A DNA stretch of 32,000 bases from Ignicoccus islandicus DSM 13165 (lineage in GTDB: Archaea > Thermoproteota > Thermoprotei_A > Sulfolobales > Ignicoccaceae), in contig NZ_CP006867.1 of NCBI RefSeq assembly GCF_001481685.1, forward strand, positions 960,001 through 992,000, in the 5' to 3' direction. Below, one piece after another: positions 1 through 32,000 of this stretch. Position numbers and translations under genes: made by a program. Every line of letters begins with the position of its first letter. Position 1 is the stretch's first letter. Below the pieces are notes generated by a model, which saw only the letters and a list, made by a program, of their open reading frames with translations, searched no databases and was not told the DNA's origin.

Positions 1-1043
1 GTCAGCACTGAGAAGGCACTTGAGCACGGTCTGACCTCGTTAACGTAGTCTATTGGGGCCCACTTGGCCCTAACCCCGCTCGGAGAAGAAGGTTTGAATT
101 CCGTTATTATTGAGAACGCGTCCTTCTCTAAACTCGCTCTGAAGTCAATTACCCCCTTCTTGTCCCTTTTAGGTAACGCTAAGCTCTTCCTCTCAAATTC
201 TATTCTATTTAACGTATAGTTGACTATTTCCTCTATCATCTCGATCTCAAGACGTCTTCGGCTTCTTTTAAGGAATTCGCTCAGTACCTTCTGAGCCTTC
301 TCTTGCGCGTTTTCCTTGGTGGGTCCCGAGGCTAGTACGCACACCCTTACGAAGCTCCTCTCTCCCTCTATACCCGGATGGCTCTTAATGTACACATCGG
401 GATAGACCTCAGCGAACTTCTTCAGTAGGGGAGCTAATTCGGCCTCCCTCACGTCCTCTAAACGCTCGCATACTTCGACCTTCGCATATAAGTTCTCCTT
501 CTGCAATTCTTCGGTTACGAACTCATTTAACATGGCTTCCATTTCCCTGGGTACTCCAGGAAGAGAAAATATTTTGCACCTGTTCAATTTGACGTATATT
601 CCCGGTGCTACGCCTACTTTATTTGGAATCGGTTGGGCCAAGCACGGCAACACGGCCATCTTCCTCCTTACTTCGTCAACTTCCTCTATTTCTTGGCCAT
701 AGATCTCTCTCAGCTTGTTCCTTACCATTTCCAATGCCTCTTCGTTCAAGCACAAGGGCGATCCTATCGCGTACGCTATGGCCTCGGCCGTTACGTCGTC
801 GTACGTTGGCCCGAGCCCCCCAGTAGTTATTACGACGCCCGCATCGTAGCAGAGTTCCTTCACTGCTTCGGCTATAGCGTCGATGTCGTCCCTAACCTTC
901 CTAATTTCTACTACGTCAAAGCCTAAGGTCGTTAGTACTCTAGCGATCTTTTGAGAGTTGGTGTCAGTTATTCTGCCTACGAGTACCTCGTTGCCTATTA
1001 CTAAAATCGCCGCGCTCCATTTCTTAAGGTAAGGGTTCGTCAT
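1..1043 (-). CDS. CinA-like molybdopterin-binding-domain (MoCF_BD, COG1058-type) protein running in frame into the N-terminus of indole-3-glycerol-phosphate synthase (TrpC); 3' end lies outside the window
   Basis: Hand translation from the ATG at 1043 (5 nt after the thi4 stop). The frame stays open to the left edge, which explains its absence from the ORF track. The N-terminal part reads MTNPYLKKWSAAILVIGNEVLVGRITDTNSQKIARVLTTLGFDVV...VVITTGGLGPTYDDVTAEAIAYAIG, typical of the MoaB/MogA/CinA fold. From the ATG at 239 it reads MIEEIVNYTLNRIEFERKSLALPKRDKKGVIDFRASLEKDAFSIITEFKPSSPSGV...SAFSVL, which matches the IGPS N-terminal helix and the E-x-K-x-x-SPSG motif. I checked the frame codon by codon at 1043-999 and 299-231. 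Confidence 0.75.
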   Translation of the reverse strand, partial: MTNPYLKKWSAAILVIGNEVLVGRITDTNSQKIARVLTTLGFDVVEIRKVRDDIDAIAEAVKELCYDAGVVITTGGLGPTYDDVTAEAIAYAIGSPLCLNEEALEMVRNKLREIYGQEIEEVDEVRRKMAVLPCLAQPIPNKVGVAPGIYVKLNRCKIFSLPGVPREMEAMLNEFVTEELQKENLYAKVEVCERLEDVREAELAPLLKKFAEVYPDVYIKSHPGIEGERSFVRVCVLASGPTKENAQEKAQKVLSEFLKRSRRRLEIEMIEEIVNYTLNRIEFERKSLALPKRDKKGVIDFRASLEKDAFSIITEFKPSSPSGVRAKWAPIDYVNEVRPCSSAFSVL

Positions 1044-1048
1044 TTGCT

Positions 1049-1849
1049 TTACGACACCTCTAAATCCCCGATTATTTTCTCAGCCACCTTCTTTCCTGAA
1101 GCTAGCATTCCGCCGAAGACGGGCCCCATTCTGGGAAGCCTATAGAAGCTAGCAACGGACATCCCGGCCGCGTATAATCCTTCAAGCACCTTTCCGGTAT
1201 ACTTAACTACGAGCTTCTCGGCCTCGTCTATCCAAGCTCCGTATTCCCTTCCAACCTCGAAGTTCACGTTCGGGAGCTTCTTAGACGCTATCTTCAGTAT
1301 CTCTGCGTCGTGTCCGGTAGCGTCAACGACTGCTTTTGCTTTGAAGAATATCGGATCAACGTGGAGACCGGATAGGTAAATAGGCGACCATAGAGCTACT
1401 ACTCCCTTTACCTTGGTCACACCTTCTTCTATTCTGTATATTAGGTCCTCGACGTGCATTCCGAGAACTATCTTCGCTCCAGCCGAAACGGAGGCGTTGC
1501 TTAGCTTCGCTACTAACGCGGCGGCATCGGTTGTGTACAAATTATCATCAACTTTCTTTAAGGGAACACCGAGCTCTTCGGCTATTTCCTTAGGATTGTA
1601 GCCCTCTAACTCCACGTCCTCTACCACTACCTTATGGAAGAGGCTTCCTCCTCCAGAGATACCGCCTCCTAAGCTAACCCTCCTTTCTAGTATTAGGACC
1701 TTAAGACCGGCTTTCGCAAGGTAATGGGAAGCCGTGAGTCCGGCCGGACCTGCTCCAACTATTACTACGTCAACGCCCTTCGCCATTTGGGATAGTTCCT
1801 TTGAGCTTTCCTCTATTATTATTGAGGTGACCTTACCCTCATCTATCAT
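1049..1849 (-). CDS. thi4: Thiamine thiazole synthase (Thi4 family)
   Basis: 266-aa ORF with the dinucleotide-binding motif VVIVGAGPAGLTASHYLAKAG and LERRVSLGGG. It resembles archaeal Thi4 over its full length. Confidence 0.9.
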   Translation of the reverse strand: MIDEGKVTSIIIEESSKELSQMAKGVDVVIVGAGPAGLTASHYLAKAGLKVLILERRVSLGGGISGGGSLFHKVVVEDVELEGYNPKEIAEELGVPLKKVDDNLYTTDAAALVAKLSNASVSAGAKIVLGMHVEDLIYRIEEGVTKVKGVVALWSPIYLSGLHVDPIFFKAKAVVDATGHDAEILKIASKKLPNVNFEVGREYGAWIDEAEKLVVKYTGKVLEGLYAAGMSVASFYRLPRMGPVFGGMLASGKKVAEKIIGDLEVS

Positions 1850-1954
1850 AATAAAGCTACCTAAAGTAATTCACTCTGTGAAAGGTAAATGAAGATTAGT
1901 TAGCGCAAAAACACCTATTTGAAGGCGGAATAATTAGAACTACTAACGCTTGCC

Positions 1955-2107
1955 TTAGAGTTCAACCTTTCGCTCGACGCGATGGAAGGTGTTCCTTCCA
2001 CAGACCCTACAGTAGTGATAGATCCTTCCCATACTTTCTAAATCGTAGCTACCGAGGAACAACCACATTTGGCCGCATCTCTCACATCTCAGATACCAAC
2101 TAGTCAT
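1955..2107 (-). CDS. Small zinc-ribbon protein (50 aa), below the ORF-track size cutoff
   Basis: Hand-translated as MTSWYLRCERCGQMWLFLGSYDLESMGRIYHYCRVCGRNTFHRVERKVEL, with two CxxC pairs (CERC, CRVC). The ATG lies 12 nt downstream of the fibrillarin stop on the same strand. Confidence 0.45.
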   Translation of the reverse strand: MTSWYLRCERCGQMWLFLGSYDLESMGRIYHYCRVCGRNTFHRVERKVEL

Positions 2108-2119
2108 TCGAAACCACCC

Positions 2120-2827
2120 TTACTTCTTATGAAACCTGGCGTAAATCATTGCGTGGTCTTTGTCGAACGGGTCTAAGTGAACGATATCGAGTATTTCGAA
2201 ACCCCTTTCCTTAAGTGTAAGCAATTCCCTCCTGAACACTTCCTCCGGGCTCTTAGTTACGTCCACGCTCCTAGCCTTTATTGCCATGAGCATGTAACCG
2301 CCGTCCTTTAGGAAGAAGTCAGCGTTATCGGCAACTATTTCCGCTTGGTTAGGTTGGGCCACGTCGGCGTAGAGCCCGTCAGTTAGTTCAACTAAGTGCC
2401 TATATTCCCTAGGCTTCCTGGCATCTCCCAATATAGGGAAAATGTTCTTTCTTTCTTCAGCTAGCACTACGAACTCTCTCATTACTCTGGGCGCGAATTC
2501 TACTCCGTATAGCTTTCCTTCCTCGCCTATTATGTCCGAAATGTGGCTAGGAGTGGTACCCGTAGCAGCACCTAAATAGAGAATCTTATCTCCTCGCTTA
2601 ATTGGTAATTCCTCGAGACCCTTAGCCAACGCAGCCGCGAGCTTAGACCTAAATATATTCCATTCCCTGTATTCGCCATCTTCCCACTTATAGAGTTTCT
2701 CCCCATATACTCTTTTTCCGGGAGTCAAGTTCTTAGTAGCGAGCTTGACGCTGCCGTCCTCTAGTTCTACTATGTAGACGTTAGGGTACTTGGGATGCTC
2801 ATATATGTTGACTACTTCAATTACCAA
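2120..2827 (-). CDS. flpA: Fibrillarin-like rRNA/tRNA 2'-O-methyltransferase
   Basis: 235 aa. It carries YGEKLY...WNIFRSKLAAA, the SAM-binding motif ILYLGAATGTTPSHISDI, and VYGVEFAPR...DVAQPNQAEI. This is a canonical archaeal fibrillarin. Confidence 0.95.
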   Translation of the reverse strand: MVIEVVNIYEHPKYPNVYIVELEDGSVKLATKNLTPGKRVYGEKLYKWEDGEYREWNIFRSKLAAALAKGLEELPIKRGDKILYLGAATGTTPSHISDIIGEEGKLYGVEFAPRVMREFVVLAEERKNIFPILGDARKPREYRHLVELTDGLYADVAQPNQAEIVADNADFFLKDGGYMLMAIKARSVDVTKSPEEVFRRELLTLKERGFEILDIVHLDPFDKDHAMIYARFHKK

Positions 2828-2899
2828 CTTCCTTTACCCTAAAGGTAGGAGCTAGGAAGGGGTTAAACTATTGAAGTTTGGGGATTGGAGGACAAAAAC

Positions 2900-4153
2900 T
2901 CACCATTCTAGGCTCTTGCCCTTCTCCTCACCGCCGCCTCTACCGGTAACTGCCGCTGCGACTGCTATGGCGATAACTAAACCTATAACGAACGCACCTA
3001 TAGTTACGGTGTAGTCAGTTACGGTCTTAGTAATCGTTTCAGTTACGGTGTTTACAATAGTCTTGTAGAGAGTCTTGGTTAATGTATTAGTTAAGGTTAC
3101 GTTGTTGGTTATAGTTAAGGTCTCAGTAACCGTCGAAGTGCTGGTAATTAAGCTAGTCACCTTCTCCGTAACGGTATTAACTATCGTTTGGAAAACTAGC
3201 TGCGTGGTCGTTAAAGTCGAGAAGACTGTAGTTGTAATGAAGTTGGTGAAGGTTACGTTATTTATTATTAGCTTAGTAGTGGTGTAAGTGAGCGTTTGGG
3301 TCAAGGTTTCCGTTCTAGTTACTGTTTCAGTCACGGTGTTAGTTACAGTCGTAGTTAGGTTCAAGGTAGTCGTAACCGTCTCGTATATGAACTCCTTCTT
3401 CGGGTACTTAGAAGGTAGCTTACCAGCTAGGTAAAGCAGAACGTTCTCAAACAATTTCTGTGCATTAGGATCAGTACTAATGTCGCTGAGTATGCCTCTC
3501 CAGGACATAATTACCATTTCGTCGCTCCACTTGGTTACCCTAATCGCTACGCAGTAAGCCGTCCTCCCTAAGCTTTCGTTTAGAGCTATTACGTCCTTTA
3601 CGAGCGGGATTAGGCAGCAACCGCCTGGAAGTTGGCTAACGCCTTGGAATATCGGGTGCTTAGGAGAAACTAGTATTGGTTTCTTAGCTTCGCAAGCTCC
3701 AAGTTTATAGAATCCGAGCCTGGTGAGCACTATGCTTCCAATGTAGTCTCCCGTATCGGTATCGTTCATGTATGGACTAGCTATTATCGCTACCCTCATT
3801 CCGGCCTTAAGCGCAGGAACTATTACTTGATCCACGTACGCAGTAGCTATCTTGTTATCGAGTTCGGGGTTACCCGTCGTGGCGTTTTGATCGAAGACGA
3901 GTAGTATTCCGCTATAGGCTTCCGGGTTGGGAGCGCTGGTTAGGCTTAATCCGAACTGTTGAGGCTGGGGCTTAGTTAGTATTTCCGCCCACACGCCTCC
4001 CTTGGAGATCAAGTCGTTCACAGTTCCAGCTATAGAGCTCCAAGCGAGGGAAGTATCTATAGGGTTGGAGGATATGATCCTTATATCGACCTTTCCAGCG
4101 TACAGCGTGGTTATTAGCAGTAGGCTCAATAGAGGCGTTAAAGACCTCTTCAT
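2900..4153 (-). CDS. Secreted, C-terminally membrane-anchored protein with a long Thr/Val-rich stalk (function unknown)
   Basis: N-terminal signal-like segment MKRSLTPLLSLLLITTLYA, then a globular domain of about 250 aa. About 130 aa of degenerate T-x-T/VTxT repeats follow (TIVNTVTE occurs twice). A hydrophobic anchor IGAFVIGLVIAIAVAAAV and a short charged tail close the protein. Confidence 0.7.
   Translation of the reverse strand: MKRSLTPLLSLLLITTLYAGKVDIRIISSNPIDTSLAWSSIAGTVNDLISKGGVWAEILTKPQPQQFGLSLTSAPNPEAYSGILLVFDQNATTGNPELDNKIATAYVDQVIVPALKAGMRVAIIASPYMNDTDTGDYIGSIVLTRLGFYKLGACEAKKPILVSPKHPIFQGVSQLPGGCCLIPLVKDVIALNESLGRTAYCVAIRVTKWSDEMVIMSWRGILSDISTDPNAQKLFENVLLYLAGKLPSKYPKKEFIYETVTTTLNLTTTVTNTVTETVTRTETLTQTLTYTTTKLIINNVTFTNFITTTVFSTLTTTQLVFQTIVNTVTEKVTSLITSTSTVTETLTITNNVTLTNTLTKTLYKTIVNTVTETITKTVTDYTVTIGAFVIGLVIAIAVAAAVTGRGGGEEKGKSLEW
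3000..3391 (-). repeat. Degenerate tandem Thr/Val codon repeats encoding the stalk of the 2900-4153 protein
   Basis: Reiterated gttac/ggtaac/agttac units on the plus strand. The translated pattern is TVTNTVTETVTRTETLTQTLTYTTT...TIVNTVTEKVTS...TIVNTVTETITKTVT. Confidence 0.6.
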
Positions 4154-4259
4154 TGTACCACCGAAGTAATACTAGTTTGGAGAGGTTTTAACGTAGCAAG
4201 CGGAAAACAGTTAGTGTGTTTAATATGATTGGTGCGTCTGATCCATTTGGGATGCTTAA

Positions 4260-4967
4260 ATGGAATCAGAATGGCCGTTAAGGGACTACATCTTAATGAT
4301 AGCAGTGGTAGTGTTACTACTCACTTCCCTTGGAGTATTGAACTTCGCCTTCATTAACTACAGTACGCATTACGAGTGGATGCCTTACGTAGCCGGTCCA
4401 ATCGTGGGGGCCGTTTACTTAATATCTTTAATTATACCGTTAGTAAGTAGAAGCTATACGCTCTACATGCTAGGCATTTTAGTATTCATGATTCCCACGT
4501 TGTTAGCTTACGTGATCACCTACGACGATAGCAGCATCTATGGGTACGAGGACGTGGCTTTCTTGCTCGTTTTGGACTTGCTGTTCGCAATGCTTCTTCA
4601 TAGAATGGAGGGTACCGATTCATTCACTAGCAGCGTTACCTATTCTATAAGTATTTCCTTAGTTGCCTTGACTTCCCTCATTGCCGTCACTATCAGTTTC
4701 AGGAACGGAACGGTGTACCAATTAGACACGCAATCGCTGCTCCTCCTTTCTAGTATAGCCTCGTTCTTATCGGTGATAAGCACATTTACGTTAAAGAAAT
4801 CGTTCGCCTTGACTTCCCTTCTAATCAATTACTTATTAATACTCATAATAGCAGTTAGCATAAATTTCGTCTATCCAGACGTGACCATATGGATGTTCCT
4901 AGCGCCCCTACTGGGCATAAACGCTATCCCCGCGTACTTGATCTACGTCTACGGAGTAGAGAGTTAG
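4260..4967 (+). CDS. Polytopic membrane protein, unknown family
   Basis: 235-aa ORF with about 6-7 hydrophobic helices and no recognisable catalytic motif. It is transcribed divergently from the Thr-rich surface protein gene. Confidence 0.6.
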   Translation: MESEWPLRDYILMIAVVVLLLTSLGVLNFAFINYSTHYEWMPYVAGPIVGAVYLISLIIPLVSRSYTLYMLGILVFMIPTLLAYVITYDDSSIYGYEDVAFLLVLDLLFAMLLHRMEGTDSFTSSVTYSISISLVALTSLIAVTISFRNGTVYQLDTQSLLLLSSIASFLSVISTFTLKKSFALTSLLINYLLILIIAVSINFVYPDVTIWMFLAPLLGINAIPAYLIYVYGVES

Positions 4968-4974
4968 CCGGACC

Positions 4975-4995
4975 TCTCTTTTTATTTCCTTTTTA
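4975..4995 (+). terminator. Oligo-T tract after the 4260-4967 gene (may also hold the TATA element of the GTPase gene)
   Basis: Sequence ctctttttatttcctttttac directly after the stop codon. Archaeal termination typically uses T-runs. Confidence 0.35.
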
Positions 4996-5010
4996 CACCT
5001 TCACTAATAG

Positions 5011-5799
5011 GTGCGTAACGCAATGATAACTGCGAGTTGGGGAAACCTAGCGGCTCTGGTGAGGAGGGCCGACGTAGTAGTTGAAGTCATAGACGCTAGG
5101 ACACCTAATAACACTAGGAGCAAGAGGCTCGAGAGGTTAGTGGAGACTTTAAATAAACCGATAGTGTTGGCCTTGAATAAGGCGGACTTAGTTCCAAGGG
5201 AAATAGCTGAAGAGTGGACTAAGAAGTATAGGGCAGAAGGGTACGAGGCAGTTTACCTAGCAGCTAGGGAACACAAGGGTACGAGGGTATTGAGAAGGGC
5301 GATCAACAGGAGCGTGACCGTTAGACCAATAGTGGTAGCTGTCGTAGGGTACCCGAAGACCGGTAAGAGCAGCGTAATAAACGCCTTAAGGGGTAAAGGA
5401 GGCGCGTCCACCTCGCCCGTTCCCGGAACTCCAGGTTACACGAAGAAACCCGGTATATATAGAGGACCCGGTCAAATCTACTTCCTCGATACCCCTGGAG
5501 TCATCCCTCCGGATGGTTCGCCTTTAGAGAAGGCGATTAGGGGAGCTCCTCCGGAGAAATTGAAGGACCCCGTTAAGGTTGCTGTGGAACTGATAGAGTT
5601 CGTGAAGAGGTACGAACCCAAGGCCTTCTTAAAGGCTTATGGGTTCGATGGAGATCCTTACGAGATACTGGAGAAGCTAGCGATTAAGAGGGGTTGGTTC
5701 TATAAAGAGGACCACGAGCCCCTAATAGAGCAAGCCGCAAGGGCGATAATAATAGATTACCATAAGGGAAAGATACCGTTCTACGTTCCGCCTTACTAG
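5011..5799 (+). CDS. Circularly permuted GTPase (YlqF/RbgA/YawG-type, probable ribosome-biogenesis GTPase)
   Basis: The G-motif order is permuted: G4 LNKADL comes before G1 GYPKTGKSS, and G3 DTPGV follows. The start is GTG at 5011, with an alternative ATG at 5023. Confidence 0.8.
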   Translation: MRNAMITASWGNLAALVRRADVVVEVIDARTPNNTRSKRLERLVETLNKPIVLALNKADLVPREIAEEWTKKYRAEGYEAVYLAAREHKGTRVLRRAINRSVTVRPIVVAVVGYPKTGKSSVINALRGKGGASTSPVPGTPGYTKKPGIYRGPGQIYFLDTPGVIPPDGSPLEKAIRGAPPEKLKDPVKVAVELIEFVKRYEPKAFLKAYGFDGDPYEILEKLAIKRGWFYKEDHEPLIEQAARAIIIDYHKGKIPFYVPPY

Positions 5800-5992
5800 A
5801 GGCTCATGGTCTGGTGTCTTCGATCACTCGAACTCACCAATACCAGCCTTCTTCATCGCCAGTATCCCTTGGAACCTAAGGGGGTTTAAAATTGAGCAAT
5901 GAAGAGAGAATCCGGGAACGAGGTCATCGCGACCGATGAGATGGCCGCTCTTCTCTGAGTCCGATTCCGTAATTCCGTATGATTAAAAAGAA

Positions 5993-6967
5993 CTAAGCTT
6001 CTTCGGATATTTCCCTCAGCCACCTAGGGTGCTCTTCTAGTGCCCTCTTCCTAGGCATTCGACCGGTTAGGAAAGTTAGGTCCAGTGGGAAGATTGAGGG
6101 ACGGAAGTGGGTGTATGCTATGTGAACCATTAGTATGAACGTTACTGCTAATACTGCTTCCTTTACGTGCATTGTCCATAGTATGCCGCCTAGTACGTGA
6201 GGACCCCATAGGAGAATAATGAATCCGGGTATGCCGAGCACCAACATACCCCAGTATATGCCCCAATACTCGAACAATTGTTCCGGATCATATTTGCCGT
6301 AAGGCTCCGGCTTCTTACCCATCAGAACTGAAACGACGTTTTTCAGGAACTTGACGCTATAGAATTCAAGTATTGGGAACCTTTCCTTTAAGTTTTCGCC
6401 GCGAGCCTTGAGTATTAGCGCTTGGGTAGTGTAGTAAGTGAAGTGGAGAATAGCTAGTATACCCATTGCTATACCGCTGTAAACGTGCGTAACTATTAGC
6501 GCAACCTTGTCCCCGATTCCCGCGTTCGCAGCGAAACCAGTTACGGCGCATACGGTAAACGTTATTATCATCCATAGGTGTTGTATCCTTTGCCATTTAC
6601 TTAGCCTAGGGATCCATACGTCCCTTTTAGCCTCCTCGATTTCGTAATACAACCGCCACTTCCCAGCCATCCTTACTTCTTTGAGGAAATTGACGAGGAC
6701 CCATAGAGTTCCTACTATAGCTATAACGAGTATCAATAGATCGAAGGCGACTGATATTAAGCTTCTCCACCAGGCAACGTTACCTACATCGAAGCTTCCG
6801 AGAACGGCTCCGCGTACTGGCCACTCACTTAATAGAACTTTCAAGGCGTATTCATATACGAAACCCCAAGCGATACCTACAGCTATCGCCGTACCAATGA
6901 GGCTACCTATGAGATACCCTATTCTCCCTTCCTCGAAATCATGGGAAGGTGATCCCAATGTTCTCAC
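5993..6967 (-). CDS. Membrane b-type cytochrome subunit (FdnI/PhsC/Ni-Fe-hydrogenase cytochrome-b-like), with two extra N-terminal helices
   Basis: 324 aa. After two N-terminal TM helices comes RIQHLWMIITFTVCAVTGF...THVYSGIAMGILAILHF...WTMHVKEAVLAVTFILMVHIAYTHF. Conserved His residues sit in TM helices, as in four-helix dihaem b subunits. The gene starts 14 nt downstream of the cytochrome c gene. Confidence 0.65.
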   Translation of the reverse strand: MRTLGSPSHDFEEGRIGYLIGSLIGTAIAVGIAWGFVYEYALKVLLSEWPVRGAVLGSFDVGNVAWWRSLISVAFDLLILVIAIVGTLWVLVNFLKEVRMAGKWRLYYEIEEAKRDVWIPRLSKWQRIQHLWMIITFTVCAVTGFAANAGIGDKVALIVTHVYSGIAMGILAILHFTYYTTQALILKARGENLKERFPILEFYSVKFLKNVVSVLMGKKPEPYGKYDPEQLFEYWGIYWGMLVLGIPGFIILLWGPHVLGGILWTMHVKEAVLAVTFILMVHIAYTHFRPSIFPLDLTFLTGRMPRKRALEEHPRWLREISEEA

Positions 6968-6981
6968 CTCTATATTTAATA

Positions 6982-8151
6982 TTACTGCCCTTCGCCATGC
7001 TCTCTCTCCTCTTTTTCATTTGGTCGACCACCTCCACCCGAGGCTTTCGCTGCTGCGAACCCGGCTATTGCACCAATTGCCGCACTCGCTACGCTTCCGG
7101 TCGCTAGTGCCCCTTCCAGTTTCCTCTCGTTTGCAGTTTTCGCTTCGCGAACTGGAAGCGCTTCACTAGGCTCGAAGAAAGTATGAGCGTGAGGTCTCAT
7201 GTCGCGGTGGCAGCTCTCACAAGCCAAGAAGCCTCTGGTGAACTGACCGTCTTCGTAAAGTTTGCCCTTGAAATGGCAAGTACGACAACTGGCAGTGGTC
7301 GCTGACAGTCTCACGTCTCCGCTATATTCAGATTTAACTATCCTGGTCACTTCAGCTACAGCTATGTCAGCTGCCTTAGAAGGGTTACCAACTCTGTTTA
7401 AGGCATCGAAATAGTTGTTTAATAACATTACGGCGAACGCGGCAATGTCGCCAGTCAATCTACCGCATCTCTCGCTTCTCTCGGGCGATCCGCTTGCGTA
7501 TCCCGAAACCTCACACCATTTCCCTACTGAAACGTGGCATAGAGTAGATCCGCTCACGTTCTGAGGCAACCACTTCTTGCTTTTCATTCTCTCGGGTGGT
7601 ACGTACATCATTCCCTTTACAGCGTATTCGTTACTCTTACGGGTCGGAAGCGGAGTGGTCTCGTAGATCCTCATTAAAGCCTTGCCTAATTTATCCCAAG
7701 CCTTATGTTCGCCAACTATCATCTGTATCGCGAAGAGCGAGCCGTTGAGGGCCCCACATAGGGTTCCCCAACCCACGGCGCCTCCGTAACCGTATTGGAA
7801 TAAGCTGTGGAGGTGTTTCTTGTTCTTAATAGCATCTAAGGCCTTCTCTCTACTCGGTATAGGCAATAACGTCCAAGGATACCCTATCTTCTCGCGCAGT
7901 TGTATGGCTATGCTCCAAAAAGCCGCACCGGCACACTCGAATAGGTAATATCCCATATGGCCGAGTTTCCTGGTCTCCTCGGGATCCAACTTAGTGTAGG
8001 GCCAAGGTAGTTCGGGAGGCTCAATCGCTTCGGGTTTTTTGGGTTCCGTCTTCGCCTCTTCAGCGCTCGCGACTTGGGGAAAGGCCATGAGAAGCGGCAC
8101 GGTAGCTGCCGTAGAGACCAGGCGCTTCACGAATTCACGTCTAGAAACCAT
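6982..8151 (-). CDS. Tat-signal, C_GCAxxG_C_C-domain dihaem c-type cytochrome with C-terminal membrane anchor (split-Soret-cytochrome-like)
   Basis: The twin-arginine motif MVSRREFVKRLVSTAATVPLLMAFPQVASA begins at the ATG at 8151. The track start at 8235 would bury this signal and falls inside an AT-rich promoter-like tract. ECAGAAFW (7915-7938) and WGTLCGALNG are GCAxxG-family motifs. The two haem-c sites are CRTCH (7273-7287) and CESCH (7207-7221). A C-terminal hydrophobic segment reads SVASAAIGAIAGFAAA. Confidence 0.7.
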   Translation of the reverse strand: MVSRREFVKRLVSTAATVPLLMAFPQVASAEEAKTEPKKPEAIEPPELPWPYTKLDPEETRKLGHMGYYLFECAGAAFWSIAIQLREKIGYPWTLLPIPSREKALDAIKNKKHLHSLFQYGYGGAVGWGTLCGALNGSLFAIQMIVGEHKAWDKLGKALMRIYETTPLPTRKSNEYAVKGMMYVPPERMKSKKWLPQNVSGSTLCHVSVGKWCEVSGYASGSPERSERCGRLTGDIAAFAVMLLNNYFDALNRVGNPSKAADIAVAEVTRIVKSEYSGDVRLSATTASCRTCHFKGKLYEDGQFTRGFLACESCHRDMRPHAHTFFEPSEALPVREAKTANERKLEGALATGSVASAAIGAIAGFAAAKASGGGGRPNEKEEREHGEGQ

Positions 8152-8272
8152 TACGTAAGGTCCCTCATGAGGTAATATTGCGATTTTTCGAATATATTTC
8201 TTTCCTATTATAAGAATATTGTTTACTGCGTACAAGTGGAATTGGTTTAATTCGATAATGAAGAGTTAGATC
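8152..8272 (-). promoter_or_regulatory. AT-rich promoter region of the cytochrome c/b operon
   Basis: The minus strand reads ...aatattcttataataggaaagaaatatattcgaaaaatcgcaatattacc..., with several TATA-like elements in the 120 nt upstream of the ATG at 8151. Confidence 0.4.
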
Positions 8273-9229
8273 TTATTTTATTTTCGCGTAAACAGCGGAT
8301 AAAATTAATGGTAGTAGAACGGTCGCGTCGCCGTATACAACTACGCTCTTCCCGGAAGGCTTCAATTTGCCCCAGCTGATGGCCTCCCTAGGCTGCGCCC
8401 CGCTCAAGCTTCCATCGAATTCGAGCGCAGTTGTTAGGTAAACTGCGTAGTCCAGTCCTCCTTTAAATTGGTTCCACCATATAACGTGGTGTTTGCTTAT
8501 TCCTCCTCCAATTATTAGGGCAGCCGATTTCTCACTATTGAATACCTTCTGCGATAACAACCTTTCGTCTTCCAACAAGTTCAAGTAAATTTTCTTTCCT
8601 TCAAGCCTCTTCTTTTCCGAATAAGTAAGGATAGCTGTACCGAAGGCCCCATCTGTTATACCGGGCACAATTATTGGAACGTTCCTCTCATACGCTTTCC
8701 TTAATATCGAATTTTCGTCCTCTAACTTACTCCCCGCCTCCATTAAGAGCTTCCACGGAACTATTTCCTCCCACTCCAGCTCATCTAGTAGTTGATGAAC
8801 GAACTTCTCTACTGGTGGTCCGTAGTTCTCGAAAGGTATAAACACGTTGCCTAATCTGTGTATCTCGAGTTCGGCCAGCATCTTATCGTCGACATTGAAG
8901 TATCCCTTATAGTATTCGTGCCCTAGTGCCCTAGCTACGTCGTGATCTAAGGTACCGCAAGTAGTCACGATTACGTCCACTAGACCTTTATCTATGAGTT
9001 GAGCTATGACTCCCCTCAAGCCCGTCGCTACCAAGTTGGCCGTAAAGGAAAGGAACCTCAAGTCGGCTTCAGAAAGCCCTTCAGAGAGTATGTCCACTGC
9101 CTCCTTTACGTTGACGGCACTGAATCCGTGAATCTTCCCGAACTTCTCTATGAGATCTACTACCGTATCGTTCGGGTCTACCTTAACGTCTTCAATCCGC
9201 TCCACTAAGAGGTCCTTCCTATCTACCAT
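8273..9229 (-). CDS. dys: Deoxyhypusine synthase
   Basis: 318 aa with GGGISKHHV and FDGSLSGAQPREAISWGKL, which are hallmarks of DHS. Confidence 0.9.
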   Translation of the reverse strand: MVDRKDLLVERIEDVKVDPNDTVVDLIEKFGKIHGFSAVNVKEAVDILSEGLSEADLRFLSFTANLVATGLRGVIAQLIDKGLVDVIVTTCGTLDHDVARALGHEYYKGYFNVDDKMLAELEIHRLGNVFIPFENYGPPVEKFVHQLLDELEWEEIVPWKLLMEAGSKLEDENSILRKAYERNVPIIVPGITDGAFGTAILTYSEKKRLEGKKIYLNLLEDERLLSQKVFNSEKSAALIIGGGISKHHVIWWNQFKGGLDYAVYLTTALEFDGSLSGAQPREAISWGKLKPSGKSVVVYGDATVLLPLILSAVYAKIK

Positions 9230-9338
9230 TACCCTTCAACCGAGGAAGGAAGAGGAGAGGGTTAACTTAAAACCTCGGCCAAATGCCTTCCGGTCATTAA
9301 GAAATCCCTACCGGGAGTACTCCTCATCTAGATGGTCT

Positions 9339-9659
9339 TTAACCGAAGAGGGCTCCCAAGCCGGCTGAGAGCTCCTCCTCGCTCACTTCCTCCTTCTTCT
9401 CTTCCTCTTCCTCCTTCTCTTCCTTCTTCTCCTCAGCAGCCGGAGCAGCTGCCGGGGCGGCTACTGGAGCTGCAGCCACTGGCAAGGCCGCGCTCTTCAA
9501 TACCTCGTCAATGTTCACTTCCTTCAAGGCGGCTACCAATGCCTTTACCCTGGTCTCGTCCACTTGAACTCCTGCCGCCTCTAGGACCTTCTTTATTGCC
9601 TCCTCGGTTATCTCCTTACCGGCGCTATGGAGCAAGAGGGAAGCGTATATGTACTCCAT
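9339..9659 (-). CDS. rpl12: Large-subunit ribosomal stalk protein P1 (L12)
   Basis: [31 protein letters not shown]..., an Ala/Pro hinge, an acidic [12 protein letters not shown] tract and the conserved C-terminal LGALFG. Confidence 0.95.
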
Positions 9660-9710
9660 CGTTCCACCGACTGATAAAGGCAGATAGATGGATTAAAATG
9701 GGTTCTCCTG

Positions 9711-11147
9711 TTATTTTTCAATTTTCTTTAGGACGATCTGAGTGTGGGTGCTTTCCACGCCTTTGACGTTCCTTATGGAATCCAATACGCTGTTTAGGAA
9801 CGCGTGGTCTGGGCTGACGACCTTGACTAGTAGATCGTAGTCGCCAGTTATCTCGGCGACCTCTCTAACGCCCTCTATTGAGCTTAGTTTCCTAGCCACG
9901 GAGCTAGTGAACGCATTGGAGTCAACCTTAATCCACACTATAGCCTCGAGGTTCTCGGTAACTCTCGGCTTTAACACCCTTCCGGTAACTTTCTCAGCAA
10001 TAGTTACGAGGGTATCATCAGTGAGGAACTTGACGTTGCTTCTCTTGATTTCTTCTAATACCTTTAGGAGCTCGTCGTCGCTCAAACGAATGCCTAATTT
10101 CTCAAGTTTCGCTTTGACTGCCTTCTTACCAGTGTACTTGTCTATTACGTAGTCCCTACTCCTTCCAATGAGCTCGGGCGGGAAGGCCTCGTAGGTTCTC
10201 GGGTCAGCCAGTATACCGGCCACGTGCACTCCGGCCTTGTGAATGAAGGCGTAGTCTCCTATAACTGGAGCATTGTAAGGCACCTCGAGACCGGAGTACC
10301 TCTCAACCATTCTAGTTATTTCCATTAACTTACTCAGATTAACTAGGTCTACGTCGAAGTGAACCTTGACAGCTACAGCAAAGGTCTGAAGTGGGACTAT
10401 TCCGACCCTCTCGCCTAGACCGTTTACGGTAACGTGAACCACAGTGGCGCCTCCCATTACGGCACCGAACGCAGTTGCTACGGCCATACCGAGGTCGTTG
10501 TGGACGTGAATGTCGTATTCAACGTTAGGTACCCTTTGTACCATGTGTTCGAAGAACCTCTTAGCGGTCCATGGGGTTAAGACTCCTACAGTATCCGCTA
10601 AGCTCACCCTATCAGCTCCAGCGTCCCTAGCGGTCCTAACTACCTCCTCTAGGTACTCCACGTCCGCCCTGGAGGCATCTTCTGCAGTGAACCTTACTTT
10701 CACTCCGTAACTCTTGGCGTACTCTACCATTTCGCCTATTATTTGAAGCGCCTCTTCCCTACTCTTCCTGTGTTTCGACTTCAAGTGGATATCGCTAACT
10801 CCATAGAATATAGCTATTCTATCAGGTTCGACGTCAGCTGCAACGTCTATGTCGCTCTTAACCGCTCTGCTGTGAGCGACTATCTCGGCCCTTATCTCCC
10901 CGTCCCTTTTCATTGCAGCTATCCTACTGACGGCTTCCTTTACGTCTGGAGCTACTGCTGGGTGACCGGCCTCTATCATGTGAACTCCTAGCTCGTCCAG
11001 CTTCTTCGCAATGTCTATCTTCTGATCGATTGTGAAGCTTACTCCGGGCGTCTGTTCGCCTTCCCTTAGGGTCGCGTCTAGTAACCTCAATCTAGCGAAT
11101 TTGTCCCTATACCCTAATATCTCCTCTTGAAACACGGGTCCAGACAA
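9711..11147 (-). CDS. Homocitrate-synthase-like DRE-TIM metallolyase (HCS/IPMS/CimA family) with C-terminal RAM/ACT-like regulatory domain
   Basis: LLDATLREGEQTPGV and HVHNDLGMAVA are catalytic motifs. TLREGEQ resembles Thermus/Sulfolobus HCS. The last 80 aa or so (LEAIVWIKVDSNAFTSSVARKLSSIEGVREVAEITGDYDLLVKVV...VESTHTQIVLK) look like an Lrp/AsnC ligand-binding (RAM) module. Confidence 0.75.
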   Translation of the reverse strand: MSGPVFQEEILGYRDKFARLRLLDATLREGEQTPGVSFTIDQKIDIAKKLDELGVHMIEAGHPAVAPDVKEAVSRIAAMKRDGEIRAEIVAHSRAVKSDIDVAADVEPDRIAIFYGVSDIHLKSKHRKSREEALQIIGEMVEYAKSYGVKVRFTAEDASRADVEYLEEVVRTARDAGADRVSLADTVGVLTPWTAKRFFEHMVQRVPNVEYDIHVHNDLGMAVATAFGAVMGGATVVHVTVNGLGERVGIVPLQTFAVAVKVHFDVDLVNLSKLMEITRMVERYSGLEVPYNAPVIGDYAFIHKAGVHVAGILADPRTYEAFPPELIGRSRDYVIDKYTGKKAVKAKLEKLGIRLSDDELLKVLEEIKRSNVKFLTDDTLVTIAEKVTGRVLKPRVTENLEAIVWIKVDSNAFTSSVARKLSSIEGVREVAEITGDYDLLVKVVSPDHAFLNSVLDSIRNVKGVESTHTQIVLKKIEK

Positions 11148-11291
11148 TTTCTGCGAACACCGCTCTAGGGGATATTAAGGGATTTATTTGCTAGTCCCTA
11201 TCCACCTCCAAATGCAATTACGTATCTCGCTTACTCCAATCGAAGGCTAATACTAAATTCGTTGATACTATACGTCTAGTTCGATGGTAAA

Positions 11292-11987
11292 TTGAGGAAG
11301 CCGAAGGAGCCCAGCGTCATTGGTTTCATGACCCTAGCGATCATTGGAAGTTCGATAGTATCGGGCTTCAACATCTTCGAGTTCGCTGTAGCAATTGGTT
11401 TGCTCGTTCTCCACTTGCTTACCTTCGACGAAGCGTTCGGTGCGATAAGAGCTGGGAGTTTTCCATTGAAATTGATAGCGATCAACGCGTTACCCTATCT
11501 CGTACTAGGACTCTGGACCAAGGCTTGGTTCCTGGTTTTCCCGGCATTGTTCTTACTGTCCTATTTACTGTTAGCTTTCAAGAGAGGTAACGACGAGATC
11601 ACTTACGTCCTAGGTTCATCGATACCCATATTGCCGGCTCTAGTCGTACCCCTAGCCTTGAATAAGTTCAACGACGTAACTGTAATTTACTGGGCGTTGT
11701 TAACGCTCTATGCAGTAGCTACAGCCGCTTACGTTGAAACGAAGCTCCCTTGGAGGAACCTTAATAACAAGGTTCCATTGCTCCTATGGTCTCCCAGTTA
11801 CGTGTTTATCGTTTTCGAACCTTTACTGGCATTAGCGCTGGTAGAACCCACAATTAAGTTCGCGCGAACAGCCATTTCGAACTCGAAAGTCCATCCGAAG
11901 GAGCTGAAGAAACTGGGTTGGAGGGAAATGGGAAGGAGCCTCTTGTTCGCGTTCCTTGTAGTATTTCTCTTGAGCAAATATACCTAA
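11292..11987 (+). CDS. Polytopic membrane protein, unknown family
   Basis: 231 aa with about 7 hydrophobic helices. The start is TTG, with an alternative ATG at 11328. It is the first gene of a same-strand trio. Confidence 0.6.
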   Translation: MRKPKEPSVIGFMTLAIIGSSIVSGFNIFEFAVAIGLLVLHLLTFDEAFGAIRAGSFPLKLIAINALPYLVLGLWTKAWFLVFPALFLLSYLLLAFKRGNDEITYVLGSSIPILPALVVPLALNKFNDVTVIYWALLTLYAVATAAYVETKLPWRNLNNKVPLLLWSPSYVFIVFEPLLALALVEPTIKFARTAISNSKVHPKELKKLGWREMGRSLLFAFLVVFLLSKYT

Positions 11988-12038
11988 CTAGATGAAGGAT
12001 ATTACTAGAGGCAGGTTCATCTACGGGGGCACTATATT

Positions 12039-14492
12039 TTGGGAGGGCTTAGATGTCCTAACGAAATTTGGATTGTTAATGACCAGATTAAGGAGTTCGC
12101 GTGTTATTACGAGTGCGAACGGAACAAACCCTGTATCAAGGAAACGGACGTTTACGGAGCTGAAATAATTTCCGTCATGGGTAAGCTATACCGTAAAGGT
12201 AATCGAATAGGCGCTCATCGTGGGAGCGGTAGCGGCGTAGTTTACTTGAAGCCCGTTCCCGGAGTTCGGGAAATAAGAGTTGGAACTTCAGTAATAACTG
12301 TAAAGAAGTTGCAGTTCAGCTTGAACGTAAAGGAAGCTTACCTACTAGCTCCGACGGACGTTACCTTAAAGTTCGAAGGAGATGAAGGCGAAATAGCGTT
12401 CAAGGGCTACCTCTACGGTTACCCTGTTCAAGGCTCCGTCCGGGTGCCTAAGGAGGAAGTCTTAACGGTTTTGCCGCGAAGCGAGGTAGGAGGGTTTTTA
12501 GAATTCGAAACGACGCCCATCTACCTGTTCGAGTTCTCGCTGCCTAAGCCTAAGGTACCAGTTAAGGACATGAAAGTATTGGAAGAGCCCTACTTGGGTT
12601 CGAGGGTATTAGTGAGCGTGGAAGTTCGCCCTAACTCGGAGTTTCAAGTGGAGGCCTACGGTGATCTGGCCAGGGGCAAGAGCGACAGCAAGGGAAAGGG
12701 AGCCGTCACAATAACCGTGAAAGAGAAGATTGGTAAGGGGAGGGTCACTGTAGGGCTATACTCGAAGGAGTTCGATCTACCCCTCCCAAAAGAGCCCTTC
12801 AGAATGGACGTAGTTGAAATAGGTAAGCGCAACAGGCTCAACCTCTCGATTACGTCCTCTATAGAGGCGGAAGTAGAGGTCGAGGTAGTCGGCTTAGACG
12901 CTCCGTTTAATAAGAAATTGCTTTTAAAGAGAGGCAAGAACCTCTTCAGTCTCGCTCTTCCCAAGCTTAAAGGATTCTCGGAACTGCGAGAGATAACTGT
13001 AAGGCTTAAATATGGAACTTACGAGTGTTCTAAGAAGTTATTAGCGAAGATAAGTGGAATGGCTAGAGTCGTGGCCTTCGATGGCAAGCGATTATGGATA
13101 TACTCCGAAGGGGACCTCGATTACGGTCAAATTAAGTTAATGAAGGGCGTTAACGTAATAAAACCTCCAATTAAGAACTTCGAAGTAAAGGAGAGATACC
13201 TAATTAGGGGACCGTTCGATGTAGACGAAGTAGTGGCCGTCTCTAAAGGTAAGTGCGTCCAAGTGATTGGTGATTCTATAGGAACCTTCTGCTTGGATGG
13301 AACAGTTAAGTTCGTAAGCGCTAACGGTGAATGGGTACTCTTCTCAGACGGAGCGAGGAGCGTGATTGCGCAGTCCCCAAGAAGTATCGGTAAGGTAATT
13401 GAAATAGGTGGGAACGTAGGTGCTTGCGCTAAGGGGATGCCGATAATATGTAATGAAAGCGGTTGCTTCAGGGTTCGTAATGGATCGTTGACTAAGGTCT
13501 TCGAAGGAGCCGAGAAGATAGAGGGTCCCTTCTTACTATGGAAAGGTAAGTTGTACGTGATAGAAGGGAACGAAGTTAGGGAAGTGACTGAGGCGGATAA
13601 CTTCTCTTACTTCGATGGTAAACTGGCTGTCTTAAAGGGAAGCGTAGTTGAGGTCGAAGGGAAGAAGTTCGAATTAGACGCTGACGAAATTTCAATTAGT
13701 TACGATTTCTTAATAGCGTTAAAAGGTAGAACAATGAAAGTGTATGACCTAGACGGCAACTTACTTTACGTTCATTCGCAAGAAATTGAGAGTGCCAAGG
13801 CTCTCCCCAACGGGGCAGCCCTTTCAAAGGGAGGAGAACTATTGATAGGGGAATTCGTCCCGGACCTCATAGAGGAACCCCTCTTCGTAACTAGTCATAC
13901 AATAGAGTGGAGTTACGAGGACTTGCACTTCGTTACGCGCAATTACCAATTGTTCGAGGAGGTGGAAGGCTGCGAGGCGCTTAACGAGTACTTGCTCCCC
14001 GAGGAGGGGTTCGTTGCGTGTAAGGTAGTTTACTCAGACGAACGCTACAAACCGTACGCATCCCACCTAGAGTCGTTCGAAACGGTTGCCAAGCTCTTCA
14101 AGCTTTCCCGTTTGATGAGAAGAGGTGAAAAACTAAGGAACTTGTTCCTGAAGGTATTGGACGAGAGCCTCCCATTAAACGAGATAGAATTGAGGAAACT
14201 ACTAGAGCGGTTGAGGAACGAGCTCGAAGAAGGAAGGATTGAACTAGAAAGCGTTAGGGAGATCGAGAACGTAATTAGAACTTTCCAAAAACCGCCGGAG
14301 GGCTCAGCAGAAGTATTCAGGGAAGTACTTTCTCTCAAAAACGATATGGAATTAGGGAAATTCCTATCAGAAAGGAGCATCTCCGCTTACGATTTAATTA
14401 AGGTTCTAAGCGCGGAGGTCAAGTATCCAAGGAAGCTAATAAGGGACGCCATAGAGACAGTGAACGCGATTAAAGCCATTAGGGGCCTATGA
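12039..14492 (+). CDS. Large (817 aa) cytoplasmic beta-rich protein with helical C-terminal domain, unknown function
   Basis: Long uninterrupted ORF with no signal peptide. The N-terminal Cys cluster is C-x15-C-x3-C-x5-C. The body shows beta-sandwich-like and then propeller-like repeats (for example GKLYVIEGNEV, GKLAVLKGSVV, GNLLYVHSQ). The last 140 aa or so are helical and charged. The start is TTG at 12039; the next in-frame start is the ATG at 12177. Confidence 0.7.
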   Translation: MGGLRCPNEIWIVNDQIKEFACYYECERNKPCIKETDVYGAEIISVMGKLYRKGNRIGAHRGSGSGVVYLKPVPGVREIRVGTSVITVKKLQFSLNVKEAYLLAPTDVTLKFEGDEGEIAFKGYLYGYPVQGSVRVPKEEVLTVLPRSEVGGFLEFETTPIYLFEFSLPKPKVPVKDMKVLEEPYLGSRVLVSVEVRPNSEFQVEAYGDLARGKSDSKGKGAVTITVKEKIGKGRVTVGLYSKEFDLPLPKEPFRMDVVEIGKRNRLNLSITSSIEAEVEVEVVGLDAPFNKKLLLKRGKNLFSLALPKLKGFSELREITVRLKYGTYECSKKLLAKISGMARVVAFDGKRLWIYSEGDLDYGQIKLMKGVNVIKPPIKNFEVKERYLIRGPFDVDEVVAVSKGKCVQVIGDSIGTFCLDGTVKFVSANGEWVLFSDGARSVIAQSPRSIGKVIEIGGNVGACAKGMPIICNESGCFRVRNGSLTKVFEGAEKIEGPFLLWKGKLYVIEGNEVREVTEADNFSYFDGKLAVLKGSVVEVEGKKFELDADEISISYDFLIALKGRTMKVYDLDGNLLYVHSQEIESAKALPNGAALSKGGELLIGEFVPDLIEEPLFVTSHTIEWSYEDLHFVTRNYQLFEEVEGCEALNEYLLPEEGFVACKVVYSDERYKPYASHLESFETVAKLFKLSRLMRRGEKLRNLFLKVLDESLPLNEIELRKLLERLRNELEEGRIELESVREIENVIRTFQKPPEGSAEVFREVLSLKNDMELGKFLSERSISAYDLIKVLSAEVKYPRKLIRDAIETVNAIKAIRGL

Positions 14493-14516
14493 AGATACCT
14501 CCTCTCAAACGATAAG

Positions 14517-15272
14517 ATGAAGAGCCTCACGGTATCTGAGGCTCCGATGGTGCGTGCAATGCTATGGATAGTCGATCTCGACGGAGTTGTTTGGAGGGGA
14601 AAGGAATACATTTGGGAGAACGTTGAGGCCTTAAGGAAACTGGAAGGAGAGAAAGTTTTCCTTACCAATAAGGCCACGTCTAGGTGGGAAATACGAGAAA
14701 GGCTCGAGAAAGTAGGGCTAGATGGAGACGTGGTAACTTCCGCCTACGTAGCCGCTTCGTACCTAAAGGAGAACGGTATCCGGAGCGCCTTCGCTTTAGG
14801 GCCAATGGGTCTATACGAGGAACTTTCTATTAATGGAATTCACCTAACTGATCAAATAGAGCTAGTTAAGGCCGTTGTAGCCGGTCTCGACCAATTCGTA
14901 ACGTACGATAAGATAGCGTTGGCTACAGAGGCTATTACGAAGGGTGCCCTCTTCGTTGCTACCAATCGCGATAGAACGTATCCCACCGAGAAGGGGCTGA
15001 AACCGGGCGCAGGTAGCGTTGTGGAGGCAATAAGGGTCAGTTCGGGCATCGAGCCTATAGTGGTGGGTAAACCTAGTAAGATAGCCTTTGAGGTAGCTTC
15101 CAAGGGAAGGAAAGACGTAGTAGTGATAGGAGACAAATTGGAGACTGACGTGAAAATGGCCTTGGAGAACGGCGCTAAGGCAGTCTTAGTTCTCACCGGC
15201 GTAACTAAGGAAGTAAGGGAAGTACCTCCGGGCGTTAAGGTCGTACGGAACTTGAGGGAACTCTTGGAGTAA
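14517..15272 (+). CDS. HAD-superfamily hydrolase, subfamily IIA (NagD-like phosphatase)
   Basis: HAD motif I is WIVDLDGVVW. Also present are LTNKAT and the VIGDKLETDV motif IV. Alternative starts are at 14547 and 14559. Confidence 0.8.
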   Translation: MKSLTVSEAPMVRAMLWIVDLDGVVWRGKEYIWENVEALRKLEGEKVFLTNKATSRWEIRERLEKVGLDGDVVTSAYVAASYLKENGIRSAFALGPMGLYEELSINGIHLTDQIELVKAVVAGLDQFVTYDKIALATEAITKGALFVATNRDRTYPTEKGLKPGAGSVVEAIRVSSGIEPIVVGKPSKIAFEVASKGRKDVVVIGDKLETDVKMALENGAKAVLVLTGVTKEVREVPPGVKVVRNLRELLE

Positions 15273-15341
15273 ACGTAAGGGGAGCGCCGGATCGGTAGGG
15301 TCACCGCGGGCTCTGCGGCCCCCTCAACCCCCCGATGGCAC

Positions 15342-16673
15342 TCACTTGGACGCAACGGGAATATTTAAGTTCTTCTCTTCTTTACCTCTCCTCCATTTCT
15401 CAAGTAGTAGGAATACGCATAGGGATCCGCACATGTTGCAGCTCTTTAGAGGCGTTGGCCCGTATTGGTTCCTTATTTCCTTCGCCCTGTCAGGATCTAA
15501 GGACAAGTTTATCATGCACTCCCAATCCAGTGCCGCCCTACATCTACCCATCTCCAAGTCCCTCTTCATCGCCCTTTCCGGATACTTCACGATGTCGGCT
15601 GCGTGTGCAGCTATCTTGAAGGCAATGACGCCTTCCCTTACTTGCTCTGGGTTGGGGAGGTTCAAGTGTTCGGCCGGAGTTACGTAACACAAGAAGTCGG
15701 CTCCGTTAGCGGCAGCTACGGCACCACCTATTGCTCCAGCAATGTGATCGTAACCGGCTGCTATGTCGGTAACTAAGGGACCTAAGATGTAGTACGGGGC
15801 CCCTTCAGTTAACCTCTTAGCGAGCTTAACGTCGGCAATTACCCTGTCAAGTGGAACGTGACCGGGTCCCTCGAGCATTACTTGAACTCCCGCTTCCCTA
15901 GCCCTCTTAACCAACCTCGCGTTGTTTATTAATTCACTTATATGGAACTCGTCGTGCGCGTCCTCTAAGGCACCCGGTCTCAAGCTGTCGCCCAAACTTA
16001 TCACGGCGTCGTATTCCTTGAACATCTCTAGTATGTAATCGAAATTAGAGTAAAGCGGGTTCTCTTTATCGTGCTCGAGCATCCAAGCAGCAATTATCGA
16101 TCCTCCTCTGCTTACAATTGGTTCCGCTCTGTTACTCCTAACGGCCTTGAGAGCGAGGTCTTTCGTTAAGGCAGCGTGGAGGGTCATGAAATCAACTCCG
16201 TCCTTCAAGTGCTTTTCTATCGTGTTAAGAACGTCGTCTTCCGTCATGTTTATTCCAGCTCCCTTCTTGGTGGTAACGTCCATGAAAGCCTGATATATTG
16301 GAACGGTGCCCAAGGGTAGTGGCTCGGCCGCCTCCATTATCTTCCTCCTAATTACGTCCAAGTTGCCTCCAGTGGAGAGGTCCATCACGGTGTCCGCTCC
16401 ATACTTCTTAGCTATTTTAGCTTTCTCTATTTCCATATTCAAGTCTATCAATGTGTTACTAGTTCCTATGTTGGCGTTGACTTTAGTTAACATGCCCTCG
16501 CCTACAGCTACTATCTTAACCTTATCGGCCCTTTTAACGTTCCTTAACAGAACGATTCTGCCTGCAGCTATTCCATTCCTTACCTTCTCTACGTCTACGC
16601 CCTCCACTTCAGCTATCTTCTTCATTTCATCAGTCACGACGCCCCTTCTAGCAGCTTGTATTATAGTTCCCAT
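15342..16673 (-). CDS. thiC: Phosphomethylpyrimidine synthase ThiC
   Basis: [17 protein letters not shown]...MDLSTGG...C-terminal CNMCGSLC Fe-S motif. The track start at 16694 adds 7 aa. A TATA-like ttattaaaatt centred near 16710 favours the ATG at 16673. Confidence 0.9.
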
Positions 16674-16775
16674 AAAGTACGACCTATACCTCATATTCTA
16701 AAGAATTTTAATAAGTGATTTGGTTTCGTCTCCGTGATCGCTTTAGAGCGTAAATTTTGACGCCGTACACGAAAA

Positions 16776-17294
16776 TTAAAGACTGGAAAGCTTCTCCTTC
16801 TTCATCCATTCGTACTTATCTGAGGTCTCTGAAGGTAATCTCAAGAGCTCTACGTAACCGAACGCGCTCAACGCGACCGCTTCTGATAGGTTAGCGAGGG
16901 TTAGCTCGTTCGGATGGAGTAGCATTCCATTTATCTCTATTTTCCTCTTTACAATGACGTAAACCTTGCCGTTCTCGTCCGCTATTACCTCGTCCAAGGC
17001 GTCTACGTAATCAGATATTATTCTTAGTATGAGTTCAATTAGGTTGGAGTCAACGCTATCGTTAGGCACCTCCTCACCTATCATTGCTTTATATATCCTG
17101 AACTTGAACAAGTTCTTGAACATTCTCTTGTATTCCCTTAACCTCTCTCCGCAGTTTTCTCTATTAGTTGACTCCGAACACATTACCGCGAACTTTCTAT
17201 ATTCCGAAATTAGCTCTTCCCACGTAGTGGCCGATACGTTGAGCAAGTCGTTTGTATCCAATTCCCTTTTAAGGAGGTCGAACAAGCTCTTCAA
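16776..17294 (-). CDS. GINS51-like DNA replication complex subunit (putative)
   Basis: 172 aa. The N-terminus LFDLLKRELDTNDLLNVSATTWEELISEY, the helix FKFRIYKAMIGEEVP, and a C-terminal small beta domain VYVIVKRKIEINGMLLHPNELTLANLSEAVALSAFGYVELL follow the archaeal Gins51 A-domain/B-domain pattern. Confidence 0.5.
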   Translation of the reverse strand: MKSLFDLLKRELDTNDLLNVSATTWEELISEYRKFAVMCSESTNRENCGERLREYKRMFKNLFKFRIYKAMIGEEVPNDSVDSNLIELILRIISDYVDALDEVIADENGKVYVIVKRKIEINGMLLHPNELTLANLSEAVALSAFGYVELLRLPSETSDKYEWMKKEKLSSL

Positions 17295-17369
17295 TGCGAT
17301 CCGATCTCGTAATACGTGCGTATCCTTTAAACCAGTGGAAGCGCGGGAGGGGTTCAGTAGTCTTCAACG

Positions 17370-17660
17370 TTATCCGCGAGCTATCGAAGTTACGTTCGAA
17401 AGCAACTGGTACGTTAGTTTCGGGTATTCGTGGATCTTTGTTATAACGCTGTATATCGCTATAGCCCACAGTATTCCTTCCATAACTAAGGTAGCGTAGA
17501 ACACGTACTCGTTATTATTGAAGAAAATTAGTACCATTAAGAACGGTAGTGCCATGTAAGTCATTAGTAACAAGTGTAATAAGGTAAAGCTCAAGGTTGA
17601 ATTCACGAGGAAGCCGGAGAGCGCCGTTATTGTTGCTGAGGTAGCGTTGAGTACAACCAT
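17370..17660 (-). CDS. Small membrane protein (3 TM), unknown
   Basis: 96-aa hydrophobic ORF, upstream of and co-oriented with the GINS-like gene. Confidence 0.45.
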   Translation of the reverse strand: MVVLNATSATITALSGFLVNSTLSFTLLHLLLMTYMALPFLMVLIFFNNNEYVFYATLVMEGILWAIAIYSVITKIHEYPKLTYQLLSNVTSIARG

Positions 17661-17736
17661 TTCAGCTCCTCTGTCCCCCGCGCGTTACCTAACATAAATA
17701 CTACTGGTCCATAACCGATTATTAGGTCAAGCGATT

Positions 17737-20700
17737 ATGGAGTGCGGACCTCCAGCAAAGAGATTGCCGAGCATAACTGGTAAGGACACCGAGGCCGTCT
17801 TGAAGGAGCTATGGAAGAACGGACTTAACGTGCGGAAGGAAGTAGAAGAGCAAGTGAAAGCGTTCGTAGAAATGGCGAGGAAGAGCAACGAAACGGTCTC
17901 AGCGTTCGTTATAGGCGAATGGGGCGAGGGGAAGACCAGCGTCTTCGACGGATACGTGAGGGGCTTGGCCAAGGACTTCTGTCTACTAAGCGTTTCAGCT
18001 AGGAGAATAGTTGATTCTGTAAGGAGACTCAGGGCCGGAATGGGGCACTCGTCGGCATTGATCTTCGCCTCAGCGTTGTTGCACTCGATTTCAATGGAAG
18101 GAGAGGAGAGGGGAGAGAGCCTAGTAGATCCTTACAAAGGCGAGCCCCTCCACGAGTACTCCAAGAAGGCTTTGGATCAGTTGTTCGGCAAATGTGGTAA
18201 CAAAAAAGTAATAGTGTTCATAGATGAGTTCGAAGAAATAGTTTCGCCCAAGAACAAGGACGTCGTTAGCGAGGTCCTGAACGGATTGGTCGAACTGATT
18301 AATGGCGAGTATGGATACTTGAGCGAGAAGTATCCCGGAAGGCTCCACTTAATGGTAGCTTTAACTCCCTACGCCTACGTCAAGGCCCTAACCTTAGCTA
18401 ACATAGACGAGAGCCTGAAAGGTAGAACGGAGAGGAGACTGCACTTCAAGATAGAGCTCAGGCCCTTGAGTAGGGTAGAGGCCTTTAACCTAGCTAAGGC
18501 TATCTTGAACTTCGCCTTCGGAGAGGACTTCAGTCCATTCCCATACCAATTCCTCAATACTCTCTATACCATAGCGCAAGGCAATCCGGGGGCGTTAACG
18601 AGTCTCTTAAGGGTAGTATTGAGCCACTTGAGCGAGGGTAACTGCACTAGGTACACTAAAGACCCATACGAGCTAATAGAGGTGCTCTCTAACACTACCG
18701 TCTTCACCTACGTGGGATCGTCTAAAGCAATAGACAAGTTATACTTTGAGAGAATATTAACCTCTATAGCGAGAAATGAGGCGGAACGTAGGGCGGTGGC
18801 CACAGTAGCTGCTTACTACTACCCCCTCACTCTAAAGGAGATGAGCGATCTCGGAGGAGTGCCCGTGGAAGTAATTGAGACGTTGGACCAAAGGGCCTCC
18901 CTATCCTCAACACCTCTCTTAGAGAAGTTCTGGAGGACCGACGATTACTCCAAGGCCTTTATGGTAATACTTGAGAGCTTGAGAAACGTCTTCACTGAAG
19001 GGGACGAGGAGGAGTTTAGGAAGATCATTGAGGAACTAACGTATCCGAAAGGTGAGTCTAACCAATTCTTCCTGGTAATACCTGATGAGAGCAGCGCGGA
19101 GATCTTGGAGGACATAATAGGCGAAAGGAGGCTCATAGGGGATATAACCAAACTAGCTTCGTATTTGAAGAAGAAGTTGGAAGAGGCTGGTATTAAACTG
19201 GAAGAGAGCTACATGCTCTCGCGTAAACACGCCATAAACTTGTATCCCCCGCCTGCCGTTAGCGCAGCCTTCTTCATAAAAGATCCTCAAATGAGAGCTA
19301 AGGCGTGGAAGGATGCCCTCAACGCCGTGAGTAAGGGAGACGTGAACCTAGACAAAGCGTTGGTAGACATGTTGCTAACGGCCTTTCAAGGCAAGCACGT
19401 AGGCAAGATGGTTACAGTGAAGGTGCCAACGCCGTCTAAGCAAGTTCCGGTTACCGTTTACCCCAAAGCAGTACTCTTCCGAGATATAGAATTGAGGAAG
19501 ATAGCGGAGGAGGCTAAGAGGGAAGGTGCCAACGTACTCCTAGTTCTGACTAAGAGCGATATCGCAAACGAGATAGAGGACCTATTGAGCACTTCCGATA
19601 TAGATTACTTCGTTATAGGCGCTAAGGACGTAAAGGTAATACAGCTAGCTGTTTACTCGATTTACTCTTCTCCTGAAAAGAGGGACGTAATAGATCCCGA
19701 GAAGGTTCAAATGTTCTTAAAGAGAATAAGCGAGGAGTTGGGTATAAGGGAAGCGCTCGAGAAGTGGGCCGAGAAGGCGTACAAGGAAGGCATAATAGTT
19801 GACGACTTGCCTAGGATATCCGGTGCCTCTGAAGAGAGTATTGCTGAGGCCTACACCTTCTACTTGGCCTATCCATCAAATGAAATGACGACGGAAGAGG
19901 TGTTTGAGCACGTAGTGAAGACTGTTAGGAAGTTCATGATATACGGCAGAGGATCCCGTAAAAAGGTTCCCTTCAGTACGGGTATAGACGTGGAAAGTCC
20001 CTCCATGTTAAAGAGGTTCGAAGACGATTTAGTTGCAGCAGGCCTGTTAGAGAGAAGGAATGGGAAGCTTAGAATAACCATGAGCAAAGTAGAGAAGAGA
20101 ATACTAAACGAGGTTAAGAAGAGGGGCAAAGCCCCTTGGAAAGCTATAGAAAAAGAGTTCATATTAGTTGCAAACAACAAGAGGATACTTAGCGATTTCT
20201 ATTTAAAGATATTGGAAAAGAGGGGATTGGTGAGAGTAGAGAGGAGGGGGAACGAGCCCTATTTAGTGGAGCTCGTGGAACCATCGATAATAGCATCCGA
20301 GTTGGACGCTCAAGCGAACAAGCTCGAGGACTTGTGGAACAAGAACGGATACAAGTGGAGCACCTATGCCCACATAGTAGTCTCAAAGAAGAAGGAAGAC
20401 AACTTAATACTGTTGGAGGAGGTGAAGGACTACGTCGAGAAAGGGGCATTGGAGCTTAGAAGGGAGAGCGACGCCTACGCTATAGCCAGGAGAGCCACGT
20501 TCTTACTGAACTTAGGTAAGTACCTGGAGCATCAGCTAGTTCCAGTAACTAGGAAAGCGTATGAGGAAGCCTCCAGGTTGATTGATTCGTACGATAAGAA
20601 GATTGACGAATTCAAGACGAAGCTAAGAGCAGTTACCAATAAGACCCTCAGCGTTGCCAAAATACCGACCGTATCTCCCAGCGAGTTCGAAGAGGTAGTG

Positions 20701-21903
20701 AGGCTTCACGAACTCATGGAGAAAGCTGTGGACATTGATTCAAAACCCTTACCAAAAGACGTGATGAATAGATTAGTGGCGGAAATGAGAGCCAACGGCA
20801 TCCTCCCAGATCTATTCTACTTCGAGAAATTCTACGATCAGAGGTCTTGGGCACTAGCGGATTTCTTTAACTTAAAATATCACTTAATTAAAGAGAAGAC
20901 GAACGAGTTAGATCGCTTGCTCAGAACCTACGAGGACTACTTAAGGGAAGCTGAGAAGTACCTTAATAGAATAGAGAACAAGGAAAGGGAAGTAGTTACT
21001 AGACTGGAAAGCTTGGCTTCCGGGGGCTTCAATACTAGGCTGAGCTCAATAGCTTATTCGTGGTTGAAGGAACTAATTGTAGGCGAAGGAAGGAACTTCT
21101 CGAAGATAGCTCTCTCGTTAAAGGATCTAGTGGAAATGCTAAGTGAAGTAGAGAAGAGCGTCGGCGTGTTCGACGACAACGTCTTAGCTATCCTAAAGAT
21201 GTTGGATGAGCTTAAGGACGAGGAAGTGCGATTTCACCGCAACTTGGCGTACCTCAAGCTCTGGTATCAATTCCTCTCCTCCTTCTACGATAGGAACGAA
21301 GTAGGCAAGGAGCTGGACCTATTGAAGCGCAAGATAAGCGAACTGGAGAGCTCCTACAGGAAGATTTCGGATGACGAAAGGGAGCCCAATAGCTTAGCGG
21401 ACTTGAGTACGGTATTGAGGGCTCTAAGGAGAAGAATAGCGGAGCTGAATTCCGAAGTTGAGAAGTTGAAGGGAAGCGCTAGGGAACTCCATGAGGCGAA
21501 AATGAACGAACTGATTGAGGATTTAAGGAGCGTGAAGAAAACTATAAACCTATTAAAGAAGCTAGATCCGAAGGCAGAAGTACCTAAGGCCATATTGAAC
21601 GTCGAAATGAAAATAAGGAAGCTCGCTGAGAGCGCTCCAACGTCTATGGACGAGAACGCGACTTATTCCAAGCTAAAAGATCAGATAGAGAAATTGAAGA
21701 CTTACGTTAAGGTAAACGTAAAGAGCGTGTTGAGCGAGAAGGAGGTATTAGCGCTGGAACTAGTTAGTAGAAAGAAGGAATGGAAACTCAATGAGCTCAT
21801 AGGGGAACTCGAGGGAGCTGGCGTGAAAGGAGAGGAAGCGCTCAAAATCATTCTATCCCTTCAGAACAAGGGACTGCTCGAGGCCCTAGTGACGGTCAAG
21901 TAA
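17737..21903 (+). CDS. Giant (1388 aa) P-loop NTPase with winged-helix-like modules and a long coiled-coil C-terminal half; unknown function
   Basis: Walker A is IGEWGEGKTS (17911-17940) and Walker B is VIVFIDEFEE (18208-18237). AQGNPGALTSLLRVV resembles the ORC/Cdc6 lid and sensor-2 segment. wH-like segments include KVEKRILNEVKKRGKAPWKAIEKEF...LEKRGLVRVERRG and the C-terminal EKEVLALELVSRKKEWKLNELIGEL...LQNKGLLEALV. Residues about 900-1330 are heptad-like, K/E/L-rich helices. Confidence 0.8.
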   Translation: MECGPPAKRLPSITGKDTEAVLKELWKNGLNVRKEVEEQVKAFVEMARKSNETVSAFVIGEWGEGKTSVFDGYVRGLAKDFCLLSVSARRIVDSVRRLRAGMGHSSALIFASALLHSISMEGEERGESLVDPYKGEPLHEYSKKALDQLFGKCGNKKVIVFIDEFEEIVSPKNKDVVSEVLNGLVELINGEYGYLSEKYPGRLHLMVALTPYAYVKALTLANIDESLKGRTERRLHFKIELRPLSRVEAFNLAKAILNFAFGEDFSPFPYQFLNTLYTIAQGNPGALTSLLRVVLSHLSEGNCTRYTKDPYELIEVLSNTTVFTYVGSSKAIDKLYFERILTSIARNEAERRAVATVAAYYYPLTLKEMSDLGGVPVEVIETLDQRASLSSTPLLEKFWRTDDYSKAFMVILESLRNVFTEGDEEEFRKIIEELTYPKGESNQFFLVIPDESSAEILEDIIGERRLIGDITKLASYLKKKLEEAGIKLEESYMLSRKHAINLYPPPAVSAAFFIKDPQMRAKAWKDALNAVSKGDVNLDKALVDMLLTAFQGKHVGKMVTVKVPTPSKQVPVTVYPKAVLFRDIELRKIAEEAKREGANVLLVLTKSDIANEIEDLLSTSDIDYFVIGAKDVKVIQLAVYSIYSSPEKRDVIDPEKVQMFLKRISEELGIREALEKWAEKAYKEGIIVDDLPRISGASEESIAEAYTFYLAYPSNEMTTEEVFEHVVKTVRKFMIYGRGSRKKVPFSTGIDVESPSMLKRFEDDLVAAGLLERRNGKLRITMSKVEKRILNEVKKRGKAPWKAIEKEFILVANNKRILSDFYLKILEKRGLVRVERRGNEPYLVELVEPSIIASELDAQANKLEDLWNKNGYKWSTYAHIVVSKKKEDNLILLEEVKDYVEKGALELRRESDAYAIARRATFLLNLGKYLEHQLVPVTRKAYEEASRLIDSYDKKIDEFKTKLRAVTNKTLSVAKIPTVSPSEFEEVVRLHELMEKAVDIDSKPLPKDVMNRLVAEMRANGILPDLFYFEKFYDQRSWALADFFNLKYHLIKEKTNELDRLLRTYEDYLREAEKYLNRIENKEREVVTRLESLASGGFNTRLSSIAYSWLKELIVGEGRNFSKIALSLKDLVEMLSEVEKSVGVFDDNVLAILKMLDELKDEEVRFHRNLAYLKLWYQFLSSFYDRNEVGKELDLLKRKISELESSYRKISDDEREPNSLADLSTVLRALRRRIAELNSEVEKLKGSARELHEAKMNELIEDLRSVKKTINLLKKLDPKAEVPKAILNVEMKIRKLAESAPTSMDENATYSKLKDQIEKLKTYVKVNVKSVLSEKEVLALELVSRKKEWKLNELIGELEGAGVKGEEALKIILSLQNKGLLEALVTVK

Positions 21904-22398
21904 CTTAAGGAGCTCTTCCTTACCATCGCCTTCCGAGAACTCCAATATAGTTCTGAAGTATCGCTTGGTTTTCTCGTTCGCTTCTAAGTAGACCGCTCCC
22001 GCCCCTGGTTGACCGTATATTATTATCGTTCCGTCGCTAGCGAGCATTAAAGCTGGGATAGCTAGTAGGTCCTCTTCGCCCTCTACTAGAACCCATAGGT
22101 CCTCCTTCAAAGCCCTTTCAATAGCCTTAGCCGCCTCTACGCACACGAAGCCGGGCGGGTTCCGAACTACTACGAAGCTTCTCAAGAACTTCAAGTTAAC
22201 CCTTACTTCCCTCCTGGTCTTCCCGTCTACTATCGCTACGAGGGGCTCTATTCCCCTTTCCAAGAGGGTTTTGGTGCTCACGTCCCCCACAGTTACTACC
22301 TTTCGTCCATCAATCGCTTCTATTAGGTCATCCGTATTATGGAACAGTATTCCTTGGGGTGCAGCGAGTAAGTACCTTATTTCCTTTGGGAACCTCAC
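21886..22398 (-). CDS. GTP-dependent dephospho-CoA kinase (DUF359/UPF0218 family)
   Basis: VTVGDVSTKTLL, VDGKTRRE, VRNPPGFV and VEGEEDLLAIPALMLASDGTIIIYGQPGAGAV match the archaeal DPCK family. I place the start at GTG 22398, which overlaps the spt4 stop as GTGA. The track start at 22539 adds a low-complexity extension that overlaps spt4. Confidence 0.8.
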   Translation of the reverse strand: MRFPKEIRYLLAAPQGILFHNTDDLIEAIDGRKVVTVGDVSTKTLLERGIEPLVAIVDGKTRREVRVNLKFLRSFVVVRNPPGFVCVEAAKAIERALKEDLWVLVEGEEDLLAIPALMLASDGTIIIYGQPGAGAVYLEANEKTKRYFRTILEFSEGDGKEELLKLLDRH

Positions 22399-22604
22399 TC
22401 CGAAGCAGACACTTCCACTGCGTACCTTCCCGGTTTCTTCAAGTACTCCGTCTTTCCTATCAGCTCCGATTCCTCTGAGATTATTATTACTACTCCGTCC
22501 CAGTTCTCTGTTATTTCCGTGCTCCCGCAGTACGGACACCTCTCAGTTCCCCTAGGAAGTAAAGCCTTGCAATTCATACACGCAACGAAGGGCTTCCTTC
22601 TCAA
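22395..22604 (-). CDS. spt4: Transcription elongation factor Spt4 (RpoE'')
   Basis: 69 aa with the zinc ribbon ACMNC...CPYCGS, then NWDGVVIIISEESELI...GRYAVEV. The TTG start overlaps the rpo7 stop as TTGA. Confidence 0.9.
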   Translation of the reverse strand: MRRKPFVACMNCKALLPRGTERCPYCGSTEITENWDGVVIIISEESELIGKTEYLKKPGRYAVEVSASE

Positions 22605-23134
22605 CTTCCGTTACCTCCATCCTCAATCTTACCTAAGTACGGTTGTCTCATAGTAATTCCTATCCTAACTTCGTTAGCGTAGCTCACTTGCACTATCTTA
22701 CCCCTGACTTTGTCTCCTTTCTTTATTCTAATCTTAGTCCTCTCGCCAACCATGCTTCCAGTTGCTGGATCGTAAATGAACCTATCATCTCCCAGTTGCG
22801 ACCTATGTGCGAAAGCGTTTATTGGACCGATGTTCACTTCCACACCGGCCTTGGGATTAACGTTATCTACTATTCCCTCTACAACTTCGTGCCTCAAGGG
22901 CACGAAGGCTATCAAACTGAACTCTACTTCGTGATAGGTCGCGCCGTCTCCGGGAAGTATGTATCCTTCTTCCTCTATCTTTACGTCCGTAACGGTTAGC
23001 ACTATTCCGAGTTCCCTATCAACGGTCCCCTCGTAATCTTCCCTTAGGATGTCTAGGGCCACTTTCTTTAGATCCTCACCGAACCTCTCAGGAGGTATCC
23101 TAACGACGTCTTTGAACTTGTAGATTCTATACAA
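22601..23134 (-). CDS. rpo7: DNA-directed RNA polymerase subunit Rpo7 (E')
   Basis: MYRIYKFKDVVRIPPERFGEDL...GDGATYHEVEF plus a C-terminal S1-like fold GDKVRGKIVQVS. Confidence 0.92.
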   Translation of the reverse strand: MYRIYKFKDVVRIPPERFGEDLKKVALDILREDYEGTVDRELGIVLTVTDVKIEEEGYILPGDGATYHEVEFSLIAFVPLRHEVVEGIVDNVNPKAGVEVNIGPINAFAHRSQLGDDRFIYDPATGSMVGERTKIRIKKGDKVRGKIVQVSYANEVRIGITMRQPYLGKIEDGGNGS

Positions 23135-23178
23135 GCGCTTTACCCCCTCAACGATCTACCCGTAAAAGTAAAATAATT

Positions 23179-23535
23179 TCAAGTCTTAGTTAGCTTCTCC
23201 TTGAGTTGCAAGGTCGAAAGGAGGGCTACGATCAATATTATTAGCTCCAAGAACAAGTGAGGTACCCATAGTCTCGGTAGCTCGCCATAGGGAGTTATTA
23301 CGCTCCTGGAAACCCTTCCCGCGTTGAACCAAGCTACGGAGCTCAAGATCAAGTAGCCTTTGGTCTCGTTCTTCCCCAAGCAATATAGCGAGACTGCATA
23401 TAACGCTAACCAGAAGACGTTTTCGAAAAACAAGAATAGTGGGAATTGCTTAATGACGCCAACGAGGTGCGCTAGATCAATAGCTACGTAGTTAAGCATG
23501 AGAAACGCGACTAAGCCTATCAACGCTTTCTTCAA
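23179..23535 (-). CDS. Small membrane protein (about 4 TM), unknown
   Basis: 118-aa hydrophobic ORF with no recognisable motifs. Confidence 0.5.
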   Translation of the reverse strand: MKKALIGLVAFLMLNYVAIDLAHLVGVIKQFPLFLFFENVFWLALYAVSLYCLGKNETKGYLILSSVAWFNAGRVSRSVITPYGELPRLWVPHLFLELIILIVALLSTLQLKEKLTKT

Positions 23536-23611
23536 ATTAACACCCTAAGGAAAGGCCTCTCCGGGGAAATTACTATACTTTTCTCACTGCTCCGCGCTTC
23601 CGTCTCCGGTA

Positions 23612-24493
23612 TTGGAAATGAGAACGCGCGTACTGTTATTGTTCCTAATAGTACCCCTTTACGCGATCTCCCTCAAACCTCTTTGGAGCTTCCAGACGGG
23701 GGCGCTCGTTTCGGGAATAGCACCCGGAGAGAAGTACTTGGGCGTGTCCTCATGGGACGGATGCTTGTACTTCCTCGACCTAAGTGGTAAGATGTACGAG
23801 AAGATATGCCTCGGAAGCGACGTTGAAGACGTGGATTACCTAAACGGCACTTTCGCCGCAATAACGCTCGAAGGAAAGCTAGTGTTCGTTAACGAGACGA
23901 CGTTAAAGGTCTATAGGGAATTAAACGCAGGCCCAGAATTCTCTTTTGTGGTAAAGTTGTTGCCTAATGGAACGTTAGTTTGCTTAGAAGGATGCAAGTA
24001 CTTAGATAAGGAAGGTAACGTTCAATGGGTTTCCCATCTAGGTCACGTCGCTAAGAAGCCCGCGTATGCCTTTGGATACCTCTACGTTCCAACGTGGGAC
24101 GGTTACCTTTACATAGTAAAGGACGGTAAGGTCCTTAACAAGATTTCGTATTTAGAGAGGGTTTGGGAGGTCAGTTCATGTGGAAAGGAGCTCGCAGTAA
24201 GCACCGATAGCGCTGTATACCTTTACAACCTAACCGATCCGATCAAACCTTCGCTTGAATGGAAGGTAGACGGCTTCGAGGAGGCTTGGTCGGTTAGCTT
24301 CTCAAAGGATTGCTCTATGCTTGCAATTGCCGATGCGTGCTCTAAATTAGTAACAATAGTTGATTCCAACGGCCAAGTTCTATTAAAGAAGGGCTTCGAT
24401 GAAGGCGCCTCAACTATATATTTCAAGGGGAACTTGCTGATACTGGGCTCGAGCATAGGAAGGGTCGTAGCCTTCGAGCTCTCTCCTAAATAA
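23612..24493 (+). CDS. Secreted beta-propeller (PQQ/BamB-like repeat) protein
   Basis: Signal-like N-terminus RTRVLLLFLIVPLYAIS. Reiterated repeats follow (PLWSFQTG..., SSWDGCLYFLDLSGK, TWDGYLYIVKDGK, VYLYNLTD). Confidence 0.6.
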   Translation: MEMRTRVLLLFLIVPLYAISLKPLWSFQTGALVSGIAPGEKYLGVSSWDGCLYFLDLSGKMYEKICLGSDVEDVDYLNGTFAAITLEGKLVFVNETTLKVYRELNAGPEFSFVVKLLPNGTLVCLEGCKYLDKEGNVQWVSHLGHVAKKPAYAFGYLYVPTWDGYLYIVKDGKVLNKISYLERVWEVSSCGKELAVSTDSAVYLYNLTDPIKPSLEWKVDGFEEAWSVSFSKDCSMLAIADACSKLVTIVDSNGQVLLKKGFDEGASTIYFKGNLLILGSSIGRVVAFELSPK

Positions 24494-24520
24494 CCTCCTC
24501 CAAGCGTTAATTGACCGCGG

Positions 24521-24856
24521 GTGATCCTCATGGAAAGTTTATTACCGAAAATAGACGACGTATTGGAGGTTTACTCCTCATTTATTGAGAGGGAAGACGT
24601 AGATTCCGCAAATAGGTTCCTAGCGAGCTTGTGTTCCACCATAGCCTTCGCAGTGGCTTCGGGGAAATTAGACGAGGAAAAGGCGAGGAGTTACCTAGAG
24701 GAACTTAGGGAAAAGGTAGTTGAAGGACCCGGAATGTTGAACCCATACGTTTTCGGTCTGCTTGGAGACTTAATAGAGGACCCCAAAGACATAAACAGGA
24801 TAAAGGAGAGGCTAATCCAAATTTGGAGCATGGACGAACTAGGCTTGGAGGACTAG
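24521..24856 (+). CDS. Small acidic helical protein, unknown
   Basis: 111-aa ORF 28 nt after the propeller gene, with a probable ATG at 24530. A hairpin plus T-run follows it. Confidence 0.45.
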   Translation: MILMESLLPKIDDVLEVYSSFIEREDVDSANRFLASLCSTIAFAVASGKLDEEKARSYLEELREKVVEGPGMLNPYVFGLLGDLIEDPKDINRIKERLIQIWSMDELGLED

Positions 24857-24884
24857 GGGCGCTTTTCCAAAACTCGTTCTGACA

Positions 24885-24918
24885 TCGAACTCGGTTCGAG
24901 CGTCCCCAACTTTTTCTT
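24885..24918 (+). terminator. Hairpin plus oligo-T terminator candidate
   Basis: tcgaac-tcg-gttcga is an inverted repeat (24885-24899). It is followed by ctttttctt (24910-24918). Confidence 0.4.
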
Positions 24919-24999
24919 ACAGTTATCCATTGAAGAATCATTTTCGACCTCACTATTTAAGCCCCACTGTGCGACTACGATAGCATTGGTACAGATGAG

Positions 25000-25401
25000 A
25001 TGCCTTGCCCGTGGTTCAAGGACGGTATGTGCCATAGCCCGAAAATAGGTAAGCCGAGCGCCGCTATAGTTAACAAGAAGTGCACGTCCGATAACTACGA
25101 GGAATGCAAGTTCTACGTTCCTCCGGAAGCGACAGATAAGGGCTTGAGCGCGTTCGTATCGGAAGAGAGGAGCGAGGAGAGCTTCGAGGAGAAGTACAAA
25201 CCTTACAAGTTAATCCACGCGTCCCCCTACAAACCAGAAAGCAAGTGCCCTCACTTCGAGGTCATGAGGGGCACGGACGGTAAGTGGTACGCGCTCTGTA
25301 AGGTCATGGACAGACTCTTAACCGTAGTTGAAATGAAGTTGTGTGAACACCATTGGAAGACGTGTCCGTTCTATAAGAACGCAGTTAAGCTCTTGAGTTG
25401 A
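25000..25401 (+). CDS. Cys-rich protein with two 4-Cys modules (putative metal-binding), unknown family
   Basis: Module 1 is CPWFKDGMC-x16-C-x7-CKFY. Module 2 is CPHF-x13-C-x14-C-x6-CPFY. An acidic linker joins them. A TATA-like ctatttaag lies at 24953-24961. Confidence 0.6.
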   Translation: MPCPWFKDGMCHSPKIGKPSAAIVNKKCTSDNYEECKFYVPPEATDKGLSAFVSEERSEESFEEKYKPYKLIHASPYKPESKCPHFEVMRGTDGKWYALCKVMDRLLTVVEMKLCEHHWKTCPFYKNAVKLLS

Positions 25402-25427
25402 GGAGCCTAGTAGCACCAAGAACCCTT

Positions 25428-25735
25428 TAGGACGGGGAGGTTCGGGACTGCATCCGTTTCGTTCAGCCCGGGCTGGGTCTCCAGCCCATTACCTAATCCC
25501 CATGCGAGGGGACTCGGGGTTACGATGTGATGATTTGCGCGGGAACGAGGCCGGGGAGGACAAACAACAAACAGATGAACGTAGTCTGACATAAATTCTA
25601 GAATATTCCTTCGATACTTGGGAATTCCATACGAAGCGGTACTCGCAGTGGCACTCTTCTGTAGTCCCCAGCCTCGCCCTGTACAGACTGGAGCGTTCCT
25701 AGCTTGAATTTGTATATTCTCCCTCCCCGCTTTTT
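25428..25735. ncRNA. Candidate structured non-coding RNA(s), class unassigned
   Basis: This is the largest ORF-free gap in the window and is GC-rich relative to the flanks. CGGGGAGG (25433-25440) is complementary to CCTCCCCG (25722-25729). GAGGCCGGGG (25547-25556) pairs with CCCCAGCCTC (25666-25675) at 9 of 10 positions. GGGACTG (25444-25450) pairs with TAGTCCC (25662-25668). There is a perfect hairpin GGGCTGG-gtct-CCAGCCC (25470-25487). A GTGATGA (25527-25533) and CTGA (25586-25589) pair is present. A T5 run sits at 25731-25735. Confidence 0.35.
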
Positions 25736-25739
25736 AAAA
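25731..25739 (+). promoter_or_regulatory. TATA box of mobB (leaderless-type spacing)
   Basis: tttttaaaa is centred about 28 nt upstream of the ATG at 25763. Confidence 0.45.
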
Positions 25740-25762
25740 GCGAGGCCTCTGGGGTATACCTA

Positions 25763-26272
25763 ATGGTGGCGGGGCTAGTAGTTCAAGTTGTAGGCTTTAA
25801 GAATTCGGGAAAAACTTCTCTGATTGAAGGAATTATAAGGGAGCTGAAAACGTTAGGAATCGAGCCGAAAGTAATTAAAACAACCCATCACTTGCTAGAG
25901 GAAACTGACGCTGGAGATACGAGAAGGTTCTTGATAGCGGGGGCTAGGGAAACGGTACTGTTGACCCCAAACGGGATTAGGTATCAGAGCTCTATACCTA
26001 GGAAGCTGGAGGAAGTAGTTGAAGAATTGGACGGGTTGGTAATAGTTGAAGGCGGAAGGGAGGTCAAGAGGAGGGAGTGGGTCGGAGTAATTGTAATTAG
26101 AAGGGAAGGTGAGTTGAGGGCCCTAATGAGGCCCAGGACGATAGCAATAGTGAAATCGGGGAGAGATTTCAGTAGGGAAGCTAGACACTTGGCCAGAACT
26201 ATAGCGGCCATGTACAAGGCTCAGCTGTCCCATGCCGCTTTCACCGCTCAACACTCGGCAAACTCCTCATAG
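25763..26272 (+). CDS. mobB: Molybdopterin-guanine dinucleotide biosynthesis adapter protein MobB
   Basis: VVQVVGFKNSGKTSLIE P-loop, KTTHH, and DTRRF. The length of about 170 aa is typical. Confidence 0.8.
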   Translation: MVAGLVVQVVGFKNSGKTSLIEGIIRELKTLGIEPKVIKTTHHLLEETDAGDTRRFLIAGARETVLLTPNGIRYQSSIPRKLEEVVEELDGLVIVEGGREVKRREWVGVIVIRREGELRALMRPRTIAIVKSGRDFSREARHLARTIAAMYKAQLSHAAFTAQHSANSS

Positions 26273-26662
26273 CCCTTTGAACTTTGCAAAGAGCAAGGCA
26301 GCCGAAAGCGCTACGGCGCCAAGATTTAGGATCGGGGAAGAGCTCTTGAATTTAGCTAGCCTGAACCTCTTGTTGCTGAAAGGGTAGAACGGATAGATGC
26401 CGTAAACTGTGAGGGAATCGCCCAATAAGTGAGAAGAATATGCCACTAGAGCGGAGAGGCCGGCGTCGGGACCCATTAGAAAGGCAACGGAAGTTAATAT
26501 CAACATAGCGAAGACGTTATGTAAGCTCTTCCTGTGCCTCAACTTCAAGTCGAAGTCAGGAAGTTTAGAATAAATTACTGAGGTGAGCGTAACCGATGGA
26601 GAAGGGCCTAGTAGGAAAACTGACAGAGAGAAACCTAGAGCTGCGTGAGCGTACCCTAACAC
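26267..26662 (-). CDS. Membrane-bound metal-dependent hydrolase (YdjM/DUF457 family)
   Basis: 131 aa with HAALG..., LPDFDL, HRKSLHN and SHLLGDSL His/Asp motifs within hydrophobic helices. Confidence 0.65.
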   Translation of the reverse strand: MLGYAHAALGFSLSVFLLGPSPSVTLTSVIYSKLPDFDLKLRHRKSLHNVFAMLILTSVAFLMGPDAGLSALVAYSSHLLGDSLTVYGIYPFYPFSNKRFRLAKFKSSSPILNLGAVALSAALLFAKFKGL

Positions 26663-26748
26663 TCGTAAGCCCTGGATAGGACTTCCCTTGAGTATCCAAT
26701 TAAATGCTCTAGATCTCGAACGGATAAACCGCGGAGGGACGAAAGTAA

Positions 26749-27666
26749 GTGAAGGACAGGTTGCTAAGGAGGTTAGCTAGGGAGCTGCTAGGCGACGACG
26801 AGGTTTGGTCTAGGATAGACGTAGTAGGAGACATAGCGTTAATTCACAGGAAATTCAACTACCCTATAGAGAATCTTCGTCTCCTAGCTAATGAGATGCT
26901 TAAGAGAATGAAGGGCGTCAAGGCGGTCTTTGCAATAGAACCTGGAACTGAAGGGAAGTATCGGTTAAGGAGACTCATCCATTTAGCTGGAGAGAACAGA
27001 ACTGCTACAATTTACAAGGAGCACGGTTGCGTTTACAAGGTGGACGTCCAAAAGGCCTTCGTAGTTCCAAGGCTTTCCGGAGAGCACCTTAGGATTGCAG
27101 AGCTAGTTCAACCGTGGGAAACCGTATTTAACATGTTTGCCGGGGTAGGTCCCTTTTCTATACTCATTGCTAAGAGAAAGGGGGCGAAGGTATACTCAGT
27201 AGACGTTAACCCCCTAGCTTACGAATTAATGGTCGAGAACGTAAAGCTTAACGGCGTAGAGGACAAAGTCATTCCAATTCTGGGAGACTCAGCGGACGTT
27301 AGCTACTGGTTAAGGGGAAGCGTTGATAGGGTCCTCATGCCGCTGCCCGAGCTGGCCCCTAGCTACTTGGACTACGCGTTGCTTTCCTTAAGGTATCCGG
27401 GTTGGCTCCACTTGTACTTACACGTACTCGTTAGGTGGGGAGAGAGGCCGAAGTTGAGCGCATTGAGAGTCGGTAGGAGGCTCTTAGAAAGCAAGTGTTC
27501 CTCCTTTGAGATTAGGGGCGTCAGGTTAGTGAGGACTGTGGGGCCTAGAATAGCCCAAGTAGTTGTAGACGCCCTCTTAAATAAGTGCGAGTTCAAACCA
27601 AGGCTGAGGAGCGCTGAAGGCTTCGGACCCCTAAGCCACTTACTTGGAACTCCATGGGATTGGTAA
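26749..27666 (+). CDS. Class I SAM-dependent tRNA methyltransferase, Trm5/Taw2 (Met-10+) family
   Basis: [45 protein letters not shown]...GDSADV. The start is GTG. Confidence 0.75.
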
Positions 27667-27715
27667 GTCTGGAATTATTTTACGAGCACCTTGAAGTAAT
27701 GGGAGGGGGACGTCC

Positions 27716-28267
27716 TTGAAAGCTCTCATAATAGTCGATATGTTAAACGACTTCGTTAGGAAAGACGGCAAGCTCTACGTGGAAGGGGCTGAGGAAATAA
27801 TAGGAAACATTAAGAGATTGAAGGAGGCGTTCAAGGAAGCTGGCTTGCCAGTAATATATACCAACGATTCCCACCTACCCAACGTCGATAAGGAACTGAA
27901 GCTTTGGGGAGAGCACGCAGTGAGGGGAAGCGAGGGAGCTCAAGTGGTCGAGGAGCTCAAACCGGAGGAAGGCGATTACGTAGTAACCAAGAGGAGGTAC
28001 AGCGCCTTCTTCTCAACTGATTTGGACTTGTTGCTGAGGGAGCTCGGGGTAAGGGAAGTGGTGCTAACTGGAGTAGCCACTAACGTTTGCGTGCTCCATA
28101 CGGCAGCAGACGCGTTCTTCAGGGGCTACGAGGTAACTGTGGTTAGCGATGGAACTATGAGCGTACCTAAGGAGGATCAAGGCAAGTGGTTGGAGTACAT
28201 GAAGACGGTCTATGGTGCTAGAATAGCTTCCTCGGAAGAACTAGTTAAGGAGCTTTCCAGAACTTAA
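27716..28267 (+). CDS. Isochorismatase-family cysteine hydrolase (nicotinamidase-like)
   Basis: ALIIVDMLNDF (Asp), VVTKRRYSAF (Lys) and GVATNVCVLHTA (Cys) form the catalytic triad pattern. The start is TTG, preceded by a GGAGGGGG SD-like tract. Confidence 0.8.
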   Translation: MKALIIVDMLNDFVRKDGKLYVEGAEEIIGNIKRLKEAFKEAGLPVIYTNDSHLPNVDKELKLWGEHAVRGSEGAQVVEELKPEEGDYVVTKRRYSAFFSTDLDLLLRELGVREVVLTGVATNVCVLHTAADAFFRGYEVTVVSDGTMSVPKEDQGKWLEYMKTVYGARIASSEELVKELSRT

Positions 28268-28796
28268 TAACCTCGTCTATTAGCTTGAAGGAACTGTAAG
28301 TTTCCGTAGGTTGCTCCGTAGCAATCTTTACGGCCACGTCCCATAAGGGCCCCTCGCCGAAGGGCTTCGGAACCTCCCTTAATCCTATTGCATAAGAATA
28401 GGCTGCCAAGTCGCGTGGGAGTATAACGTAAGCTGGGTTACCGGCCTCCTTAGGATGAAGAAATTCGGAAACTTCGCCCAAGTAGAAGGCCTTTAACAAT
28501 AAGTACAAAACCTTCTCAGCGGATAAAGGAGTTAAATCTCCCTTACCTTCAACTAATTTGGGTTCGGGACACGAGCGCCTCTTAGCCCTGCTCTTCAGAG
28601 AGTTGTAAACCAGTATTGCCTCGCGGAAGTTGTATTCGTTCTTAGTTATCGTGATTTCCTCGCATCTGAGGAGGCCTAGAGAGGAGGCTTCTTTGGCTAC
28701 TTTCCTTTCCAACCTCTTTATCAAATGCTTCTTGCAGAGGTATTCCCCGGAGGACTTCTGGTAGTAGAAGGCTTCCCTTCCACAGTAACACTTCAA
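28245..28796 (-). CDS. TtuA/NcsA-like protein lacking the PP-loop (degenerate tRNA-thiolation-type ATP pyrophosphatase homologue)
   Basis: The N-terminal zinc-finger-like segment is KCYCGREAFYYQKSSGEYLCKKH. Later segments (LSAEKVLYLLLKAFYLGE, VILPRDLAAYSYAIGL) parallel TtuA-family blocks. No SGGxDS motif is present. Confidence 0.4.
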   Translation of the reverse strand: MKCYCGREAFYYQKSSGEYLCKKHLIKRLERKVAKEASSLGLLRCEEITITKNEYNFREAILVYNSLKSRAKRRSCPEPKLVEGKGDLTPLSAEKVLYLLLKAFYLGEVSEFLHPKEAGNPAYVILPRDLAAYSYAIGLREVPKPFGEGPLWDVAVKIATEQPTETYSSFKLIDEVIKFWKAP

Positions 28797-28828
28797 AAAC
28801 TAAGCCCCTACGCTAGCTAAGGTAAGCG

Positions 28829-28837
28829 TTATAAAAA
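28829..28837 (+). promoter_or_regulatory. TATA box of the MscS gene
   Basis: ttataaaaa is centred about 33 nt upstream of the TTG start at 28866. Confidence 0.4.
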
Positions 28838-28865
28838 GCGAGTTGGATCTGCGAGCGGATAGAAG

Positions 28866-29636
28866 TTGACTCTATTCGAGGTACTATTTGGAATAGCCCT
28901 AATAGTTTCAACGAAGATATACCTAAGCAAGAAAATACTGGAGATCTTAGCTAAGTATTCGCCTTCGGAAGACTTAACCTACATGGGTCAGTGGATTTCA
29001 ACGCTGTTCCTCTATCTCTTCGGAGCTTTAATGGTAGTGAAGGGCTTCGGGTTCTCAATCAGCGACTTACTGGTTGCCGGTGGATTCATTACCCTAGCTA
29101 TATCGTTCGCTGCTCAAACCGTTATATCCAACGCGATTTCGGGTATATTCCTTGTAATGGAAAAACCAATAAGAATAGGTGATTTCGTTTACCTCAAGGA
29201 AGCTGGAATAAGCGGCGCTGTCAAATCGATTTCAATACTCTCAACCACAATAAGGTTATGGAACGGTGAGCTAGCCAGAGTACCAAATTCGAAGTTCTTC
29301 GAAGATGTTATTGTGAATCAGTCCATGCCGATAGTCAGGAGGTTGGAAGTTAAAGTAGGAGTTCCATACGATCTTGAGAAAGTCAAGACTGCCATTGACG
29401 TAATAAAGAGAGCAATGAATAACTCGAAGTACGTATTGAAAGTACCGGAACCGGAGGTCTTCGTAGAGGAATTCGGGGACAGCGCCGTGATAATAAGAGT
29501 GAACGCGTGGGTCCCATCGAAGAAGTGGTACGAATGCTATAAACAAGTTCGATATACGATATATGAGGAACTGGTCAAGGCCGGAGTAGAGGTGCCCTTC
29601 ACAACGATAACCGTTATCATAGACCGAAAATCATAA
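28866..29636 (+). CDS. Small-conductance mechanosensitive channel (MscS family)
   Basis: Three N-terminal TM helices, then GGFITLAISFAAQTVISNAISGIFLVMEKPIRIGDFV and a beta domain. The start is TTG. Confidence 0.85.
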   Translation: MTLFEVLFGIALIVSTKIYLSKKILEILAKYSPSEDLTYMGQWISTLFLYLFGALMVVKGFGFSISDLLVAGGFITLAISFAAQTVISNAISGIFLVMEKPIRIGDFVYLKEAGISGAVKSISILSTTIRLWNGELARVPNSKFFEDVIVNQSMPIVRRLEVKVGVPYDLEKVKTAIDVIKRAMNNSKYVLKVPEPEVFVEEFGDSAVIIRVNAWVPSKKWYECYKQVRYTIYEELVKAGVEVPFTTITVIIDRKS

Positions 29637-30306
29637 CCCACTTGTTAGTTTTCCCGGTAGACGGGCTTTGGATGTAGCCTTCCGGAGGCGAGGCTTGGTC
29701 GTTCCTAACTACCGTTGCTGTGTTGCCTTCTACGAAGACGTTTATGGGCGAGACCCAGACCTTGGAAGTTCCGGGAAAGTAGTAGAGCTTGGGTAGGAAC
29801 GTAGGAAATACTATTCTATTGATGTTAACAGATCTCTCGCTTTCGTTGGCTATTAACACGTTCAATGGAGCTTCCAATAACCAGTTCCACCTGCCTATTC
29901 TAACTTCGTGGTATCTACAAAGCAACCCCCTTTCGGGCTTCCCGTAAAGAGCGTAGTTAACGTCAGTAAGTTCTATTATGTCTATCGGGAAGTTCCTAAC
30001 TCCTTCGGGACCCATATATGGTATGGAAGCTTCGACGTCTATTGGAATTCCAACGTTCACTTGTATAGTTGAGAGGGGGGCTAAGGTTACGTTACGCGAG
30101 AATTTCAAGTACAAGTAGAAAGCGAGCTCTCCCCCGTGCAGTATCGGCCTAAGGTATACTTCGGAATAAGGGCTCAATACCATCTCAAGAGACTCAGTAT
30201 CGTATGTTCTCCTATATATACATAGTGAGGGATTGCACTTGAGCGATACCGTCCACTTGCCTTCCTTTACCTCGTCCTTGTCCCTTATCTTACCGAAGTA
30301 CCTCAA
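29617..30306 (-). CDS. Hypothetical protein (about 230 aa), translationally coupled to the upstream amidohydrolase
   Basis: I place the start at TTG 30306, which overlaps the amidohydrolase stop as TTGA. The track start at 30375 would overlap the upstream gene by 73 nt. No family is recognised with confidence. Confidence 0.55.
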   Translation of the reverse strand: MRYFGKIRDKDEVKEGKWTVSLKCNPSLCIYRRTYDTESLEMVLSPYSEVYLRPILHGGELAFYLYLKFSRNVTLAPLSTIQVNVGIPIDVEASIPYMGPEGVRNFPIDIIELTDVNYALYGKPERGLLCRYHEVRIGRWNWLLEAPLNVLIANESERSVNINRIVFPTFLPKLYYFPGTSKVWVSPINVFVEGNTATVVRNDQASPPEGYIQSPSTGKTNKWVMIFGL

Positions 30307-31472
30307 AGAACCCTCACCTCTAAGTCGTCGGTAACTTCCAGCTCTCCACTTGGCCTCTCTCCGTGTATTTCCCATCCGCTACTCATTAATTTCAATACAG
30401 TTTCCAGGTCGTCCACTGGCTTAGGTAGGAGCTTGTAATACTTGAACACCTCCTTGAGCCTCCAAGGACCGACCGGGCTATCGCTTCCATGGTAAACTTT
30501 AACGCCCAATTCAATCATGTCCCTAACCCTCATGAATCGCTTCCAATTAGGGCCTAAGATTGACTTGAACTCTTCCACCCCCACGCTCTCCATTATCCCC
30601 GGCTGGACGCTCACCTCTATGCCCTCAGAAGCCAAGTACTCGAGTTGGTCATCCCTAGTTATTGCCGCGTGTTCTATCCTCAGGACCCTCTTCGGCTTAC
30701 CAGCCATTTCGTAGGCCCTTATGACTAAGTCTATTGCTTCATCGCCCATTGCGTGCACTGCTACTCTGAAGCCCTCCTCCTTGCCTCTAATTAGCCATTG
30801 ACTTAGCTCCCTTTCATCTATTAACTTCCTCCCCTTTCCGTTCATCAATGCCGTCCCGTAGATTAGGACCCCGTCCGCGAACAACTTGATGCCAGGAGAA
30901 CCCTTGACGAACGCCTCTTTTCTCATATATGGTATTACGTGAACTTTATGGTTCAAGCTCTTCACTAGCTCCCATTCTAGCCATCTAGAGGTCATGGCGT
31001 GAATTTGGAGGAAGCCGTTGGAATAGAGGTCGTCTAAAACGGCCTTATACGCACCAACCAATTTGCCGATGGGCGGATCCGGCATTTTCCTCCGAACTAA
31101 GAGCATTGCGTCCTCGTACAGCCTTCCCGTGGGAACGCCTTCGACGCACTCTACCCCGCTATAGGAGCAGTCCACTCCAGATATTTCTATTGCCTTACTG
31201 TTAACTACTGCCATGTGTCCGTCCCTGGTCGCAATTGAAACTGGCTTATCGCTTACCTCGTCCAGTAGCTCCTTCGTTATTGCCTTCGCTAACTTGTAGT
31301 GGAGTAAGCTCCCTATCACCCATCCGCCGTACGTTCCGCCCCTTTCGCTCTCCTCGCGAACCTTACTCAGAACGCATTCTACCGTTGAACACTCCTTCAA
31401 ATTGAGCTCTAAGAGGGACCTAGCAGTCCAAGAAAGGTGGAAGTGAGTGTCAACGAAGGGTCGAACCCTCAA
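30303..31472 (-). CDS. Metal-dependent amidohydrolase (Amidohydrolase_3/YtcJ-like)
   Basis: FVDTHFHL is the HxH metal site. VAVHAMGDEAID, RIEHAAI and HGSDSPV are further ligand motifs. The TTG start overlaps the upstream stop as TTGA. Confidence 0.8.
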   Translation of the reverse strand: MRVRPFVDTHFHLSWTARSLLELNLKECSTVECVLSKVREESERGGTYGGWVIGSLLHYKLAKAITKELLDEVSDKPVSIATRDGHMAVVNSKAIEISGVDCSYSGVECVEGVPTGRLYEDAMLLVRRKMPDPPIGKLVGAYKAVLDDLYSNGFLQIHAMTSRWLEWELVKSLNHKVHVIPYMRKEAFVKGSPGIKLFADGVLIYGTALMNGKGRKLIDERELSQWLIRGKEEGFRVAVHAMGDEAIDLVIRAYEMAGKPKRVLRIEHAAITRDDQLEYLASEGIEVSVQPGIMESVGVEEFKSILGPNWKRFMRVRDMIELGVKVYHGSDSPVGPWRLKEVFKYYKLLPKPVDDLETVLKLMSSGWEIHGERPSGELEVTDDLEVRVL

Positions 31473-32000
31473 TAGGTCAATCCTCCTGGTACGTCTATTA
31501 CTGATCGCGAGAACGGGGAGTTAAGCGCTTCGCTTAGGTCCCTTTCCTTCGAAACTAGCGAAGCGAAGACGTTTTGAGGTAAGGAGTTGATGGCCTCTAG
31601 ACCCTCGCTTAAGCTATCCCTCCCAGCGACTTCTATTTTAACGTGCTTACCCCTGAAGACGTTCTTAGAATAGGCTACTAATGGATGGAGAATTATGGTT
31701 CCGCCCTCCTTTATGCACATAGTGGCCGTATCAATGGCCATTTCCTCCAGTACCGAAACTACCACGGCTTCCCATTCTTGGGTACATGCCGACGCCTTCG
31801 TGGGGAAGTAATAGGCCGGTACGTTCGGTTCTTGACTCCATGCAAGTATTGGGACTTCCCATCCGCTTAGGTAAGAAACCAGAACGTTGGTTAAGCCGGA
31901 GCCTATTAGTAATGCCTTCTTTCCTTCTATTCTCTTTTTGATCCATGAGGCTATTGCGCCCGTTCCAGCTAAGGCTAACTTTAGAGGGTTCCCCGGAGGT
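31469..32000 (-). CDS. Medium-chain dehydrogenase/reductase-like protein, C-terminal part (5' end outside window)
   Basis: Hand translation shows the frame is open up to the right edge: ...LALAGTGAIASWIKKRIEGKKALLIGSGLTNVLVSYLSGWEVPILAWSQ...DTATMCIKEGGTIILHPLV.... This is a Rossmann-like G-x-G pattern. The track only reports from the internal GTG at 31765. Confidence 0.45.
   Translation of the reverse strand, partial: PPGNPLKLALAGTGAIASWIKKRIEGKKALLIGSGLTNVLVSYLSGWEVPILAWSQEPNVPAYYFPTKASACTQEWEAVVVSVLEEMAIDTATMCIKEGGTIILHPLVAYSKNVFRGKHVKIEVAGRDSLSEGLEAINSLPQNVFASLVSKERDLSEALNSPFSRSVIDVPGGLTY

Follow-up and report, generated by a model that had tools for sequence, protein, structure and literature searches.

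The largest gene of the window, the whole stretch of 32,000 nucleotides of Ignicoccus islandicus DSM 13165 analysed here, is EYM_05590 (identity established at 100 % by homolog search), which occupies one single frame in the ORF list, as an earlier note on this DNA had stated (Table 1). The choice of its ATG is backed by the orthologs, which have the N-terminus MECGP..KRLPSITGK in common. The divergent intergenic spacer on the 5' side comprises 76 nt and contains a TATA-like ATAAATA, by its sequence a possible, putative promoter element of the gene. A 172-aa neighbour is Gins15-like (E 4.6e-14), and on the 3' side Rpo7, Spt4 and a DUF359 gene run convergently to EYM_05590, confirming the GINS-like neighbour and the convergence on rpo7-spt4 described before. 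In Ignicoccus the gene keeps its synteny with DUF359, Spt4 and Rpo7; upstream neighbours vary with the species, the window having Gins15, I. hospitalis cupin, and locus L055 cdvABC directly upstream. As likewise recognised in the earlier note, the window contains no methylase, nuclease, PglZ or other defence partner.

Table 1 Features of EYM_05590 and its upstream region (positions refer to the window; AF2, AlphaFold2 model)
Feature	Residues	Position	Strand	Evidence
TATA-like ATAAATA		17694..17700	+	37-43 nt 5' of the ATG; read from sequence
Complete ORF EYM_05590	1-1388	17737..21903	+	1388 aa plus stop codon
N-terminal helices, AAA+ core and lid	1-300	17737..18636	+	AF2 secondary structure, Foldseek; ORC/Cdc6/TnsC-like
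Walker A GEWGEGKT	60-67	17914..17937	+	W62, G63, G65, K66 invariant in 48 sequences
Walker B VIVFIDEFEE	158-167	18208..18237	+	D163, E164, E166 invariant
ALTPYA, T210 closing strand beta-4		18358..18375	+	T210 invariant; AF2 strand 203-209
GRTERRLHF, R234 directly ahead of strand beta-5		18421..18447	+	R234 invariant; AF2 helix 225-234, strand 237-240
Lid motif AQGNPGALTSLL	280-291	18574..18609	+	N283 conserved in >=90% of sequences
First winged-helix-like module	~301-395	18637..18921	+	AF2; Foldseek Cdc6/Orc1 alignments reach 491-497 columns
Alpha/beta region	396-556	18922..19404	+	AF2 secondary structure
Family-specific conserved motif YPPPAVSAAFFIKDPQMRAK	503-522	19243..19302	+	P506, F513, R520 nearly invariant columns
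Beta-rich and alpha/beta domain, then helices	557-760	19405..20016	+	AF2, pLDDT mostly 85-94
Second winged-helix module	~761-848	20017..20280	+	AF2, both models; Foldseek MarR, MecI, TFE
Helical region	849-1333	20281..21735	+	AF2, pLDDT 88
C-terminal winged-helix module	1334-1388	21736..21900	+	AF2 helices 1334-1343, 1351-1360, 1365-1377

The protein was modelled with AlphaFold2 in two parts, residues 1-860 (pLDDT 86) and a C-terminal model (pLDDT 88). Top PDB matches of the former in Foldseek were archaeal Cdc6/Orc1 (1fnn, E 2.4e-7; 2v1u, E 4.5e-7), and TnsC (7ufi, E 1.6e-6, rmsd 5.9 Å, 319 columns), RuvB and eukaryotic ORC were also among the best. On the sequence level, Pfam AAA matches with 22.2 bits (cut-off 21.2), and a search of the family profile against PDB sequences retrieved TnsC (E 5e-4), the lid motif aligning with SQGNMRSL of TnsC. 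All residues given as invariant in Table 1 are so across the aligned 48 homologs, and the Ignicoccus protein retains every invariant and nearly invariant residue of the family. T210 of ALTPYA would represent sensor 1, and R234 is proposed to act as arginine finger. At its sensor-2 position the lid varies, carrying G in Ignicoccus but R in some relatives; the ATPase may thus work by a mechanism other than that of ORC. The EYM_05590 family is one of initiator-clade (ORC/Cdc6/TnsC-like) AAA+ ATPases with intact catalytic residues. Motifs, invariant residues and Cdc6/Orc1 structure matches corroborate the previous description as a P-loop ATPase whose lid is ORC/Cdc6-like and whose N-terminal ~300 aa carry Walker A and hhhhDE Walker B motifs; the KAP type assigned to the Walker A is a likeness of motif only, KAP models yielding no match at E≤1. 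Only one AAA+ head was found, in keeping with the view that the architecture is neither that of SMC nor that of Rad50.

The first winged helix comes after the lid, an arrangement as in Cdc6/Orc1. The end of the following alpha/beta region is a natural gene-split point, located at residue 556 in four relatives (L027, L034, L035 and L043), and conservation within the family peaks at residues 501-520. From the C-terminal model, winged-helix pieces with MarR-, MecI- and TFE-like matches (probability up to 0.99, Foldseek) were obtained, in agreement with the winged-helix modules reported before. The tail, which the earlier note took for uninterrupted heptad-like helices, comprises ~12 separate helices of 10-62 residues each, broken by loops and one beta hairpin, and 3.5-residue heptad periodicity is significant in two of them only (1046-1093 and 1220-1276). 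Its long helices (913-974, 1046-1093, 1147-1213 and 1220-1276) appear in the model to be folded back on each other into two long helical hairpins; a fold search of the helical region against the PDB (Foldseek) gave nothing at E<0.2. The terminal winged helix evolves fastest, with 62 % identity to the closest ortholog vs 88 % for the AAA+ part.

Far from being an orphan, as first assumed, EYM_05590 retrieved 48 homologs in a first search, and its family is already catalogued as arCOG00371. When 1.84 billion representative proteins were searched exhaustively with the family profile, ~250 relatives came up, nearly all of 1390-1600 aa (312 representatives at E≤1e-3, 185 at E≤1e-30), and almost nothing beyond the family itself was recovered. 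In Ignicoccus, EYM_05590 thus represents a rare and discrete family of ~1400-residue proteins, which is scattered over archaea and bacteria; in Thermococcus the gene is carried by some species only, and no relative was found on viral contigs. Within the Ignicoccus clade, characterized by small genomes (contigs of 1.30-1.69 Mb), the gene is core, with a full-length frame in at least 10 members (42-80 % identity). The ortholog of I. hospitalis, Iho_0081 (arCOG00371), was seen in proteomics (spectral counts of 78 and 76), which speaks against the lack of expression considered earlier. Comparison with the 80 %-identical ortholog resulted in a dN of 0.13 at saturated dS, and dN/dS is 0.045-0.067 where computable: EYM_05590 is under strong purifying selection.

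Outside Ignicoccus, in most other archaeal members of the family and in some bacterial ones, the large ATPase gene shares an operon with those for the nuclease NurA and a paralog of the translocase HerA, tightly packed at L001-L004. According to in-house HMMs, NurA and/or HerA occur at 33 of the 42 non-Ignicoccus species-representative loci and at 20 of the 22 having enough flanking DNA. At 14 of these 22, a TGT/DpdA-like transglycosylase gene is present, usually accompanied by an ArcS-core (DUF5591) or DUF6884 gene, and a six-gene operon of Thermococcus argininiproducens encodes HerA, the large ATPase, NurA, DUF5591, TGT and DUF6884. In Thermococcus, this HerA–NurA system is presumably additional to the housekeeping operon (cf. 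PMC12977600). The partner proteins are distinct paralogs. In the models of canonical HerA, TgtA, DpdA and ArcS they stay far below the curated cut-offs, e.g., 95 bits vs 800 for HerA. The operon TGT has DpdA as its best match in a defence library (E 1.2e-14); it reaches 60 bits in the NCBIfam DpdA model (cut-off 200), the archaeal TgtA model being closer (121 bits). DUF6884 is a distant relative of YaaA/PF03883, to which DpdC belongs (PMC11701544; PMC12839542).

The operon partners are missing from the window and from loci L006, L008 and L055, and HerA, NurA or TGT-like genes are linked to the large gene in none of five Ignicoccus-clade loci. I. hospitalis encodes a HerA-NurA pair elsewhere (Iho_0735/0736) and an extra NurA (Iho_0403). 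For two partner-type HerA queries, the 120 best relatives include no Ignicoccus protein, hence a dedicated partner may have been lost. In a neighbour-joining distance tree without support values, the Ignicoccus clade adjoins an operon-type locus.

Among known systems, BrxC/PglY of BREX (Pfam DUF6079, with DUF499 variants in BREX-related, Dnd and Ssp systems) resembles EYM_05590 in size (1200-1400 aa) and in being encoded beside DNA-modification and nuclease genes. BrxC binds dsDNA and oligomerises in an ATP-dependent manner; in it, AAA+ with wHTH1 is followed by an alpha+beta domain, then by wHTH2 with a coiled coil, and finally by a small C-terminal module (PMC13326643), an order alike to that of the AF2 models. 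The N-terminal unit of BrxC extends to residue 551, that of the EYM_05590 family to the fission point 556, and the BrxC N-terminal structure 9zdx matches the model at E 2.5e-4 over ~570 columns, more weakly, however, than ORC/Cdc6, TnsC and RuvB. Neither Pfam DUF6079/DUF499 nor PADLOC BrxC models match EYM_05590 at E≤1, hhalign of the family profile with E. coli HS BrxC gave a probability of 0.2 %, and the partners of BrxC are PglZ, BrxB, BrxA and PglX rather than HerA, NurA and TGT/ArcS-like proteins. The broad similarity to BrxC, BrxD and STAND proteins claimed before holds for the domain order of BrxC and the match to 9zdx; membership in the BrxC/DUF499, BrxD, KAP or STAND families was rejected, since no sequence model matches. 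SMC models likewise failed to match.

Orc1/Cdc6 and TnsC/TniB, the best structural matches, share AAA+ core, lid and following winged helix with EYM_05590, and TnsC also the lid motif SQGN. In contrast to them, EYM_05590 is 3-4 times longer (~1000 extra residues), shows no linkage to origins or transposases, and finds no match with the Pfam Cdc6/ORC and TniB models. Orc/Cdc6 AAA+ proteins paired with HerA/FtsK and a nuclease were described in 2024 as 'capture' systems (PMC10853773), followed in 2026 by BREX-Related Capture (BRC) with HerA, a BrxC-like ATPase and a TGT homolog (PMC12839542). Theme and sporadic occurrence in archaea and bacteria are alike, but these systems employ REase or PglZ as effector, whereas that proposed for the EYM_05590 family is NurA, absent from both reports. 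They further feature an inactive REase inserted in the Orc/Cdc6 protein, DUF6079-type BrxC, STAND, DUF4007 and GNAT, as opposed to HerA of the classical type, modification genes for TGT plus ArcS core (DUF5591) and/or DUF6884, and a large ATPase matching no DUF6079 model. The canonical archaeal end-resection operon HerA-Mre11-Rad50-NurA likewise combines HerA and NurA with a large helical-arm ATPase expected to recognise DNA; this ATPase is, however, ABC-type Rad50 instead of a single-headed AAA+ protein, and Mre11 has no counterpart in the family operons. With the 7-deazaguanine restriction-modification system Dpd, the family operons share a DpdA-matching TGT homolog and a DUF6884 protein, but they are devoid of DpdB and the DpdD-K helicases, and no Dpd-like genes are present in the Ignicoccus window. 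The gene context of the family is a new result, and the putative HerA–NurA operon system would add a further variant to the theme of the published capture systems.

With a probability of about 0.6, the family functions as ATP-dependent DNA-binding sensor/loader of a HerA–NurA capture/restriction-like system, of which Ignicoccus keeps the ATPase subunit alone at the locus. By comparison with ORC/Cdc6, TnsC and BrxC, ATP binding would promote head-to-tail oligomers via R234 on double-stranded DNA, gripped by the winged helices, and the assembly would mark a DNA site or molecule and thereby recruit or license an effector. In most lineages, the latter would be the dedicated HerA hexameric translocase and NurA nuclease paralogs of the same operon, usually joined by the TGT/DpdA-like transglycosylase, ArcS-core (DUF5591) and/or DUF6884 (YaaA/DpdC-like) proteins. 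Judging from these partners, the ancestral system looks like a modification-linked, HerA-driven DNA 'capture'/restriction machine and less likely like a repair machine; a role in defence is suggested by the patchy distribution in archaea and bacteria and by analogy. The Ignicoccus lineage would have descended from the operon-type branch. At its locus only the large ATPase is left, set among stable housekeeping neighbours, and it is expressed and subject to purifying selection. Its protein most likely still is an ATP-dependent DNA-binding switch, which may act in trans with the HerA/NurA proteins encoded elsewhere or may have been co-opted for a host role.

The proximity of HerA and NurA also lends itself to a reading as double-strand break repair factor, i.e., as Rad50/Mre11-like end sensor/loader of a second HerA-NurA resection machine, with Ignicoccus using the HerA-NurA encoded elsewhere. 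HerA-NurA is the archaeal end-resection machine, normally requiring the end-recognising coiled-coil ATPase partner Mre11-Rad50 (PMC5715905; PMC3326311), and the lack of viral relatives, Hjc and DNA ligase among the chromosomal neighbours at locus L054, and core-gene retention in the small Ignicoccus genomes point in the same direction. Break repair is nevertheless a doubtful explanation, as the TGT/DpdA-like, ArcS-core and DUF6884 genes that recur in the operons typify nucleic-acid base modification (cf. Dpd) rather than break repair, the sporadic distribution crosses the archaea-bacteria divide, not all Thermococcus species carry the gene, and fast evolution, as seen in the terminal winged helix, is typical of conflict systems.

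Chromosome organisation or segregation, or another housekeeping DNA transaction, with hairpins and winged helices bridging or compacting DNA independently of a nuclease, was the preferred idea of the earlier note and coincides with the old arCOG00371 label ('Chromosome segregation ATPase/orc1/cdc6 family', class D), an automatic description rather than a tested function. Core status in the Ignicoccus clade, synteny among information-processing genes (Rpo7, Spt4, Gins15; cdvABC at L055), constitutive detectability in the proteome and the missing linked partners agree with it. It is, however, quite improbable, since the family elsewhere is accessory and patchy, and its operons also encode a nuclease, a translocase and enzymes of base modification, a context which leaves a chromatin organiser or cytoskeletal scaffold unsupported. 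Moreover, the differing upstream neighbours argue against a conserved housekeeping linkage on that side, and the helical region is short, with ~60-residue hairpins and no SMC-like fold match. A decaying, now functionless remnant of a lost defence operon, conceivable from the partners missing at the locus in every Ignicoccus-clade sequence and from the small genomes, is close to refuted by the full-length frames of the clade, the retention of all family-invariant residues, a dN/dS of ~0.05 and the proteomic detection of the I. hospitalis ortholog.

EYM_05590 of Ignicoccus islandicus DSM 13165, the source of the window, is annotated as coding for a 'hypothetical protein', and its ORF is identical to the database entry. 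It had been taken for an orphan in an earlier note; it belongs, however, to a family already catalogued as arCOG00371, which carries only an automatic label. Orthologs sharing 42-80 % identity are present in I. pacificus, I. hospitalis and related MAGs, and about 40 further relatives of nearly equal length share 22-26 %. An exhaustive HMMER search with an N-terminal profile against 1.84 billion representative proteins retrieved 312 matches at E<=1e-3 (244 at E<=1e-10 and 185 at E<=1e-30), nearly all of 1390-1600 aa; given this small number, the family is discrete as well as rare. Its archaeal carriers among the species representatives of GTDB are found in Desulfurococcales (Ignicoccus, Pyrodictiaceae, Ignisphaera, Hyperthermus), Bathyarchaeia, Aenigmatarchaeota, Thermoplasmata, Korarchaeia, Archaeoglobales, Hydrothermarchaeum, Nitrosopumilus and Methanophagales, and bacterial carriers are scattered MAGs of Chloroflexota, Bacillota, Bacteroidota, Poribacteria and one actinobacterium. 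No family relative was detected on IMG/VR viral contigs.

AF2 models of EYM_05590, computed in two overlapping pieces from a 48-sequence alignment (pLDDT of 86 for residues 1-860 and 88 for residues 760-1388), show a predicted intact AAA+ head of the initiator clade, three winged helices and helical hairpins. The Walker A, Walker B and lid motifs recognized in the earlier note are all present, and W62, G63, G65, K66, D163, E164, E166, G201, T210, A213, R234 and K884 are invariant in the 48-homolog alignment. T210 and R234, candidates for sensor 1 and arginine finger, also locate at the expected positions of the AF2 secondary structure; the sensor-2 position of the lid is occupied by G in Ignicoccus and by R in some relatives. 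Foldseek searches with the N-terminal model retrieved archaeal Cdc6/Orc1 (1fnn, E 2.4e-7; 2v1u, E 4.5e-7), in agreement with the proposed ORC-like ATPase, as well as TnsC (7ufi, E 1.6e-6, rmsd 5.9 A over 319 columns), RuvB and subunits of eukaryotic ORC, the recently solved N-terminal domain of BrxC ranking lower (9zdx/9zll, E ~2.5e-4, ~560 aligned columns). TnsC was likewise the top match (E 5e-4) of a profile covering residues 1-420 against PDB sequences, the SQGN lid motif being common to both. The single-sequence Pfam scan of EYM_05590 yielded an AAA match of 22.2 bits (cut-off 21.2) and a sub-threshold HTH_67 match; all remaining single-sequence matches (Pfam, NCBIfam, PADLOC, PDB sequences) were compositional and concerned the helical tail (among them LmuB, SKA2 and designed bundles). 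A family profile retaining this tail matched only coiled-coil noise among PDB sequences.

Winged-helix pieces of the C-terminal model match MarR/MecI/TFE-type domains, and beyond isolated winged helices Foldseek found no fold match to this model at E<0.2. The tail, previously described as an uninterrupted coiled coil, is predicted to consist of some twelve helices, each 10-62 residues long, together with loops and one beta hairpin; only two of these helices show significant heptad periodicity. In four relatives of one Desulfurococcales subclade (loci L027, L034, L035 and L043), the large gene is split at an identical alignment position into two adjacent ORFs (~600 and ~885 aa, gaps of 1-3 nt), which corresponds to residue 556 of EYM_05590 (window nt ~19404). 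This is a natural gene fission marking a domain boundary, and it supports the module boundary at residue 556.

Features of EYM_05590, of its window and of related loci (residue numbers refer to EYM_05590; L0xx, loci of relatives or partner genes)
Feature	Location	Strand	Detail
EYM_05590	window 17737-21903	+	1388 residues
Walker A	residues 60-67		GEWGEGKT
Walker B	residues 158-167		VIVFIDEFEE; hhhhDE at 158-164
Lid motif	residues 280-291		AQGNPGALTSLL
AAA+ core and lid	residues 1-300
Winged helix 1	residues ~301-395
Alpha/beta region	residues 396-556
Beta-rich and alpha/beta domain plus helices	residues 557-760
Winged helix 2	residues ~761-848
Helical region	residues 849-1333		long helices 913-974, 1046-1093, 1147-1213, 1220-1276
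Winged helix 3	residues 1334-1388
Gins15-like ORF	window 16776-17294	-	172 aa
Overlap of EYM_05590 3' end with DUF359 ORF	window 21886-21903		18 nt, tail-to-tail
Overlap of large gene with DUF359 ORF	L055, 12192-12218		tail-to-tail
ORF without Pfam/NCBIfam match	window 12039-14492	+	817 aa
ORF without Pfam/NCBIfam match	window 2900-4153	-	one of four, 118-417 aa
ORF without Pfam/NCBIfam match	window 4260-4967	+	one of four, 118-417 aa
ORF without Pfam/NCBIfam match	window 11292-11987	+	one of four, 118-417 aa
ORF without Pfam/NCBIfam match	window 23179-23535	-	one of four, 118-417 aa
cdvA-cdvB-cdvC	L055, 5003-7656
cdvA-cdvB-cdvC	L005, 1-2731
HerA-NurA pair and surroundings, Hyperthermus butylicus	L053:5507-12800 (CP000493.1)
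Six-gene operon, Thermococcus argininiproducens	L054:10001-20012 (CP080572.1)
HerA	T. argininiproducens operon		562 aa
Large ATPase	T. argininiproducens operon		1561 aa, family HMM E 4.6e-160
NurA	T. argininiproducens operon		365 aa
DUF5591	T. argininiproducens operon		265 aa
TGT	T. argininiproducens operon		348 aa
DUF6884	T. argininiproducens operon		158 aa
HerA partner against canonical HerA model			95 bits, cut-off 800
TGT partner against TgtA model			121 bits, cut-off 350
TGT partner against DpdA model			60 bits, cut-off 200
DUF5591 partner against ArcS model			46 bits, cut-off 600

With its P-loop Walker A and B motifs, a helical lid leading into a winged helix and its fold similarity, EYM_05590 resembles the ORC/Cdc6/TnsC clade; curated Cdc6, ORC and TniB models of Pfam and NCBIfam do not match it at E<=1. 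The suggested likeness to BrxC/PglY holds for domain order, since the AF2 models follow the published succession of AAA+/wHTH, alpha+beta, wHTH/coiled coil and C-terminal module, and the N-terminal unit of BrxC (1-551) ends close to the fission point at residue 556. It does not hold for sequence: the BrxC, DUF499 and DUF6079 models of Pfam and PADLOC gave no match at E<=1, and hhalign of the family profile against E. coli HS BrxC returned a probability of 0.2 %. Moreover, PglZ, BrxB, BrxA and PglX are absent from the window and from the Pfam annotations of L001-L005 and L053-L055. The resemblance to KAP NTPases is confined to the GxWGxGK[ST] motif, KAP_NTPase (PF07693) giving no match at E<=1 and the modelled AAA+ core being compact, without membrane-helix insertion. 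Membership of the STAND NTPases was likewise rejected: no STAND Pfam match and no effector domain were found, and Avs3 ranked only 23rd in Foldseek with the N-terminal model (TM 0.10-0.20). The exclusion of an SMC/Rad50 architecture was confirmed, and extended to ASRP, by the single N-terminal AAA+ head, the winged-helix C-terminus and a longest helix of 62 residues; NCBIfam ASRP matched the helical region only (E 0.22).

A functional context emerges from the gene neighbourhoods of relatives. In the first distant homologs inspected, the large gene is the last of a tight co-directional operon preceded by NurA (~375 aa) and a DUF87/HerA-like ATPase (~550 aa). HMMs built for these partners and run on all fetched loci detected NurA and/or HerA within 6 kb in 33 out of 42 non-Ignicoccus species-representative loci, and in 20 out of the 22 with at least 3 kb of upstream and 2 kb of downstream DNA. 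A TGT-like gene accompanies 16 of these 42 loci, and 14 of the 22 with sufficient flanking DNA. Three locus types were distinguished on a neighbour-joining tree computed for the large protein. In type 1, distributed over many archaeal phyla and bacteria, NurA and HerA precede a large gene of 1390-1430 aa, and a TGT-like gene and a standalone DUF5591 gene are almost always present; type 2 (Desulfurococcales) has NurA behind a large gene of 1440-1500 aa that is split in some cases; in type 3, a large gene of ~1570 aa is divergent from HerA-NurA. The TGT-like partner matches Pfam TGT (E 1e-24 to 1e-28), with DpdA as top PADLOC match (E 1.2e-14). In archaeosine synthase (ArcS), DUF5591 forms the catalytic C1 core (PMC10516641). 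A DUF6884 gene, found in bacterial loci and in the operon of T. argininiproducens (L014, L020, L049 and L054), belongs to a family distantly related to YaaA/PF03883 (PMC11701544), PF03883 being the family of DpdC in the Dpd system (PMC12839542). The TGT, DUF5591 and DUF6884 genes may lie downstream, upstream or divergent depending on the locus; since their co-occurrence is nevertheless kept, they are considered functionally linked to the operon. All six genes form one operon in the complete genome of cultured T. argininiproducens.

Judged by sequence, with the model scores listed in the table, the HerA, TGT and DUF5591 partners are distinct paralogs and not housekeeping enzymes. The TGT-like partner is short and devoid of a PUA domain, and its module recurs in archaea and bacteria (L054, L001, L004, L010-L030 and L049). 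In combination with the standalone ArcS core and/or DUF6884, it may constitute an undescribed module for 7-deazaguanine modification. Compared with the Dpd system, the TGT-like genes of the family loci score below the DpdA cut-off, and DUF6884 occurs in four loci; the Ignicoccus window contains neither gene. Associations in which a HerA/FtsK translocase and a nuclease accompany an Orc/Cdc6-clade AAA+ protein were published in 2024 as 'capture systems' (PMC10853773), and a BRC system composed of HerA, a BrxC-like protein and TGT followed in 2026 (PMC12839542). Translocase and nuclease beside the ATPase are likewise characteristic of the arCOG00371 family, though not of the Ignicoccus window. 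Capture systems have an inactive REase domain between AAA+ core and winged helix; between lid and winged helix, the model of EYM_05590 has only ~30 residues, predicted to form three short strands and one helix. Neither publication mentions NurA, ArcS-core, DUF6884 or arCOG00371 proteins. A full-text search returned no paper on the operon (NurA with TGT, DpdA or deazaguanine) or on arCOG00371; as most subscription journals lie outside its coverage, an earlier description is possible.

BrxC depends on ATP for binding to dsDNA, assembles into head-to-tail dimers and heptamer-like rings, and requires its alpha+beta and wHTH domains for DNA binding (PMC13326643). By analogy with BrxC, ORC/Cdc6 and TnsC, the large ATPase would oligomerise ATP-dependently on double-stranded DNA via its candidate arginine finger, contact the DNA through winged helices and alpha/beta domains, and recruit or license HerA-NurA. 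The TGT, ArcS-core and DUF6884 genes suggest, by comparison with Dpd, a 7-deazaguanine mark for discrimination of self from non-self. Alternatively, this mark could reside on protein rather than DNA, protein deazaguanylation being reported for type IV CBASS. A more far-reaching reading accommodates a mark of either kind: an undescribed five- or six-gene system (HerA, NurA, TGT-like, ArcS-core and DUF6884 proteins plus the ATPase) would place a 7-deazaguanine-type self-mark on DNA or protein, and its ATPase would load HerA-NurA resection onto unmarked DNA, with Ignicoccus having lost the other genes from this locus and keeping the DNA-sensing ATPase alone as a core expressed chromosomal protein with a new host function. 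This reading is tentative, with a probability of roughly 0.3. The chromatin- or chromosome-organising and cytoskeletal roles considered in the earlier note find no support in the gene context of the family; that note was largely right in its observations and partly right in interpreting them.

At the family level, the operon constitutes a concrete candidate system open to testing and also occurring in cultured archaea, and its presence in T. argininiproducens, T. guaymasensis, Pyrodictium, Hyperthermus and Pyrolobus renders experiments feasible. If confirmed, the system would provide the first functional context for arCOG00371, an uncharacterised archaeal family known so far by an automatic label only, and represent a second, dedicated use of HerA-NurA resection outside Mre11-Rad50 repair, in which resection is linked with a BrxC-like ATPase and with 7-deazaguanine enzymes. 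The Ignicoccus gene would then be the lone surviving subunit, maintained as a core gene, and bear on the domestication of defence components.

In the Ignicoccus clade, none of the five loci (the window, L006, L007, L008 and L055) carries a partner gene. The simplest reading is descent from an operon-type ancestor with subsequent loss of linkage, because the clade neighbours the type 1 locus L003 in the neighbour-joining tree and its large gene is of type 1 length. The large gene is clearly functional, as indicated by conserved downstream synteny (DUF359, Spt4 and Rpo7 in I. hospitalis, I. pacificus and L055, the closest Ignicoccus-like MAG), retention of all family-wide conserved residues, low dN/dS (AAA+ part 0.045, following region 0.067; dN 0.13 with saturated dS against the 80 %-identical ortholog) and proteomic detection of the I. 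hospitalis ortholog Iho_0081 (78 spectral counts in pure culture, 76 in co-culture). The AAA+ part shares 88 % identity with the closest ortholog, the terminal winged helix 62 %. EYM_05590 is best classed as the sensor ATPase, unlinked and domesticated in appearance, of a probably modification-linked system based on HerA-NurA, and is expected to have the ATP-dependent DNA-binding activity proposed for the family.

Unlinked partners are not unusual in the order of Ignicoccus. Hyperthermus butylicus possesses a partner-type HerA-NurA pair without an adjoining large gene, implying that components of the system are scattered in Pyrodictiaceae genomes; a second NurA gene (444 aa) lies 3 kb and a tyrosine integrase gene 7 kb away. 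I. hospitalis contains two NurA and two HerA-like genes but only one adjacent pair (PMC3149612, Table S1): the DUF87/HerA-NurA pair Iho_0735 (585 aa)/Iho_0736 (342 aa), located away from Iho_0081, an unpaired extra NurA of type 1 size that was detected by proteomics (Iho_0403, 366 aa), and Iho_0221 (402 aa), another HerA-like protein. No Ignicoccus protein occurs among the best 120 of 477 and the best 120 of 308 matches to two partner-type HerA queries.

The neighbours of EYM_05590 in the window agree with the earlier description. Its divergent upstream neighbours encode a 96-aa protein lacking family matches and a Gins15-like protein (NCBIfam Gins15, E 4.6e-14, 52 bits, equivalog cut-off 130 bits; no match in the Pfam scan), and on the downstream side the genes for a DUF359 protein (GTP-dependent dephospho-CoA kinase-like), Spt4 and Rpo7 are convergent. 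As stated previously, no gene for a nuclease, methylase or PglZ is present anywhere in the 32-kb window, nor are tRNA or Rfam genes. The position of the Gins15-like gene is taken by a cupin gene in I. hospitalis and by the cell-division operon cdvABC in L055. The latter genes lie directly upstream of the large gene in L055 and, in the Pyrodictium-like contig L005, ~5 kb upstream of a type 2 paralog; being restricted to these two loci, their adjacency was rejected as a general feature and is probably due to chance or local synteny. The second largest gene of the window, the 817-aa ORF without Pfam or NCBIfam match, appears from its sequence to be rich in beta structure towards the N-terminus and helical towards the C-terminus, and four smaller ORFs are likewise without match. 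In the longest-ORF listing, the 3' end of EYM_05590 overlaps the convergent DUF359 ORF tail-to-tail, and the same arrangement is seen in L055.
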